This document shows positions 1 to 64,000 of a DNA stretch of 64,000 nt, piece by piece. The notes under the pieces were generated by a model, which did not search any database, was not told the DNA's origin, and saw only the letters and a program-made list of their open reading frames with translations. A program made the position numbers and the translations under genes. The stretch comes from a virus: IMG/VR virus record IMGVR_UViG_3300020469_000011, positions 32,001-96,000 of that record; one strand, given 5' to 3'. Positions within the stretch are counted from its first letter, which is position 1. Every line of letters begins with the position of its first letter.

Positions 1-42
1 ATTCCTACTGCAGAAGAACTTCAAATTGATATCAAAGAATAA
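1..42 (+). CDS. 3' end of upstream CDS (partial)
   Basis: Frame 1 reads IPTAEELQIDIKE then TAA at 40-42. Confidence 0.5.
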   Translation: MPTAEELQIDIKE

Positions 43-43
43 C

Positions 44-72
44 TTTACATTTTAGACAATATATGATATAAT
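44..72 (+). promoter_or_regulatory. sigma70-type early/middle promoter
   Basis: TTTACA(44-49)-17 bp-TATAAT(67-72) with extended -10 TG. Confidence 0.6.
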
Positions 73-319
73 GATTATTATCATTCAACCTCATGAATTG
101 CTAGGAAAATTTAAGAATGAACCTGCGAAAATTGATAGAATGTATAATTTAGGAATAGATTACGCTACAAATACATTAGATTGTGTGTTTGAAGATGAAT
201 GCGTAACCGTGTTTAATTTTAAAGATTATGGGATTATAATAGACAATCGGTGGAATACCTATGAAATTTCTAAAGGTATGGCTGGTATTTTAATTGAAAT
301 CGTGACCACTAAGGAGTAA
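71..319 (+). CDS. hypothetical protein (start uncertain, overlaps -10 box)
   Basis: 82-aa ORF directly upstream of gp45. Confidence 0.5.
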   Translation: MIIIIQPHELLGKFKNEPAKIDRMYNLGIDYATNTLDCVFEDECVTVFNFKDYGIIIDNRWNTYEISKGMAGILIEIVTTKE

Positions 320-324
320 TCGTT

Positions 325-1035
325 ATGAAGCTTTCAAAATCTGATTTATTACTATTAAATAATTTTGCATCCATTAATGAATCAATTCATTTTTATGAAG
401 GAGCATTACAAAGTACAGTAGCAAATTCTAGAAATCATTTTGCTTTTGCTACTTTTGAAGAAGAGTTTCCAAAAGAGTTTTGTATATTTGATTTAAATCA
501 TTTTATTTCAGTATACTCTCTAGTAAATTCAACAGGTGATACTGTTTTAGAATTTCCAGAGGATAAACAACATCTAGTGATCAAGTCAGATAAAACAAGT
601 CAAGATATTCGTTTTTGTGATCCTAACATTATAGAAGAACTTGATAAGTCTAAAAGATATGAAATTGAAAAACCACAAATTAAATTTACAATAAGTGAAA
701 CATTATTAGAATATGGAAAAAAAGCTGCCGCTATTAATGGATTTATGAATTTAGTTTTTGAAGGAGACGGTACTGAAATTTATATGGTTTCAGAAACCGT
801 ATCACAAAACGGCAGTAATAATTCATCAGAAAGACATAGAAGAAAAATTGAACATGAGAATACTACTGGAAAACCATTTAGTGCCGTGTTTGAAGTATCC
901 AAGTTAAAGATGTTAAGTGATGATTATGAAGTGAGAATAGCAGCAGCAGGAGGAGCACAATTTACATCTAAAAATAGAGAATATAAGTTTTTTGCTGCAT
1001 TACAACAACCAGTAACTGGACTAGAAGAGGAATAG
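325..1035 (+). CDS. gp45: DNA polymerase sliding clamp (T4 gp45-like)
   Basis: N-terminus MKLSKSDLLLLNNFASINESI mirrors T4 gp45 MKLSKDTTALLKNFATINSGI; AAGGAG RBS; near gp44/62. Confidence 0.9.
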   Translation: MKLSKSDLLLLNNFASINESIHFYEGALQSTVANSRNHFAFATFEEEFPKEFCIFDLNHFISVYSLVNSTGDTVLEFPEDKQHLVIKSDKTSQDIRFCDPNIIEELDKSKRYEIEKPQIKFTISETLLEYGKKAAAINGFMNLVFEGDGTEIYMVSETVSQNGSNNSSERHRRKIEHENTTGKPFSAVFEVSKLKMLSDDYEVRIAAAGGAQFTSKNREYKFFAALQQPVTGLEEE

Positions 1036-1036
1036 T

Positions 1037-1345
1037 ATGTCATATAATATATGTTCTTGTAAACTTTCTTCAGGTGAAGAAATTATTGCTAAAGTAGAAG
1101 ATCACCAAAATTATCTAAACCCTACAGGTACTATTGAAATAAAAAATCCTTTTGTATTAATTCAAACACAACAAGGAGTGGGAATGATGCCTTGGATAAA
1201 TACAGGGTCAACAGAAACTGTAACTCTCAAAACAAGTCATATAATGACTATTGTTTCATCTAAGTCAGAAGTTGAGTCAATGTATGTTAAGGCAACTTCG
1301 GGTATTGATATTGCTTCAGCGGATGCTTCATCTATTATTATGTAA
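1037..1345 (+). CDS. conserved T4-like hypothetical protein, Sm-like fold
   Basis: KLSSGEEIIAKV...IKNPFVL...MMPWI pattern common in marine T4-like phages. Confidence 0.55.
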   Translation: MSYNICSCKLSSGEEIIAKVEDHQNYLNPTGTIEIKNPFVLIQTQQGVGMMPWINTGSTETVTLKTSHIMTIVSSKSEVESMYVKATSGIDIASADASSIIM

Positions 1346-1346
1346 T

Positions 1347-1919
1347 ATGAAAAAAATTATTATGTGTTTTTTAGCACTTATGTTATCTTATACAAATATA
1401 AGTGCAAGTGATAAAAAAATCAATGTCTTTTATAATGATTTACGTTTTGAAAGGAGTATAAAATATTGTATATCAAGAGCCAATAAAAAGCAGTATTTAG
1501 AATTTATAGAACCTGTGTTTTCAAAATATAAATTACCAAATATGCTTACTTTTATACCAGTAATAGAAAGTTGTTTTAATCCATATGCCAAGTCATCTCA
1601 AGGTGCATTAGGCATGTGGCAAATAAATGATATTACAGCAAGACATGTAGGATTAAAAGAAGGGTTCATCACAGATGAAAGATACAATTGGAAAAAATCT
1701 ACAGTTGCTGCCGCTAAATATTTACTCTTTTTAAGAGAACGGTTTGATAATTGGGAATTAGTATTAGCAGCATATAATGTAGGTCCTACATTTTTAAGAG
1801 GACAAATTTCAAAATATAAGACATCTAACATTGAGAGATTAAAATTACCTAAAGAAACTAGAGATTATGTTCACAAGTTTAGGGCTTTATTTGAATACCT
1901 AAAATTATTAAGGAGTTGA
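1347..1919 (+). CDS. lytic transglycosylase (SLT/MltD-like) with N-terminal signal/anchor
   Basis: IESCFNPYAKSSQGALGMWQI and LAAYNVG motifs, LPKETRDYV; likely start ATG 1347 (MKKIIMCFLALML). Confidence 0.85.
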   Translation: MKKIIMCFLALMLSYTNISASDKKINVFYNDLRFERSIKYCISRANKKQYLEFIEPVFSKYKLPNMLTFIPVIESCFNPYAKSSQGALGMWQINDITARHVGLKEGFITDERYNWKKSTVAAAKYLLFLRERFDNWELVLAAYNVGPTFLRGQISKYKTSNIERLKLPKETRDYVHKFRALFEYLKLLRS

Positions 1920-1926
1920 TAAAATT

Positions 1927-2232
1927 ATGAGTAACCAAAACAATCTCACTTCTGTTGTTTTACCTTCAGCAGAAGCTGATTTATTAGCGATACAAAAAGT
2001 ATTGAAAGAAATTTCAGATTGCATGACCAGAATGGATTCCGAAAAAGATTTTATTAAGGATGCACTAAGTGATTTATCTAAGCAATATCAAATACCTAAA
2101 GCTATGTTAACCCGTGTAGCAAAAGCTTTTCATAAAAGAAATATTGCCGAAGAACGTGCGAAAACAGAGGACGTTTTCTATTTGTATGATGGAATATTTT
2201 CAACAGTAAAAAACAAGAAATTAGAAGAGTAG
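1927..2232 (+). CDS. dsbA: double-stranded DNA-binding protein (T4 DsbA-like)
   Basis: KEISDCMTRMDSEKDFIKD...AFHKRN...EDVFYLYDGIF aligns by eye with T4 DsbA. Confidence 0.75.
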   Translation: MSNQNNLTSVVLPSAEADLLAIQKVLKEISDCMTRMDSEKDFIKDALSDLSKQYQIPKAMLTRVAKAFHKRNIAEERAKTEDVFYLYDGIFSTVKNKKLEE

Positions 2233-2236
2233 TAAA

Positions 2237-2326
2237 ATGACCTCAATGTTTTTATTTGCCGTAGGATTTGGACTTGGTGTTGGAGCAGGATTATATATTT
2301 CAAAATATGCCTTGCCAAAAGAATAA
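2237..2326 (+). CDS. small membrane peptide (29 aa, not in ORF track)
   Basis: MTSMFLFAVGFGLGVGAGLYISKYALPKE fills the gap after dsbA; Gly-rich TM helix. Confidence 0.5.
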   Translation: MTSMFLFAVGFGLGVGAGLYISKYALPKE

Positions 2327-2340
2327 TAATATGTTATAAT
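2312..2340 (+). promoter_or_regulatory. sigma70-type promoter
   Basis: TTGCCA-17 bp-TATAAT with TG extension, followed by GAGGAG RBS. Confidence 0.65.
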
Positions 2341-2354
2341 GAGGAGAATTCGTA

Positions 2355-2549
2355 ATGTATAAAAATAGTAAAGCCGCTAAAGACATCAGAAGAAAATCTG
2401 CTATCTCAAGATTAGAAAATAATATTTCTGCTTATCAACAGACAATGACTGTTACTAAAGATCAGGAGATTTTGAAAAAACTTCAAAACAAAATAAAAGC
2501 TCATAAGCTCACTATTGAAAATACTAATAATAATTTGAAACAGTATTAA
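2355..2549 (+). CDS. hypothetical basic coiled-coil protein
   Basis: 64-aa ORF with strong RBS. Confidence 0.6.
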   Translation: MYKNSKAAKDIRRKSAISRLENNISAYQQTMTVTKDQEILKKLQNKIKAHKLTIENTNNNLKQY

Positions 2550-2593
2550 GATGGAGATGTACTAATTATTAATTATATTATGGAGTTGTGATT

Positions 2594-3541
2594 ATGATCA
2601 TTCGTGAAGAATTTTTATGGGTTCAGAAATATCGTCCAAAAAGTGTACAAGAATTAATCCTTCCTGAAGATATTAGAGATACCTTAACTTCATTTGTAGA
2701 ACAAGGTAGCTTACCTAATTTTCTTTTTCATTCTCAATCTGGTGGTACTGGTAAAACAAGTGCCGCTTTGGCTATTGCTCATCAATTAGACCTTGATGTA
2801 ATGATGATTAACGCATCTGAGGAAAGGTCTATTGATATTATACGAAATAAAATGACTGATTTTTGTTCTGCTATGGCACTTGACGGTAGAAGAAAAATGA
2901 TGATATTAGATGAAGCAGATCATCTGCCAGATTTAAGTCAAAATGCTTTGAGGAACTTTTTTGAAAAATTTTCCTCTAATTGTTCTTTTGTTATGACTGC
3001 AAATCAAGCTCAAAGAATTATATCCCCCCTACACTCTAGATGTTCCGTTATTGAATTTAAATTTCCTAAAGCAGAGAAACCGAAATTAGCTGGTGAATTT
3101 TACCAAAGAATATGTAATATTTTAACAGAAGAAAACATTACTTTTGATAAGAAATTAATTCAACATGCTATTGTGCATTTTTTCCCAGACTTTCGTAGAT
3201 GTATAAATGAATTACAAAGATACAGTGCTACCGGACAACTTTCAGATAAAATACTTTCAAATGTACAAAATGAAAAAATAGATGCCTTATTAGAAGCGAT
3301 TGAAAGTAAGAAATTTAATTCTGTTCGTAAATTTATTCTTGAAAATTGGCATGGAACTGAACAAGAGTTATATCGTTCAGTATACGAAGAACTTATGCAA
3401 AAGGCAAGTCCTCAATCAATACCGGATATTATTTTAATACTTTCTAAGTATGGATTTGAATCTACGTTTGCTGTAGATAAAGAAATACATACTTTAGCTT
3501 GTATGGTTGAGTTAATGAGTTTGCCTATTGAATTTAAGTGA
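2594..3541 (+). CDS. gp44: clamp loader large subunit (T4 gp44-like AAA+)
   Basis: LWVQKYRP, Walker A GGTGKT, NASEERS, Walker B ILDEAD, SRC motif, FPDFRRCIN. Confidence 0.95.
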   Translation: MIIREEFLWVQKYRPKSVQELILPEDIRDTLTSFVEQGSLPNFLFHSQSGGTGKTSAALAIAHQLDLDVMMINASEERSIDIIRNKMTDFCSAMALDGRRKMMILDEADHLPDLSQNALRNFFEKFSSNCSFVMTANQAQRIISPLHSRCSVIEFKFPKAEKPKLAGEFYQRICNILTEENITFDKKLIQHAIVHFFPDFRRCINELQRYSATGQLSDKILSNVQNEKIDALLEAIESKKFNSVRKFILENWHGTEQELYRSVYEELMQKASPQSIPDIILILSKYGFESTFAVDKEIHTLACMVELMSLPIEFK

Positions 3542-3548
3542 GTGCGCT

Positions 3549-3983
3549 ATGGAAAATTTTTTTGGATTAGAAAATAAGGAAGAAGTTGAATATGAATTAG
3601 AAAAGACAAAACAAAATAATGTATTTGATTATGTAAAATCAATTAATAATAAAGACAACTACTTAGGAGATAATTTAGATAATTATTCATCATATATAAT
3701 AACAAGAGCATTAGCTAGTTATTCAGATTGTATTTTTTATGTAAAAGAAATTAATCTTTATCCATCATTAGGTGATAGACTTGAATATGATTTTTACTAT
3801 TATGGAATTAGTAAAAAGAAAAGATTCGCAGAATGGATGAAAAGAAATAATGCTGATGTAGATATTGTTTCTAAATTCTATAATGTTTCTAAAAAGAAAG
3901 CTCTTGAATTTTTAGATATTTTGACAGAAAGTGAAATGAAATATATAAAGAATTCACTACATTATGGTGTTATAGAAAAATGA
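3549..3983 (+). CDS. gp62: clamp loader small subunit (T4 gp62-like)
   Basis: VFDYVKSIN, YSSYIITRAL, YDFYYYGISKKKRFAEW; position between gp44 and regA. Confidence 0.85.
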   Translation: MENFFGLENKEEVEYELEKTKQNNVFDYVKSINNKDNYLGDNLDNYSSYIITRALASYSDCIFYVKEINLYPSLGDRLEYDFYYYGISKKKRFAEWMKRNNADVDIVSKFYNVSKKKALEFLDILTESEMKYIKNSLHYGVIEK

Positions 3984-3988
3984 AAAAA

Positions 3989-3996
3989 TATAAATA
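3989..3996 (+). promoter_or_regulatory. T4-type late promoter
   Basis: Exact TATAAATA upstream of regA. Confidence 0.5.
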
Positions 3997-4047
3997 TATA
4001 GCGATGAATATATTATTTAAATATAAAAAATACTAAGGAGATTGTTT

Positions 4048-4467
4048 ATGTTACCTGATGAATCAATGGAAGATATTTTCCGTGGTGTTGGTGTGGAAGT
4101 AAATTTGAAAAGTCAAGATGATTTTTTGAAAGTAAGAGAAACATTGACTAGAATAGGAATAGCTTCTAAAAAAGAAAAAAAATTATACCAATCATGTCAT
4201 ATTTTACATAAAAGAGGTAGATACGTTATTCTTTCTTTTAAAGAATTATTTAAACTAGATGGAAAAGAAAGCAATTTTACTGAATCTGATTTAGCAAGGA
4301 GAAACACAATAGCAAAACTTTTACATGATTGGAGTTTAGTTGAAATAAAAGAATTGGAAAGAGTTGAAGAACCAAATGTTCCAATTTCCCAAATTAAAAT
4401 TATTCCACATAAAGAAAAAACTCAGTGGGAACTTGTCGCTAAATATCAAGTTGGTTCTAAAAATTAA
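4048..4467 (+). CDS. regA: translational repressor RegA
   Basis: DDFLKVRETLTRIGIAS...LYQSCHILHKRGRY...FKELFKLDG...RRNTIAKLL signature. Confidence 0.95.
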   Translation: MLPDESMEDIFRGVGVEVNLKSQDDFLKVRETLTRIGIASKKEKKLYQSCHILHKRGRYVILSFKELFKLDGKESNFTESDLARRNTIAKLLHDWSLVEIKELERVEEPNVPISQIKIIPHKEKTQWELVAKYQVGSKN

Positions 4468-4504
4468 CTATTAATACTAAAATATAATTATCAAGTGATG
4501 TATT

Positions 4505-4693
4505 ATGGAAAAAATGAGTCCTTTCAAAAAAAGATCAAATAAAACTATTGAAGTAAACGCATTTAGTAAAAAATCTTTTATAAATGAATTTACTAGCATT
4601 GTAATGAATGAAAATCTAAACACAGATCAAAAAACTTTATTGTTATATAATCATTGTCTCTATGACAAAAACAGTCCTTTAAACATGAAATAG
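4505..4693 (+). CDS. hypothetical protein
   Basis: 62-aa ORF in operon. Confidence 0.5.
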   Translation: MEKMSPFKKRSNKTIEVNAFSKKSFINEFTSIVMNENLNTDQKTLLLYNHCLYDKNSPLNMK

Positions 4694-4701
4694 AGTTAAT
4701 T

Positions 4702-5238
4702 ATGGAAAATTGGAAAGTTATTACCGAAGAAGCTAATACTTTAGGAGTTTATAAAATAAATGAATATGCGACTATCCCAACTTTTGCGACTAAAGGTTCT
4801 GCTTGTTTTGATGTATATACATCTTTAGCAAGTCATAAAGAAATAACTTCTTATAATCATGCACACTCAGAGGTTGTTAAACTAAAAGTAGAAGAAGATT
4901 CTGTAAAAGTTTATAGAGGATTTCGTGTCATGATACCCACCGGAATTATATTTGATATACCAAAAGGATATAGTGTTCGTTTACATCCCAGATCCGGACT
5001 TGCGTTAAAAAATGGAGTGACATTGGTAAACCAGGAAGCAATTATAGATTCCGATTACGTCCAAGAAACTTTTGTTTTAATTGAAAATACTTCTATGGTT
5101 TCATTTGAGATTACTCATGGTATGAGAATGTGCCAAGGAGAACTTGTAAAAAATATAGAAACTCAATTAAAAGAAACATTTTTACCACCCATAGAAAAAG
5201 AACGTAAAGGAGGATTTGGTTCTACAGGAACTAAATAA
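4702..5238 (+). CDS. dut: dUTPase (trimeric)
   Basis: GSACFD, PRSGLA, IIDSDY, QG and RKGGFGSTG motifs I-V. Confidence 0.95.
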   Translation: MENWKVITEEANTLGVYKINEYATIPTFATKGSACFDVYTSLASHKEITSYNHAHSEVVKLKVEEDSVKVYRGFRVMIPTGIIFDIPKGYSVRLHPRSGLALKNGVTLVNQEAIIDSDYVQETFVLIENTSMVSFEITHGMRMCQGELVKNIETQLKETFLPPIEKERKGGFGSTGTK

Positions 5239-5250
5239 ATCATATGAGAG

Positions 5251-5715
5251 ATGAATGAATTAAATATAGCAGATATAAAGGATTATGCTGATATTAATAA
5301 TATATTTGAACAACATCGTGAATTTTTTCCACATATAAGAAAAGATTATATAGAAAGAAATATTCATGACAAAAATGTTATTTATCAAAATGAAGTTGTA
5401 ATTTTTTATAAGAAATATAAAAGAAAAACAAAATTAGGTAATGTATACGCTTCAAAAGATAATTATATTTTACATCAAATAGCTACCAAATATCATGATG
5501 GTAGAGCATCTAAAATATTTAAATTATTTTTAGAAAATCTAGATAATAAATTATATTTAACGGTTCGTAAAAATAATAAAAAAGCGATAGAATTTTATAT
5601 AAAAAATAAAATGGTAGAAGTAGGTAGCATATCTTGGAAGGAAAATACAATTCCAGGATGTGTTTTTTTATATAATAATATTAAAGATAATTATGAAAAA
5701 TTTGGGATATTATAA
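5251..5715 (+). CDS. putative GNAT acetyltransferase
   Basis: LHQIAT...GRASKIF...LYLTVRKNNKKAIEFY acetyl-CoA-binding pattern. Confidence 0.6.
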   Translation: MNELNIADIKDYADINNIFEQHREFFPHIRKDYIERNIHDKNVIYQNEVVIFYKKYKRKTKLGNVYASKDNYILHQIATKYHDGRASKIFKLFLENLDNKLYLTVRKNNKKAIEFYIKNKMVEVGSISWKENTIPGCVFLYNNIKDNYEKFGIL

Positions 5716-5893
5716 GAAATCTTTTACTATAGGAATTGTCTTATACGTTATTTGGTTACTTGTATTTCATACAAGTTTCAGTACAAGGAATGAGTACACT
5801 GAATTTCATTATGATAATTTAAAAAGAATGTGTGAATTTAATTATGATAAGTTACATAGAGATGTGCAACCATATTGTAATAACTTTAATTAA
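5693..5893 (+). CDS. small single-TM protein upstream of endolysin
   Basis: MKNLGYYKK + hydrophobic helix + soluble tail with 2 Cys. Confidence 0.5.
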   Translation: MKNLGYYKKSFTIGIVLYVIWLLVFHTSFSTRNEYTEFHYDNLKRMCEFNYDKLHRDVQPYCNNFN

Positions 5894-5902
5894 GGAATAC
5901 GC

Positions 5903-6352
5903 ATGTTTAGATTATCACAAAGGTCTTTAGACAGATTAGACGGAGTTAAACCAGACCTAGTTAATGTAGTTAAAAGAGCAATTGAATTAACTAAAATTGA
6001 CTTTGGCGTTATTGAAGGAGTAAGAACAGAAGAAAGACAGAAAGAACTTGTTGCCAAAGGAGCAAGTAAAACAATGAAATCAAAGCATCTTACAGGTAAT
6101 GCTGTTGATTTGATGGCATATGTGGCAGGTAGAGGTTGTTGGGAATTAAATGTATATGATGAAATAGCAGATGCGGTAAAACATGCTGCTATAGAAGAGG
6201 GTGTAGAAGTTAAATGGGGAGCAGCCTGGAGTATTGATTGTTTAAATGATTGGGATGGAACTGCAGAAGAAGCAATGAATTCCTATGTTGATTTAAGAAG
6301 ATCACAAGGTAGAAGGCCATTTATTGATGCACCACATTTTGAGTTAGTATAA
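5903..6352 (+). CDS. endolysin, L-Ala-D-Glu peptidase (M15 family)
   Basis: FRLSQRSLDRLDGV, EGVRT, SKHLTGNAVD, WGAAW, DAPHFEL. Confidence 0.9.
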   Translation: MFRLSQRSLDRLDGVKPDLVNVVKRAIELTKIDFGVIEGVRTEERQKELVAKGASKTMKSKHLTGNAVDLMAYVAGRGCWELNVYDEIADAVKHAAIEEGVEVKWGAAWSIDCLNDWDGTAEEAMNSYVDLRRSQGRRPFIDAPHFELV

Positions 6353-6356
6353 AAAT

Positions 6357-9224
6357 ATGTTTAACACATCTAATTTCACACACAGGCACACTGGTCCAAA
6401 TTTAAAAGAACAAAAATACATGTTGGAATTTTTAGGTTGTAAATCTTTAGAAGATTTATTATCACAAACAGTTCCTCATAATATACTAGAAAATAAAAGT
6501 AATCTTGACTTAGATCCAGTTAGTGAAGAAAAAGCACTAGATGAATTAAAATCCATAATAGATAAAAATAAAATATGGAAGAGTTATCTAGGTCAAGGTT
6601 ATTATGGAACGTACCTACCTTCTGTTATTCAAAGAAATCTTTTAGAAAATCCTGGATGGTATACATCATATACACCATATCAAGCTGAGATAGCTCAAGG
6701 TAGACTTGAAGCATTATTAAACTATCAACAGATGGTAATTGATCTTACCGCAATGGATTTAGCAAATGCTTCATTATTAGATGAGGCAACTGCCGCTGCA
6801 GAAGCTATGACTCTTTGCCATCGTCAATCCAAAAAGAAAAGCAACTTATTTTTTGTAGATTCAACAGTACATGAACAAACAATAGAATTATTAAAAACAA
6901 GAGCACAACCTTTAGACATTCAGTTGACTATAGGAAATCTTGAAGACATTATAGAACCCGAAAAATATTTTGGTTGTCTTTTACAGTACCCAAATACGTT
7001 CGGTCACATAGAAGATTGGTCTGATTTGATTGAAAATTTACACTCAGATAATGTACTTGTTTGTATGGCTACAGATTTATTAGCACTTACTATTTTAAAA
7101 CCTCCTGGAGAAATGGGTGCTGATATTGTGTTTGGTAGTAGTCAAAGGTTTGGTGTACCAATGGGTTATGGTGGACCTCATGCTGCATTTTTTGCTATCA
7201 AAGAAAACCTCAAAAGAAGTTTACCTGGTAGATTAATCGGTGTATCAAAAGATAGAAGGGGTAAAACTGCATATAGATTAAGTTTACAAACAAGAGAGCA
7301 GCACATTCGTAGAGAAAAGGCAACAAGTAATATTTGTACAGCACAAGTTCTACTTGCTGTTATTGCTGGCTTTTATGCAGTCTATCACGGACCTAATGGA
7401 TTAAAACAAATTGCTGAAAGAGTTAATACTTTAACAAAACTTTTATATGGTGTATTAACAGATAGTGGATATTCATCTAATGAAAACTTTTTTGATACAC
7501 TGCTGATACATGTAGGAGATAAACAAGATAAAATTATTGGTAAAGCTGAACTATTTGAAGTTAATCTTAGAATTGTTGGAGATAATTTCGTAGGAATAAG
7601 TTTAGATGAAACAACTACTTTAGAAGATGTAATTGATTTGTTTGTAGTTTTTGATATTGATACCCATGAATATAGTAAAGATATAGATAATATCTTATCG
7701 TTGTATAGTGAATCGGGAATTTCTTCTAATTTAAAAAGAGAATCTGAATACTTAACACATCCTGTTTTTCATGATTATCACTCAGAAACTGAGTTGATGA
7801 GATATATGCATAAACTTGAAGACAGAGACCTGGCTTTAAATCGTGCAATGATTCCACTTGGTTCATGTACTATGAAATTAAATAGCACAAGTGAAATGAT
7901 TCCAGTAACATGGCCTACCATTGGATTACTTCATCCTTTTGTACCAATTGATCAGTCAGAAGGTATAAGAGAAATGATGAATCAGTTAGAAGAGTGGTTA
8001 TTAGATTTAACAGGTTTTGATGCAATTAGTATGCAACCCAATTCAGGTGCTCAAGGAGAATATGCAGGTTTATTAGCTATACGTGATTATCATATTAAAA
8101 ATAATGAATCTCATAGAAACATTTGTTTGATACCAAATTCTGCTCATGGAACAAATCCAGCAAGCGCACAAATGTGTGGAATGAAAGTTATAGTGGTTAA
8201 TTGTGATTCAGAAGGTAATGTAGACATAGAAGACCTGACTAAAAAAACAGAAAAACACGCAATGAATTTAAGTGCGTTAATGGTTACTTATCCTAGTACT
8301 CACGGTGTTTTTGAAGAAGAGATTGAGAGTATTTGTAAAATAGTACAAAACAACGGTGGTCAAGTTTATATGGATGGCGCAAATTTAAACGCATTAATAG
8401 GAGTAGCACAACCTGGTAAATTTGGTCCTGATGTCATGCATTTTAATTTACATAAAACATTTTGTATACCTCACGGTGGTGGAGGTCCTGGAATGGGACC
8501 GATAGGAGTTAAAAAACATTTAGAACCTCATTTACCAAATCATCCAATAATAGGTTTAAATGATAAGTGGAGTGGTGGTTCTATTAGTGCTGCACCTTGG
8601 GGAAGTCCAAGTATATTGCCGATTAGTTGGATGTATATCAGAATGATGGGTGGAAAAAATCTTAGAACAGCAAGTCAAGTCAGTATATTAAATGCAAACT
8701 ATGTCGCTGAGAGATTAAGCAAATATTATCCAATATTGTATCGTGGAAAAAATGGAAGACTTGCTCATGAATGTATTATTGATATACGTCCTATAAAAAG
8801 TAGATCAGGTATATCAGAAGAAGACATAGCAAAACGTCTTATGGATTATGGATTTCATGCACCAACAATGAGTTGGCCAGTTCCAGGTACATTAATGATA
8901 GAACCTACCGAAAGTGAATCATTAGTAGAACTAGATAAATTTTGTGATGCTATGTTGAAAATTGGTGAAGAGATACAGAAGGTAGAAAACAATGAATGGA
9001 ATGTAGAAAATAATCCCTTAGTAAATGCTCCACATACACAATCAGATATTGTTGATAAAGAATGGGTTTACAATTATGATTATGAGAGAGAAGTTGCTGT
9101 ATTTCCACTAGAATATATTAAAGATAATAAATTTTGGCCTTTTGTAAATCGTATTGATAATGCATATGGCGATAGAAATTTAGTCTGTTCTTGTCCGTCA
9201 TTAGAAGAATATACGGAGGAATGA
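6357..9224 (+). CDS. gcvP: glycine dehydrogenase (decarboxylating), glycine cleavage P protein, single-chain
   Basis: YTPYQAEIAQGRLE, NASLLDEATAAAEAM, QTREQHIRREKATSNICT, PLGSCTMKLN, PLP-Lys motif NLHKTFCIPHGGGGPG, GDRNLVCSCP. Confidence 0.97.
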   Translation: MFNTSNFTHRHTGPNLKEQKYMLEFLGCKSLEDLLSQTVPHNILENKSNLDLDPVSEEKALDELKSIIDKNKIWKSYLGQGYYGTYLPSVIQRNLLENPGWYTSYTPYQAEIAQGRLEALLNYQQMVIDLTAMDLANASLLDEATAAAEAMTLCHRQSKKKSNLFFVDSTVHEQTIELLKTRAQPLDIQLTIGNLEDIIEPEKYFGCLLQYPNTFGHIEDWSDLIENLHSDNVLVCMATDLLALTILKPPGEMGADIVFGSSQRFGVPMGYGGPHAAFFAIKENLKRSLPGRLIGVSKDRRGKTAYRLSLQTREQHIRREKATSNICTAQVLLAVIAGFYAVYHGPNGLKQIAERVNTLTKLLYGVLTDSGYSSNENFFDTLLIHVGDKQDKIIGKAELFEVNLRIVGDNFVGISLDETTTLEDVIDLFVVFDIDTHEYSKDIDNILSLYSESGISSNLKRESEYLTHPVFHDYHSETELMRYMHKLEDRDLALNRAMIPLGSCTMKLNSTSEMIPVTWPTIGLLHPFVPIDQSEGIREMMNQLEEWLLDLTGFDAISMQPNSGAQGEYAGLLAIRDYHIKNNESHRNICLIPNSAHGTNPASAQMCGMKVIVVNCDSEGNVDIEDLTKKTEKHAMNLSALMVTYPSTHGVFEEEIESICKIVQNNGGQVYMDGANLNALIGVAQPGKFGPDVMHFNLHKTFCIPHGGGGPGMGPIGVKKHLEPHLPNHPIIGLNDKWSGGSISAAPWGSPSILPISWMYIRMMGGKNLRTASQVSILNANYVAERLSKYYPILYRGKNGRLAHECIIDIRPIKSRSGISEEDIAKRLMDYGFHAPTMSWPVPGTLMIEPTESESLVELDKFCDAMLKIGEEIQKVENNEWNVENNPLVNAPHTQSDIVDKEWVYNYDYEREVAVFPLEYIKDNKFWPFVNRIDNAYGDRNLVCSCPSLEEYTEE

Positions 9225-9808
9225 TGTTTGTAGCTATTATAATAGGCTATCATAAAAAAGACAGTTTCAATCATCAAGGCATAGTAAAAACTATTACATC
9301 TGAATGTGAAAATAATGGAATAAACTATTGTCTTATAGACTTATATAAAGATAATTTTAATCCAAGCAATCAACCAGATAATAAAATTAAGATATCCCAT
9401 TATCATGAAATCTTATTGAAAGCAACTCATCATATCTATGTAAGTCCTGTTTGGTGGTTTAGGTGTACTAGTATGTTAGAGGGGTTTTTTGATCAAATAT
9501 TCATACCTGGCTTTGCATATAATTTTAAACAAATTACAAAAACATACGGCATTCCAGTTCCAAGATTATCAGATAAGAAAGTGTTAACCTATTTGACACA
9601 TGGTGCGCCCGCATTACCAGTTTATACAATTTATCTCAATAGTGTATGGGGCAGATTACAACTAGGAGTTTTCAGTTTTGTCTATGGGTGGTTCAGACCA
9701 AAAATAAGACAGTTTTTCAGTGTTCCATTTTGCAGTGATGATACTAGAAAAAAGTATATAAAAACAGTGAGAAAGGATATTTTAAAAGAAATTCAAAAAA
9801 GTTCTTGA
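9221..9808 (+). CDS. flavodoxin-fold NAD(P)H-dependent oxidoreductase
   Basis: SFNH, IDLYKDNFNP, SPVWWF...LEGFFDQIFIPGFAY, THGAP; ATGA overlap with gcvP stop. Confidence 0.85.
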   Translation: MMFVAIIIGYHKKDSFNHQGIVKTITSECENNGINYCLIDLYKDNFNPSNQPDNKIKISHYHEILLKATHHIYVSPVWWFRCTSMLEGFFDQIFIPGFAYNFKQITKTYGIPVPRLSDKKVLTYLTHGAPALPVYTIYLNSVWGRLQLGVFSFVYGWFRPKIRQFFSVPFCSDDTRKKYIKTVRKDILKEIQKSS

Positions 9809-9833
9809 CAAATACAAAATCTTCTGATATGAT
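9805..9833 (+). promoter_or_regulatory. sigma70-type promoter for tRNA cluster
   Basis: TTGACA-17 bp-TATGAT with TG extension. Confidence 0.7.
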
Positions 9834-9852
9834 CTTATTATTGAATCGACAC

Positions 9853-9928
9853 TCCCTGATAGCTCAGTTGGTAGAGCAAAGGACTGTTAATCCTTTGGTC
9901 CCTGGTTCGAGTCCAGGTCAGGGAGCCA
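9853..9928 (+). tRNA. tRNA-Asn(GTT)
   Basis: 76-nt cloverleaf; anticodon arm AAGGA CTGTTAA TCCTT; GGTTCGAGTCC; encoded CCA. Confidence 0.97.
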
Positions 9929-9935
9929 AAATTTA

Positions 9936-10012
9936 GGCCTGTTAGTTCAGTTGGTTAGAACGCTTGCCTGTCACGCAAGAGGTCACCGGTTCAAGTCCGG
10001 TACAGGTCGCCA
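9936..10012 (+). tRNA. tRNA-Asp(GTC)
   Basis: 77-nt cloverleaf; CTTGC CTGTCAC GCAAG; GGTTCAAGTCC; encoded CCA. Confidence 0.97.
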
Positions 10013-10109
10013 ATTATAGAGAGTAAGATGAACACGTTTTCAAAATTTTTTTTAATATATATGACAGTTATTACTATTGTTACTATAATAGATTTTGTTT
10101 AAGGTAAAC

Positions 10110-10421
10110 ATGGCAGAGCAACATCCTTTTGGTGAACAAGCTGAAATACATGACCATTTACAACTTCCTAATAATGATGCAGAGAGATATATTAAGAACT
10201 TTGATAATGGTTATTCTACTTCTGTAATTAAGAATAGTGTATCATATGGAGGAAAGCAAGGTTTATATGAAATGGGAGTGATGTATGAAGGTATTCTTAC
10301 AGAAGTACCTGGAATCACTGTAGAAAATGACACTGTTATTGGTTGGTTAGAGTTTGAAGAAGTAATTGAATTAATGAATAAAATTGAAAACTTGGAGTCA
10401 AAAAATGCGTACATCAATTAA
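10110..10421 (+). CDS. conserved phage hypothetical protein
   Basis: FDNGYSTSVI...SYGGKQGLYE...VIGWL motif recalled from other phages; likely start 10110. Confidence 0.65.
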   Translation: MAEQHPFGEQAEIHDHLQLPNNDAERYIKNFDNGYSTSVIKNSVSYGGKQGLYEMGVMYEGILTEVPGITVENDTVIGWLEFEEVIELMNKIENLESKNAYIN

Positions 10422-10611
10422 AAAAGATAAAAAAGCAAACTACAAAAGAAAACTCATGGTAAGACATGCTCTTGACCAAATTGAATATATGAAAAAGACC
10501 GCAAAAGAAAATAAAGAATCTAGCGAAGTGATTGCCAGAAAAGAGGCAAATATGGTAAATTTTTATAAAAGTAAAATCAAAACATTTGATAATGTGCGCA
10601 ATAATCTATGA
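10405..10611 (+). CDS. hypothetical basic protein
   Basis: Overlapping operon ORF. Confidence 0.5.
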   Translation: MRTSIKKDKKANYKRKLMVRHALDQIEYMKKTAKENKESSEVIARKEANMVNFYKSKIKTFDNVRNNL

Positions 10612-10970
10612 ATATTCATAGCATACAACTAACAGAAAAAGCATCAAATGCAATAGTTGAATCTATTGTAGAAAGCGGAGAAAATATTAATGATGTCTGT
10701 TTACGTGTCGGTGCTAATAAAGGAGGTTGTTCTGGTTGGAGATGGGAATTAGAAACTGAGCCAGTTGACAATAAAAAAGAAACCGATCTAATTTTTAACA
10801 ATAGAGATATAACAGTTATAGTAGATAAAAATATACTCAACGATGTTATTGGTAGTGTCAAAATAGATTATGATACTAAAAATATGGTTGAGCAAGGATT
10901 TGTTTTCATACGCTCAACTGGCCAACAGTGTGGATGTGGTGAATCTTTCACACCAGTAAATGAAATATAA
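10608..10970 (+). CDS. iscA: A-type Fe-S cluster carrier (IscA/ErpA/HesB family)
   Basis: IQLTEKA, LRVGANKGGCSG, KIDY, CGCGESF. Confidence 0.9.
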   Translation: MNIHSIQLTEKASNAIVESIVESGENINDVCLRVGANKGGCSGWRWELETEPVDNKKETDLIFNNRDITVIVDKNILNDVIGSVKIDYDTKNMVEQGFVFIRSTGQQCGCGESFTPVNEI

Positions 10971-10976
10971 AACTAT

Positions 10977-11063
10977 GCGGAGGGTTCCGGCCAGCTGTCT
11001 TATACGCAGTCAGTTAAACAGGCCGGCGGTGCTATAGAGGTTCAACTCCTCCTCTCCGTACCA
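10977..11063 (+). ncRNA. non-canonical tRNA-like RNA with UAU (Ile) anticodon loop, no D-arm
   Basis: Acceptor GCGGAGGG/CTCTCCGT + A + CCA; T-arm GAGG TTCAACT CCTC; stem-loop GCTGT CTTATAC GCAGT; extra CCGGCC/GGCCGG helix. Confidence 0.75.
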
Positions 11064-11081
11064 ACATAATTTATTTATACT

Positions 11082-11462
11082 ATGGATACCGCAAATAATG
11101 ATTTAATCTTCAACAGTGATTTAAAAGAAACTGGTGATGAAGAACCGCAAACTATTTCCTATAACTCTTCCGTTGTAGATGAAATCGTAGAAAATGACCC
11201 ACAATTAACTAAGATTGTAACTCCAGTTGATGACTGGACATATTGGGCAAAATGGGCAGGTAATTTCTTTCTTATTGTAGGAACATTAATAACTAATTTA
11301 GAACTATTTCCATATAACTTTATTTTTAATCTAATTGGATTATCATTGTGGGCAATTGTAGCAGCACAATGGAACGACAGAAGTTTGGTAGTTCTAAATA
11401 TTTTTCTTTTAGGCACAGTTGCAATGACGTTGGCGCAACACATTAAAGAATTTTTCTTATAA
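11082..11462 (+). CDS. membrane protein (DUF6552-like by recall)
   Basis: WAKW...FPYN...LSLWAIVAAQWNDRSLVVLN; three hydrophobic helices. Confidence 0.6.
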   Translation: MDTANNDLIFNSDLKETGDEEPQTISYNSSVVDEIVENDPQLTKIVTPVDDWTYWAKWAGNFFLIVGTLITNLELFPYNFIFNLIGLSLWAIVAAQWNDRSLVVLNIFLLGTVAMTLAQHIKEFFL

Positions 11463-11470
11463 AGGTAAAG

Positions 11471-11620
11471 ATGACAGAACAAACATTGAAAACAATTGAA
11501 TTTTATCAAAATGAACAGATTCGTATGTTACGAGAATTTACAAATAATTTAGAAAAAGTTACTAAACAATTTCAAGAAGTTGTAGAAATAATTAAAGAAA
11601 AGAATTTAAAGTTTGATTAA
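11471..11620 (+). CDS. small coiled-coil protein (49 aa, not in ORF track)
   Basis: AAGGT RBS, ORF fills the gap before tRNA-Arg. Confidence 0.5.
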   Translation: MTEQTLKTIEFYQNEQIRMLREFTNNLEKVTKQFQEVVEIIKEKNLKFD

Positions 11621-11629
11621 TTATCTATT

Positions 11630-11704
11630 GTGCCTATAGTTAAACGGATATAACAGAAGACTTCTAATCTTCCATTCTAGGTTCGATTCCTAGTGGGCGC
11701 ACCA
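11630..11704 (+). tRNA. tRNA-Arg(TCT)
   Basis: 75-nt cloverleaf; GAAGA CTTCTAA TCTTC; GGTTCGATTCC; encoded CCA. Confidence 0.95.
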
Positions 11705-11845
11705 TAGAATTAAAATGCAATTAATTTTGCATTTAAGAAATTTCTAAGTAAATTTAATAAACTTAGAAATATAACGAGGTGAAATTCCCGTTATTTTTAA
11801 CAAGGTAGTAAAATACCTATTTTAAATTTTTATAGAGGTTATACA

Positions 11846-13195
11846 ATGTTGAAAATTAATGAATCTGTCAAGCTCGAATCTGGCGGAAGCTTTATTCAAG
11901 AACATGCAGATACAAATAGAGAAAACCTAAAAGCTGCAGAAAAAAGATATCCTGAAATGTATGATGAAGAGCATTTGAAAGAACTAGGATTAATACATAA
12001 AGAGCACTGTTCTTTAGTTGAAACTAAATTAATTCAAGTTGAATCAAATACAGAAATTTCTAAAAATGATGTTCGTGCAGGCGGTGTAAATGCAGAGATG
12101 AAAAATTTACATTCTTCTTTGGAACAAATCGGATATTTACTAAAACATCCAGCTATTTGTATTTACGAAATAGAAGATTCAACTCTTGATGGTGAAAAGA
12201 CTTATGAACTTTTAGATGGTAGAACACGATTTGATAAATTACGTGAATATGAATATAAAAATGCTATTTGTGAAGTATATGCAAAAGCACCAAATGCAAC
12301 TGACCAGGAAGCTAATATAGGTAAAGATATTTTAAAAGCACAGGCTAATTTCAGTGGCACAACTATTAGAGGAGTTACTAAAGAACAAGATGTTATTGCT
12401 TTCTTACATTCTCAAATGAAAAAAGGAAACATTTCTTGTAATTCAAGAGGTGGTGCAAGCTATAGTGAAACTCTTGAAATGCTTGAAACTACTTATAAGA
12501 ATTATAAGTATAGACTTCAAAAAAGAAGAACATTAGCACAAGAGGCGATCAATACTTATAATAATGGTGAAGGAGTAGATGTTAAATTTTGGAAAGATTC
12601 TAAAACTGTTAAAAAATGGGCAGCATCAGAAGATGATGCTTCATTAAAACAAAATAGTGAATTTTTTCTTCAAACGGTTTCTGATAATAAAAATAAATCT
12701 AATGTAAAACCAGTAAGTAAGATAAGAAAATATATAGATAGTAAACCCGTCTATCATAAAGAAACCGGAGTTTGTATATCTGAAGGAGTAAAATATTTAT
12801 TTAAAGATACAGATCAGCCAAGACTTACTGTTTTAGAAGCTGCTGAACTCGGAGTCAAATTTCCTGACCATAAAATTAGAATAGTAGCCTTCATAAAAGA
12901 AACAGAAGCTATTAATACAGTAGGAAATTTTAATAAAAAGAGAGATGAATTTGTTAATAATATTAATACAATTATAATCAATTTTTCAACTACTTTTTTT
13001 AACAAAGCAAAAAAAATAAATTGTCCTGTAGAAATCTATGGTATTTTACCAAGCATTGCTTCTGTTCATAATCTTGATGAACTTATATTGTACGATAAAT
13101 CTGCAGACTGTTGGTTTCAAAAAAATCCTTTATCTGGTATCAGAGATGATGCTTTTACTTCCGATAAGTTAAATGAGGATATGACCGAAGAATAA
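11846..13195 (+). CDS. hypothetical protein with ParB/Srx-like N-terminal domain
   Basis: HPAICIY...YELLDGRTRF resembles the ParB DGxxR motif; GAGG RBS. Confidence 0.55.
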   Translation: MLKINESVKLESGGSFIQEHADTNRENLKAAEKRYPEMYDEEHLKELGLIHKEHCSLVETKLIQVESNTEISKNDVRAGGVNAEMKNLHSSLEQIGYLLKHPAICIYEIEDSTLDGEKTYELLDGRTRFDKLREYEYKNAICEVYAKAPNATDQEANIGKDILKAQANFSGTTIRGVTKEQDVIAFLHSQMKKGNISCNSRGGASYSETLEMLETTYKNYKYRLQKRRTLAQEAINTYNNGEGVDVKFWKDSKTVKKWAASEDDASLKQNSEFFLQTVSDNKNKSNVKPVSKIRKYIDSKPVYHKETGVCISEGVKYLFKDTDQPRLTVLEAAELGVKFPDHKIRIVAFIKETEAINTVGNFNKKRDEFVNNINTIIINFSTTFFNKAKKINCPVEIYGILPSIASVHNLDELILYDKSADCWFQKNPLSGIRDDAFTSDKLNEDMTEE

Positions 13196-13204
13196 CACAT
13201 TGAG

Positions 13205-13243
13205 AGTTAGAGCAGAAGAATTTAATCTGCTCTAACTTTTTTT
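13205..13243 (+). terminator. intrinsic terminator
   Basis: AGTTAGAGCAGA/TCTGCTCTAACT 12-bp stem + T run. Confidence 0.85.
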
Positions 13244-13261
13244 ATTTGAATATAAAAAAAT

Positions 13262-13300
13262 CCCTTGACATTTCCTCCTCATCTGCTATGATATGATCAT
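13262..13300 (+). promoter_or_regulatory. early promoter, repeat copy 1
   Basis: TTGACA-16 bp-TATGAT with TG extension; 36/39 identical to 13812-13850. Confidence 0.8.
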
Positions 13301-13332
13301 GTTGAAAAACACCCAACCCATCTAAGGAAGTC

Positions 13333-13602
13333 ATGGAAAAAATCAAAATTATCCCAAGCAGACGTTGGAAAAATTCCAAGACTGGAGAAACCGCTTCCAT
13401 CACAAGTGCTGCTCCATATCACAATCTCAGAACTCAACGTGATTGGAACGTAGAGACAAGAGGATTCACGGTTCGCATCACCAAATCTGATGGAACAGTA
13501 ATTATTGGAGCAGGTTACCCACCATTTGAAACCCATGAGGAAGTCAGTAAGTTTGTTGCAGACTATGTAAATTTGTTTAATGCTGCAATTGAAACTGCAT
13601 AA
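13333..13602 (+). CDS. hypothetical early protein
   Basis: AAGGA RBS downstream of early promoter. Confidence 0.7.
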   Translation: MEKIKIIPSRRWKNSKTGETASITSAAPYHNLRTQRDWNVETRGFTVRITKSDGTVIIGAGYPPFETHEEVSKFVADYVNLFNAAIETA

Positions 13603-13623
13603 AATATTTTTAGAGTACAAATC

Positions 13624-13818
13624 ATGACATTTGATATTAGAAAATGCGTAGTGGATTCAGTAAGAAGAAATGTCTCAAATCGTCAAGAGACTGTTGAAAA
13701 CCTGAGAACACAAATAGCAGAATGGGATGAAAAAGAATTGGGGAGAAAGGGTAAGGCAGGTAAACGTCTTCTTGAACATCGTCTGCATGAAATTGAAAAA
13801 AATGATTTTTCCCCTTGA
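13624..13818 (+). CDS. hypothetical early protein
   Basis: 64-aa ORF ending in promoter copy 2. Confidence 0.55.
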   Translation: MTFDIRKCVVDSVRRNVSNRQETVENLRTQIAEWDEKELGRKGKAGKRLLEHRLHEIEKNDFSP

Positions 13819-13850
13819 CATTTCCTTCCCATCTGCTATGATCTGATCAT
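13812..13850 (+). promoter_or_regulatory. early promoter, repeat copy 2
   Basis: CCCTTGACATTTCCTTCCCATCTGCTATGATCTGATCAT. Confidence 0.8.
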
Positions 13851-13887
13851 TGAGTGAGACAACTCCCCACCACAATTCAGAGGAAGC

Positions 13888-15423
13888 ATGACTCCTACTA
13901 TAGAGCAACAAGCAATTCTTGAGAATTTTACAAAAGTCAGTGGAAACATCAAAGTTCTTGCTTTGGCAGGAACCGGTAAGACTTCAACTCTTCTTGAGCT
14001 TGTTAATCAAAATCCTACTCAGCGTTTCCTCTACCTCGCTTTCAATCGTGACGTTAAAGAAGAAGTTGAACGTAAAGCTCATGCTAACGGTCTTGATAAT
14101 CTGAAGGTTAAAACTCAAAATGGTTTTTGTCTTGAGCTTGCAAGAGCGGCAGGTTTAAAGTGTAGAAATATTAAGGGATACATGTCTGTGAAAGATATTA
14201 TCTCAAGATTGAATCTTACTGGAAATGACAAGTTTTTGGCGTACCATGCTTTTCAAATCATGACACGTTTCATGGCTTCCCGTGATAAGACAATTGAACT
14301 CAAGCATGTTCCAAAGGATGTAGAGGAAAAAATCTACAATAACATTCGCCGTTATACAAATATGACTGAGGACAAAATTCTCAAAGAGACCGACAAGCGT
14401 AAAAAAAGTGCCATGCAGATTGCACAACGATTGTTTTCTTCTTTTGATTTTAACAGTGATGTTATGCTGCATGATGTATATGTGAAGTTAGTACAACTCC
14501 ACTACAATGGAATTCCTGTTAGTGAGGATGTTGTTTTGTCAGATGAATCACAAGATGTAAATCCTGTATTTTCAGATATTGTTTCACGCATGACTGCCCG
14601 AGTAATTGCGGTTGGTGACAACAATCAAGCTATTTATCAGTTCCGCGGTGCACAAGATTACTTAAAAGAAATGCCAGCAGAAGCCGAATTTACACTTACA
14701 CAATCATTTCGTTTCATTCCAGAAATAGCGGAAAAAGCAAATGAACTGCTTGAGCATATGACAGATTTAAGACTCAAAGGTTTTGAAGGAGTTGAAGAAG
14801 ATAATACTTCTGCTGTACTTTGCCGAACAAATATGGGATGTTTGACAGAAGCAATCTTTTTGATGGAAGCAAATACTCCATTTGCTCTTGAAGGTGGAGT
14901 TGACAATGAAGGTTTTAAAATGATTGAGGATATTGTTTCTCTTTCTAATGGTGATACTTATAATGTAAGACATCCTGATCTTAAAGGTTTAAGAAGTATT
15001 CAAGAATTTGAAAAAGAATTAGATGAAGACCTGCTAAATAAAGAGTGGAAAACTTCTTTGCGAGTTATTGATAAAATGGGTGGTATTGACAGTGCCTTGT
15101 CAATGGTTGACCGAATCAAAGAATCACAACGAAAAGTTCCCGCTGATTCTGTTGTAATCACTACGATGCACAAGTCAAAAGGTAAAGAGTGGAATACCGT
15201 TCGCATTGCTAATGATGCAGAATCAGTTTTTTATAGAACTGGTGTTGATGAGATGGGCAGAAAAGTCCGAGAAGCAATAGAATTCAAGGATGCACCTGTA
15301 ATGGAAAAAAACCTCTTTTATGTAGCAGTTACTAGAGCAAAGCGCAATCTCTCCCTTGGCGCTTCTGAAAGATTATTTAAACATGAAGAAAGTGCTAATA
15401 CAGTAATGGATATAGCTGCTTAA
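13888..15423 (+). CDS. UvrD/Rep-family (SF1) helicase
   Basis: ALAGTGKT, YLAFNR, DESQD, VGDNNQAIYQFRGA, LTQSFRF, TMHKSKGKEW, YVAVTRAK. Confidence 0.9.
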   Translation: MTPTIEQQAILENFTKVSGNIKVLALAGTGKTSTLLELVNQNPTQRFLYLAFNRDVKEEVERKAHANGLDNLKVKTQNGFCLELARAAGLKCRNIKGYMSVKDIISRLNLTGNDKFLAYHAFQIMTRFMASRDKTIELKHVPKDVEEKIYNNIRRYTNMTEDKILKETDKRKKSAMQIAQRLFSSFDFNSDVMLHDVYVKLVQLHYNGIPVSEDVVLSDESQDVNPVFSDIVSRMTARVIAVGDNNQAIYQFRGAQDYLKEMPAEAEFTLTQSFRFIPEIAEKANELLEHMTDLRLKGFEGVEEDNTSAVLCRTNMGCLTEAIFLMEANTPFALEGGVDNEGFKMIEDIVSLSNGDTYNVRHPDLKGLRSIQEFEKELDEDLLNKEWKTSLRVIDKMGGIDSALSMVDRIKESQRKVPADSVVITTMHKSKGKEWNTVRIANDAESVFYRTGVDEMGRKVREAIEFKDAPVMEKNLFYVAVTRAKRNLSLGASERLFKHEESANTVMDIAA

Positions 15424-15459
15424 TGATACACAACACTACACACGAAAAAATGTATTTTC

Positions 15460-15492
15460 TATAAATATAACTCCGTCTAAAATACATAAATA
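15460..15492 (+). promoter_or_regulatory. T4-type late promoters
   Basis: TATAAATA at 15460 and CATAAATA at 15485, within inverted repeat TATTTTCTATA/TATAGAAAATA. Confidence 0.55.
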
Positions 15493-15522
15493 TAGAAAAT
15501 ACTTAATATAGGAAAATATTAA

Positions 15523-16035
15523 ATGAAAAAATTAGCAACAACTTTCATATGTTTTTTTGCAGCATCAAATTTTTCATTAGCAGATCCACTACTTTTTAAG
15601 GAAGAGATACCTAAAGAAGATATAAAACTTAATTACCCAGTAGTAGAATACCCAACTAGTTTGATTGCTGGATTCTTAAATTTTTGTATGAATCTAATGG
15701 TTCCAAAAATGTTACAACAAGGTACACCGCAAGAGGTAGCAGTTCCTAATGCGGCATTTATGTGTGGTTGTGTGATGGATAGTTATAGAAAAAATCAAGA
15801 TGAAGCAGTATTTCAATACGAATTAAGTAGAAAAGACAAAAGAGATGTTCCTAATTTTTCTGAGTATCTAGGTACATGTAATACATTGAATACACAAAGA
15901 GGAGCAGTTCCATCTAGTTACGATCCTATGAAGTCAATTTGGGTTAAAAAAGAAGAATTACTTCAAACGTCATTAGCAGAATCTATTTCTAATAAAATTA
16001 AAAAGAGAAAAAATGAGGCTAACTTTTCCAACTAA
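15523..16035 (+). CDS. hypothetical exported protein
   Basis: Signal peptide MKKLATTFICFFAASNFSLA; C...CGC...C cysteines. Confidence 0.65.
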   Translation: MKKLATTFICFFAASNFSLADPLLFKEEIPKEDIKLNYPVVEYPTSLIAGFLNFCMNLMVPKMLQQGTPQEVAVPNAAFMCGCVMDSYRKNQDEAVFQYELSRKDKRDVPNFSEYLGTCNTLNTQRGAVPSSYDPMKSIWVKKEELLQTSLAESISNKIKKRKNEANFSN

Positions 16036-16636
16036 ATTTGCTAAAGAACAAAATACTTATTTCGTAAGAAACAATACAAGAATTGCTTTATTTGATAATA
16101 GTATTCAATTCATATATAAGTTATCTTTTAAACTAGGTGCAATTAATAATGATGGTGTAGATGAATATGTTTTCTCTTCTTATAGTGAAGAAGAAAAGAA
16201 ATTTTTTATATCAACTCCTGAGATTGTTTTTTCAAGAAGAGATTATGATGATGCAGAAGGAAATAACGTAAATCAAATAGTTACTGATAGGTACATTGAA
16301 AAATTCAACGAGCCTGTTTCTGGATATACATTTTTAAATGATCAAATAGTATATGATCCGCAAATGCAAGATAATGCATTTCGTAATAAAGCTACCATTA
16401 ATGTAACAGGACCAAGTGGAAGAAGTTTTAAAAGTTATGCAGATCAATTGACAATTGCAAATAATGTTATGAAAGAAAAAGTATGGATTAGAAAATATGC
16501 ACAAAAACACTTCATGATTATATTTAAGTCCAATGAATTAAATACTCCAACAGATTCAACTCCTGGACCAAGAATTTATTATGGTGTGCCTGTTAAAGAT
16601 TTAAGAGAACATCCTTACGATAGGACAAAATATTAA
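16013..16636 (+). CDS. hypothetical protein
   Basis: 207-aa ORF. Confidence 0.65.
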   Translation: MRLTFPTKFAKEQNTYFVRNNTRIALFDNSIQFIYKLSFKLGAINNDGVDEYVFSSYSEEEKKFFISTPEIVFSRRDYDDAEGNNVNQIVTDRYIEKFNEPVSGYTFLNDQIVYDPQMQDNAFRNKATINVTGPSGRSFKSYADQLTIANNVMKEKVWIRKYAQKHFMIIFKSNELNTPTDSTPGPRIYYGVPVKDLREHPYDRTKY

Positions 16637-16651
16637 TTAAAGGATTAAATA

Positions 16652-16948
16652 ATGAAAGTTGATGATTTTTTAAAATTAGTTGGTGATAAAGTTACTGACA
16701 TGGCAAAATATAATTCTAACGGTGGTCAAACTGGAATATATGTTTTCTTTTCAAAATGGAAAGAAGATGATATATGGGGTTATGTAGAATCTTATAAAAC
16801 TAAAGAGGGTGTAATTTATATGTGTAAAACTGCTTCGGCAGAAATTATTGAAAACCAAGATATTAAATTATATTTTGTAGATGCTCAAAGTGAAGAAATG
16901 ACAAAAATATTTGACACAATGGAGATAGATAATGAAAAAAACAATTGA
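16652..16948 (+). CDS. hypothetical protein
   Basis: 98-aa ORF, AAGGA RBS. Confidence 0.6.
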   Translation: MKVDDFLKLVGDKVTDMAKYNSNGGQTGIYVFFSKWKEDDIWGYVESYKTKEGVIYMCKTASAEIIENQDIKLYFVDAQSEEMTKIFDTMEIDNEKNN

Positions 16949-17147
16949 AATTGATTTTAACTTGCCAGATTGGGCAAAATATCATGCAACGGATGAAAAT
17001 GGTGATTTTTGTATATTTGAAGAAAAACCATTTTTACTTGATGAAATTGTTGGAGAGGGAATTTTTGAAACAAAATCAAACTTTATGTTACTCGCAAAAA
17101 ACTGCACACATTCAAATTGGAAAGATTCATTAGCTATTATTGAATAA
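16932..17147 (+). CDS. small conserved phage hypothetical protein
   Basis: PDWAKYHATDENG...NWKDSL motif; GGAG RBS. Confidence 0.65.
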   Translation: MKKTIEIDFNLPDWAKYHATDENGDFCIFEEKPFLLDEIVGEGIFETKSNFMLLAKNCTHSNWKDSLAIIE

Positions 17148-17165
17148 TCAATTGGAGTTTATATT

Positions 17166-18239
17166 ATGAGAAGGAAAAGAAAAGAATCTAATGTAATTAG
17201 TGAACCTAAATCAAAAACACTTAATGATTTTGAAACGGCACTTCTTTTTAATTGGTATCGTGTAAATTATAATGAAAAAGATGCCAAAAAATTTCTAGTA
17301 GAATACACTTCTTGTAAGATTAAAAAATCAATTATAAACAGTTTATCTTATATTCCTTTATCGCATTGCTGGATTGCGAGAATGGTAAAAAATGGTAATA
17401 TTGTTCCTAAAAAATGTTTAGAGAATGTTGAAAAATATATAAATTCTTTAGAAAGAGAAACAAAGATACCGCAGAAAAATGATTTATTTAAAGTGTCTGT
17501 AGAAGAGAAAAATAAGAATAAAACTCTAGATGCATATAGTTATCTTGAAAACTTGATTGATAAACTTTTTGATTCTAAAGGAAAAGTAGAAGTAAAAAGT
17601 GAACCTGTAATTTCAATGTACAACTTAAATAAATCTCAAGCAAGTTTAATTGCGGACTACCTTGAAAAAGATCATCTAAAAGATTTAAGAGATATATCAA
17701 CAGATACTGAAATACAAGAGGGATACTCTTTTCTTACCAAACGTCAACAAAACTTAATTTATAAAAATTTGAAAAATCTTAAAGATGAATTTTTATCTGT
17801 GAGAAATGTTGTAGACAAAGAAAGAAAAAGAAAAGTGAGAGCCGTTAAAATAAAGCCTATTGAAGAACGCATTAGTAAATTAAAGTTTAGAAAAAGTGTT
17901 TTTAAAACTGATCAAATTGATATGAAACATTTGATTGGAAAAAGAGTTTTGTATGTAGCATCAGAAGATAAAAGAACTCTCATTCGCATAGAGTCAAAGT
18001 CTGGATTTGATACAAGATCTTCTTTTTTAATAAATGTTGATAGTGCTGAAAAGTTTGTAATTTATGGGACAAATTTAGAAAAAGGTGTTGAATATATTTC
18101 AAAAGCTAGAAATGAAAAATTAGCTAAAAAGATTAATAAACACGTTATTGTTCGTAGAAAAGAACAAATAGAAATTAAAAATAATGAGTATCGCTCAACA
18201 GATAAATTTTGTGTGATACAAGGATACTTAGATTTATAG
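17166..18239 (+). CDS. hypothetical basic protein (T4-like conserved)
   Basis: 357-aa ORF, GGAG RBS; FNWY...EIQEGYS. Confidence 0.7.
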   Translation: MRRKRKESNVISEPKSKTLNDFETALLFNWYRVNYNEKDAKKFLVEYTSCKIKKSIINSLSYIPLSHCWIARMVKNGNIVPKKCLENVEKYINSLERETKIPQKNDLFKVSVEEKNKNKTLDAYSYLENLIDKLFDSKGKVEVKSEPVISMYNLNKSQASLIADYLEKDHLKDLRDISTDTEIQEGYSFLTKRQQNLIYKNLKNLKDEFLSVRNVVDKERKRKVRAVKIKPIEERISKLKFRKSVFKTDQIDMKHLIGKRVLYVASEDKRTLIRIESKSGFDTRSSFLINVDSAEKFVIYGTNLEKGVEYISKARNEKLAKKINKHVIVRRKEQIEIKNNEYRSTDKFCVIQGYLDL

Positions 18240-18246
18240 GAGATTT

Positions 18247-18675
18247 ATGAGCTTAAAACCCGTACCAATAATTTTTGAAGAAATATCTAAAGCAAAAACT
18301 CATTTAGAGAAAGTAAAGATATTAAAAAATAATCGCAATTCAATGGTAGATTTATTGTTAGAATTAACTTTTAGTAAGAATTTAGCTATTTCTTTGCCAG
18401 TTGGAAAACCCCCTTATTTAAAAGCAGGAGAAGCAGATTTATTTAATGCAACTTTATTATACGCTAATCGTAAATTAATTGAAATTTTTATCAATGACAA
18501 TGGAAGTCATTTAAAACTAATTAAAAAAGAGCAACTCTTTATTGATTTATTAGAGAACCTAGATCCTAAAGAGGCTGAACTATTATGTGAAGTTAAAGAT
18601 AAGGAATTGACTTCTTATCCTGGAATCTCAAAAAAAGTTATACAAAAAATTTATCCGCATTGGGAACTTGCTTAA
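18247..18675 (+). CDS. conserved T4-like protein (DUF6433-like by recall)
   Basis: IFEEISKAKT...LPVGKPPY...KKEQLFIDLLENLDPKEAELL...KDK. Confidence 0.7.
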   Translation: MSLKPVPIIFEEISKAKTHLEKVKILKNNRNSMVDLLLELTFSKNLAISLPVGKPPYLKAGEADLFNATLLYANRKLIEIFINDNGSHLKLIKKEQLFIDLLENLDPKEAELLCEVKDKELTSYPGISKKVIQKIYPHWELA

Positions 18676-19142
18676 TTTTTCTTGCTGACATAGGCTACTG
18701 GAATTTCTTTCATTTCATGTAACCAAAAAGCAACCATCCTATGCCTACCTTCCATTACAAATAAGTTCTTATCATTTTTTTCTACATAAATGGGAAGAGC
18801 TTTTTCACCTTTTTTTAATTGATTTAAAATTTTATTTGTTCTTTTTTCATCTTTTGGGAATTCATCGTAAGTAGAATACATTTCCTTTATCTGTTTTTCA
18901 AATTTAGAAATAGGTTCTCTTTTTAATTCCACTTTAATGTTATCAACAGAAGTATCTAACCATTCGCTCACATCTTTTAAATCTTGGTCATTTATAGTAG
19001 ATGTATCTTCTTTTAATTTTTTCTTTCCTTGGCAATGAGCCCGTTGGCTAAATCCTTTAGGATTATTACAGTCAATAGATTTTTTATACTTATCTGACCA
19101 TTTTTCTGATAAGTATATACAAAAATTTTTATATGTTTTCAT
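18672..19142 (-). CDS. ParB-like domain protein with capsid-targeting-like N-terminus
   Basis: MKTYKNF..LSE; KWSDKYKKSIDCNNPKGFSQRAHC module; LPIYV...VMEGRHRMVA. Confidence 0.7.
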   Translation of the reverse strand: MKTYKNFCIYLSEKWSDKYKKSIDCNNPKGFSQRAHCQGKKKLKEDTSTINDQDLKDVSEWLDTSVDNIKVELKREPISKFEKQIKEMYSTYDEFPKDEKRTNKILNQLKKGEKALPIYVEKNDKNLFVMEGRHRMVAFWLHEMKEIPVAYVSKKN

Positions 19143-19220
19143 AATTATTTAAAAAGTTTTTTTGATAAATAGTCTTATTGATTATGATATATTTATAAAT
19201 TTTTAATGGAGTTATATAAT

Positions 19221-19466
19221 ATGCCTTATTACGATTTCTACTGTGAACAATGTGATAAAGAATTAGAAATTAATTTACCCATAGCGAAACGAAATGATAT
19301 TATAAAATGCGAACAATGCCAAAACACACTCACAAAAAAAGTTTCTCTAATTACAATAGGTTATGATAATTTTGCTTTAACCGGCAAAAAGCCTGATGAG
19401 GGTTTCCGTGACAAATTAAGAGAGATGAAAAGAAACATTCCGAGAAATACAATCAACGTAGATTAA
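19221..19466 (+). CDS. FmdB-family zinc-ribbon protein
   Basis: MPYYDFYCEQC...CEQC; usual neighbour of phoH in T4-like phages. Confidence 0.8.
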   Translation: MPYYDFYCEQCDKELEINLPIAKRNDIIKCEQCQNTLTKKVSLITIGYDNFALTGKKPDEGFRDKLREMKRNIPRNTINVD

Positions 19467-19577
19467 TAAGGAGGTTTCGAATAAAAAAATATTAAATAAC
19501 TCACTCAGGTCTTATATATTCTGAGTGAGTGATAAGTAAACCTGAGTAATTCTTGTTAAAATAATACGGAGTTACTT

Positions 19578-20372
19578 ATGTCAAGAAAAAAGACACAAAC
19601 TTCTAATCGAGATCGTGGACTTCAACTGCGAGAGATTGAGCCGATGACTAACGCTCAAAATTTATTATTTAATGCGTTTTATGAAGGTTATCATGTAATA
19701 TCAATGGGTACGGCAGGTACGGGTAAATCCTTTTTATCTATCTACCTTGGATTAGAAGCGGTCTTTGACCCACACTCTCCATATAAAAAAGTTCTCATAT
19801 GTAGGTCTTGTGTACCTTCTAGAGATATCGGATTTTTACCAGGTACAGAAGAGGAAAAAATTTCTGTATATAAAAGACCATATCAATCTATTGTGCAAGA
19901 ACTTTTCAAAAGAGATGATGCTTGGGAAATTCTTGAAAAAAAAGGAGTTGTTCAATTCTGTTCAACTTCATTTTTGAGAGGAACAACAATCGATAACACA
20001 ATTATATTTGTAGATGAAATACAAAATTTAGCCTACAATGAAATTCATAACGTAGTTACTCGCATAGGAAAGGATTCGGCTTTAGTTTTAGCGGGAGATT
20101 TTGGTCAAATGGATTTAGACACGGAAGAAAGCGGTGTCAAAGACTTTTTTGAAATAGCAAAAAGAACAAAAGGCTTCAACATCGTAACTTTCCAAGAAAA
20201 AGATATAGTCAGAAATGATTTTATTAAAGATTATATCATAGCTAAAAACCAATATGATAAGGAGAAAAGAGAAAGAACTATATATAATGGCCATAGAGTT
20301 GAAAGAGAGTCATTTAATAATATAGTTGTTGCGGGTAAAAAATATGCTTTAGAGGCAACTCCTATTAATTAA
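19578..20372 (+). CDS. phoH: PhoH-family ATPase
   Basis: GTAGTGKS, IGFLPGT, FLRGTT, VDEIQN, TRIG, GDFGQMD, DIVR. Confidence 0.95.
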   Translation: MSRKKTQTSNRDRGLQLREIEPMTNAQNLLFNAFYEGYHVISMGTAGTGKSFLSIYLGLEAVFDPHSPYKKVLICRSCVPSRDIGFLPGTEEEKISVYKRPYQSIVQELFKRDDAWEILEKKGVVQFCSTSFLRGTTIDNTIIFVDEIQNLAYNEIHNVVTRIGKDSALVLAGDFGQMDLDTEESGVKDFFEIAKRTKGFNIVTFQEKDIVRNDFIKDYIIAKNQYDKEKRERTIYNGHRVERESFNNIVVAGKKYALEATPIN

Positions 20373-20393
20373 TCTATTATTTCAAAGGAACAC

Positions 20394-20411
20394 GGGGGAT
20401 ATAGATCCCCC
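20394..20411. other. GC-rich intergenic hairpin
   Basis: GGGGGAT-ATAG-ATCCCCC; no U-tract on + strand, so function unclear. Confidence 0.45.
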
Positions 20412-20427
20412 AAAATAGAAAGTTAAT

Positions 20428-20838
20428 GTGCAAAGATACGAAAATATTTTAAATGATTTTTTAGGTTTTTGTGAAAGTAAAAAATATGATATTGCAAGTG
20501 TTGATAAGTTGTATGAAAAAGAAAAATATAAAAGAGAGAGCAATATAGTTCTTATTTTAGCAAGAGTAGCTTTATATAAACACGTACCGCTACTAATTGA
20601 ACTTTACAGCACCAAATCAATTGGATTGTTTTTTAATTTGTTTGAATGTGATCCACTTTCAGCAAGTTTATTTACCAAAGAGTTTATGGAAAAGGAAGTA
20701 GATATTATATCGGCATTTGTTGAAATGAAAGATACGAAAGGAAAATTAACTAATATATTATTTGGTGAAGAAGCCTTTAATCAGTTTATCAAAGAGAAAA
20801 AAAATAAGTCAATAATAACACCTAATTTGCTAAATTAG
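20428..20838 (+). CDS. hypothetical protein
   Basis: 136-aa ORF, GTG start. Confidence 0.55.
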   Translation: MQRYENILNDFLGFCESKKYDIASVDKLYEKEKYKRESNIVLILARVALYKHVPLLIELYSTKSIGLFFNLFECDPLSASLFTKEFMEKEVDIISAFVEMKDTKGKLTNILFGEEAFNQFIKEKKNKSIITPNLLN

Positions 20839-20854
20839 TAAGGAATATCAAAGA

Positions 20855-22261
20855 ATGGAAAGTCCGAATAAATTTTTAATTGAAGGAATTAAAAAAAATC
20901 AAATTGAAGAAGTCTTTAATAATCAAGATTTTAAAGTTGGTATAGAATATGAATTTTATAACACAAAATTTTTAGATGATACAAATCGTCCTGACGCTAA
21001 TGAAACTTTATTATTAGGATTATTCACAGATGTTTTAAATGGAGCTAAAAAGAAAAATCGTAACATATTAAATAATAATCGTAATCAAACTAAAAAGAAT
21101 AAAATTATAAATTCTTATGACATTCTTGATGATTTTGAAGCAAAAGATGCTAAAGTACTTTTGCAATTTTTTAAACGTAATGAAATTAATTTATCTGAAT
21201 TAATTGATTTGATATATTTTTACATCGCTTCACCAGGTTCTAAATTTCCAAAATTATTTAAAGAGTATGATTATAAAAAAGATGTGTTTGACAAATACAC
21301 AGGACCCGGTAAGTTTAGAAAATTTCAAAAGTTCATGGGTTTACTTAATTCTAAAGTTTCTGGTGAAGTTCCATTTCGTGAAATTAAAAAATTCTATACA
21401 AAAGAAGGTAATCTACCCCCATCAATTAAAAATCCATTAGTATCTGTTTCGGCTAAAGCAAGCAAAGATAGATGGGGTATTACAGTAGACCCTTCAATTT
21501 CTCCAGCAATAGGTGGAATAGAATTTATCAGTCCTCCTATGAAACCTAAAGAAGCTATTATAGCAACAGACCAAATATTTCGTTATATAAAACAAAATGG
21601 TAATACTGAATCTTTTTATGATGAAATGGAAATAACTAATCCTAGAATGGAAGAACCTAGTTACAGAGGCTCTAATAAAAGAGAATCCCAATGTGGATTG
21701 CATATCAATATATCTTTTAAGCCCGAAAGAATGAAAAATTTTGACCCTTTAAAATTCTTAATATTTTCTCATGAATCTCAAGTAGATCAAAAAAAGCTTT
21801 TTGGTGATAGAAAAGATGCTGCACATATAACTAAGGTACTACCAGAATTAAAGACTTATTTTTTGAAAATTAGTAAGAATGTTGATTTAGGTTCAGAAAA
21901 AACTGATGAACAAAGAGAAGCCACATTTCATGAATATACAAAAAATAAAATGAGTAAAGGTTTAAATTTATTGAAAAGTATAATGAACTCTGGTCTAGTT
22001 GCCGATAAATATAGTAATTTTAATTTAGCTAATTTTAAACACACTAATCGTTCTATTAGAAGAGCAAGTTCAGAAAGAATAGAAATTCGTTATTTTGGGG
22101 GGCAAGGTTATGAAGATAAGTTTATGTTGTTTAGAAAAGTGCTTGGTGAATTATTATACGCACTAGATATAGCAACAGACCCAGAAAAAGAAAAGAAAAC
22201 TTATTACAAAAAAGCTTATAAAATATTAAACCTTATAAGAACAGAAAATAAAAAGAAATGA
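20855..22261 (+). CDS. putative amidoligase (COOH-NH2 ligase type 2)
   Basis: VGIEYEF, VDPSI, IEFISPPM, CGLHINIS, DKYSNFN, IEIRYFGG. Confidence 0.8.
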   Translation: MESPNKFLIEGIKKNQIEEVFNNQDFKVGIEYEFYNTKFLDDTNRPDANETLLLGLFTDVLNGAKKKNRNILNNNRNQTKKNKIINSYDILDDFEAKDAKVLLQFFKRNEINLSELIDLIYFYIASPGSKFPKLFKEYDYKKDVFDKYTGPGKFRKFQKFMGLLNSKVSGEVPFREIKKFYTKEGNLPPSIKNPLVSVSAKASKDRWGITVDPSISPAIGGIEFISPPMKPKEAIIATDQIFRYIKQNGNTESFYDEMEITNPRMEEPSYRGSNKRESQCGLHINISFKPERMKNFDPLKFLIFSHESQVDQKKLFGDRKDAAHITKVLPELKTYFLKISKNVDLGSEKTDEQREATFHEYTKNKMSKGLNLLKSIMNSGLVADKYSNFNLANFKHTNRSIRRASSERIEIRYFGGQGYEDKFMLFRKVLGELLYALDIATDPEKEKKTYYKKAYKILNLIRTENKKK

Positions 22262-22264
22262 AAT

Positions 22265-22414
22265 ATGTATCATAAAAATATAGCATGTAATTCATGTAAT
22301 GCAGAGTTTACTATAAAACATGAAATGATGGCAGAAATATATGAAGTTAAATGCTGTCCTTTTTGTGGAGATGAAATTGACGAAGAAGATGTGGAAGAAA
22401 TAACAGATAATTAA
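22265..22414 (+). CDS. small zinc-ribbon protein (49 aa, not in ORF track)
   Basis: CNSC...CCPFCG with acidic tail. Confidence 0.7.
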   Translation: MYHKNIACNSCNAEFTIKHEMMAEIYEVKCCPFCGDEIDEEDVEEITDN

Positions 22415-22416
22415 TT

Positions 22417-22677
22417 ATGGAAACACTTACAGAAAAAAATAGTTGGAGAGTCTTATTTTTTCAAGATGTAGATAAATTATTTGAGGGATATTTATTCAAA
22501 ACTAAAGATGATGCTTTAGGAGCAGCACTTGAATACTGCAAGCAAATGAGTCCTTCTAAAAGATCTAATCTTATTAAAGTAAATGCTAAAAAATTGATAA
22601 TGGCGGCAAAAAATTCTAAAGAGTATGTAATAATAATGCCTCCAGATATAGAAAAAAATAAAAAGAAAATAATTTAA
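22417..22677 (+). CDS. hypothetical protein
   Basis: 86-aa ORF. Confidence 0.55.
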   Translation: METLTEKNSWRVLFFQDVDKLFEGYLFKTKDDALGAALEYCKQMSPSKRSNLIKVNAKKLIMAAKNSKEYVIIMPPDIEKNKKKII

Positions 22678-22682
22678 TAAGG

Positions 22683-23144
22683 ATGATTATGAAGAAATAT
22701 TTTTTAAGTTTATTCATTATGTTTTGGGTTTTTATAGTAATAGGAACAACTTTTAGTAATTTTTTAAAAGCTGAAGATTTAGAGTATCCAATTTTTAAAA
22801 GTTGTTATGATGGTGATACTTGTAAATTTGATATACCGGATGTGCCAGATGTTTTTGGTAAAAATTTAGCCGTAAGAATAAGAGGTATTGATACGCCAGA
22901 AATTAGAGGAAAATGTGAGAATGAAAAAATTATGGCAAAAAAAGCAAAAGAATTTATTAATTTTCTAATGAACAAAGCGACTTTAATAGAAGTTAAAAAT
23001 GTAGAAAGAGGTAAATATTTTAGAGTTGTTGCCGATGTATATGTTGATGGTAAGTCTATTGCAAAATATATGATACAAAATGATTATGCTCTACCTTATG
23101 AAGAAAACATTGATTGGTGTAAGCATAGAAGAATAAGGAAATAA
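22683..23144 (+). CDS. thermonuclease (SNase-like) with N-terminal anchor
   Basis: YDGDT, VRIRGIDTPE, GKYFRVVADVYVDG. Confidence 0.9.
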   Translation: MIMKKYFLSLFIMFWVFIVIGTTFSNFLKAEDLEYPIFKSCYDGDTCKFDIPDVPDVFGKNLAVRIRGIDTPEIRGKCENEKIMAKKAKEFINFLMNKATLIEVKNVERGKYFRVVADVYVDGKSIAKYMIQNDYALPYEENIDWCKHRRIRK

Positions 23145-23331
23145 TATCACTGACAGAAGCTTTATTTTAGACGCCAGTGAATTTTTATAAGCGAATCAAT
23201 CATTCGCAAGCAAGTTATAAAAAAATATGAAAAAAAATAAAAAAAATAATTAGTTTGTTTGAATGACATAAATAAAACAAAGCCCTTTTATATAAAACAA
23301 TTCAAACAAACGAACTTTTGGAAATACAAAC

Positions 23332-26300
23332 ATGAGTAATATTCCTCTTCTATTATTGAGCAACACTTTTGGTGAGTGGTTAATAACAATTAACAATGTC
23401 ATAGCAGAAAATAATAATTCTTCTGCGAATGGTGTATCAAATACATTGACAAGATTTGATGCAAATGGCTCACTTACATTCAATGAATTAAACTCCAACA
23501 ATGTTCAGTTAAAAGTCGGTCCTGCGATTAATGAAGTTAGAACTGATTTTCAACAAAACAATCACACTTCTGTAGCAACTACAGGAGCTATTCTTGAATT
23601 GTTAACTGGAAGTAATAGTATTCTTCCATTGAGGCTTGAGTCATTGAGGTTTGGTACTTCATTTGATTCAGTAAATGCAATATCCAAAAGTTTTAGTGCA
23701 AGTGACCCAAATACATTATTAACATCAAATGCTATTTACAATTTCTTAACGGGCACAAGAACATTAAGTTTTGACCTTAGATCTGATTCTATTCGTATTG
23801 GTTCAGGACCTGTTATAACTGAAATAGCTACTACATTTTCTTCTATTGATAATTCAACTGTACCTACAACAAGTGCTGTAAGCAACTACTTATCAAGTGC
23901 AGCAACCATTAATTTGGACCTAGCATCTTTAAGATTGAATACGGGACAATCTGTAAATAAAATTGCAAATAACTTTAATAGTGTTGACGACACTACACTA
24001 GTGACTGCAAAGGCTGTTTATAATTTGGTTGGTGGAATTGATAACGATATTGGAACTATTGAAGGTAGAAGTATAGATTTGGGTTCTACTTATGTTGTAA
24101 ATAATTTTGCTATTGATTTCAGCACAATAACTCACTATTCTTTACCCACTGTAACTGCGGTAAAAGACTTTATAACAAGTGGAAACTATAGTCTAGATGT
24201 ATCTGCTAATTCTTTAACAGCAACTAATTTACATACAAATGCTATCTCTATAGATGGTCATACTATTAATAGCATAAGAACAGACTTTAATTTACTTTCA
24301 AATGATGAGTTAGTTACTTCAAATGCTGTATATAATCTATTAACTGATGGAAATGTAGTTTTAAATTCTCAATTTTCAAATACACATACGTCTAGTATAT
24401 CTATAAATGGATATTCAATTAATGCTGTAGCAAATGTAATAAATGCTGCAAACACAAATAATCATACTTTAGGAACAACACAAGGAATTTATGACCTTTT
24501 ATCTGGAGGTGTAACTACTGTTCCTCCACTTCCAATTTCTGCTAATTCATTCTCATTCCCAGGTGGTACTGGAAATACATCAGTAAATTCTATTGCTACA
24601 AATTTCTCTTCTATAAATGATAATAGTTTAGTCACAGCAAATGCAGTTTATAATTTATTAACTGATGGTTCTGTTAATTTAGCTGTAGATTTTGATTCAA
24701 TCACTTTAGTGAATGGAGTAACTGTAAATGGAATCGCTACTGCTATTACAACTGCTAATACGAATGATTATACTCTAGCCACTACAAAAGCAGTTCATGA
24801 CACTATAGGAAGTGGTGTAGGCAACATCACAGTTGCACAAGTAGAAACAAATGACTTGTACTCATTTCAAGTAAGTTTAGGAAATTATGCATTTGGTAGG
24901 TCAACTGCTCAAAATGCTGCATCAGCAGGAACAGCAACTTTAGCTACTCCTTGGGTATATACTTCTACATTAGAAGCTTATGATCAAAAGAATGCAAGTG
25001 GTACGGGTATTATATTAAGTGCAAATTCAAGTTCACCTGCAGGAGAAACAGTTGCTGCAAATAACATTGCATTTTTTACAGGCGGATCAATACGTCTAAA
25101 GGTTAATAATACAGAGATAGATGCTGGATCTAGTATTGTTAAAACAACAGCAACTCCTTCAGCATCAAGTCATTTGATAACAAAAGCCTTTGCAGATGCT
25201 ACTTACAATCCTGTTGGAAGCACAGGTACTAGAATTGCAAACAATGCGATTAATGTTGATATAGATGCTAATAATATTGTATTCACAGGTAATAGTGAGC
25301 CAGCAACTAATGACACTTATACTTTAGGAAATTCAACAAATAGATTTAAAGATTTATATCTAAGTGGTAGTGCATTTATTTCAGATGATTCTGCAATTAC
25401 TTCTTCAAATGGAAGTATACAGTTTAATGCTAATAACCAAACAATAGAAGTTCTAGGAAATGGTTCTTCTGTAACTGGTAAATTAACTTTAAATTGTGAG
25501 ATGAATTCACACGGACAAACTATTGTACCACAACCACATAGTGCAGCCGTTACAAACACTTTAACTTTACCAGCAAACGGCAGTCAAGAAATTGTTGGTA
25601 CAATTGCTACACAAACATTAACAAATAAAACATTAGGTCAAACAAGTTTAAGTGGAGATTTATTACCAACTGCTGATTCAACATATAATCTAGGATCACC
25701 TGCAAATAAATTCAAAGATTTATATCTGTCATCTTCAACACTATGGTTGGGTGATTTAATAAAATTAGACACTTCATCTGGTGTAGCTAAGTTCTTAAAG
25801 AGAAATCCAAGTAGCTTACCTTATATATTTTCTATTATTGGTGGTGATAGTGCTAATGCAATATCACATGTTAATACTACATTTAGTTATAGTCCTGCTA
25901 GAACTGCATTATCTGAATTAACATCAAACGATTTATTAAGTTATTTACAAACATTTGCTTCTTTTGGAAATGCACAATTGGGAACTTTGTTTCCACCAGA
26001 AAAAGATGCTACTGGCAACACAAGTACTTATTACAATGTTAATGATTACTCTGATATTATAGCTCAAGAAAGACCAGGAACAATTGCTTCGGATGTATCG
26101 GAAGCCTCTACATATGCTCTTGATTACGGAGTATCAAGTACAGCCACCTTTAAAAGACCTGATATAGATGTTACACTATCTTTAACCAATGTTTCTGATT
26201 TAGAAGGAATGACGGTACATGTAACTGCTTTTGTTGTACAAAACACAACTCCACATACAATGTCAGGTATATTAATTAATGGAAATAGTGCGAATCAGTT

Positions 26301-26412
26301 TAATATTTCTGGTGTGAATACCATGAATTCCACTGCTAATACTATAAACACATTTGATATAAAAGCAGTTTACTTTGAAAATGAATGGAATGCTACTTGT
26401 ATTGTAGGATAA
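23332..26412 (+). CDS. putative tail fibre / structural protein with internal repeats
   Basis: Ser/Thr/Asn-rich; nine ~50-aa repeats; YTLGNSTNRFKDLYLS and YNLGSPANKFKDLYLS fibre motifs; CATAAATA upstream. Confidence 0.7.
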   Translation: MSNIPLLLLSNTFGEWLITINNVIAENNNSSANGVSNTLTRFDANGSLTFNELNSNNVQLKVGPAINEVRTDFQQNNHTSVATTGAILELLTGSNSILPLRLESLRFGTSFDSVNAISKSFSASDPNTLLTSNAIYNFLTGTRTLSFDLRSDSIRIGSGPVITEIATTFSSIDNSTVPTTSAVSNYLSSAATINLDLASLRLNTGQSVNKIANNFNSVDDTTLVTAKAVYNLVGGIDNDIGTIEGRSIDLGSTYVVNNFAIDFSTITHYSLPTVTAVKDFITSGNYSLDVSANSLTATNLHTNAISIDGHTINSIRTDFNLLSNDELVTSNAVYNLLTDGNVVLNSQFSNTHTSSISINGYSINAVANVINAANTNNHTLGTTQGIYDLLSGGVTTVPPLPISANSFSFPGGTGNTSVNSIATNFSSINDNSLVTANAVYNLLTDGSVNLAVDFDSITLVNGVTVNGIATAITTANTNDYTLATTKAVHDTIGSGVGNITVAQVETNDLYSFQVSLGNYAFGRSTAQNAASAGTATLATPWVYTSTLEAYDQKNASGTGIILSANSSSPAGETVAANNIAFFTGGSIRLKVNNTEIDAGSSIVKTTATPSASSHLITKAFADATYNPVGSTGTRIANNAINVDIDANNIVFTGNSEPATNDTYTLGNSTNRFKDLYLSGSAFISDDSAITSSNGSIQFNANNQTIEVLGNGSSVTGKLTLNCEMNSHGQTIVPQPHSAAVTNTLTLPANGSQEIVGTIATQTLTNKTLGQTSLSGDLLPTADSTYNLGSPANKFKDLYLSSSTLWLGDLIKLDTSSGVAKFLKRNPSSLPYIFSIIGGDSANAISHVNTTFSYSPARTALSELTSNDLLSYLQTFASFGNAQLGTLFPPEKDATGNTSTYYNVNDYSDIIAQERPGTIASDVSEASTYALDYGVSSTATFKRPDIDVTLSLTNVSDLEGMTVHVTAFVVQNTTPHTMSGILINGNSANQFNISGVNTMNSTANTINTFDIKAVYFENEWNATCIVG

Positions 26413-26985
26413 ATGAAACTAGCACTATTAGCTTCAGGAAATGGAACTAATGTTGAGGTTTTATTAAAAGAAAAAAAGTTAGGTAAATTATCTTTAGTAA
26501 ATTGGAAACTTTTAATATGTGATAATCCAGATGCTTTTGTACTAGAAAGAGTAAAAGTTTTTAATCTACCTAGCTTTATAGTAGAACCAAAAAACTTTGA
26601 AAATAAAGAAACTTACGAAACTTGTATTCACCAAAAATTAATTGACTTTGAAATAGACGGAATAGTTCTTGCAGGCTATATGCGTCTAATTGGACCTACG
26701 TTATTAAAATATTGGAAAAATAAAATAATAAATGTTCATCCCTCACTTCTACCTTCCTTTCCTGGTAGAAATTCAGTATCAGATGCCATAAAAAGTAAAT
26801 TTTATACAAGTGGATGTACAGTACATTTTGTTGATGAGGGTATAGATACAGGACCTATAATTGCACAAAAAACTGTATTAATTGAAAAACATGATAACCA
26901 AGAAAGTTTATCTGAAAAGATACATAAAGCGGAACATGAATTACTTCCTAAAGTAATTTGTCAATGGAGTAATAGCAAATTTTAG
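26413..26985 (+). CDS. purN: phosphoribosylglycinamide formyltransferase
   Basis: LASGNGTN, VLAGYMRLI, NVHPSLLPSFPG, SGCTVHFVDEGIDTGPIIAQ, AEHELLP. Confidence 0.95.
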   Translation: MKLALLASGNGTNVEVLLKEKKLGKLSLVNWKLLICDNPDAFVLERVKVFNLPSFIVEPKNFENKETYETCIHQKLIDFEIDGIVLAGYMRLIGPTLLKYWKNKIINVHPSLLPSFPGRNSVSDAIKSKFYTSGCTVHFVDEGIDTGPIIAQKTVLIEKHDNQESLSEKIHKAEHELLPKVICQWSNSKF

Positions 26986-26991
26986 GCACAA

Positions 26992-27023
26992 AAAAAGCCG
27001 AGGTTTTTACACCTCGGCTTTTT
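26992..27023. terminator. bidirectional intrinsic terminator
   Basis: AAAAAGCCGAGGT-TTTTAC-ACCTCGGCTTTTT between convergent operons. Confidence 0.9.
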
Positions 27024-27031
27024 CTATTTAC

Positions 27032-27121
27032 TCAGCATTCACAACTTTCATCATTACAGTCTAAACATTTACAATTACCACATTTACAATCCTCACATTT
27101 ACAGTTTGGATTATTACACAT
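27032..27121 (-). CDS. metallothionein-like Cys-rich peptide (29 aa, not in ORF track)
   Basis: MCNNPNCKCEDCKCGNCKCLDCNDESCEC; 10 Cys; GGAGA RBS; between gp8 stop and terminator. Confidence 0.8.
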   Translation of the reverse strand: MCNNPNCKCEDCKCGNCKCLDCNDESCEC

Positions 27122-27133
27122 GGAATCTCCTTA

Positions 27134-29554
27134 TTAGAACTGAATACTGATCTTCAAGTCTTCAGTTTGATTTTGTGAACGTGATACCATACTTCTGTTT
27201 TCTACATACAATACTTTACCAGAACCTGGCATCATACCTGGTGTGAGTGCAGTATTTGTAGATACAGTATTTGCAACTACATTATCACTCTGAACTGAGT
27301 GTAATGTAAGTGACTCTATTTTATATGCATGATCTTGTTGAAGAACAGTAAAGAAATCTTTACGTGGCTTAATAACTCTCAATCTTTCCAAAACAGTATC
27401 ATGATCTACAACTCTTGCAGTTGCTACCAATTCTCCAGCGTTATATGTCTTTGTTGCAGTTGGAAGACCACTAGCATATGTATTTGAAGTTATAGTACCT
27501 GTTGCATAGAAACCGATATCCATATCTGGCTCAAAGAATAGATTCATAGAAGTATTTGCTTTTGCATATGAATTTCCATTCAGATTTACACGATAGCATT
27601 GGTCTGTTTTGAAGTTTCTAAACAACTCACCATAACTTGTGCCTGATGAAGTTGGTTTACTTTGCCACAATTTATTTAAATTAGCAGCATCGTAACTTAA
27701 TGGATTTTTCAAAATACCAATCTTTCTGAATTCGTTTCCTACCGTAAATTCATCAGATTCTGTACCTTCAAATCTTGCGTTAATCATTACATTGAATCCT
27801 CCAAACTCCGCAACTGGATCAAATCCATGACCACCTACAGGTGAAATAGTAGCATGTACTTTTGCTGTATTTGCTGCCGCAGGAAATGCTCCGGCACCAC
27901 TATATGTAGAGACATCTGGTATTACTTTAGCCGAATCAATACGATAATGATACTTACCAGGATTTGTTACTCTTACATCAATAATTCTTCCTGGATCCGA
28001 AACTTTGTATACTTTTGGATTTGCAGTAGAATCAAAGATAGGCTCAACAATTGCATATGCGTTAAATCCATCAACAGGATCTACAATTGTGGTTGCCTGA
28101 TGATTAGGTTCAATTGTGATTCTCGGATGTACTTCTACATGTACAGCAGTTTGTGTACCAGCAACACCAGCAGTTAAACCTGTTATTGTTCCAGCGGCAT
28201 TAGTACCTGTGATACTATTAACAAATGCGGGATCAATAGTCAGTGATAATTGTGAACCATTGTGTGCTACTGCAGAAACGGGAAATACATATTTTTTATA
28301 ATTGTCATCAACGAAAGCACCGGTACCAACAGCTTTAATAACAACACCGTATCCAATAAAAGCATCTTTTTTAGTTGATGTTGCAAGAGCGGCGGCACCT
28401 GCTGAAAAATCAAATTGATTAACAGCAGTTGAAGCACCTGCATACTTAGAGGCAATTCCTTTATCAGGCCATTCCGGATCAATATTATTGAAATCAGCAT
28501 TTGTAATTTGAAATACTAATGATCCTGCATTTATATCTATAACTGCGCTTGCTGTATTACATGCAAGTTGATAAAAACCATCTCCACCTTTAATATCATA
28601 TCCATGTAAAGTACCCGCAGAGTCTACAACTGCAGTTTTTTCAACTAACACGTTCATAATTGTTCCGTTAGTTGCATTTTCTTCTACAGTATATTGATCT
28701 GAATAATCGTTAATACGATTTCCATTTTCTCTACGTATGGTTCTTACTGGTATGTAAGAAGTTGTTACAAATTTAAGTGCTTCACCGGCATCAATAGTAT
28801 AATAGTATTTCCACTGATAACCATCATTTTTTTCTGTTTCAGTATCTGTAGAATCCACAATCATATAATCTTCACTGACTCCACTGGTTTGTACAAAATT
28901 AAGAGGTTCACGATAAGATGAAAAGTCCCAAATATAAGTATTTGATCCATCTACCGAAACTTCTTTAAATCTACCAACTCCTTGTTTAATTGCTTTATAA
29001 ACTCGGAATCTTTGGTTTACTGTATGCAAAAGCATATCATCGTCAAATAGATTGTCTAATCTATCATCATATCCATCATATTTTAATCCAGTTTTCCAAT
29101 TTCTTACGCCTGCTTTAATTTCATCGGCTCTCTCTCTTTTAACAACATGAGAAACTTCACCGCTTGAAACTTTTTTAGCAGCAATCATATCGTCCCAATG
29201 ATTAAAATGGGAATCTTTCACACTATCCACAGGATTAGGTGGATTATTTTCATTAATATTTGGGTCTACACTTCCGTCTGGTGTATCTGTTGAAGTCCAG
29301 GCCGCTACTCTACCAATAAATAAATACATCTGATCATCTAATGCAAAGAAAGGAATTCTATTCAATCCATTAGTACCTGTGCTTGTATCCGTAATTCCCC
29401 CAGAGGCAACGTCTAAAGCTTGTGTATTAGGATCAACTCTCATCGCATTGATAGGAATGTAGCCACCCACTTCATTTTGAGATCGTTCTTCAAAACTTTC
29501 TCTAAATTGTTTAGCATTACTTACACGAAAACTGGTATGCACTAGTGCTGGCAT
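27134..29554 (-). CDS. gp8: baseplate wedge subunit (gp8-like)
   Basis: MPALVHTSFRVSNAKQF, MYLFIGR, WDDMIAAKKV, DGYQWKYYYTI, GGHGFDPVAEFGG, SGKVLYVENR...QTEDLKISIQF. Confidence 0.85.
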   Translation of the reverse strand: MPALVHTSFRVSNAKQFRESFEERSQNEVGGYIPINAMRVDPNTQALDVASGGITDTSTGTNGLNRIPFFALDDQMYLFIGRVAAWTSTDTPDGSVDPNINENNPPNPVDSVKDSHFNHWDDMIAAKKVSSGEVSHVVKRERADEIKAGVRNWKTGLKYDGYDDRLDNLFDDDMLLHTVNQRFRVYKAIKQGVGRFKEVSVDGSNTYIWDFSSYREPLNFVQTSGVSEDYMIVDSTDTETEKNDGYQWKYYYTIDAGEALKFVTTSYIPVRTIRRENGNRINDYSDQYTVEENATNGTIMNVLVEKTAVVDSAGTLHGYDIKGGDGFYQLACNTASAVIDINAGSLVFQITNADFNNIDPEWPDKGIASKYAGASTAVNQFDFSAGAAALATSTKKDAFIGYGVVIKAVGTGAFVDDNYKKYVFPVSAVAHNGSQLSLTIDPAFVNSITGTNAAGTITGLTAGVAGTQTAVHVEVHPRITIEPNHQATTIVDPVDGFNAYAIVEPIFDSTANPKVYKVSDPGRIIDVRVTNPGKYHYRIDSAKVIPDVSTYSGAGAFPAAANTAKVHATISPVGGHGFDPVAEFGGFNVMINARFEGTESDEFTVGNEFRKIGILKNPLSYDAANLNKLWQSKPTSSGTSYGELFRNFKTDQCYRVNLNGNSYAKANTSMNLFFEPDMDIGFYATGTITSNTYASGLPTATKTYNAGELVATARVVDHDTVLERLRVIKPRKDFFTVLQQDHAYKIESLTLHSVQSDNVVANTVSTNTALTPGMMPGSGKVLYVENRSMVSRSQNQTEDLKISIQF

Positions 29555-29608
29555 ATCTACTCTCCTTTAATTTAAATTTTAAACCTCTATTTCAATTCCA
29601 TCACTTTT

Positions 29609-32600
29609 CTACACTAAGATAGTGGAATTCAATAAATTTATCTGCTCTACTGTCATTACTGCATTATTTACAATACTAGTCGTAAAAGTATTTAGTTCAC
29701 TAATATTCCAAGTATAAAGTTCATTTTTTATATAATTCATCTTTAAACTAGAGTGATTATATCTTTTATGATTATTTCTTCTTTTTATTAATCTCTCATC
29801 ATAATATTTCAATCTGAAATCTAAGAAATTATCAACATAATTATTTAATAAAAACTCCTCTAGTGTTATTCCATTATTTATATTATTTATTTCAGTTCCT
29901 AAACCGTCAACATTTCCATTTGCATTTACACTTCCAAAAGTATTTGCAACTCCAAAGGTAGCATTCATATATAGTTTCAAATCATATGGAACAATAGAAT
30001 CTATATTAACATAATTATTATTATTGTATTCAGAAATTTTATATGTAGAATCAAATATATTTTTTGATAACAGTTCAGCTTTCACAGAAGGAATATGGTC
30101 TTCCAAGTAATCTGATAGTTTTAATTTTTTCTTTTCATCAATAGTTCCATATAAGAAATCATGGCGAATAACTTTATCAATATCAAATAATTCATTTCTG
30201 TTGTTTATTTCTTCAAATAATTTTTCAATATTTTCTTCATCACCTAATACAGGAATACTATCTACAAAACTACTTTCTCTGTGTCTAATAGTTGAGGATT
30301 CCTTTAATTTAGTAACTAATTTTTCTTCATCTTCAAATACGCTACTTATAACATTTCTTGAATGTCCAAATGGTATTGGTCTTACATTTTCAATTTGATC
30401 ACTAATCACAGCATTTTTACGTTTTTCAATTGTACCTAATAAGAAGACATCAGTTATCTTATCTTTTAATGAAACTACTGAATTGTCAACAGGAAGTATC
30501 ATTTCTTCTGAAAAATCAGTCAAACTTTCGGTTTCTACGAAAGAAGCATCTAAGAAAACTGGTTGTGTTCCTATAAGGAAATCATCTACAGTTTTTAACT
30601 TTGGTAGATACTTGTCTACAAATGATTGACTAATTATTGTAGGCTCATGAATTTCTTCAGACACAACTGTTCTATTAATATCAATACGATTTTCAAGTAT
30701 AGTGAAATCCAAGAAGCCGTCTATTATTTCATAGTATTTTCTTAAAATAAAATCTTTTTTAGTAATTATATGTCTATCTGAAATTACATTGTGATTATTT
30801 TCATATTCATGAAACTCTAATTGTTGATCTATAGTTGCGTCTAAAAATGTAGTATTTCCGAATGTTACTGTAGTGTGGGGATATTCTTTAGTAGTTAAAT
30901 CTAATTCTGGTTTATAGATTATTCTTGGTTCATGAAGTGCTCTTACAGAAGGAATGTAATTTAAATCAGAAGTAACTATAGGAACATCTAAGTAATCTCC
31001 TATTAAACCATAAAACCATTTCATTCCAATTCTACGATTTCTACCCATGACAACATTTTTATCAAGAACAAATTGATTGTGTTCATATTCATGAAACTCT
31101 AATTGTTGATCTATAGTTCCATCTAAGAATGTAGTATTTGCAAATGTTACTGTTGTGAAAGGAGTAAATTTAAATGTACCATCTAGTTCAGGTTTGTAAG
31201 TTATTTCAGGTTCATTAAGTACAGAAACTGAAGGAATAGATTGTCCACCCCATTCTACTATGGTCTGTTTTCTAAATATCTCTTTTATATTTTTATTTAA
31301 GAAAGGACTAATTTTTTCTTGAGTAGCAAATATAGAAAATCTATCAGGAATAAAGGTGTCATTTTCAAAATCAAATTCTTCAATCATATCACTTGTTGCA
31401 TCTAAGAAAGTTGTATTTGGAAAATATACAGTTGTTATTGGAGTTATTACCGTCTGAGCATCTAGTTCTGGTTTATATGTTATTTCAGGCTCATTCAATA
31501 CGGAAACAGATGGTATCGTATCCTTATTGTACTCTCTCAATATTTGAGTACGCATGTTTTTTCTAATATCTTTATTTAAAAATGGATTTATAAAGTTATT
31601 CGTAGAAAAAGTTGCGAATCTATCTATTATTGATATATCATTTTCAAAATCAAACTCTTCGGTCATGTAACTTGTTGCATCTAAGAAAGTAGTATTTGGA
31701 AATGTAACTGTAGTAAATATGTCTGTTTTTGTATTTGCATCAATGTCTATTCTTCTAATATATCTTGGTTCTGTTAAAGGAACAACTCCTGGTAAAGTAT
31801 CTTTATTATATTCTTTTAAAAATTGATTCATCATATAACTTGCAATTTTTCTGTCAAACCATCTGCCAATAATATTTCCTTTAGAAAATGTACGGTTTCT
31901 ATCAAATATTGGAACATTGTGTTCAAAAGTATCTTCTATGAAAGTAGAAATAGATCCATCTAAAAATACTGTGTTTGGAAAATAAACTATTGTATGTGGA
32001 TCGTAATATGTTTTAATTTCATCAGATAATGTTCTCAAACTTTCTATATGTGTTTCTCCTAAAACTAACGCTTGAGGTAAAGCATCTTTATCATATGCTT
32101 TAACTGTTTGTAGTCTCATGGATTTTTTTATAGGTAAATTGATTACTCTATCTATACGCCTTCTTAATGAAAATAAACGATTCCTATCTATGATTTCATT
32201 CATTATTTCAATATGAGGCTCAGGAGTTTGCTCACTTAAACTACTATCCAAGAAAGTTGTGTTCGGAAAATATACAGTTGTTATTGGTGTTATAATTGGA
32301 TTAGTTATCTCAGCTAAATCTCTTAAACTTAAAATATTAGCCATTCCAGTTGCTGCCGCTATTGGTATTCTATCACCAACATATTCTAAGAAAGAATATT
32401 TTCTATACTCATCTATAAAACGATCTGTCCAAGGTTCAATTTTATCTCCATATTGGAGAAATTCATTTCTAGATAAAACATCAAATTTTACATAAGTTGT
32501 TTTTTCTTGAAATAGAACAGTAGAAGAATCTAAAAATGTTGTGTTTGGAAAATAAACTATAGTGTCAATTTGTTCAGCGATAGATACTGCCTGTTCTTGA

Positions 32601-35600
32601 GGCCGTACATATAAAATTGCTTCTTCTACTGTTGTGGCTCTTCTTGTTAAATCTCCTAGCCATCTTCTACTAATAGCCTTTAACCAAGGTTTAAAGAATA
32701 CAGGTACCCAAGGTTTTATAATTTGACCAAAGTCAAAAAATAAAAATCTGTCTAGCAAATCAACTTCTATTTTTCTAAATATTTCATTTTCTGCAACAGA
32801 AAATGTATTTCCGGCAGGAGCAGGATCTATTCCACCAGAAACTAAAGTAGATAAAGGTTCTAAACCATCATTAACTGCTAATAAAGAAATATTTGATAAG
32901 TATGGAATGGGTTGATCTATTTCTACGGTCGGTATTAAACTATCTACATCATCATGCATTATAAGTTTTCTACTTAAATCTGTAAGTTCGGTAGAAGATA
33001 TTTGAAACGGAGATATATAATTTAAAGGTATAGATATTTGTGTTCTTTCTAATACACTAGTTTTAAAATTATCTATAATAGCATGATTGATTACTGAAGG
33101 AACTTCTATTTTAACATCAAAAACAGTTCTGTCAAAAATTGTATTTTTTCTACCCTGATGTGCGAAACCAAAATCAAAAAAGAAATCGTCTCTATCAAAG
33201 CCTACATCTGTTCCACTAAATTGGAACGGTCTTTTTAAACCATATCCAAAAACATTTTCTTCTAGATGAGTTGTATATTGAGTAGGAGGACTTTCACCTA
33301 ATGTAGCATCAACTTCATTTATTCTTGAAATAACATAACGTACATTATGATTCTTAGGTATTAAATTATCTATATTAGTCCAATTTATAAGATTTCCATC
33401 TTCAACTATTGAACCTAATTTTTCTTTTTCACCAAACACATTTATATCAGCAGCAGAAATCAAAGCATTAATTCTATTTTTTTGTAAATCCTCTATTTTA
33501 TTTAAAACAGTAACAATTGCTTTAGGATCAAATTGATGGTCAGGAGAAAGTACATTAATATTTTCTGCAAGTAATGTTAAAGCTGTCATATCACTAAAAC
33601 TTATTTCATAACCTTCTATATCAACTTTTGGTTTATATCCACGTATTGCTGATATATAATTTTCAAAGGAGAGTTTAGATACTCTGTTTTTTCTTTCATT
33701 AGCGAATCTACCAATATCAAAATTAGCTGCTTCATTTTCTTCACTAACAAATCTAGCAACAGGAGTTTCATTTGGTGAAGAATGTGGTAGTGGAAATGTT
33801 ATAGTAAATGATTGATTATCTTCATTAATGACAGTGTGTAATGGTAGTTCATCTATAGCATAAGCCCGGGTATTTGCTGATGCTTCATTAGAAAGGATAT
33901 CTTCATTAAATGTTTTAAAATCTTTTGATAAGTCAAGGGTTACATAATGAAATTTATTAGGTTCACCAGTTTCTATATGTTTTAAAAATCCGCTATAGTC
34001 AGAAAAATAAAATTCTTGTCTAATTAAGTTTAGTGAAAATTCTGGTTTAGCTAGAACTACATAATCAAGGGTCAGGGGGGAAATTCGGGCTAGGTCCACC
34101 ACTATCGATGGCTCTGGGCCGAAGGTCTGGCTGTTTCCCTTTCGTACTAAAGAACTGAAAAAAAAAAGTTCGGAAGGAGCCACCTCCGGGTAAGGATTGT
34201 TAGTATTTGCGTTGGAATTAAAATCAAATATAATTGTGTTGGAAGGTGGCTCTATTTCCAACATATGTGACAAATCTATTTTTATACCTTCTAAGAAATC
34301 CTCTGTATGCAAAACATCTTCTTCTGTTCCAATTTTTGCAACAGTAAATTCATTATTAATAGCATATGACATATGTACAAAATCTAAATCTGGCTCACTT
34401 ATCTTTATACCACTCTTAATGAAATTCTCTATGTTATCTATTACAACACAATATAAAGTACCTGTATAGCTTACTCTATTTCTTGTAATGTTATTTTTTA
34501 TTCTAACCTGTTCATTTACAACAGATTCATTTGAATATAGTTTACTCAAATCTACTGTGTTAAAGAATGAAGAAGTTCTTGCAATATTTAATTTTTTGGA
34601 TTTTACCTTAAAAAGTAATTTATCTATACCTGAAGTAACTAATTCTTGTTCTTCCGTTACAGTAATAGATAGTCCTGCATTATCTGTATATTCGTATAGA
34701 TAACCATCATAATCAGACTCTATAATTAATTTGGGTTTTTTCCATTTAACAATTCCCTTTTCACTAACATCAGCTACATGATCATCATAAGTTAAATTTT
34801 TAAACATTACCCAACCACGATCTCTAGTAAGAATTTCACTTGTAGGTAAATATGCAGCTTCTCCATTTAAAGAGTTTCCACTAATTAAAGGTTTATAAAC
34901 TGCTGTTTCACTAAAATCAAATGAAGTATTACTGTATTTTACATCATCTCCGCTGGTTCTATTTCCTGTATAATCTGAGATATCACGTACTATAATCATA
35001 CCACCTCTATTAAAAGAAGCAGTGTGACGATTAATATAATCTATTGTTATTCTAAAATTATCAATGGTTTTATCTTTGGCTGAGTCAATTGGACCTGCTT
35101 TATATTTTATTAAATCAGTTCTCCAGTTAGCTTCATCTTCTACGTTTACTATTTTCATGAAAGATTCAACAGATACTAATCCATCATAGTAAAATTGTTC
35201 TGTAATTAAATTATCTTTGTTATCAGTAGCCAAATACTTATCAAAAGAAGTATTACTTTTGCGTCTATTGTTTGAGTAATAAAAATCATATAAAGGACTT
35301 TGTAATGGATTTGTTACTATATCATCTATGAAATATTTAAAAGTGGCAAATATATCAGGTATGCCATCCATACCACCACCAATTTCTACTCTATGATGAT
35401 CTTTTGTTGTAATAGTTTCATTACTAATTTGAGAGACTTGTATTGTGGGTTCTACTAATATTTTATTATCATTTAAAATAAAGTCGTCTTTGTTCAGAAG
35501 TTTATCTTTTTCTATCTGAACTACCATGTGAGGATATATTTCACTTTGTAAATATCCTGCAGTTTCGTTTTCTATTTCTGTAAATTCAAAAGTTTTTATT

Positions 35601-37675
35601 CTAGTTTCTAATTCAGATTCAAATTTATTTCTTATGAACGCTAAAAATCCTGCTGGATGCAATTCATCTAATAATAGAGGTTCAATTAAATCTGCTGGTA
35701 TTTTTGTTATAATTTCATAAGAATAATGTTGATAGTAATAATTATCAAAGAAATACTTATTTGATGAAAGCATACTATCATTGTTTAAGAAATCTCCAAA
35801 AGGTTCAAACAATAAACCAGTTTCATATTCAAGTTTACCTGTTAATCCATGTTCTATTAAAGAGTCATAAAATGTTAGTGTTTCCGGAGGTCTTTTGAAA
35901 ATAACTTCATCTGTATCATCTACCATCAAACCAACATCATCTATTTTTAATTCTGATATTCCATCACCTAGTTTAGACTCTAAAACAGCAGTGTCACTTA
36001 AAGGATTGATATTTACAAGGTCTTTAATTTCGGCAGTTAATTGAGCGTTATTATAAGTAAAAGTTACATCTGTATCGTTTTCTAAATTTGTTGCAGACCG
36101 TTGAGTAACGAATCTTTTAACTTTAACATTTTCACTCTTAATAGAAATACCATTAAATAATATAGGAGTTTCATCTGTATCAATATCTACTTCCCCTATA
36201 CAAGTTGCTAAAGTTTCATCATTTGGAACATTGGTAGCTCCTGATATAGTGAGTGAGGTATTTGCAACAATGTATTGTGCATTAGCTTCATAAGTCGCTG
36301 AGTTTACATCTGTATCAAATAATACATCAAAGTAATTTAATAAACTTGCTTGAGTTAATGAATTAAATGCAGTAGTTCTTGGTGGTAATTCATAGCCTAA
36401 TCCAGAATCTTCAAATTTAACTTCTTTAATTGAACCAACCTCATAATCTGAAGCAAAACTTACTGGAAGAACTTGTAAACTGTTAGTGTTCTGAAATGTA
36501 TTAGAACCTGAAAATACAGTGTTATTTAAATTATAATTTTGAAATGTACTTACAGGTCTATTTTTTATAGTGTTATAATAACTATTAAAAAACTGAGTTA
36601 ATGTTGGATTTACATCAATTGCAGTAACTTTAGCTTTTGCTGAATAAGTTGCTCCTGTAAATTCATTATCAAATACAATTGGATCACCGACACGATAACA
36701 AACTCCAGAATCTTTGATATCAATTTTTGTGACAGAGTGTTTCTTTAATTTAGAAATTCTACCCATACCATCATCAAAGGTAAATCTATCATCTACACTA
36801 TGACCTATTCCACCGTCTATAGGCTTTACACCAATAATAGATTCTAATATTTGAGTTCTTCCTTTTTCAACACCTGTGCTTATATCATAGGCAATAATTG
36901 TTTCATCTTTAACAAATGTTCCGTTTATATAAATTAAATCTAAAAATCCACGAAAAGTATTGTCTAGATATCTTGATACAGTATTTTTACAGGTGGCAGT
37001 AGCTCCAGATATCGTACCAACTATTCTAGCGTTACTAAATGTTGAACCATCTCTGTTGATTTTTATTTGAACTAAATTTTTCTCAGTATATCCACTATCA
37101 GAGAGCCGTAAAATATCTACTTTTGGATAATATAATTCTATGTCATCTTCAAAAAATATTCTAAAAAACCAATAATAAGAATTTTCAGTATCTTTATTTT
37201 TGTAATAATCTAATATTCTTTTAGTTAGAGTTTTTGGATCAACTCTTTTAAACACACTTTCATCAAGTGATACATTATTTTTAAAATATTTTTTAAATAC
37301 GTTTAGTGCGGTATCATAAGAAGTATTATCTTCAATATCATTCATGTATTGATATATATTTTTATAAAGACTTCTTATGAAATATATTTCTCCAGTATCA
37401 CCGTTAAATATAACTTCATTTTTATAAAACTGATTTCCTTCTGTTATATAATCAAAGTATATTCTATTGTTTGTAACAATTTTTACAACTGCTTTAGCTT
37501 TAGATAAAGAGCCGTAAATTAGATCACCTTCTGATAGTTTTTTGTTATCAGATAAAACTATAATTGAAGATTCTAAAAAGTTGTAGTATTCTTCTACAAA
37601 CTTTATGAATTGAGGGTATTGCTCATAAAAATAGTTGGGCAGTTGGCTTTCAACTAAATCTTTGGGTGTTGTCAT
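29609..37675 (-). CDS. gp7: baseplate wedge initiator (gp7-like) with ~2000-aa C-terminal extension
   Basis: VESQLPNYFYEQYPQFIKFVEEYYNFLE, FFRIFF...YPKVDILRLSD, YYQHYSY...LHPAG; between gp6 and gp8. Confidence 0.8.
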   Translation of the reverse strand: MTTPKDLVESQLPNYFYEQYPQFIKFVEEYYNFLESSIIVLSDNKKLSEGDLIYGSLSKAKAVVKIVTNNRIYFDYITEGNQFYKNEVIFNGDTGEIYFIRSLYKNIYQYMNDIEDNTSYDTALNVFKKYFKNNVSLDESVFKRVDPKTLTKRILDYYKNKDTENSYYWFFRIFFEDDIELYYPKVDILRLSDSGYTEKNLVQIKINRDGSTFSNARIVGTISGATATCKNTVSRYLDNTFRGFLDLIYINGTFVKDETIIAYDISTGVEKGRTQILESIIGVKPIDGGIGHSVDDRFTFDDGMGRISKLKKHSVTKIDIKDSGVCYRVGDPIVFDNEFTGATYSAKAKVTAIDVNPTLTQFFNSYYNTIKNRPVSTFQNYNLNNTVFSGSNTFQNTNSLQVLPVSFASDYEVGSIKEVKFEDSGLGYELPPRTTAFNSLTQASLLNYFDVLFDTDVNSATYEANAQYIVANTSLTISGATNVPNDETLATCIGEVDIDTDETPILFNGISIKSENVKVKRFVTQRSATNLENDTDVTFTYNNAQLTAEIKDLVNINPLSDTAVLESKLGDGISELKIDDVGLMVDDTDEVIFKRPPETLTFYDSLIEHGLTGKLEYETGLLFEPFGDFLNNDSMLSSNKYFFDNYYYQHYSYEIITKIPADLIEPLLLDELHPAGFLAFIRNKFESELETRIKTFEFTEIENETAGYLQSEIYPHMVVQIEKDKLLNKDDFILNDNKILVEPTIQVSQISNETITTKDHHRVEIGGGMDGIPDIFATFKYFIDDIVTNPLQSPLYDFYYSNNRRKSNTSFDKYLATDNKDNLITEQFYYDGLVSVESFMKIVNVEDEANWRTDLIKYKAGPIDSAKDKTIDNFRITIDYINRHTASFNRGGMIIVRDISDYTGNRTSGDDVKYSNTSFDFSETAVYKPLISGNSLNGEAAYLPTSEILTRDRGWVMFKNLTYDDHVADVSEKGIVKWKKPKLIIESDYDGYLYEYTDNAGLSITVTEEQELVTSGIDKLLFKVKSKKLNIARTSSFFNTVDLSKLYSNESVVNEQVRIKNNITRNRVSYTGTLYCVVIDNIENFIKSGIKISEPDLDFVHMSYAINNEFTVAKIGTEEDVLHTEDFLEGIKIDLSHMLEIEPPSNTIIFDFNSNANTNNPYPEVAPSELFFFSSLVRKGNSQTFGPEPSIVVDLARISPLTLDYVVLAKPEFSLNLIRQEFYFSDYSGFLKHIETGEPNKFHYVTLDLSKDFKTFNEDILSNEASANTRAYAIDELPLHTVINEDNQSFTITFPLPHSSPNETPVARFVSEENEAANFDIGRFANERKNRVSKLSFENYISAIRGYKPKVDIEGYEISFSDMTALTLLAENINVLSPDHQFDPKAIVTVLNKIEDLQKNRINALISAADINVFGEKEKLGSIVEDGNLINWTNIDNLIPKNHNVRYVISRINEVDATLGESPPTQYTTHLEENVFGYGLKRPFQFSGTDVGFDRDDFFFDFGFAHQGRKNTIFDRTVFDVKIEVPSVINHAIIDNFKTSVLERTQISIPLNYISPFQISSTELTDLSRKLIMHDDVDSLIPTVEIDQPIPYLSNISLLAVNDGLEPLSTLVSGGIDPAPAGNTFSVAENEIFRKIEVDLLDRFLFFDFGQIIKPWVPVFFKPWLKAISRRWLGDLTRRATTVEEAILYVRPQEQAVSIAEQIDTIVYFPNTTFLDSSTVLFQEKTTYVKFDVLSRNEFLQYGDKIEPWTDRFIDEYRKYSFLEYVGDRIPIAAATGMANILSLRDLAEITNPIITPITTVYFPNTTFLDSSLSEQTPEPHIEIMNEIIDRNRLFSLRRRIDRVINLPIKKSMRLQTVKAYDKDALPQALVLGETHIESLRTLSDEIKTYYDPHTIVYFPNTVFLDGSISTFIEDTFEHNVPIFDRNRTFSKGNIIGRWFDRKIASYMMNQFLKEYNKDTLPGVVPLTEPRYIRRIDIDANTKTDIFTTVTFPNTTFLDATSYMTEEFDFENDISIIDRFATFSTNNFINPFLNKDIRKNMRTQILREYNKDTIPSVSVLNEPEITYKPELDAQTVITPITTVYFPNTTFLDATSDMIEEFDFENDTFIPDRFSIFATQEKISPFLNKNIKEIFRKQTIVEWGGQSIPSVSVLNEPEITYKPELDGTFKFTPFTTVTFANTTFLDGTIDQQLEFHEYEHNQFVLDKNVVMGRNRRIGMKWFYGLIGDYLDVPIVTSDLNYIPSVRALHEPRIIYKPELDLTTKEYPHTTVTFGNTTFLDATIDQQLEFHEYENNHNVISDRHIITKKDFILRKYYEIIDGFLDFTILENRIDINRTVVSEEIHEPTIISQSFVDKYLPKLKTVDDFLIGTQPVFLDASFVETESLTDFSEEMILPVDNSVVSLKDKITDVFLLGTIEKRKNAVISDQIENVRPIPFGHSRNVISSVFEDEEKLVTKLKESSTIRHRESSFVDSIPVLGDEENIEKLFEEINNRNELFDIDKVIRHDFLYGTIDEKKKLKLSDYLEDHIPSVKAELLSKNIFDSTYKISEYNNNNYVNIDSIVPYDLKLYMNATFGVANTFGSVNANGNVDGLGTEINNINNGITLEEFLLNNYVDNFLDFRLKYYDERLIKRRNNHKRYNHSSLKMNYIKNELYTWNISELNTFTTSIVNNAVMTVEQINLLNSTILV
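30540..32570 (-). repeat. ~95-aa tandem protein repeat in gp7 extension (7 clear + 1-2 degenerate)
   Basis: T[TI]V[YT]F[PAG]NT[TV]FLD[SGA] recurs every ~280-290 nt. Confidence 0.85.
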
Positions 37676-39558
37676 GAGTAACTGGTTCCACTTGACGTTG
37701 AAGAAGAGGTATCGGTTCCTCCACTAAACAATTCTGCTGTTGCTATATTAGAAGATGTTGACGAATTATCTACAAATGGCACAGGATTTATATTAACATC
37801 ACTAACACTAATAGTTAAAACTTGCTCTTTTGCTGGTGTTATAACATAATCATTTGTTTTCATTTCAAATGTCATTTCAGAAGATGTTCCACTTATAGTA
37901 ATTGGAGAAAAATTTTGTAATTCTAATGTACCATTACTGTAATTAATAGTGCCTATATTTTCAATTAATGTAAATTGTTGGGTTGCGTTTGAAACAATTT
38001 TATCAAAAACTATTTGTATTTTGCTGTAGTCAGAACTTTCCTTGAGATAACAATTGTTAACAACTAGATTATTACTATCAAAGTAAGAAAACTTGGTTGC
38101 CGATAGACTACCTCTTTCTACTTCATTATTAAAGTTTACTTTATAGTAATTTCCCGTACCTACATCTATATCTCTTTTTTGATAGAGTTTGACTTCTACA
38201 AATACACCCATATAATATCTATTTAAATCACTTATAGTTTTTATTATATTTGCTGTTTGAAAAGAACTGAAAAACTTTAATAAATTATTTTGAGTAAAAT
38301 CAGATACTGTTTGTTGTACCTCAGTGACAATATCTACATCAGACATGTTTATTCTTACTGCATCATACACAAGCCTAATATCTAATTTTATATAAGTATA
38401 TTCTGGATCTATAACATAAGGTAAAATAGTAATTACATTTACTTCTTGTAGCTTATCTAATATTTGCTGTTTTTCTGAAGCAGAAGTAAAAGTTCTGTTT
38501 CTAGGTTTTACTGCACAAAATACACTCCCATATAAAGGAGGAGTATTTTTTTCTCCACCCCAAACAGATATTGATTCTATAAATGGAAAATATTTCATTA
38601 ACATTATTTGATAGTCTTGTTCTGTTACAGATCTATTTTGACTAAAAAATAACTTTCTAGAATTGTTTCTTATAGTGTCTATATCTTCTTCAGCTTGACC
38701 CTGAGAAGAAACTTGTGTTGTTTGTACTAAATGAGTTGTTGGTAATAATGTTGTGTCATCAAGAGTAAAATTTAAACAATCGTTACCATTAACGCCAGAA
38801 GTTACTAGATACGAAACATCTATTATATTATTATTATTTAACTGTCTGCCTAAAACATTATCACCAAATATTAATTGATATTTTCCACCAAAATTTTCTT
38901 CAACATAAAATATTCTAGATCCGGAATTAAGTAGTGTTATATCATAAACACGATTATATCTTATTCTTTCTGTTGTTTGAGAACTTTCTCTTACATATAC
39001 ATTTAAATAATCTAAATCTATATCTGTGCTTGAGATCTCATACTTTTTTTCAAGCAATAAATTATTCACTACTATATTTTCAGTAATAAAAGTTCCTTGA
39101 ATTAAATCTATTGAGGATGTATAAGAATTAGTTCCATTAAATACTGTTACATCTTTACTTACAAAAGGAAGCACTTCTCCAGTAGCTTTAACACCACTAA
39201 ACTTAGTAGATCCTGGTAATGTAATAACAGTATTAAAATTTGTAGTTTCTGTTAATCTAACAGCTACTATAGCTTTTGCTGATGTTTTTGAATTCGCAAC
39301 ATATCCAAGTTGTTTAGCAATTGATACTGCATTTTTTCTTTTCTGTGCCGTATCTAAAAACATTTCACTTGCAACTTGATTTAAATAATAAGCAGAATAT
39401 TGTGTATTATAAGTTAATAAATCTACTAGAAAATTTAATCCAGATGCTTCAAAATCATAATTTTCAAATTCAGATTTGCTTTTTACATAATCTACTAAAT
39501 TGTTTCTTAGAACATTAAAGTCTAATTCGTTTATATTTTCCGTAGGAATTCTAGACAT
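37672..39558 (-). CDS. gp6: baseplate wedge subunit gp6
   Basis: ELDFNVLRNNL, YDFEASGLNFLVDLLTYNT, EMFLDTAQKR, FGDNVLG, QNRSVTEQDY, VWGGE, GTINYSNG. Confidence 0.92.
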   Translation of the reverse strand: MSRIPTENINELDFNVLRNNLVDYVKSKSEFENYDFEASGLNFLVDLLTYNTQYSAYYLNQVASEMFLDTAQKRKNAVSIAKQLGYVANSKTSAKAIVAVRLTETTNFNTVITLPGSTKFSGVKATGEVLPFVSKDVTVFNGTNSYTSSIDLIQGTFITENIVVNNLLLEKKYEISSTDIDLDYLNVYVRESSQTTERIRYNRVYDITLLNSGSRIFYVEENFGGKYQLIFGDNVLGRQLNNNNIIDVSYLVTSGVNGNDCLNFTLDDTTLLPTTHLVQTTQVSSQGQAEEDIDTIRNNSRKLFFSQNRSVTEQDYQIMLMKYFPFIESISVWGGEKNTPPLYGSVFCAVKPRNRTFTSASEKQQILDKLQEVNVITILPYVIDPEYTYIKLDIRLVYDAVRINMSDVDIVTEVQQTVSDFTQNNLLKFFSSFQTANIIKTISDLNRYYMGVFVEVKLYQKRDIDVGTGNYYKVNFNNEVERGSLSATKFSYFDSNNLVVNNCYLKESSDYSKIQIVFDKIVSNATQQFTLIENIGTINYSNGTLELQNFSPITISGTSSEMTFEMKTNDYVITPAKEQVLTISVSDVNINPVPFVDNSSTSSNIATAELFSGGTDTSSSTSSGTSYS

Positions 39559-39936
39559 CTATCTTATTCTCTTTATTGTTTTTTCAAGAGTCAATAACTC
39601 TAAAGGATTTGATAATAAACTAAATGAAATAAAAATCTTTATATTATTTAAGTCTTGTTCTATATCTACAGATTCTAAGTTTATTCTCGGTTCGTAATTA
39701 TTAATTTGATTTTTTATTGTTGTAGATAATAAATCTTCTTGTATGAAATTATTAAGTTCAAAAACATAGTCTTGTATACCCACTCCAAAATCATTATTAT
39801 ATAATTTTTCTCCTGGTCTAGTATATAATATATGATTTAATGCGCGGAATATTGCTGTTTTAGCATCTAAATTCTTAACAGTTTTTGAACTAGGGTGAGG
39901 TATAAATTTTAAATCTATATCTGAAAATCTTGACAT
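39559..39936 (-). CDS. gp25: baseplate wedge subunit gp25
   Basis: FSDIDLKF, ILYTRPGEKLYNNDFG, NYEPRI. Confidence 0.92.
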   Translation of the reverse strand: MSRFSDIDLKFIPHPSSKTVKNLDAKTAIFRALNHILYTRPGEKLYNNDFGVGIQDYVFELNNFIQEDLLSTTIKNQINNYEPRINLESVDIEQDLNNIKIFISFSLLSNPLELLTLEKTIKRIR

Positions 39937-39975
39937 TTAACTTTATTGTCTTTAGATTTATTTATCTAAGCTATT

Positions 39976-42900
39976 TTAATTGGTTCTATAAAAATTGATA
40001 GCAGTATCAATTTTAAAAGTAAAGACTCTCATATTAAAATCAGGATCTTGATAACCTATTAAAATATAGGGTTTTAATATGGTTAAGTCTTCTACACCTA
40101 AAGGTATTTCACCAATGAATCTTTTTTTCTTTGTTCTTCCAAATTTGAAAACTTCGGAAGAGTCACCATTAAGTTGAGTTGCATATCTATGAGCATTTTT
40201 TTGTCCTTCAAATAAAACACCCATATACACATCTATTTTATTTATCTCAGGAAAGTTTGTGTTATAGATAGCATTAGTGGCAGCATCGGCTACTTCAACT
40301 TCCATTTCAAATTCAAATCTATATAATGCATTGTTTGTAATGTTATTATCATCTTGACTAAGTTTTAAAGCATCTTTAGATTTGACACCGTGCAAAAAGT
40401 TACTATCTAATGTACCTATAATATTAAATTCATAAGGAGTTGAGGAACCTATTGCATTAAAATATGAAGGGTCAGAAGATAATGCATCAATATTATTATC
40501 ATCTAATTCAAAACTATTTGTTGTACGAAATCCGTCAAAGCTTAATGTTATTGCTTCAGGATCTTCTCTTTCTTTTACTGAAGGAGATGGATTTGTATCT
40601 TTACTTAATTGTAATTGTATTTCTTCTAAATCTGTAACAGACCTTACTTTAGTATTAGTTGTTATAAAATCTAAATCAAGACCATTAGGATCTAGTATCT
40701 TATCTATCTGACCTGTTTCAATATCAGTGTCAAGGTCAGCAGAATCGTTTAATCCTAATAATTGAGAAATATGTCTGACTGGATAAAAAGGTAATCCTTT
40801 TGGAAGATAACTTAGAAAAAGAAGGGAAAACCCAAATTCATTTGAATAATCTAATTCTGCTCTTGCAATGTCTGCGTATATCTTAGCTTTGAGATAAGCT
40901 ATTTTATTTCTACGTGAAGTTTCTTCATTTTGACTTTTAGAAAAAATACCTCCATTATTTTCAATATTAGTATATATAGCAGAACCTACTTCAAAGGGTT
41001 TGGTAATAGATGATTGTAATTTATTAATAGTGTTTGCTCCAAGTTCTTTTGCAGCATCAAGACTATCATTCCATTCTGTATCTGTCATTGCATCTAATAT
41101 TGACTTATCTTCTAGACTTTTTTTCCTTTCGTTAGCAGGATCATTTTTCTTTGCGAATAAAGTATTAATTTCTTCTTTAATCTTCTCTGCTTCTACTGGA
41201 TCAAGTCTTTTAATACGTCTTAAATGTTTGTCTACAGATGCTAAATTACTTGGTCTAAAAGAAGATTTAGGAGGTCTGTCTTTATAATTTATATCGTCAA
41301 CTCTTGTTAACTTATTAGCTAATTCATCATAACCCTCTAAGCCGTTTGTTCTTGCATATCTTCCATAAACTTTAAATTTTAAATTTAGTTGGAAATTTAA
41401 TAATGTTATTATTTCTTCAATAGCGTCTATTAGAGTCACTAAACTTTCTTTAATATTTTCAAGTTGCTCTATTGTATTATCTAATAAGCTATCTTTTGGA
41501 GAATTACTTGCTGAAACTGTTTCATATAAACTTGTTACATAGTTTTGAACATTTTTAATTATGTTTGTAGTTCCTGTTAAATCACTAAAATTTAATTTAG
41601 CCCATGCACCCCCACCATCTTGGTTATATGGTTGTTCTGTGCTTTCCCAAACTATACCATCGGCCAGAACTGTTTGATCTCCTCCTTCAACTTTTATTAT
41701 TTGTACATATTTGTTAGCAACAATAGAATCATATGTGGCTGTTATATTACTATTTTTGTCTTTTACTGATTGAATTGTAAACGTATGTACATGACTTGTT
41801 TTTTCAATCAATGAATCTTCTACATTATATGTTTGTTGAAATAAGTTTTTATAAAGGTTATTTTTATTGGCAAGAGTATATTCATCATCATAATATATTA
41901 CTTTAGCAGATTTTGTTAAGTCCAACTTGTTATTTTCTTGATATAACTTAATTTCTTCTAATTGTAATGTTTTTGTTTTAACAATATCATTTGCAGTATT
42001 AGCAGTATCAAGAAATTGTTCCTCTGTATCTTTTCTTATTTTATTTTCTATGTCTATCAAATCTTCTTCATATTTCTTTAATTTGGCTTCTCTTGTATTT
42101 GTGCTATCAATAATACTTGTTACCATTGTAAATGGATTTCCACCCTCTAAATCACCTGATGTAGACTTGTTTTTTAAAGCAGTTGCTGCTGTTTTGATAT
42201 CATTAAAACGATTAGTTAATGATGTGTTCATATCAGAAGATATAGCAGACGCACTATTATATGCGTTTAAAGCCTCTAGAAAACTTCTTAATTCTGCATA
42301 TCTATTTTTACCGAAAGAAGATTCACTAGAATATTTTATAATTGCACTTGTTATTGAATCTTTTTGAAAGTAATGTTTGTTTAATACTTCTTGTATATTC
42401 AAAACAGTATTATCTTCTTCAAGATTTAATCTAGATAAATCATCAAGAATATTTTTTGCTGCAGGAACAATTTCCCAATAAATTATTTCTGTTTTGATAT
42501 CTTTAATATCTTCTTTTTGAGCACTATATCCACCTAACCTTCCTTCAAAAAAATCATTATCAAGATTTTCTCGAAATGCACTGTCAAAAACAGCATTTGC
42601 TGAATTTGCAGCAATATCAAAATTTGTATTTGCAATTGCTCCTTGGTTAGCTAAATCTTGTTCTAATTTTTCTTTTCTCGCTTCTGACATATTTAAGATA
42701 GGATCTGCAGGAACGATAAAGATATTTTCTAAATTTTCATCAACTGGATATAATAAACCAGAAGTTTGATTTTTTTGCTCTAATTTTGTGCTTGGATTAA
42801 ACGTACTTAATGATAGTGAGCTTAATTTATTATCTGTCAATACTTTTATTTTTTTAGTAGACGTATCATTGAATAAAGACTTCATATCATCGTGCATTCC

Positions 42901-43668
42901 CTCCAACTGTTGTAGTTGAAAGATATTAGCAAGACCTAGAATAGAATCTAGAAAGGCACTAATGGAATCTATATTTTCAGTTATATCTAATGAAAAATAA
43001 AGAAACAATCCATCATATGTACCAAGAGGTCTAGATAAATTATCAATAGAAGTTTCTACATTTATAAAATCACTTCTTGTATATTTTTTATCTCCTTCTG
43101 CAAAATCTGTTCTATAGAAAGAATCATATAATTTTTCAAATTTTCTCCCTGATTTTTTTAATCCTTCTCCTATTGATGTTTGATAGGGTTTTGTTCTTGG
43201 TAGATTCTCATCAGAAACATCATAAAATTTTCTATATGCAATACTTGCTTGTTGTTCTAAAGAAGTTGTGGGTAAATTTCTTAAACCCCAATTATTTGTA
43301 TTAGGCGGAATTACTAATGCATAAACTCCTAATCTTAATAAAGAATCTAAAGAATTATAAATAAAATCATGAATATATTTTAATACTGCTCTCATGAAAT
43401 TTTCTAGTAAATCTAAAAAATCACGAACTAGTGTAAGAGCAGTAATAGCAAAATCAAAATTATTTACAACTAAATTCCGAACATTTTGCATGTATTCTAA
43501 GTTTTCTTCAATTACATCCTTATTACCAAGACTAATAAAAAATGCAGAGTTGGCGACTTCTTTCCACTCTCCAGCGGTAGCAGTTTCGGTATCAAACTTC
43601 TGTAATTTATCTGTAAAGGTTGCAAAATCTCTACCAGTTGCCTCTCTATATTCCCCTATTGTCGGCAT
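39976..43668 (-). CDS. large hypothetical (probably virion) protein
   Basis: 1230-aa ORF in baseplate module, largely helical. Confidence 0.7.
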   Translation of the reverse strand: MPTIGEYREATGRDFATFTDKLQKFDTETATAGEWKEVANSAFFISLGNKDVIEENLEYMQNVRNLVVNNFDFAITALTLVRDFLDLLENFMRAVLKYIHDFIYNSLDSLLRLGVYALVIPPNTNNWGLRNLPTTSLEQQASIAYRKFYDVSDENLPRTKPYQTSIGEGLKKSGRKFEKLYDSFYRTDFAEGDKKYTRSDFINVETSIDNLSRPLGTYDGLFLYFSLDITENIDSISAFLDSILGLANIFQLQQLEGMHDDMKSLFNDTSTKKIKVLTDNKLSSLSLSTFNPSTKLEQKNQTSGLLYPVDENLENIFIVPADPILNMSEARKEKLEQDLANQGAIANTNFDIAANSANAVFDSAFRENLDNDFFEGRLGGYSAQKEDIKDIKTEIIYWEIVPAAKNILDDLSRLNLEEDNTVLNIQEVLNKHYFQKDSITSAIIKYSSESSFGKNRYAELRSFLEALNAYNSASAISSDMNTSLTNRFNDIKTAATALKNKSTSGDLEGGNPFTMVTSIIDSTNTREAKLKKYEEDLIDIENKIRKDTEEQFLDTANTANDIVKTKTLQLEEIKLYQENNKLDLTKSAKVIYYDDEYTLANKNNLYKNLFQQTYNVEDSLIEKTSHVHTFTIQSVKDKNSNITATYDSIVANKYVQIIKVEGGDQTVLADGIVWESTEQPYNQDGGGAWAKLNFSDLTGTTNIIKNVQNYVTSLYETVSASNSPKDSLLDNTIEQLENIKESLVTLIDAIEEIITLLNFQLNLKFKVYGRYARTNGLEGYDELANKLTRVDDINYKDRPPKSSFRPSNLASVDKHLRRIKRLDPVEAEKIKEEINTLFAKKNDPANERKKSLEDKSILDAMTDTEWNDSLDAAKELGANTINKLQSSITKPFEVGSAIYTNIENNGGIFSKSQNEETSRRNKIAYLKAKIYADIARAELDYSNEFGFSLLFLSYLPKGLPFYPVRHISQLLGLNDSADLDTDIETGQIDKILDPNGLDLDFITTNTKVRSVTDLEEIQLQLSKDTNPSPSVKEREDPEAITLSFDGFRTTNSFELDDNNIDALSSDPSYFNAIGSSTPYEFNIIGTLDSNFLHGVKSKDALKLSQDDNNITNNALYRFEFEMEVEVADAATNAIYNTNFPEINKIDVYMGVLFEGQKNAHRYATQLNGDSSEVFKFGRTKKKRFIGEIPLGVEDLTILKPYILIGYQDPDFNMRVFTFKIDTAINFYRTN

Positions 43669-43802
43669 GACCCCTTTTTATTTTTTTCTTCTTTTTGTAA
43701 TTTTTCTATAAAGGAAACACATAGCTTTAAAGTATCACGTACTTGTTCTAGTTGTTTTATTTCTTTTTCTATCTTATCCTTACTATTTACATTCTCTGTC
43801 AT
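43656..43802 (-). CDS. small coiled-coil protein (48 aa, not in ORF track)
   Basis: MTENVNSKDKIEKEIKQLEQVRDTLKLC... bridges the gap and overlaps both neighbours. Confidence 0.55.
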   Translation of the reverse strand: MTENVNSKDKIEKEIKQLEQVRDTLKLCVSFIEKLQKEEKNKKGSCRQ

Positions 43803-45879
43803 ATATCTTTGTTCCTATTATATGGTAATTTCTATGATTTACTGTGTTACCAGTCTCATCTACAACATTTGCGGCATTTCTATTTTCAATATCTTGATCT
43901 ATAATTTTTTCATAATTTACCAAACTATTGACAGAAGAACGTAATTCCTCTGAGATACCATTAGGTTCCAAATACCATAATATAAATTCTACAATTTTGT
44001 AAGATAAGTTTTTAGGAGTACCCGTAGATAATGTTTTAAATTCATTAGGATCAGAACATAATTTTGTCCAAGTATTAACATCATAGCCACTTTTTCCTTT
44101 ATCAAATATATTTTTCATTTCTGAAAATTTACCAATAACATCATTTATTGCAGATATTTCATTTAAATTAACTGAGCTACCTATATTATAATCTGTAATT
44201 GCAGAGTCATATTCACTGACTGTACTGGTATAACTTGTAGGTGTAGCAGCAATAGTTGCTTCTGGTATAAAGTTTTTAAGAAAATTTAAATTACTTGTTT
44301 TGGCATCATCTGGCCATCCTGTGTTTGCTAAGTAATTATTCCAAACAGTTTCATCTGTTGGATACATTATATCAAATAAGCATTTATCTTGACTTGTTCT
44401 ACGAATCTCAACATTTGCAACAGGACTTTCTGTTTCTAATAATTTAATATTGAAATTAGTTTCTACTCCTGTACCTGATACGTCTTTTAATTGTTTTGCT
44501 AATTGTTCATAAAATACTCCTATTTTAGTTTCAAATAACAAACGAAATAAATTAGGAACAAAATATTGATACTTTTTTAAAGTTGGAATCTGTGAGTTAG
44601 CTAAACGGCTTCTAGTATTTTCAACAATTTCATTTTGCAAATAAGGTGCATCTAAATTAATTACACCACCGCCTCTGTACGGATAAAAAGGACTTTGATC
44701 AAAATAAGGAAAATAATATTGTGTGTATAAAAATGCGTAATAATCAATAGGGTTATAGGTCGGTGGTGATTGAAAATATTTATATGCTGGATGTTTTATT
44801 ATTTGAGTTTTATCAAGTGTTGTTTTTGTTGTTGAAATAACAGCAGCATGAGCATCTACACTACCTCTGAAACCATCTACATCTAATCCGAAAATAAGAT
44901 TTAGTAATCCATTGATAGCATCAAAAACTGGAGCGAAAATTGCTTTAACACCACTCCAAATAAAACCTCCAATATCTATATCAATAATGCCGGAGATTTT
45001 CATCCAGCTTAAAGGATTAGATGGTCCAAAGGCAATCAGTTCAAAATCAAATCTACCACCTCTAGCTTCTCCAACACCTACAACTCTTAACGTATTTTCA
45101 AATGGCTTTCTATGTATTGTTAATACATACTTTTTATTATAAGTTACATTTTCACCTTCTGGTACAAATCCTGTTGAAAAATATGGATTAAAAAAGAAAC
45201 TTGCTGTATTTTGATTTCTATATGACAATGTTTTATCATCTTTAACATCTTCATTATTACCTATCCAAATTGTATGTGTGCTTCCGGTGCTACATTTATT
45301 TCCACTTATATTACCAGGAACTCTTTCATTTGCAACTCTAACATCTATTTCTACATCAACAGCAGTTTCAAAACCATTTTCTATATCTCCCCAAGTGCCT
45401 TCCCAATTATACAAACCGACAGTACAAGCATCTTCTGTATAATCCTCTGGGTCTGTATCTGCATTTGTTATACCCGTGTTTCTTTCCCTTGTACTACTAA
45501 CAGTAAGTGACCAATCTTGATTAGGATTATCAATCATTTTAAAGGGAATATCTATACCATCACTAAATGTTTCTATAGTAGATACAATAGAACCTGGTGA
45601 ATTATTAGCGATGTCTGTCTTATCAAGTGCTCTATTCAATTCATTATTATATGGACCTAAACCCAATCCTTTATTATCACCATCTGATCTTAATACACTA
45701 TCTGGAGCTATCCAATTACCTAAGTAATCGTAAAAGTTTTTAGCAGGAACTTTCATAATAGTATCTGCCGTTTCATTATCTGGTTTCCAATCCTTATTGA
45801 TGATAAGTTCTGGAGATACAACAGTAGCAGTACCTATGATTTGATCGTATATCTTTTTTATCTTGCGAAATTTTGCCAT
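43783..45879 (-). CDS. hypothetical structural protein
   Basis: 698-aa ORF in baseplate module. Confidence 0.7.
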   Translation of the reverse strand: MAKFRKIKKIYDQIIGTATVVSPELIINKDWKPDNETADTIMKVPAKNFYDYLGNWIAPDSVLRSDGDNKGLGLGPYNNELNRALDKTDIANNSPGSIVSTIETFSDGIDIPFKMIDNPNQDWSLTVSSTRERNTGITNADTDPEDYTEDACTVGLYNWEGTWGDIENGFETAVDVEIDVRVANERVPGNISGNKCSTGSTHTIWIGNNEDVKDDKTLSYRNQNTASFFFNPYFSTGFVPEGENVTYNKKYVLTIHRKPFENTLRVVGVGEARGGRFDFELIAFGPSNPLSWMKISGIIDIDIGGFIWSGVKAIFAPVFDAINGLLNLIFGLDVDGFRGSVDAHAAVISTTKTTLDKTQIIKHPAYKYFQSPPTYNPIDYYAFLYTQYYFPYFDQSPFYPYRGGGVINLDAPYLQNEIVENTRSRLANSQIPTLKKYQYFVPNLFRLLFETKIGVFYEQLAKQLKDVSGTGVETNFNIKLLETESPVANVEIRRTSQDKCLFDIMYPTDETVWNNYLANTGWPDDAKTSNLNFLKNFIPEATIAATPTSYTSTVSEYDSAITDYNIGSSVNLNEISAINDVIGKFSEMKNIFDKGKSGYDVNTWTKLCSDPNEFKTLSTGTPKNLSYKIVEFILWYLEPNGISEELRSSVNSLVNYEKIIDQDIENRNAANVVDETGNTVNHRNYHIIGTKIYDRECK

Positions 45880-45885
45880 ATTATA

Positions 45886-47529
45886 TTAGATAATTCTAGA
45901 GTGATAATTAGGTTCATGACCGATTTCTGCATTTTCAACAATAGCTGTTACTGGAGTTAATGCAGGACCTCCTGATATTGGAGGAGATGGATTTATTATA
46001 TTTGTAAACGAATCATATTTTACAAGTAGTGATTCTTTAATAGTTGATGTCTCTCCTGGAGTAATACCTCCACTATTAAAGAAAATAACATTTGCTACAT
46101 TTGCATTAAGACCTGGTAAAAATCTGATATCAAATGCTCTGTCATAAGCAAATCCATATATTTCTGCTGCTATATCATCCGCTTCTATTTTATAAAATTG
46201 ATTGAATAACGATAGTGGAACTCCTGGATATGTTGATAATATTGGAACATTAAAGCCACTAATATTATAAGTATCGTGATAACCTTCACTAAAAGCGAAT
46301 TCCTCATTTACAGGTGAAGCGGCGCCCAACTCTGCATTAATATAAATTGGATTATAAAACACATGCACGTTATTTGCATTTGCAGGAGGTGATACTACAT
46401 TAAATGAAACTTTTGTTGGTGCTGGTACTACACTAACTTCTTCAACTGTTATTTCAACTTCTGGATCTGTCATGCCAATAAACAAATATAACTCTTCATC
46501 AATTACAGAAGAACCATTTAAAAAATTAAACGGTGTCATGTTAGTATCGGTGGATACGTCAGTAGTTTCTATATAAATGTTATTATTTGATTTGAAATTT
46601 TGATTGTATGTTAAAGTGTGTATATCATCTGCATATTTTAATACATTATTAGCAGTGTCAATTGTTTCATAATCAGGAACACTCCAATTAAAAAGGTTTG
46701 CACTTGGATATGTTACAGGAGCAACAAGCGAATCGTCAATTACTGTATTTGCTGCTTTAGTTATTAAAGGTACTTTATTAGTATATAAAAATACTATACC
46801 AGCAGTATTTGCTAACGTAGCATTAGTTTTATATGAACGAACATTAAAAACCTTTACAGTTTGTAAAGTGTCTTTATTCCATGAATCTGCACGAAACTTA
46901 TATCTCAATGGTTGTGTCGCATTTCCTCTACCATCTGTTGCAACAACTTTTAATGTATTGATGTTATTGTTAATATTTGCAGCAGGTACTGTAAAATCGG
47001 AGGGAAATGTGGTGATAGTGGGTAGTGCTTGTCCGTTTAATTCAACATCAACTTTTAAACCTGTTGCACTAATACTATCATAAACATCTACCTCAAATGT
47101 AGCATCCGCACTACTAAAAATATTTGTTTTTGATCTAAGGGTCATTAAAGGAGGATCAGTATCATTAAAAGAACGTAATATATATGTTTTACTACCAGGA
47201 ACAACATTATCATGTGAGTCTTTTCCAGTAAGTACTAATTCATATTCATTATCTCCTATAGGAAACGCATTAGATATTGGAATTGTTCCACTACTAGCAG
47301 TAACACTACCAGATCCTTTACTAACAACAGTGCTAACTCCATCTGCTTTGGTTTGAATTAAAGACCAGTTTAAGGTCTTAAAACTAGCATCACCATTACT
47401 TCCTCTTTTTACACCGGAACTTGTAAATTCTACAATTGGAGTTTCTCTAGTAGCTCTCCAACCTCCTAATCCAGAAACTACTTCCCATCCGTTACTTTCA
47501 GTAAATATTCCAGAAAAACTTATTGCCAT
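45886..47529 (-). CDS. hypothetical structural protein, Ig-like beta domains
   Basis: YELVLTGKDSHDN, DTDPPLMTL, NTLKVVATDGRGN Ig-like patterns. Confidence 0.65.
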   Translation of the reverse strand: MAISFSGIFTESNGWEVVSGLGGWRATRETPIVEFTSSGVKRGSNGDASFKTLNWSLIQTKADGVSTVVSKGSGSVTASSGTIPISNAFPIGDNEYELVLTGKDSHDNVVPGSKTYILRSFNDTDPPLMTLRSKTNIFSSADATFEVDVYDSISATGLKVDVELNGQALPTITTFPSDFTVPAANINNNINTLKVVATDGRGNATQPLRYKFRADSWNKDTLQTVKVFNVRSYKTNATLANTAGIVFLYTNKVPLITKAANTVIDDSLVAPVTYPSANLFNWSVPDYETIDTANNVLKYADDIHTLTYNQNFKSNNNIYIETTDVSTDTNMTPFNFLNGSSVIDEELYLFIGMTDPEVEITVEEVSVVPAPTKVSFNVVSPPANANNVHVFYNPIYINAELGAASPVNEEFAFSEGYHDTYNISGFNVPILSTYPGVPLSLFNQFYKIEADDIAAEIYGFAYDRAFDIRFLPGLNANVANVIFFNSGGITPGETSTIKESLLVKYDSFTNIINPSPPISGGPALTPVTAIVENAEIGHEPNYHSRII

Positions 47530-47552
47530 TTTATTATATACCTTTTAACATT

Positions 47553-50546
47553 TTAAATTTCTTCATATTCAACTAATCGTATGAAATAACTATCTAATAG
47601 TTGAGGTGGTGAATTTAATGGTGTTTTTAAACTTAATATAAATGTCCCATCACTTGTTGTTCCAATATTAGGATCAAAATCTAAAACATTTGTAGATGAA
47701 TTTATACTGATATTAAGAGCAGTAGTTCCTAATTTAAAATCAAGCTTAGATGCAAATGCGTTATAATTAAATTGATAAGATGATGCTGATACTCCTTTAG
47801 AAGCAAAGTAAGTGCTTCTAGTTATATTTGCATTATTATACTCATTTAAACTATTTGCAGTAGTTGTTCCATCCATATAAACAGTTTGGAAATATTTCAT
47901 CCAATAATCTACAACATCACCATTAGAGGCAAATAATGTATTTTCTGTATCTTTATCATACTTATTAAAAAATAAGTGTGCGTTAGAGTATCCCTTTCTA
48001 CCTTTTTTAAGTACTTTAAATCTATACGGACTGACAACTTCTTGAACTAACATATCTAAACCACATGTGTTATAATCAATAGAGTTTAAATTTGCTGGAT
48101 CATCAGAAGGATTTACTAAAGTACCATATGGGTCATCTGTTGGAAGAGGTGAATTTTTTACCTTTCTTATTTTTAATATGTCACCGTCTCCAAATCCGTG
48201 AGAAATTGGATTACTATTTTTAATTGTTTCTAATACAATATAAGGATCTTCACCATCTGTAAAATATAAACTACCAATTCTAGATTGATTAAGTTGATCT
48301 TTTAGTGTATCTCTAACATCAGGTTTTTTGTCATAAATTGGTGTTCCTAAAGGTTTTGTAAACGTATTGTAATTATAAACATCTAGAAAAGATTCTAAAG
48401 CGGCGGTTACATTAGCAGTATCCTTAATTGTTTTTGTTACATCTGGTATTTTAGTAAAATCAGCATTACTATTACGATAAAGTATTACTTTTTCTGTATT
48501 CGCTCTAGGAACATGAAATACTATACTATTACCTCCAGAATCAGCGCCTGTTGCCGAACCTTTTAATAAGAAGCTACCGGCTCCCTCTACATCAAAACCA
48601 CTATTTAATAAGTCAGGTGATTCTGAATTTGACATAATATTAAATCCAAGACGGTTTATTTTTCCTACATAAGATTGATTTTCAGAATATGCAGGCGTTA
48701 CTTCTATCTGAGTATTACTTGTTACTTCTCTGATTTTATGATACATTTTAAAGCTTTGTGATTTTGCACCTTGCAAGCTTTCTAATGCTCTAGTTATCTT
48801 TGCTCCTCTTGTAAGTGTACCATTAGAAAATCCATTATCTAAATTAGCTTGATCTTTCGGAACTATAACATCATTGGCATCAAGAACAATATATGCACCT
48901 TCTAATCTGTTTTCACGTATATTTCCAAAACGATATTTGAAAGTTCTTCCGCCACCATATTCTTGTATTGTAACTAAATCTCCAACTTCAAAATATCTAT
49001 TTGCTTGATAATTTTGATTTGTAAATTCAATTGTTCCTAAAAGCCTGTTTACTGGTGATGGAATTAAATTTACGCTTTCATTCACTGTAGAAAATAAATC
49101 AGTTGTTACTTCTTTAGATTTCACTTGCAGTGTGCCATCTGTAGTAAACTTAGCATCGTATAGTAAACTTAATCCTAAAACACTTTCTTGTTGAAGTATG
49201 CTTTTATTATTGGTATCAAGAAATGTTTCCATATTTGTTAATTTGTATTCTACACCACTTATTTCTATTTTAGTATTATCTTTGTATATTGTTGGGAAGT
49301 GTTGTCCTCTATAATAAATAGTATTGTCTCCTGTACTAAAGAAACTGCCACCAATGCGTCTTTCTGGAAAACTTAGTTCTATGATATCATCTACAGTTAA
49401 TTCTTCTGTGAAACGTGTTTCCGTACCTTTGATGGGGTCACGTACAATAAGTCCTGTTCCTGCATAATTTAAATCAATTGTATTTGCTGCACCTGTAAAA
49501 TCTCCTGTGTCTGGATTGAACACCAAATCTAAAACAACATCTAAATCAGGTACTATAACTTGATCTCCATCATTAAGAATAGTACCATCTGTAGTAGTAA
49601 CAATCGGTTTACCTCCACCAATAGGAGTTGTTATTAAGAAAGTTCCCTCATCTCCAGGATCCATTTCAATAGTTCCTGTAAGTTCAAATTTATTTTGTAA
49701 GACTAATTCTTCAGTTTCTATTGGAGAACCATCAAATACCATTCTTAGTGGTATTGGTTCAGGACTCACTAATTTACTAAAGGGAAATCCTCCATTGGGA
49801 GTAATATGTGGAAATTGATTATCGCTAAGAGATATCAATGTATTTAAATCGGCTCCTTCAGAACCTGCAGTTATATTTTCATTTATAGTTGTTACACAAT
49901 TAGCTTGATCTGGAATTCCATTTAATATTCCACAATGCATATATGGCAACCAAGGATATTCACTATCATAGCCAGATTCTCTATATTTTGGAATGTAAGC
50001 AGATAGAGGTAAAATTCTAGAATAAACTCCATTTGCTACATTATCTATATAAGTATTACTAGAACCTTTTGTTTCTATAAAAGTATTACCTTGTGAATCA
50101 ATACATTGTAGTATTATACTTTCACAACTATTTCCCATATCAGTAGTTTCATCACTATCTGTATAGAAGCGGAACGCTAATGCAGAAAATCTACCTCCAC
50201 CAATCCAATTTTGTTGTTCGGCTGTTGTTGGTTGATTTTGATCTTGAAAAGGTAATGCACCTAACATGTTAAAACGATGAATATATCTATCAATATCACT
50301 ATCGGTATTAACTGTTTTTTCACTAAAATCCAACCCTCTTAATTGTGCTCTTCTTAATCCAAGAGCAGTACAAACTCTTATGATTTCAGATACTTCAATA
50401 AAATTAAGAGACTGCATTTCCTGAACCATAAAGTTTGCATTATCAATTATTCTTTTTCTTAATTGCTGAACAGCAGCTGGAACTGTTTGTAATCTCAATG
50501 ATATGGCTTTTCTTTTCTGTAGTTTAGAAGCATCTCTTGTTGACAT
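47553..50546 (-). CDS. hypothetical structural protein
   Basis: 997-aa beta-rich ORF. Confidence 0.7.
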   Translation of the reverse strand: MSTRDASKLQKRKAISLRLQTVPAAVQQLRKRIIDNANFMVQEMQSLNFIEVSEIIRVCTALGLRRAQLRGLDFSEKTVNTDSDIDRYIHRFNMLGALPFQDQNQPTTAEQQNWIGGGRFSALAFRFYTDSDETTDMGNSCESIILQCIDSQGNTFIETKGSSNTYIDNVANGVYSRILPLSAYIPKYRESGYDSEYPWLPYMHCGILNGIPDQANCVTTINENITAGSEGADLNTLISLSDNQFPHITPNGGFPFSKLVSPEPIPLRMVFDGSPIETEELVLQNKFELTGTIEMDPGDEGTFLITTPIGGGKPIVTTTDGTILNDGDQVIVPDLDVVLDLVFNPDTGDFTGAANTIDLNYAGTGLIVRDPIKGTETRFTEELTVDDIIELSFPERRIGGSFFSTGDNTIYYRGQHFPTIYKDNTKIEISGVEYKLTNMETFLDTNNKSILQQESVLGLSLLYDAKFTTDGTLQVKSKEVTTDLFSTVNESVNLIPSPVNRLLGTIEFTNQNYQANRYFEVGDLVTIQEYGGGRTFKYRFGNIRENRLEGAYIVLDANDVIVPKDQANLDNGFSNGTLTRGAKITRALESLQGAKSQSFKMYHKIREVTSNTQIEVTPAYSENQSYVGKINRLGFNIMSNSESPDLLNSGFDVEGAGSFLLKGSATGADSGGNSIVFHVPRANTEKVILYRNSNADFTKIPDVTKTIKDTANVTAALESFLDVYNYNTFTKPLGTPIYDKKPDVRDTLKDQLNQSRIGSLYFTDGEDPYIVLETIKNSNPISHGFGDGDILKIRKVKNSPLPTDDPYGTLVNPSDDPANLNSIDYNTCGLDMLVQEVVSPYRFKVLKKGRKGYSNAHLFFNKYDKDTENTLFASNGDVVDYWMKYFQTVYMDGTTTANSLNEYNNANITRSTYFASKGVSASSYQFNYNAFASKLDFKLGTTALNISINSSTNVLDFDPNIGTTSDGTFILSLKTPLNSPPQLLDSYFIRLVEYEEI

Positions 50547-50560
50547 AAAAAATAATCCTA

Positions 50561-51034
50561 TTATGTAAATGGTCCAATAATTGTAGCGCCTGCTGCTTTT
50601 GGATCAGAAACTGTTATCTGTATTGCTCTACAAGTTTTATCAATTGCAGTTGCCAATCCTATCGCAAATATGTCTGAACTAGGATTAGGAACTCGGCAAA
50701 TTTTTAAAATGTCAGGTAACATCAATCCTTTTGGAAATACTACTGGTCCAATCTGACCCGCAGTTTGTATTGTTGCTAGACCAGATTCAATTGCTGTAGT
50801 TAAATTACTAGCAAAAACACTTGATTCAAAATTAAAAACATTTCTAAAAACACCTAATAGTTGAGCAGTTGGTGGAATCCATCCTGTAAAAGGTCCAGGT
50901 ATTATATTTAACCCTGTAGACAAATAAAGTTGAATTCCTTGTATAATTTCTGGTACTATAATAGAAGATTCAGGATTAAACTTTCTAAAACTACTTGTAA
51001 AACTAGATATCAATGTTGTTGGTTGAAGAGCCAT
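50561..51034 (-). CDS. hypothetical protein downstream of spike
   Basis: 157-aa ORF with internal duplication. Confidence 0.65.
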   Translation of the reverse strand: MALQPTTLISSFTSSFRKFNPESSIIVPEIIQGIQLYLSTGLNIIPGPFTGWIPPTAQLLGVFRNVFNFESSVFASNLTTAIESGLATIQTAGQIGPVVFPKGLMLPDILKICRVPNPSSDIFAIGLATAIDKTCRAIQITVSDPKAAGATIIGPFT

Positions 51035-51042
51035 AATATAAT

Positions 51043-53136
51043 TTAAAATACAAAAGTTTTTTTACAATAAGCATTTGCAATTGCATTTGATATAGTAGGG
51101 TCCGCTAAATTTACAGGTGACGTTGGTCCTACTGCTGTTAAATGTGTGTGCATATTAAATGCTTGCATGAACGAACTACCTTTTATTGCTGGTTCAACAG
51201 CACTTCTATCTCCTAAACGAACAGCAGTATCACTATGTACCATAGTTTCAAGTTTAGAACTAGTAGATATGAATGATTTTGCTCTTGCAAAAATTTCTTG
51301 ATCTGATAGTATATAAGTACCAATTCTGGAGCGAGTGACTATTCCTTGTCCAGATTCTATATGTGTATTTAATCTAGATTTGGTAGATATATTTGTAGCA
51401 GTAGAAACTACATCAACTGATCCACCTTTAACATTTACACTTCCTAATTGTGTTGTAACTAACTTTACAGAATTTTTAGCAGTTGTTTCTAATACAATAT
51501 TTCCTCTTGAAGACCTAAAATAAATATAGCCTGTTTGAGTTTGTCCAATTATACTAGCCGGATGTGATTGATGCCTTTCAAATTCTGGTGCATATTGAAA
51601 TTGAGCAGTAGTTGCAATGGAAGTGGGGTTAGCAGAAGTAACAGTAAATGATGCTAAATCTGATACTCTAAACGGACCTGGTAATCCATCAAAAGATCTG
51701 GCTGAAATTCTAGTGTCTCCATCTTGAGCATTTAATTCAATGTGACCGTGTTTAGCTTTAACTTCAACTCCTAGTGGGTGAGGAGCATACATTGTTGGCA
51801 TTGTAAAATCATTCTCAGCAATCATAGATATCTGATGATTTGAGCCAATTGTAAAGTTATCGCCGGCATGAAAATTAGTTTCCATTGCCGAACTGATTTT
51901 AGAACTACCAGTAGATAATTCGTATAGTCCTGCTACTTTACCTATATGAGAATTTCTTACTACATAATTGTGAGTACCTACTACTGTATCTAGAAGTTGA
52001 GTATCTTGCAATATTTCATTTGAAGCCACATATCTTAATGAAGACGCATTGAAAGTAGTTCTTCCTGTGGGAGTTTTTATATTAAAATTACCACCTTCAA
52101 CAGTCAGATTATAATCACTTGTACCACATACCCTAACAGTATAATGTTCTGCAGCTAAATTTGCAGCATTAATCATAAGTGCATAACCTTGATTATAAGT
52201 AGAATATTTTCTACCTTTGGTATATTCATAGCTATGATGTTCTGTTAGATCGTATCTCTCATTTACTGTTTTTTGTACTAGTTTACCATCAGGATGTATT
52301 TCTCTAAATGTACCTGAACGATGATATTCATGTATTCTTTCTCCTCTTGGTGTATCATCATATTCTATTATATGACCAGATTCAGTTTCCCATACGTGAT
52401 TAAAGGGATACATTGCAGAATATGGAGACGTAGGCTGATTAAATTTTATTCCTTCTAAAGAAGTTTTCACACCTCTATTTTCTAATTTTATTTTAGAAAG
52501 TAATGGTTCTTTATAAACTCTGGGTGATGTTTCCATTGTAGAGCAAGTTGAAATATCTTTATTAAATGCTATACTAAGGTCAAGCATACCTCTTGCAAGT
52601 TTAGGAGTTGTTGCCTTTCCTTCTCCTTCTATTCTTGGATATCGTTCTACATATTCATCATTATCTATTTCTACACCCAAAGCATTATCCATTCTTTTTC
52701 TTACTTGTGTAGGAGGATTCGGAAATCCTCTACTACTTAACATACTGTCAGGTCTAACATCTTTAAAACCATAAAGATTATAATCTTCAGAATCCTCAAA
52801 ATTTAATTTATCTGGTTTATTAGCATATCCACCAATAGAACCCATTATTAAAGGTTGTTGCGCTTCATCACCATCTAAAAAAATACCAATAACCCAAGAA
52901 CCTTCAACTAGTCCTGTTGGACTTTTTCCAACATCTGTCTGTGCTGCTGAAGTTGTGGGTTGCATTACCATTGCCCAAGGAAGGTCTTCTGTTGGTATGT
53001 CTATGGTACTTGCAGTGTGATAACCAAAACATCTTACTTTAACTCTACCTAGAAAATTTGGGTCCATACGATCTTCTACTACACCTACGAACCATACTAA
53101 ATTTTTTCCAAAATTAATATTGTTTAAATCAAACAT
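51043..53136 (-). CDS. gp5: baseplate central spike gp5 (OB fold + beta-helix, no lysozyme domain seen)
   Basis: WFVGVVEDRMDP..LGRVKVRCFGYH, LPWA, YPFNHVWETESGHIIEYDDTP..ERIHEYHRSGTF; C-terminal HTH. Confidence 0.92.
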   Translation of the reverse strand: MFDLNNINFGKNLVWFVGVVEDRMDPNFLGRVKVRCFGYHTASTIDIPTEDLPWAMVMQPTTSAAQTDVGKSPTGLVEGSWVIGIFLDGDEAQQPLIMGSIGGYANKPDKLNFEDSEDYNLYGFKDVRPDSMLSSRGFPNPPTQVRKRMDNALGVEIDNDEYVERYPRIEGEGKATTPKLARGMLDLSIAFNKDISTCSTMETSPRVYKEPLLSKIKLENRGVKTSLEGIKFNQPTSPYSAMYPFNHVWETESGHIIEYDDTPRGERIHEYHRSGTFREIHPDGKLVQKTVNERYDLTEHHSYEYTKGRKYSTYNQGYALMINAANLAAEHYTVRVCGTSDYNLTVEGGNFNIKTPTGRTTFNASSLRYVASNEILQDTQLLDTVVGTHNYVVRNSHIGKVAGLYELSTGSSKISSAMETNFHAGDNFTIGSNHQISMIAENDFTMPTMYAPHPLGVEVKAKHGHIELNAQDGDTRISARSFDGLPGPFRVSDLASFTVTSANPTSIATTAQFQYAPEFERHQSHPASIIGQTQTGYIYFRSSRGNIVLETTAKNSVKLVTTQLGSVNVKGGSVDVVSTATNISTKSRLNTHIESGQGIVTRSRIGTYILSDQEIFARAKSFISTSSKLETMVHSDTAVRLGDRSAVEPAIKGSSFMQAFNMHTHLTAVGPTSPVNLADPTISNAIANAYCKKTFVF

Positions 53137-54677
53137 TATTCACCACCCGTAAAAAGTTGAAGTCTTTGTTTTCTTTTTTCCTCATTAACAATTTTCTGTA
53201 TTTCTGCTGAAAGTAAAGAAGTATCTGCCAATTCTCTATCTGCTTCCAAGACTATATCTTCTGATTCTGTCTTTACTGATATATCTGTTTGCTTAAATTC
53301 TTTATCTGTTCTATAGCCTTCTGATATTGTATCAGTAATCATTTCTATTAACAGTTTGTATTTTTCAGACTTGTCTATAGAATGATGAATTCTTGTAACT
53401 AGATATTTTCCAGTTAAATAGATATCTTCTTTATCTTCTTCTCCTTCTGGCACATAAAAATAAACTATATCACCTACATTAATATTGCCTGAACTGTCTC
53501 CTGGCATTTCAATTTGAATAACTAAAGAATCTATTTGAGACTGTATGCTCATTCGTCTTTGATACATTTCAGGACGATGCTCTGAAAAATTCTGAGATTC
53601 ATAATCGCCTGACTGAAATAAAACAACTTCATTTACAGTTAAAGGTTTTTCTCCTACTGAACTATTGTGTAAAAAATCTGTATAATCTGTTGATAATAAA
53701 GATTTTCCATCATTAACATGATACTGTTTTTTTGCATCTTCTTGATAATAATATCTTTTATTTTTTACATTTCTTTTTTCTAAATCTATGAAATCTACGT
53801 TAGAAGAATACATTCCTCTTGACATATTTTTAAAAATATCAAAACGATTTACAATTTTATAATCATATATAATATTCCATATAGTCAGTTTGTTTTTTGT
53901 TAATATATCTTTGGGAATATATACTAAGGTTTTTACTCTATTATCATCTCTTTTTCTTTTAAAAATATCTTCTAAACTGACAAAACGAAAACGATTTATA
54001 TCTTGAAAGAAAAAGAATAATGAACCTGTTTTAGAAACAGACCTTTTACATAATTTATTAATTGTTCTAAAGGGAGTTAAACTTGGTACAACATATTTTT
54101 CAACGTGACCTGATTCAGTTTCTATTGTAAAATAATTAACACTAGCATTTTTTTCTTTTATAATATACTCATTAGTTTCTTTTATACTTACTGTGCTTTC
54201 ATCAACTAGATTCAAATAATTTTTACATATATCAGAAACCATTGCTGATAAAGAACCTCTATGATAAGACCTTGATATTTTTTGTTTTTCGTTTACTATA
54301 GCAACATCAGATGTTAAAAATAAAGTATATAAATTGGTATTTGTGTTTACTCTTTCTATTTCTGAAATTCCTGTTACTCTCATTCTTACCAAAATAGCTA
54401 TTTTAGTATTCATTGAACGAAAACATATCTGAACATATTCTTCACCAATAATAGGAACTTCTGATAATAAATTAGTAGAATCCAATATACCTACTTTTCC
54501 ACTCAAACAATTTGAGTAAATATCCTCATAGATACTAAAATTAGTGTAAACAAGATCTAAGATATATTGTTTTTTAGAAGGTGCAGATCTTTCTAACCAT
54601 AAACTAATAAGTTCATAGTCTCCTATTTCACTTGGAAAAAAGTCTGTTTTTACAGTTCTATCAAAAATAGTTCTCAT
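53136..54677 (-). CDS. baseplate hub protein (gp27-like position)
   Basis: IYEDIYSNCLSG...NLLSEVPIIGEE, FFFFQD, GDIV, LTGKYLVTRIHH. Confidence 0.7.
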   Translation of the reverse strand: MRTIFDRTVKTDFFPSEIGDYELISLWLERSAPSKKQYILDLVYTNFSIYEDIYSNCLSGKVGILDSTNLLSEVPIIGEEYVQICFRSMNTKIAILVRMRVTGISEIERVNTNTNLYTLFLTSDVAIVNEKQKISRSYHRGSLSAMVSDICKNYLNLVDESTVSIKETNEYIIKEKNASVNYFTIETESGHVEKYVVPSLTPFRTINKLCKRSVSKTGSLFFFFQDINRFRFVSLEDIFKRKRDDNRVKTLVYIPKDILTKNKLTIWNIIYDYKIVNRFDIFKNMSRGMYSSNVDFIDLEKRNVKNKRYYYQEDAKKQYHVNDGKSLLSTDYTDFLHNSSVGEKPLTVNEVVLFQSGDYESQNFSEHRPEMYQRRMSIQSQIDSLVIQIEMPGDSSGNINVGDIVYFYVPEGEEDKEDIYLTGKYLVTRIHHSIDKSEKYKLLIEMITDTISEGYRTDKEFKQTDISVKTESEDIVLEADRELADTSLLSAEIQKIVNEEKRKQRLQLFTGGE

Positions 54678-55180
54678 GAATTTATTATCACTGGTAAATC
54701 AGATTGAATTACGTTTATAATTGAAGGGTCAAAAACTCTAATTGTTTTCTTAGCTTCGTTTTCTTTTACAATTTTATCAAAAGCTGTCAAAGTTTTTGTT
54801 ATACCCAAAGATGTTTTTCCAACTTCATACCCGTTAGCATCATAGTAAGCAACAATTTCTCTGTTTGCTTTTTCTATAGAACCATATTTTTTAGTTATAA
54901 ATTTATCTAAATTTATTTGTGAAAGAACCCAATCTTGATAAACACTGTAAACATCATTTAACAAAAGTATTGTCCATGTATAATCATAAGTATCATACAA
55001 TTCAAAAGAGATTTCTTCTGGTCTTTTTTCGTTTTCAATTTCATAATTAATAATAACTAAAGAGTCTTGATTTTTTTTAACATAATCTAATAATTTAACT
55101 CTAACTGAAATGTCAACCATATTAACTGATTGACCATCTATCGCATAACGTGTTTTTGGAAATTCTTGAAAAAAATACAT
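54674..55180 (-). CDS. gp53: baseplate wedge subunit gp53
   Basis: YFFQEFPKTRY, RPEEISFELYDTYDYTWTILLLND, KKYGS, ENEAKKTI. Confidence 0.88.
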   Translation of the reverse strand: MYFFQEFPKTRYAIDGQSVNMVDISVRVKLLDYVKKNQDSLVIINYEIENEKRPEEISFELYDTYDYTWTILLLNDVYSVYQDWVLSQINLDKFITKKYGSIEKANREIVAYYDANGYEVGKTSLGITKTLTAFDKIVKENEAKKTIRVFDPSIINVIQSDLPVIINS

Positions 55181-55196
55181 TTAATTTTATAGATTG

Positions 55197-56114
55197 TTAA
55201 TTAGTAGAAATATTGTGTACTCTGTCTACATCACCTCTTGTAAACACTTTAGTTTCTTGTAATGTTAATCCTATAGAAGTAGAAACATAAAATTTTTCAC
55301 CGTCTTCTTCAAAGAATGTCATTTCATTTTGGTCTGTAACATCGTTATGAGATACATCCACTTTTGTTATTACAGAAGGTAATAACTTAAATTTATTAAA
55401 AGGTTTATTATCAACATATATTTCTAACAACATGTTACTAGGATATTTATAATGATTATTATAATTTACAGTAGCTTTTTTACCTGGATCAGTAGTAGAT
55501 GGAAGAGCATTTTTTAAAAACACCTTTTCCATTTTTTTAATATTTTTAGCTTCTTCTTTATTTTTAGGATATAAATTCCAAGTAAAAATAAAAAATCTAT
55601 AATTTTGCGAATCTCCCTGATAAAAAACTCTAGTATGTGGATTATACGCTACACCTTCAGCAAAAGCACCTGCTCTAATTGGAGCAGCATCTGTTCTTAA
55701 CACTGCTGAAGTAACAAAAGCTTTTGCTACTTCAGTACCTTTGCTCTTATTTACTGTTTCTTGAAGTGTTTTTTTAATACCACCAGTAGTCTGGCCAAAC
55801 TCTCTCACATTAGCATATATGACGTTTCCTAATACACCTATATCTTCCGGACTATAACTTGCACTAATAGTTTCATACATTAATCTTGGAGGTATAGGTA
55901 GATATAAAATAGGATATATTATTTCTTGTATTTTATTTAAAATTCTAGAATTTGCACTAGCTCTATGTTTGACAAATGTTATCTTTACATAATTCTTTTG
56001 ATATGTTTCTCCAGTTTTTCCTATTCTTACACTAGATGCAATTTCTTGTGAAGCCGACTCAGTGTTTGTGACAAAAAGATCATTGGGATATTTAATAAAT
56101 TTTTCTTCAGCCAT
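55197..56114 (-). CDS. baseplate tail-tube cap/initiator (gp48/gp54-like)
   Basis: LYLPIP, NPHTRVFYQG...RFFIFTWNLYPKNKEEA, LTLQETK; likely start 56114. Confidence 0.7.
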   Translation of the reverse strand: MAEEKFIKYPNDLFVTNTESASQEIASSVRIGKTGETYQKNYVKITFVKHRASANSRILNKIQEIIYPILYLPIPPRLMYETISASYSPEDIGVLGNVIYANVREFGQTTGGIKKTLQETVNKSKGTEVAKAFVTSAVLRTDAAPIRAGAFAEGVAYNPHTRVFYQGDSQNYRFFIFTWNLYPKNKEEAKNIKKMEKVFLKNALPSTTDPGKKATVNYNNHYKYPSNMLLEIYVDNKPFNKFKLLPSVITKVDVSHNDVTDQNEMTFFEEDGEKFYVSTSIGLTLQETKVFTRGDVDRVHNISTN

Positions 56115-57132
56115 TGTGTGCCTGTAAATTTTCTGCATCGTCTGCAGTGTATATTTTTGTTTCCATTATGATAAGATTTATTTCATATGTTTGATGGTAA
56201 TATCCTTTTTCACCTTTTATAAATGATTCAACATCACCGCTTGACCCATAAAAAGTATTCAAATCTCTTACTACAAATGTATATGGAAAATTCATAAAGT
56301 ATCCAATTTTATCTTTTCCTTCTTCTATTTCAGAATTTCCTTTTATTCTTTCACAAATAGTTAATTTAATTTCATTTGGTATTTTAAATACTGAGCTAAA
56401 CCATTGACCCTGATTATCTTCAAAAAAAGTTTTATCAGTATATTTTTCTGTAACATCACCAAATATAGTGTTAGCAAAACCTAAATAATTAGTAGTGGCA
56501 TTAAATGCTCTTAAAGACTCTCTTCCTGCAGTATTAAGTACTGAGAAACTAGTATCCGATAGACTAGGTAATGATGATTTCTGTATTGCTTTTATTATTT
56601 TTTCTAGTTCTATAGCATCTTCTTCATTTTTAGGAGTTATCTTCCAATCTAAAGTAAATTCTCTTACCCTACTCACACCATCAAATAATAAAGTAAAATT
56701 CGGTGCTCTTGTTAGACCTAATCCTTGAGCACCTAACTTAAAGAATTTATTATCTGTCATCATGATTTCTTTTGACAAATAAGTATCAAAAGCGTTGTAT
56801 GCAGTTGTTGCTAAAGAACCAAGAGTATCCAAAGTAGAAGGTCCTGATGAACCAGAAGGACCTTCTGATGCTAAATTTTTTTTTCCACTCAAAACATTAC
56901 TTAGCGCATTTCTTACACCTTCATACTTATCTTTAACAAGTTCTCCAATAACCCCGAGTTCTCTCTGAGAATAATCTAATTGAAAATCTTCCCTTAATAA
57001 TCCTTTTGGCAATGGCAAATAAATAGTAGAAACAGATTTTTCTTTATCAACGGAAGATTCTATGATCTCTATTTTAAGAAAAAATCTCTGAAAATTCTCT
57101 ACATTTTTTGGAAAAAATATTTCTTCTGACAC
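56107..57132 (-). CDS. baseplate tail-tube cap (gp48-like)
   Basis: IYLPLP, PNFTLLFDGVSRVREFTLDWKITPKNEEDA. Confidence 0.7.
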   Translation of the reverse strand: MSEEIFFPKNVENFQRFFLKIEIIESSVDKEKSVSTIYLPLPKGLLREDFQLDYSQRELGVIGELVKDKYEGVRNALSNVLSGKKNLASEGPSGSSGPSTLDTLGSLATTAYNAFDTYLSKEIMMTDNKFFKLGAQGLGLTRAPNFTLLFDGVSRVREFTLDWKITPKNEEDAIELEKIIKAIQKSSLPSLSDTSFSVLNTAGRESLRAFNATTNYLGFANTIFGDVTEKYTDKTFFEDNQGQWFSSVFKIPNEIKLTICERIKGNSEIEEGKDKIGYFMNFPYTFVVRDLNTFYGSSGDVESFIKGEKGYYHQTYEINLIIMETKIYTADDAENLQAHNG

Positions 57133-57143
57133 TCTATATACCT

Positions 57144-57581
57144 ATGAGAAAAAGCCGAAATTACAGACAGGGTAGATTTAAACCTAAGAATATAGCAAAA
57201 TATAAAGGAAACTCCGGTAATGTTATTTATCGTAGTTCTTGGGAAAAAAGAATAATGGCCTTCTTTGATGAATCCGCAAATGTAAAATGGTGGAACTCTG
57301 AAGGCTTAATAGTTCCATACTTTAATCCTATTGATAAAAAGATGCATTCTTATTTTCCAGATTTTGTTTTCATGAATAAAAATAACAAAGTATACATGAT
57401 AGAAGTAAAGCCTTACAAAGAAACATTACCACCTGTAAAGAAAGGTAGAAACTATAGGTCAGCAGCAATTACTTATGTTATCAATCAATCAAAATGGAAA
57501 CAAGCAATTGAATTTTGTGAAAAGCAAAATTGGCAATTTGTAGTTTGGACAGAAAAAGAAATGAAAAAAATGGGAATCTAG
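57144..57581 (+). CDS. gp4: head completion nuclease (T4 gp4-like, TnsA fold)
   Basis: QGRFKPKNIAKYKG, YRSSWE, WNSE, YFPDF, IEVKP, NQSKWKQA. Confidence 0.92.
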   Translation: MRKSRNYRQGRFKPKNIAKYKGNSGNVIYRSSWEKRIMAFFDESANVKWWNSEGLIVPYFNPIDKKMHSYFPDFVFMNKNNKVYMIEVKPYKETLPPVKKGRNYRSAAITYVINQSKWKQAIEFCEKQNWQFVVWTEKEMKKMGI

Positions 57582-57603
57582 TGAAGAAAACTTAATATAA
57601 TAC

Positions 57604-57632
57604 TTGACTTTTACTTAATTCTGTGTTACAAT
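57604..57632 (+). promoter_or_regulatory. sigma70-type promoter
   Basis: TTGACT-17 bp-TACAAT with TG extension. Confidence 0.7.
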
Positions 57633-57666
57633 AGGTTTTATTAATAAATCTGTAACATGGAGTGAT

Positions 57667-59532
57667 ATGGAAAACTTTGAAATAAAAAGATATATTTCTG
57701 AACTTGACTCATCTGTATTTTTTTGTCACAATCATTACACATCACTAATTGATTCCCCAACAGGTTCCGGTAAAACAGAATTGATTTTTGAAAGATCTTT
57801 AGATACTCCTAAAATTATAATTGCCTTTCCTTATACATCTCAAGTTATACAACAACAAAAATTACATATTGACTATCAGTGTTTATATGATGATAATCAA
57901 TATGATGATTCCAAATCAAATAAAATAATTTGTACTTATGATAAGTTAGTAACTTTAATTAATCACGATCTAGATCTAAATGAATACGAATTGCATCTAG
58001 ATGAATGTCACAATTTATATGTCTCTTCCAACTATAGAGATCGTATAATGTATTATATTTCGCTTTCTATCAGAAATCGTAACTATAAAAAAGTGTTTTT
58101 GTATTCAAGTACCTATGACACAAAATATCTTAATAACTATTTAATTATTGATAAACATTTTAAGATAACATGCAAAGATAAGAATAAAGACGATATTACT
58201 TGTATCCACTTAGATAATAGTAGTAAAGTTACAATGAATGAATCTATACTTTATCATTTTCAATATAATGTTATGAACAATGAAAAGGTTTTGATTTATC
58301 GTAACAACAAAAGTGAGAATATTTCTCTAGGTAAATCATTAGAAGATATCGGATTTGATGTTTTAGTTGTAGATAGTGATAGTAAAAATGAAGAAGAAAT
58401 CATTGACCTTCTGAGAAATCAAGAGATATCAAATAAAACAAATGTACTAATTACAACATCAATACTAACTGAAGGTATAAACTTATTGAATAAAAATATA
58501 ACTCAGATTCATTATATTGATAAAAGTAAGAGCGCATCAACTATTAGGCAATTTACAAGTAGAGCAAGAAATCGAAAACATAAAACATTTGTGTGGTATA
58601 AAAAAGAAGAAAATTTTAATATAAAGAAAAATATATTTGAAGAGTGGTATGATTTTAATGAGAATGCAAAATCTCTAGAACAGAACTATAACTATATTGT
58701 ACAAACAACTGAAAGTAAACTAAGAAACAAACACATCAATCATATATTAAAAGCATCTACTTTTTATGATAGGAGTTGGAGACAATTTGGATATCGCAAT
58801 GTAAACAGCAGTATTAAAATAGATTACACAAGAATAGCGAATTACTTTTATGAATTAGATGTTAGCAATCAAAGTCATAATTCTTACATACTTGGTGAGG
58901 AATTAGAGAAGCATAACTTTGATGTTCATTATATGAATTATGAAATATTAATTGATAAGAACGATCAACTTAATTCCAAAATGAATTCAAGAACAGTTAA
59001 AGAAGAAAGAAAGGCAGATAAGATTCTTATATTACAAAATTATATAGATGAAAATACAAATGTAAAGAAAAGATTAATTGAGTTGTTGAGAAAGAAAAAT
59101 AAAGATTCTTTAGAAAATCGTGAAATAAAAATAGCAAGAGAATGGATACAACTTGAAAAAAATAATGTTAGTAAACAAGATATACTTGAAATTATTAAGA
59201 ATAATAATAGTCATAAAGCTAAATATAGGTTATCTTTAAAATATCAAATGCAAAACGATTTACTTTATAATGAACTTGTCAATCTTGTTGAGGTTAATAA
59301 AAGGTATGGTGTAGAAGAACGTAGTGATTTACTACTACAAGCGGATAAAAATATTTTATCCAAACACAAGATTGACCTAAATATAAAAAAGATGTCTGAC
59401 GGTAGCGTACATGGTAAAACAAGTAAAGGAATCTTCTCAAATTTATTTAACTTAAATACTCATGTATATAATGGTAAACACACAATTTCTATAAAAGATT
59501 TAGATCCTCTATTCTTTCAAACAACCAATTAA
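57667..59532 (+). CDS. SF2 (DExH) helicase-like protein
   Basis: SPTGSGKT, CTYDKL, LDECH, SST, TTSILTEGINL, QFTSRAR. Confidence 0.8.
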   Translation: MENFEIKRYISELDSSVFFCHNHYTSLIDSPTGSGKTELIFERSLDTPKIIIAFPYTSQVIQQQKLHIDYQCLYDDNQYDDSKSNKIICTYDKLVTLINHDLDLNEYELHLDECHNLYVSSNYRDRIMYYISLSIRNRNYKKVFLYSSTYDTKYLNNYLIIDKHFKITCKDKNKDDITCIHLDNSSKVTMNESILYHFQYNVMNNEKVLIYRNNKSENISLGKSLEDIGFDVLVVDSDSKNEEEIIDLLRNQEISNKTNVLITTSILTEGINLLNKNITQIHYIDKSKSASTIRQFTSRARNRKHKTFVWYKKEENFNIKKNIFEEWYDFNENAKSLEQNYNYIVQTTESKLRNKHINHILKASTFYDRSWRQFGYRNVNSSIKIDYTRIANYFYELDVSNQSHNSYILGEELEKHNFDVHYMNYEILIDKNDQLNSKMNSRTVKEERKADKILILQNYIDENTNVKKRLIELLRKKNKDSLENREIKIAREWIQLEKNNVSKQDILEIIKNNNSHKAKYRLSLKYQMQNDLLYNELVNLVEVNKRYGVEERSDLLLQADKNILSKHKIDLNIKKMSDGSVHGKTSKGIFSNLFNLNTHVYNGKHTISIKDLDPLFFQTTN

Positions 59533-59538
59533 TAAAAT

Positions 59539-60072
59539 ATGAATCTAAACGAAGCTTTTGATTTTCATAAAAACAATAACGTACCTTATTGTTTTACTTT
59601 ATTTCAACCATACTCTTCTAGTTTTTATCACTTCTATGCTGAAGCAAGAACAAAAGAGTTTTGGCATATTGATGATAAAGAAATATTTGAAACTACTAAT
59701 TTAGGTGAATTTGATCATTATGAAGATAATTATGTTCCATTAGATTTGCCTATTCTTTGTGAATCAAGCACAGAGTATCAAGGAAAAAAAGTTGAATTGA
59801 ATAAACCAAAAAGAGGTGGTTCCAAGAAATATTATGTTTACACTAGAAATCCAGATACAAAAAAAGTAGTGAAAGTTTCTTTTGGTGCTGAAGGTGGAGG
59901 TCAAAATCTTAGAGTTAAGATTAATGATCCAGATGCTAGAAGAAATTTTGCTTCAAGACATGACTGTAAAAATAAAAAGGATAAGACTAAAGCTGGATAC
60001 TGGTCTTGTAGATTACCAAGGTATGCTTCTATGCTAGGCTTAGATGTTAAAAACCCAAACTCATTTTGGTAA
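59539..60072 (+). CDS. conserved phage hypothetical protein
   Basis: KVELNKPKRGGSKKYYVY...VSFG...RRNFASRHDC...KAGYWSC. Confidence 0.75.
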   Translation: MNLNEAFDFHKNNNVPYCFTLFQPYSSSFYHFYAEARTKEFWHIDDKEIFETTNLGEFDHYEDNYVPLDLPILCESSTEYQGKKVELNKPKRGGSKKYYVYTRNPDTKKVVKVSFGAEGGGQNLRVKINDPDARRNFASRHDCKNKKDKTKAGYWSCRLPRYASMLGLDVKNPNSFW

Positions 60073-60087
60073 AAAAATAAATATGTT

Positions 60088-60354
60088 ATGAAACATTATG
60101 AACAAATTGATAACATAAGAACTATACATAATGATATAGAACACTTTGTTTGGCACAGAGATAAATACGATAGAGAAATTAATATTATCTCTGGTGAAAA
60201 TTGGTTTTTACAAATAGAACATGAATTGCCTAAAAGAATGAATGTTAGTCAGTGTATGTTTATTAAAAAAGAAGTCTGGCATCGTATCTTTTGTACGAGT
60301 GAAGACTTAGACAATGACTTGGTTATTGTCATTAAAGAACTTATAAAAGAATAG
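60088..60354 (+). CDS. small cupin-like protein
   Basis: VWHRD...E and FIKKEVWHRI His motifs. Confidence 0.55.
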   Translation: MKHYEQIDNIRTIHNDIEHFVWHRDKYDREINIISGENWFLQIEHELPKRMNVSQCMFIKKEVWHRIFCTSEDLDNDLVIVIKELIKE

Positions 60355-60358
60355 AAAA

Positions 60359-61174
60359 ATGTTATCTTTTAATCAGTATCTTACCGAAAAGAAAAAGAAA
60401 AAGCCTTGTTGGGATGGTTATAAACAAGTTGGCATGAAGATGAAGAACGGAAAAAAAGTTCCAAATTGTGTACCTGTCAATGAAGATTTTGATGTTGACC
60501 CAAATGATAAATTAAAACCAGTACCCACTGTAGAAGAGATTACTAAAAAACATAATGTATCTACAGAAGAAGTTGAAAAGCAAATTAAAAAAGGTACTGA
60601 TATAGAGAAAGAGCATACAGAAGATACCGATACTGCTAAACAAATTGCACATGCACATATAGATGAAGCATTAGACTACTATGAAAAATTAGCTGATTGT
60701 GTTGAAGAAGAGTTTTTAGATGAAATGTATACTAAGCCTGGATTAAGAGAAAAAATTAAAAATAGAATTAAGGCGGGTAGTAAAGGTGGTAAACCAGGAC
60801 AATGGTCAGCCAGAAAGTCTCAGATGCTTGTACAGCAGTATGAAAAAGAAGGTGGTGGTTATAAATCTAAAGGAAGGTCAAAGAAGCAGAGAAACCTATC
60901 TAGATGGTCTAAAACAGATTGGAAAACGCATGACGATAAGCCATCAATACAGGGACAAAAACATGATGAAGTTGATGCATATCTTCCTAAAGCAGCAATT
61001 GCACACATGAAAAGAAAAGATAAAGAGAACGATACGAATTTATATTCTAAAATGACAAGTCAAAAAAGAAAAGCGGCTAAATCAAATGATCAACATGCCG
61101 ATTATTCTGATGATGTAAAGAAAGCAAGAAAAGCAGCAATCAAACATGCACATAGAAGTGTTAAGGGTAAGTAA
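60359..61174 (+). CDS. multi-module basic protein with capsid-targeting-like N-terminus
   Basis: MLSFNQYLTE; CWDGY...VPNCV; EKEHT...AHIDE..DYYEKL; GSKGGKPGQWSARKSQ...GGGY. Confidence 0.75.
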   Translation: MLSFNQYLTEKKKKKPCWDGYKQVGMKMKNGKKVPNCVPVNEDFDVDPNDKLKPVPTVEEITKKHNVSTEEVEKQIKKGTDIEKEHTEDTDTAKQIAHAHIDEALDYYEKLADCVEEEFLDEMYTKPGLREKIKNRIKAGSKGGKPGQWSARKSQMLVQQYEKEGGGYKSKGRSKKQRNLSRWSKTDWKTHDDKPSIQGQKHDEVDAYLPKAAIAHMKRKDKENDTNLYSKMTSQKRKAAKSNDQHADYSDDVKKARKAAIKHAHRSVKGK

Positions 61175-62421
61175 TGAAATCATTCAATCAATTTATAACT
61201 GAAAACAAAATTTTAAATGAAGGTGGTAACGCACCATTTATTAATCGTGAAACTGGAGAAAAATTGGGCGATGCTCAAAAAATAGATTTAAATAAGGTAA
61301 ACAGAACTAAATTAGCTAAAAGTTTACAGCTATTGTTTGCTCAGTTAAATAAGCTTTATGAAAAGAAACATGGTGAAAAATTATGGAATGATTTTAGTGT
61401 AATAGAAACGGGTCATGCATTCAATGGTTCTTCTGAACATTTCTTTAATAAAAATATATCTGATGCTAAATTTAAAAAACACAAGCCAATGGTAGGTGAT
61501 ATAGATGTAACTATACATAATGATGAAAAAGTAAAAATTCAAAAATTAAAACCTTTGTTCGATTTACTTTCTGAATTGGAAAACAAAAAAATAACAAATG
61601 AATTTGTATACAAAGGACAAAATAAGAAGCAACAGCAAGGACATCAGATTAATGCTATCTTTCAATTTCAGAATCCAAAGATAAATGTACAAGTTGACTT
61701 TGAAGGTGTTCACTATACAGAAGATCATAAACCTACACCATTTGCAAAGTTTGCACACAATTCATCTTGGGATGATATTGAACAAGGAATGAAAGGTGTT
61801 GGTCATAAACTGTTAATTCAGAATTTAGCAAGAGCATTATCAGAGATGAAAGATGTTGTAGTGTTAACTAAAACTTCTCCATCCGAACCACCAGAGGAGG
61901 TTAAAGTTTCTAAAGCAGCATCTTCAGATGCACCCACTAATTTAGCTTTCAGTGTTGATTTAGGAATAAGAGAAAAGTATGCTCCTGCTGTTGATTCAAA
62001 AGGCAAGCAAGTCTATGTCAATGGCAAGCCAGCATTTCGAGAATTGAAAACAGGAGACAGTAAGTATCACAAAGACATTGATGTGATTTACACAATGATC
62101 TTTAAGAAGAAACCTTCAGAGGATGGCGAGGATTTGAAAAAGTTTCACAGTTTCACTGGAACGTTGGAATTGCTCGAGTCGCATAAGGTAGAAGATGATG
62201 TCATTCGCACCATGTTCAAGTCACTGATAGAAAAAAGTCTATTTGGTAAAAATGCACAAGGTTTTGAAAAAAATAATCCAGAAGGTGACAAAAAAATTAA
62301 AATGTTGATTGTAGATATGTTAGTTAAAAAGTTTCCATATCTAAATCCTATCTTAAATGGATATGAAGAAGAAATAAAAACCTATTATAATAATTATAAA
62401 AAGGTAAAGGTTGACGCATGA
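61174..62421 (+). CDS. Pol-beta superfamily nucleotidyltransferase with capsid-targeting-like N-terminus
   Basis: MKSFNQFITE...EGGN; NGSS, GDIDV, VQVDF catalytic pattern. Confidence 0.7.
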   Translation: MKSFNQFITENKILNEGGNAPFINRETGEKLGDAQKIDLNKVNRTKLAKSLQLLFAQLNKLYEKKHGEKLWNDFSVIETGHAFNGSSEHFFNKNISDAKFKKHKPMVGDIDVTIHNDEKVKIQKLKPLFDLLSELENKKITNEFVYKGQNKKQQQGHQINAIFQFQNPKINVQVDFEGVHYTEDHKPTPFAKFAHNSSWDDIEQGMKGVGHKLLIQNLARALSEMKDVVVLTKTSPSEPPEEVKVSKAASSDAPTNLAFSVDLGIREKYAPAVDSKGKQVYVNGKPAFRELKTGDSKYHKDIDVIYTMIFKKKPSEDGEDLKKFHSFTGTLELLESHKVEDDVIRTMFKSLIEKSLFGKNAQGFEKNNPEGDKKIKMLIVDMLVKKFPYLNPILNGYEEEIKTYYNNYKKVKVDA

Positions 62422-64000
62422 TGTCTTTTAAAACATTTTCCCTTAGAGAAAATTATATTATTGAAGCCGCAGGTAATGCAATGCTTGATGTATCTATTAC
62501 AAATGCAGATAAAGCCTTCAAAAATAAAACAAAATTCTTTTACTATGTTGGAGATGATGAAAAATTATTAAGTGAAAAGGAATACTCAATAGAAGAAAAA
62601 TATGACGGCGTGAAGCTTACCTTATTTCGTAATGGAAAAGATTTTGATTCTAAAAACTTTGAAAATAATTGGGTTATAGCCTACAAAAATAGAAAATTAC
62701 ATCCAAGTGAATTTAAATCTACGTCTGCTGCAAATGTAAAACAAAAAGGTATTGGTGTTTCTCAGTATAAAATTATTGCAGATCATTTGAAAAAAATACA
62801 TAAGAGTTTAGATTCAATACCAAAGAATACAGAATTTTTTGTTGAATTTTTAATGCAAAAATCTACCTTAACTAGAACATATGAAAATAAACATGGTGTT
62901 GTGTTAATAGGATATTCACATAATGCTAAAGTAGATCAAGAAGACGATTTTCGTTTCTATACAAAAGAAACTAAATTAAATCAAAGTTTAAATCAAGAAT
63001 ATGCTAAGTTACTGAAATTAGATCTACCTCAAATATTATTTGAAGGAGGTGTTGGTTCTTTTGAAAATTTGAAAGAAGGTGCTTTAGATGATGAACTTAA
63101 AAAACTTCTAAGGAAAAATAAAACCAAAATTCAAGAATTTTACAAGTATAAAAAATGGGATGACTTATATGAATTAATCAAAACTATTTTTCTAGATGTG
63201 TCAAGTTTTTATGGTGGTGTGATGGAAGGAGTTGTACTAAAAGATATTAAACAAAAAACAATGTACAAATTTCTCCAAACAGACCAACATGATAAAGAGT
63301 TTCGTCAGAAGATAAAACAACAATATAAAATGGATGAAGATAAAGAAAAGGAATATTATAAAACTCTAGATAAACTTGCTAAAGATATTTTGAGTAAATT
63401 AGATTTGAGCAAAGAACACTCTGAAATAATGAGTGATTTATCAACTGCTGTTTACAAGAAAAAATTACCAAGAAATTTACATACCAAGAGAAACGATCAT
63501 CAAATAAAAGAAGATCTTCATTTAAAAGTAAAAGATGCATTTGAAAAAATGCTTAAAGGTTGGGGTGGTGTAGTAGGTAAATTTAGAATTGTTACTAAAG
63601 AACATGTAAACATGATAGACTATGCTCTTAAAAAATACAAAGGTGTTTCTGTAATGCTTGTTGCAGGCTCTAGAGATATTATGTTAGTTCAAGAGAATAT
63701 GAAAATTTTTAAAGAAATATTTAAAGACAAACCGGCAGAATTTTTTATAGCTAAGACCGGAAACATAATAAGATTAGAGCAACTTACTAGAAATCCTATT
63801 GTTGCTTATGTAGCTGGACCAGATAGAAAAGAAGATTATCAAAAACAAATTGAGGGTGCTAATAGCGATGCAGTTGTAGATGTTTATGATGGAGGAAAAA
63901 GAGATGAAATTTCTGCATCAAAAGCAGAAGAAGCTTTGATGGCAAATGATGTACAATCATTAAGAAAAATTGTACATCCAGTTGCTCTTAAAAATATTGA
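62418..64000 (+). CDS. ATP-dependent ligase-like domain fused to cytidylyltransferase-like domain (partial, not in ORF track)
   Basis: Open frame from ATG 62418 to window end: EEKYDGVK, FFVEFL, EGVVLK, MYKF; then VVGKFRIVTKEH, VAGPDR, ISASK. Confidence 0.75.
   Translation, partial: MMSFKTFSLRENYIIEAAGNAMLDVSITNADKAFKNKTKFFYYVGDDEKLLSEKEYSIEEKYDGVKLTLFRNGKDFDSKNFENNWVIAYKNRKLHPSEFKSTSAANVKQKGIGVSQYKIIADHLKKIHKSLDSIPKNTEFFVEFLMQKSTLTRTYENKHGVVLIGYSHNAKVDQEDDFRFYTKETKLNQSLNQEYAKLLKLDLPQILFEGGVGSFENLKEGALDDELKKLLRKNKTKIQEFYKYKKWDDLYELIKTIFLDVSSFYGGVMEGVVLKDIKQKTMYKFLQTDQHDKEFRQKIKQQYKMDEDKEKEYYKTLDKLAKDILSKLDLSKEHSEIMSDLSTAVYKKKLPRNLHTKRNDHQIKEDLHLKVKDAFEKMLKGWGGVVGKFRIVTKEHVNMIDYALKKYKGVSVMLVAGSRDIMLVQENMKIFKEIFKDKPAEFFIAKTGNIIRLEQLTRNPIVAYVAGPDRKEDYQKQIEGANSDAVVDVYDGGKRDEISASKAEEALMANDVQSLRKIVHPVALKNI

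What the first reader, a model, noticed from the sequence alone, without database searches (positions are those of the whole stretch)
10977..11063. D-armless tRNA-like RNA with a UAU (Ile) anticodon nested in an extra helix
Seen: an 87-nt GC-rich element in the tRNA region. It has an 8-bp acceptor (10977-10984 with 11052-11059, two G-U pairs), discriminator A and CCA. The T-stem is 4 bp with loop TTCAACT, giving 8/4 geometry. A 5-bp stem carries the 7-nt loop CT-TAT-AC (anticodon 11001-11003). There is no D-arm; instead CCGGCC (10987-10992) pairs with GGCCGG (11021-11026) and encloses the anticodon arm. Known: bacteria normally read AUA with lysidine-modified CAU tRNA, UAU tRNAs are rare, and A73 fits Ile. 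ATA codons are frequent in this phage. Inference: either a TilS-independent AUA decoder with a new fold or a tRNA-mimic decoy against anticodon nucleases or synthetases. Standard tRNA scanners would probably miss it.
Basis: partly seen in the sequence, partly recalled or inferred. Interest (0 to 1): 0.72.

Follow-up and report, generated by a model that had tools for sequence, protein, structure and literature searches.

The report
Phage isoleucine tRNA with rewired D-arm
This 87-base gene of an uncultured marine T4-like phage encodes a conserved transfer-RNA-like molecule, most likely for the isoleucine codon AUA, whose D-arm is rebuilt from pieces on either side of the anticodon arm; tRNA finders miss this layout and I found it in no paper.

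Summary
Window 10977-11063 (+) has an 8-bp acceptor stem, a 4-bp T-stem with a canonical T-loop, A73-CCA, and a 5-bp stem with the loop CU-UAU-AC. A 6-bp helix (10987-10992 with 11021-11026) encloses the anticodon arm.

I found 16 distinct relatives at about 70 places in viral and aquatic metagenome contigs. All carry UAU. 98.8% of cells pair, and 16 of 26 pairs show compensatory changes.

One is an invariant D-loop-like CGGU. The other is a covarying 3-bp pseudoknot (11012-11014 with 11031-11033). So the D-arm is rewired rather than absent.

In two relatives the gene sits inside tight tRNA arrays. ARAGORN and Rfam miss it.

The phage has 29.6% GC and uses AUA for 41% of its Ile codons. My best reading is a working AUA-decoding tRNA-Ile charged by the host IleRS (about 0.65). 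A decoy or regulatory mimic is not excluded. Charging and expression were not shown here.

The closest published relatives are the 8/4 allo-tRNA(UAU) species, but their defining D hairpin and V-arm are absent. Earlier runs of this scan noted the same family on other DNA (22 findings in at least 21 genomes hold the search words).

The parts
10977..10984 (+). Acceptor stem, 5' strand (8 nt)
   Evidence: Pairs with 11052-11059. 100% of cells pair in 16 sequences and 6 of 8 pairs show compensatory changes.
10985..10986 (+). Two-nucleotide linker UU (takes the place of positions 8-9)
   Evidence: The second U is nearly invariant.
10987..10992 (+). Long-range helix H2, 5' strand CCGGCC. It runs straight into the anticodon stem, so it lies where the D-stem 3' strand would lie.
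   Evidence: Pairs with 11021-11026. 99% of cells pair and 4 of 6 pairs show compensatory changes.
10993..10993 (+). A17, a candidate 26:44-like non-Watson-Crick partner of C at 11011
   Evidence: This position and the first base after the anticodon stem read A:C in 12 sequences, G:U in 3 and C:U in 1. The pairing itself is an inference.
10994..11010 (+). Anticodon arm: 5-bp stem (10994-10998 with 11006-11010) and 7-nt loop CUUAUAC, anticodon UAU at 11001-11003
   Evidence: The stem pairs in 100% of cells, with 3 compensatory pairs. CTTATA, including U33 and A37, is invariant in all 16 sequences.
11012..11014 (+). Pseudoknot, 5' strand AGT
   Evidence: Pairs with 11031-11033. The first pair is A-U in 8 sequences and G-C in 7. 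L298 has a 4-bp GCGC/GCGC version.
11015..11020 (+). Spacer TAAACA with an invariant AAA
   Evidence: AAA is invariant. Its role, perhaps A-minor or triple contacts, is inferred.
11021..11026 (+). Helix H2, 3' strand GGCCGG (takes the place of the D-stem 5' strand)
   Evidence: The Rfam tRNA-Sec model aligns H2 to its own 6-bp D-stem.
11027..11030 (+). CGGU, a D-loop-like segment. The GG is proposed to play the part of G18/G19 and contact the T-loop.
   Evidence: CGGTGC is invariant in all 16 sequences, as are T-loop positions T-T-C-A-A. The contact itself is inferred.
11031..11033 (+). Pseudoknot, 3' strand GCT
11037..11051 (+). T-arm: 4-bp stem GAGG/CCTC and loop TTCAACT
   Evidence: The T-loop is canonical (T54 T55 C56 A57 A58, with G53:C61). 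The stem shows 2 compensatory pairs.
11052..11059 (+). Acceptor stem, 3' strand
   Evidence: In one low-depth DNA contig, T11053C turns a G-U pair into G-C.
11060..11063 (+). Discriminator A73 and encoded CCA
   Evidence: A73 is invariant. CCA is encoded in 15 of 16 distinct sequences. In L300 the next tRNA starts at the base directly after CCA.

Best explanation
The element is a gene for a working elongator tRNA that reads the isoleucine codon AUA with an unmodified-C-free UAU anticodon, so it does not need lysidine synthetase (TilS). It keeps what translation needs:
- a 12-bp acceptor/T branch (8+4);
- a canonical T-loop;
- A73-CCA;
- a 7-nt anticodon loop with U33, U36 and A37.

Its core has a different connectivity. 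The strand after the acceptor goes directly into the D-stem 3'-strand position and on into the anticodon stem. The D-stem 5'-strand equivalent and a four-base D-loop equivalent (CGGU) come after the anticodon arm. A 3-bp pseudoknot then leads the chain back to the T-stem.

The stack has 5 bp of anticodon stem, one 26:44-like pair and 6 bp of H2. That is as many layers as a canonical anticodon/D branch (5 bp, the 26:44 pair, 4 bp of D-stem and the two tertiary layers 8:14 and 15:48), so an L-shape of normal size is plausible.

It is probably transcribed with its neighbours, cut out by RNase P and 3' processing enzymes, and charged by the host IleRS. It would then supply AUA decoding for a 29.6%-GC phage.

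Shown: sequence, conservation, covariation, genomic placement, codon usage.
Inferred: 3D fold, processing, charging, decoding.
For: - Helices: all five are supported by covariation. On a MAFFT-only alignment of 13 sequences, 99.7% of cells pair and 14 of 26 pairs have double changes, with 0 of 500 shuffles as high. With 16 sequences, 98.8% pair and 16 of 26 pairs have double changes; versions slid by 1-3 columns pair in only 49-60% of cells. RNAalifold predicts the same nested structure on its own.
- Anticodon: the loop CTTATA is invariant. An anticodon-independent pattern returned only UAU members among about 40 metagenome and 12 viral loci.
- Other invariants: T-loop TTCAA, G53:C61, A73, and CGGTGC with its GG.
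- tRNA slot: in L300 the gene lies 9 nt after tRNA-Arg(UCU), and its CCA abuts the first base of tRNA-Thr. In L298 it lies between tRNA-Asn and tRNA-Gly with spacers of 7 and 2 nt. The L300 array holds one tRNA per anticodon, includes Ile(GAU), and has no other AUA decoder.
- Same strand: in this window it lies among tRNA-Asn, Asp and Arg(UCU), all on the same strand.
- Demand: AUA is 41% of Ile codons (31 per 1000) and AGA is 68% of Arg codons. The phage also carries tRNA-Arg(UCU).
- Specificity: only the 5 tRNAs and this element have a tRNA-type acceptor/T minihelix in the record.
- Precedent: bacterial IleRS can use tRNA-Ile(UAU), as in Mycoplasma mobile (PMC3575796) and tilS-deleted B. subtilis (PMC3919564).
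Against: - No direct evidence of a mature RNA, of charging or of ribosome use. The only RNA-library contig over the element covers 10825-11003, comes from a run whose RNA label is a guess, and could be DNA.
- The same genome has a canonical tRNA(CAU) with C4:G69, C5:G68 and A73, which may be tRNA-Ile2. A homologous CAU tRNA lies about 240 nt upstream of the element in the L035 group. The AUA decoder could therefore be redundant, which leaves room for another role.
- Six allo-tRNA(UAU) species, the closest published 8/4 relatives, were inactive in E. coli once converted to amber suppressors (PMC5389517).
- Unmodified U34 could also read AUG.
- G8:C76, the pair that makes the branch 8/4 rather than 7/5 with an A-C mismatch, never varies, so covariation cannot settle it.
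- The pseudoknot rests on one covarying pair plus the L298 variant.
Confidence: 0.65

Rival explanations
1. It is a tRNA mimic that is not used for decoding. It could be a decoy or sponge for a host factor that recognises the tRNA-Ile anticodon loop or the acceptor/T minihelix, such as an anticodon nuclease, a tRNA-targeting defence system, TilS, IleRS or a modification enzyme. It could also be a regulatory small RNA.
For: A probable canonical tRNA-Ile2(CAU) co-occurs in the genome and lies next to the element in the L035 lineage, so decoding might already be covered. The core is unusual. Published 8/4 allo-tRNA(UAU) species were inactive as suppressors and were proposed to be non-translational (PMC5389517).
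Against: A decoy for an anticodon-loop or acceptor-binding factor would not need all of these at once: an exact 12-bp acceptor/T branch, a canonical T-loop, an invariant elbow-type GG, A73-CCA and a stack of normal length. In the L300 array it fills the only AUA slot. No candidate partner protein is consistently linked to it.
Confidence: 0.2
2. It is a recoding or missense tRNA: charged with an amino acid other than Ile (as allo-tRNAs are charged with Ser or Ala), so that AUA is read differently during infection.
For: 8/4 allo-tRNAs with non-serine anticodons insert Ser or Ala in E. coli (PMC5389517). The rewired core removes D-arm identity elements.
Against: There is no long variable-arm hairpin for SerRS and no G3:U70 for AlaRS: pair 3:70 is an invariant G-C. 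A73, U36-A37 and mostly A38 fit Ile identity. The phage's own genes use AUA at 31 per 1000 codons, so missense would damage its own proteome.
Confidence: 0.05
3. It is a decayed pseudo-tRNA or a chance hairpin set with no function.
For: Standard finders reject it. ARAGORN calls it only at a 90% threshold, and then with a poor cloverleaf.
Against: There are 16 distinct sequences at about 70 places, with compensatory changes in every helix and invariant functional loops. Element GC is 57% against 29.6% for the genome.
Confidence: 0.02

Closest known systems
Bacterial tRNA-Ile(UAU) AUA decoders (Mycoplasma mobile, PMC3575796; B. subtilis tilS-deletion suppressor, PMC3919564)
   Same: UAU anticodon with U33, A37 and A73. 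They read AUA without lysidine. They are presumably charged by IleRS.
   Different: Those are ordinary cloverleaf 7/5 tRNAs with a D hairpin. This RNA is 8/4, has no D hairpin, and has a long-range D-stem-like helix plus a pseudoknot.
(8/4) allo-tRNA, especially allo-tRNA(UAU) (Mukai et al. 2017, PMC5389517)
   Same: An 8/4 split of the 12-bp acceptor/T branch. A 6-bp D-stem-like helix followed by a four-base GG-containing loop, as in tRNA-Sec. UAU is the predominant anticodon of that group. Phages are known to carry 8/4 tRNAs.
   Different: Allo-tRNAs have a local D stem-loop before the anticodon arm and a long V-arm hairpin. Here the two strands of the 6-bp helix lie on either side of the anticodon arm and there is no V-arm hairpin. 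Published allo-tRNA(UAU) come from soil Acidobacteria and sit near toxin-antitoxin genes; these are aquatic phages. Their sequences (supplement) were not available, so no direct comparison was made.
tRNA-Sec (Rfam RF01852)
   Same: 8-bp acceptor, a 6-bp D-stem with a 4-nt loop, and a two-base linker. The Rfam model aligns H2 to its D-stem.
   Different: The score is 17.9 bits against a gathering score of 47. tRNA-Sec has a 13-bp branch, a UCA anticodon and a long V-arm; none of these is present.
D-armless mitochondrial tRNAs of animals (reviewed in PMC7609411)
   Same: No D hairpin between the acceptor and anticodon stems.
   Different: Those replace the D-arm with a short flexible connector and often have degenerate T-loops. 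Here the D-domain is rebuilt by long-range pairing and the T-loop is fully canonical.
Engineered non-canonical tRNAs in E. coli (PMC11551756)
   Same: A tRNA with a non-cloverleaf fold intended for bacterial translation.
   Different: That one is laboratory-made. [quoted passage not shown] This would be a natural case, carried by phages.

Membership tests
Canonical tRNA (cloverleaf; Rfam RF00005) | 12-bp coaxial acceptor/T branch, discriminator base and CCA end | tested here: met
   8+4 bp, with A73 and CCA. All pairs are kept in 16 sequences.
Canonical tRNA (cloverleaf; Rfam RF00005) | T-loop T54-T55-C56-R57-A58 closed by G53:C61 | tested here: met
   The loop is TTCAACT, and TTCAA is invariant.
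Canonical tRNA (cloverleaf; Rfam RF00005) | 5-bp anticodon stem with a 7-nt loop, U33 and purine 37 | tested here: met
   The loop is C-U-UAU-A-N and is invariant through A37. The stem covaries.
Canonical tRNA (cloverleaf; Rfam RF00005) | D stem-loop hairpin between the acceptor and anticodon stems | tested here: not met
   Only 9 nt separate the two stems. The partner strand lies 3' of the anticodon arm.
Canonical tRNA (cloverleaf; Rfam RF00005) | Reaches the Rfam gathering score, or is called by ARAGORN at default settings | tested here: not met
   No RF00005 match is listed at E up to 10 (within the tRNA clan only the best-scoring overlapping match, tRNA-Sec, is shown); ARAGORN gives no call. 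ARAGORN also made no call at the element in the 17 related loci scanned.
Canonical tRNA (cloverleaf; Rfam RF00005) | Aminoacylated and used on the ribosome | not testable with these tools
   Needs charging assays, tRNA-seq or reporter assays.
(8/4) allo-tRNA (PMC5389517) | 8-bp acceptor stem plus 4-bp T-stem | tested here: met
   The eighth pair, G:C, is invariant, so it has no covariation support. The 7/5 alternative would need an A-C mismatch.
(8/4) allo-tRNA (PMC5389517) | Local D stem-loop with a long stem and a tetraloop | tested here: not met
   The 6-bp helix exists but encloses the whole anticodon arm.
(8/4) allo-tRNA (PMC5389517) | Long variable-arm hairpin | tested here: not met
   The post-anticodon region forms H2 and a 3-bp pseudoknot instead.
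(8/4) allo-tRNA (PMC5389517) | Sequence relatedness to published allo-tRNA(UAU) | not testable with these tools
   The paper's supplementary sequences are not held.
tRNA-Sec (Rfam RF01852) | 13-bp branch, UCA anticodon, long V-arm, gathering score 47 | tested here: not met
   The score is 17.9 bits. The anticodon is UAU and the branch is 12 bp.
tRNA-Ile that decodes AUA (a functional class) | Anticodon able to read AUA, A37 next to U36, discriminator A73 | tested here: met
   UAU, A37 and A73 are invariant in 16 sequences.
tRNA-Ile that decodes AUA (a functional class) | Charged by IleRS | not testable with these tools
   No IleRS-type or TilS-type gene lies in the 146.5 kb held, so host enzymes would be needed.
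Rewired-D-arm phage tRNAs (provisional family from this scan's earlier notes; unpublished) | Order: acceptor, short linker, one D-stem strand, anticodon arm, other D-stem strand, GG loop, pseudoknot, T-arm | tested here: met
   The earlier notes describe the same order, and I did not compare sequences with theirs.

The most novel reading that the evidence does not exclude
Phages of bacteria carry natural, translationally active tRNAs whose core is not a cloverleaf. The D-stem strands are swapped around the anticodon arm and closed by a pseudoknot, yet the molecule still fits RNase P, IleRS, EF-Tu and the ribosome. It gives TilS-independent AUA decoding, and the altered core may let it escape host factors that recognise or cleave normal tRNAs.
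Probability: 0.55. Interest if true: 0.88.

Novelty: new variant of a known kind. Interest (0 to 1): 0.8.

Why it matters
The cloverleaf is treated as universal outside organelles. A 2024 paper states that all known bacterial tRNAs adopt it (PMC11551756).

A natural, conserved tRNA with a different strand topology that still worked in bacterial translation would show three things:
- The L-shape can be reached by another wiring.
- Phage tRNA sets are undercounted by ARAGORN-type and Rfam-type finders.
- There is a ready-made scaffold for orthogonal tRNA engineering.

It also bears on how AT-rich phages meet AUA demand without depending on host lysidine synthesis, and on whether phage tRNAs change shape to avoid tRNA-targeting defences.

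Tried and rejected
- GenBank phages: blastn of the element and of two relatives against 50,697 records found no homolog. The family was found only in uncultured contigs.
- Bacterial and archaeal genomes: an exact-pattern scan of 185,579 genomes gave two chance hits inside coding sequence of Acidobacteriaceae MAGs.
- Paralogs with other anticodons: searching the rest of the genome with model R1 found only a weak hit on the canonical tRNA-Gly. Among 93 other loci it found only the three UAU members already known.
- ARAGORN mitochondrial modes: no call. Only -ps90 forces a poor cloverleaf with a shifted acceptor.
- Single-sequence MFE: the inner hairpin register is not conserved in relatives, so I rejected it.
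- Linked partner protein: neighbours are not consistently conserved. A roughly 350-aa protein of no Pfam family lies within 1-2.4 kb in six loci, but about 80 kb away in this genome.
- Promoter and terminator scan: nothing above shuffled expectation.
- RNA evidence: three RNA-labelled runs hold only short contigs. One covers 10825-11003 and none covers the whole element, so this shows neither expression nor silence.
- TilS or class I synthetase genes: none in the record, which is 68% complete.
- Literature: six searches found no description of this layout.

Full report
**Observation.** It has an 8-bp acceptor stem with two G-U pairs, a UU linker, and CCGGCC at 10987-10992. A 5-bp stem carries the loop CUUAUAC, with UAU at 11001-11003. 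GGCCGG follows at 11021-11026, then a 4-bp T-stem with loop TTCAACT, then A73 and CCA. The element lies between an IscA-like ORF that ends at 10970 and a DUF6552 ORF that starts at 11082. tRNA-Asn, tRNA-Asp and tRNA-Arg(UCU) lie nearby on the same strand. ARAGORN and Rfam at gathering thresholds do not report it. The best Rfam match is tRNA-Sec at 17.9 bits against a threshold of 47. That alignment puts the 6-bp helix on the tRNA-Sec D-stem and treats the anticodon arm as an insertion.

**Is it more than chance?** The window is part of a 146.5-kb IMG/VR virus record with 29.6% GC, estimated 68% complete. The element itself has 57% GC. I scanned both strands of the record for any 12-bp acceptor/T minihelix with a TTCRA loop. 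The scan returned only the five ARAGORN tRNAs and this element.

**Relatives.** The DUF6552 neighbour led to a first homolog in four viral contigs. Pattern scans of IMG/VR and JGI metagenomes then gave 16 distinct sequences at about 70 places. One of those patterns does not include the anticodon. The samples are marine, estuarine and other aquatic metagenomes. None was found in GenBank phages or in a scan of 185,579 prokaryote genomes. Every member has UAU.

**Structure.**
14 of 26 pairs show changes on both sides, and 0 of 500 shuffles reach this.
- With 16 sequences the figures are 98.8% and 16 of 26. Versions slid by 1-3 columns pair in only 49-60% of cells.
- RNAalifold predicts the same nested structure on its own.
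- The single-sequence MFE shifts the inner hairpin by two bases. Relatives do not conserve that register.

- An invariant CGGUGC follows the 3' strand of the 6-bp helix.
- Its GCY (11031-11033) pairs with RGY (11012-11014) just after the anticodon stem. The first pair of this helix is A-U in 8 sequences and G-C in 7. L298 has a 4-bp GCGC/GCGC version.
- This helix crosses the 6-bp helix, so it forms a pseudoknot.
- The base before the anticodon stem and the base after it read A:C (12 sequences), G:U (3) or C:U (1). That pattern resembles a 26:44-type pair.

**Reading of the fold (inference).** The 5' strand of the 6-bp helix continues directly into the anticodon stem, as the D-stem 3' strand does in a normal tRNA. 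The 3' strand of the helix therefore takes the place of the D-stem 5' strand. The CGGU behind it sits where a short D-loop with G18/G19 sits in tRNA-Sec-type D-arms. The GG and the T-loop bases T55 and C56 are all invariant. The stack of 5 bp, one pair and 6 bp has as many layers as a normal anticodon/D branch (5 bp, the 26:44 pair, 4 bp of D-stem and two tertiary layers). So the D-domain is rewired rather than lost, and an L-shape of normal size is plausible.

**Function.**
- In L300 the gene lies 9 nt after tRNA-Arg(UCU), and its CCA is followed at once by tRNA-Thr. That array has ten tRNAs, one per anticodon, includes Ile(GAU), and has no other AUA decoder.
- In L298 it lies between tRNA-Asn and tRNA-Gly with spacers of 7 and 2 nt.
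- In this phage, a distant T4-like myovirus, AUA makes up 41% of Ile codons and AGA 68% of Arg codons. The phage also encodes tRNA-Arg(UCU).
- These facts, together with full retention of the features needed for translation, favour a working AUA decoder that needs no lysidine. Known bacterial tRNA-Ile(UAU) species work this way (PMC3575796, PMC3919564).
- No TilS-type or IleRS-type gene lies in the record, so host enzymes would have to act.

**Caveats.**
- Expression and charging are not shown. The only RNA-library contig over the element is partial and of doubtful origin.
- The genome also has a canonical tRNA(CAU) with C4:G69, C5:G68 and A73. From memory, those features match tRNA-Ile2 determinants. 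A homologous CAU tRNA sits about 240 nt from the element in the L035 lineage.
- That redundancy keeps a decoy or regulatory role alive.
- Mukai et al. found six allo-tRNA(UAU) species inactive in E. coli (PMC5389517).

**Comparison with what is known.** The closest published class is the 8/4 allo-tRNA, in which UAU is the commonest anticodon. Those RNAs are defined by a local D stem-loop and a long V-arm hairpin (PMC5389517). Both features are absent here, so I do not file this RNA as a member. It is not tRNA-Sec. It is also unlike D-armless mitochondrial tRNAs, which use a short connector (PMC7609411). Six literature searches found no description of this layout, and a 2024 paper states that all known bacterial tRNAs are cloverleaves (PMC11551756).

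**Earlier scan notes.** Earlier runs of this scan reported the same kind of rewired UAU tRNA on other DNA; 22 findings in at least 21 genomes hold the search words, and the eight shown all describe it. I had reached the helix, pseudoknot and D-loop reading before opening those notes. The lead to the allo-tRNA paper came from them, and I then read the paper myself.

**Verdict.** This is a real, conserved phage gene. It is most likely a tRNA-Ile(UAU) with a rewired, pseudoknotted D-domain (about 0.65). It is a new variant of a known kind and of high interest. Charging and structure experiments are still needed.

Noticed in passing
G000:C1:105129-105205 (outside the window); L035:8939-9015 (-); L215:13334-13410: A canonical tRNA(CAU) has C4:G69, C5:G68, A73 and the anticodon loop CUCAUAA. 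It is probably a lysidine-dependent tRNA-Ile2 rather than tRNA-Met. A homologous copy lies about 240 nt upstream of the rewired UAU gene in the L035 and L215 lineage. These phages may therefore carry two AUA decoders.
   Followed up: partly
G000:C1:101098-101173 (L301; outside the window): ARAGORN calls a tRNA-Gly with anticodon ACC (A34). This is unusual for bacteria and phages, which normally use GCC, UCC or CCC.
   Followed up: no
window 6357-9224: A full-length glycine cleavage P-protein (GcvP, 955 aa, Pfam E=6e-193) is encoded in a T4-like phage. It is followed by a flavodoxin-like-fold protein (9191-9808) and an IscA-like Fe-S assembly protein (10608-10970, just under the Pfam cut-off). 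This looks like a cluster of auxiliary metabolic genes.
   Followed up: no
L300:7011-7099 and L300:4999-5075: The T-arm of the rewired UAU gene (GTGG-TTCAACT-CCAC) is identical to the inner T-arm of the canonical tRNA-Ile(GAU) in the same array. The motif CGGTG precedes both. This may hint at descent from a tRNA-Ile, or at gene conversion.
   Followed up: no
window 11053: One low-depth DNA contig from a seawater metagenome (X7) has C instead of T. The change turns the G-U pair at acceptor position 7 into G-C, so it preserves the structure.
   Followed up: no
L035:5304-6365 (-), L052:8085-9194 (-), L123:6442-7491 (-); G000:C1:124245-125111: A roughly 350-aa protein with no Pfam family lies within 1-2.4 kb of the element in six loci. 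In this genome its homolog (31-34% identity) is about 80 kb away, so it is not a fixed partner.
   Followed up: partly
window 11082-11462, and L007-L010 at 3001-3369: The order 'rewired UAU gene, DUF6552 membrane-like protein, tRNA-Arg(UCU)' is conserved between this phage and the L007 lineage (77% protein identity).
   Followed up: partly
window 29609-37675 (-): A very large ORF (2688 aa) lies among baseplate wedge genes (PHROG 219 and 438 neighbours). It is probably a tail fibre or baseplate giant protein. I did not examine it.
   Followed up: no
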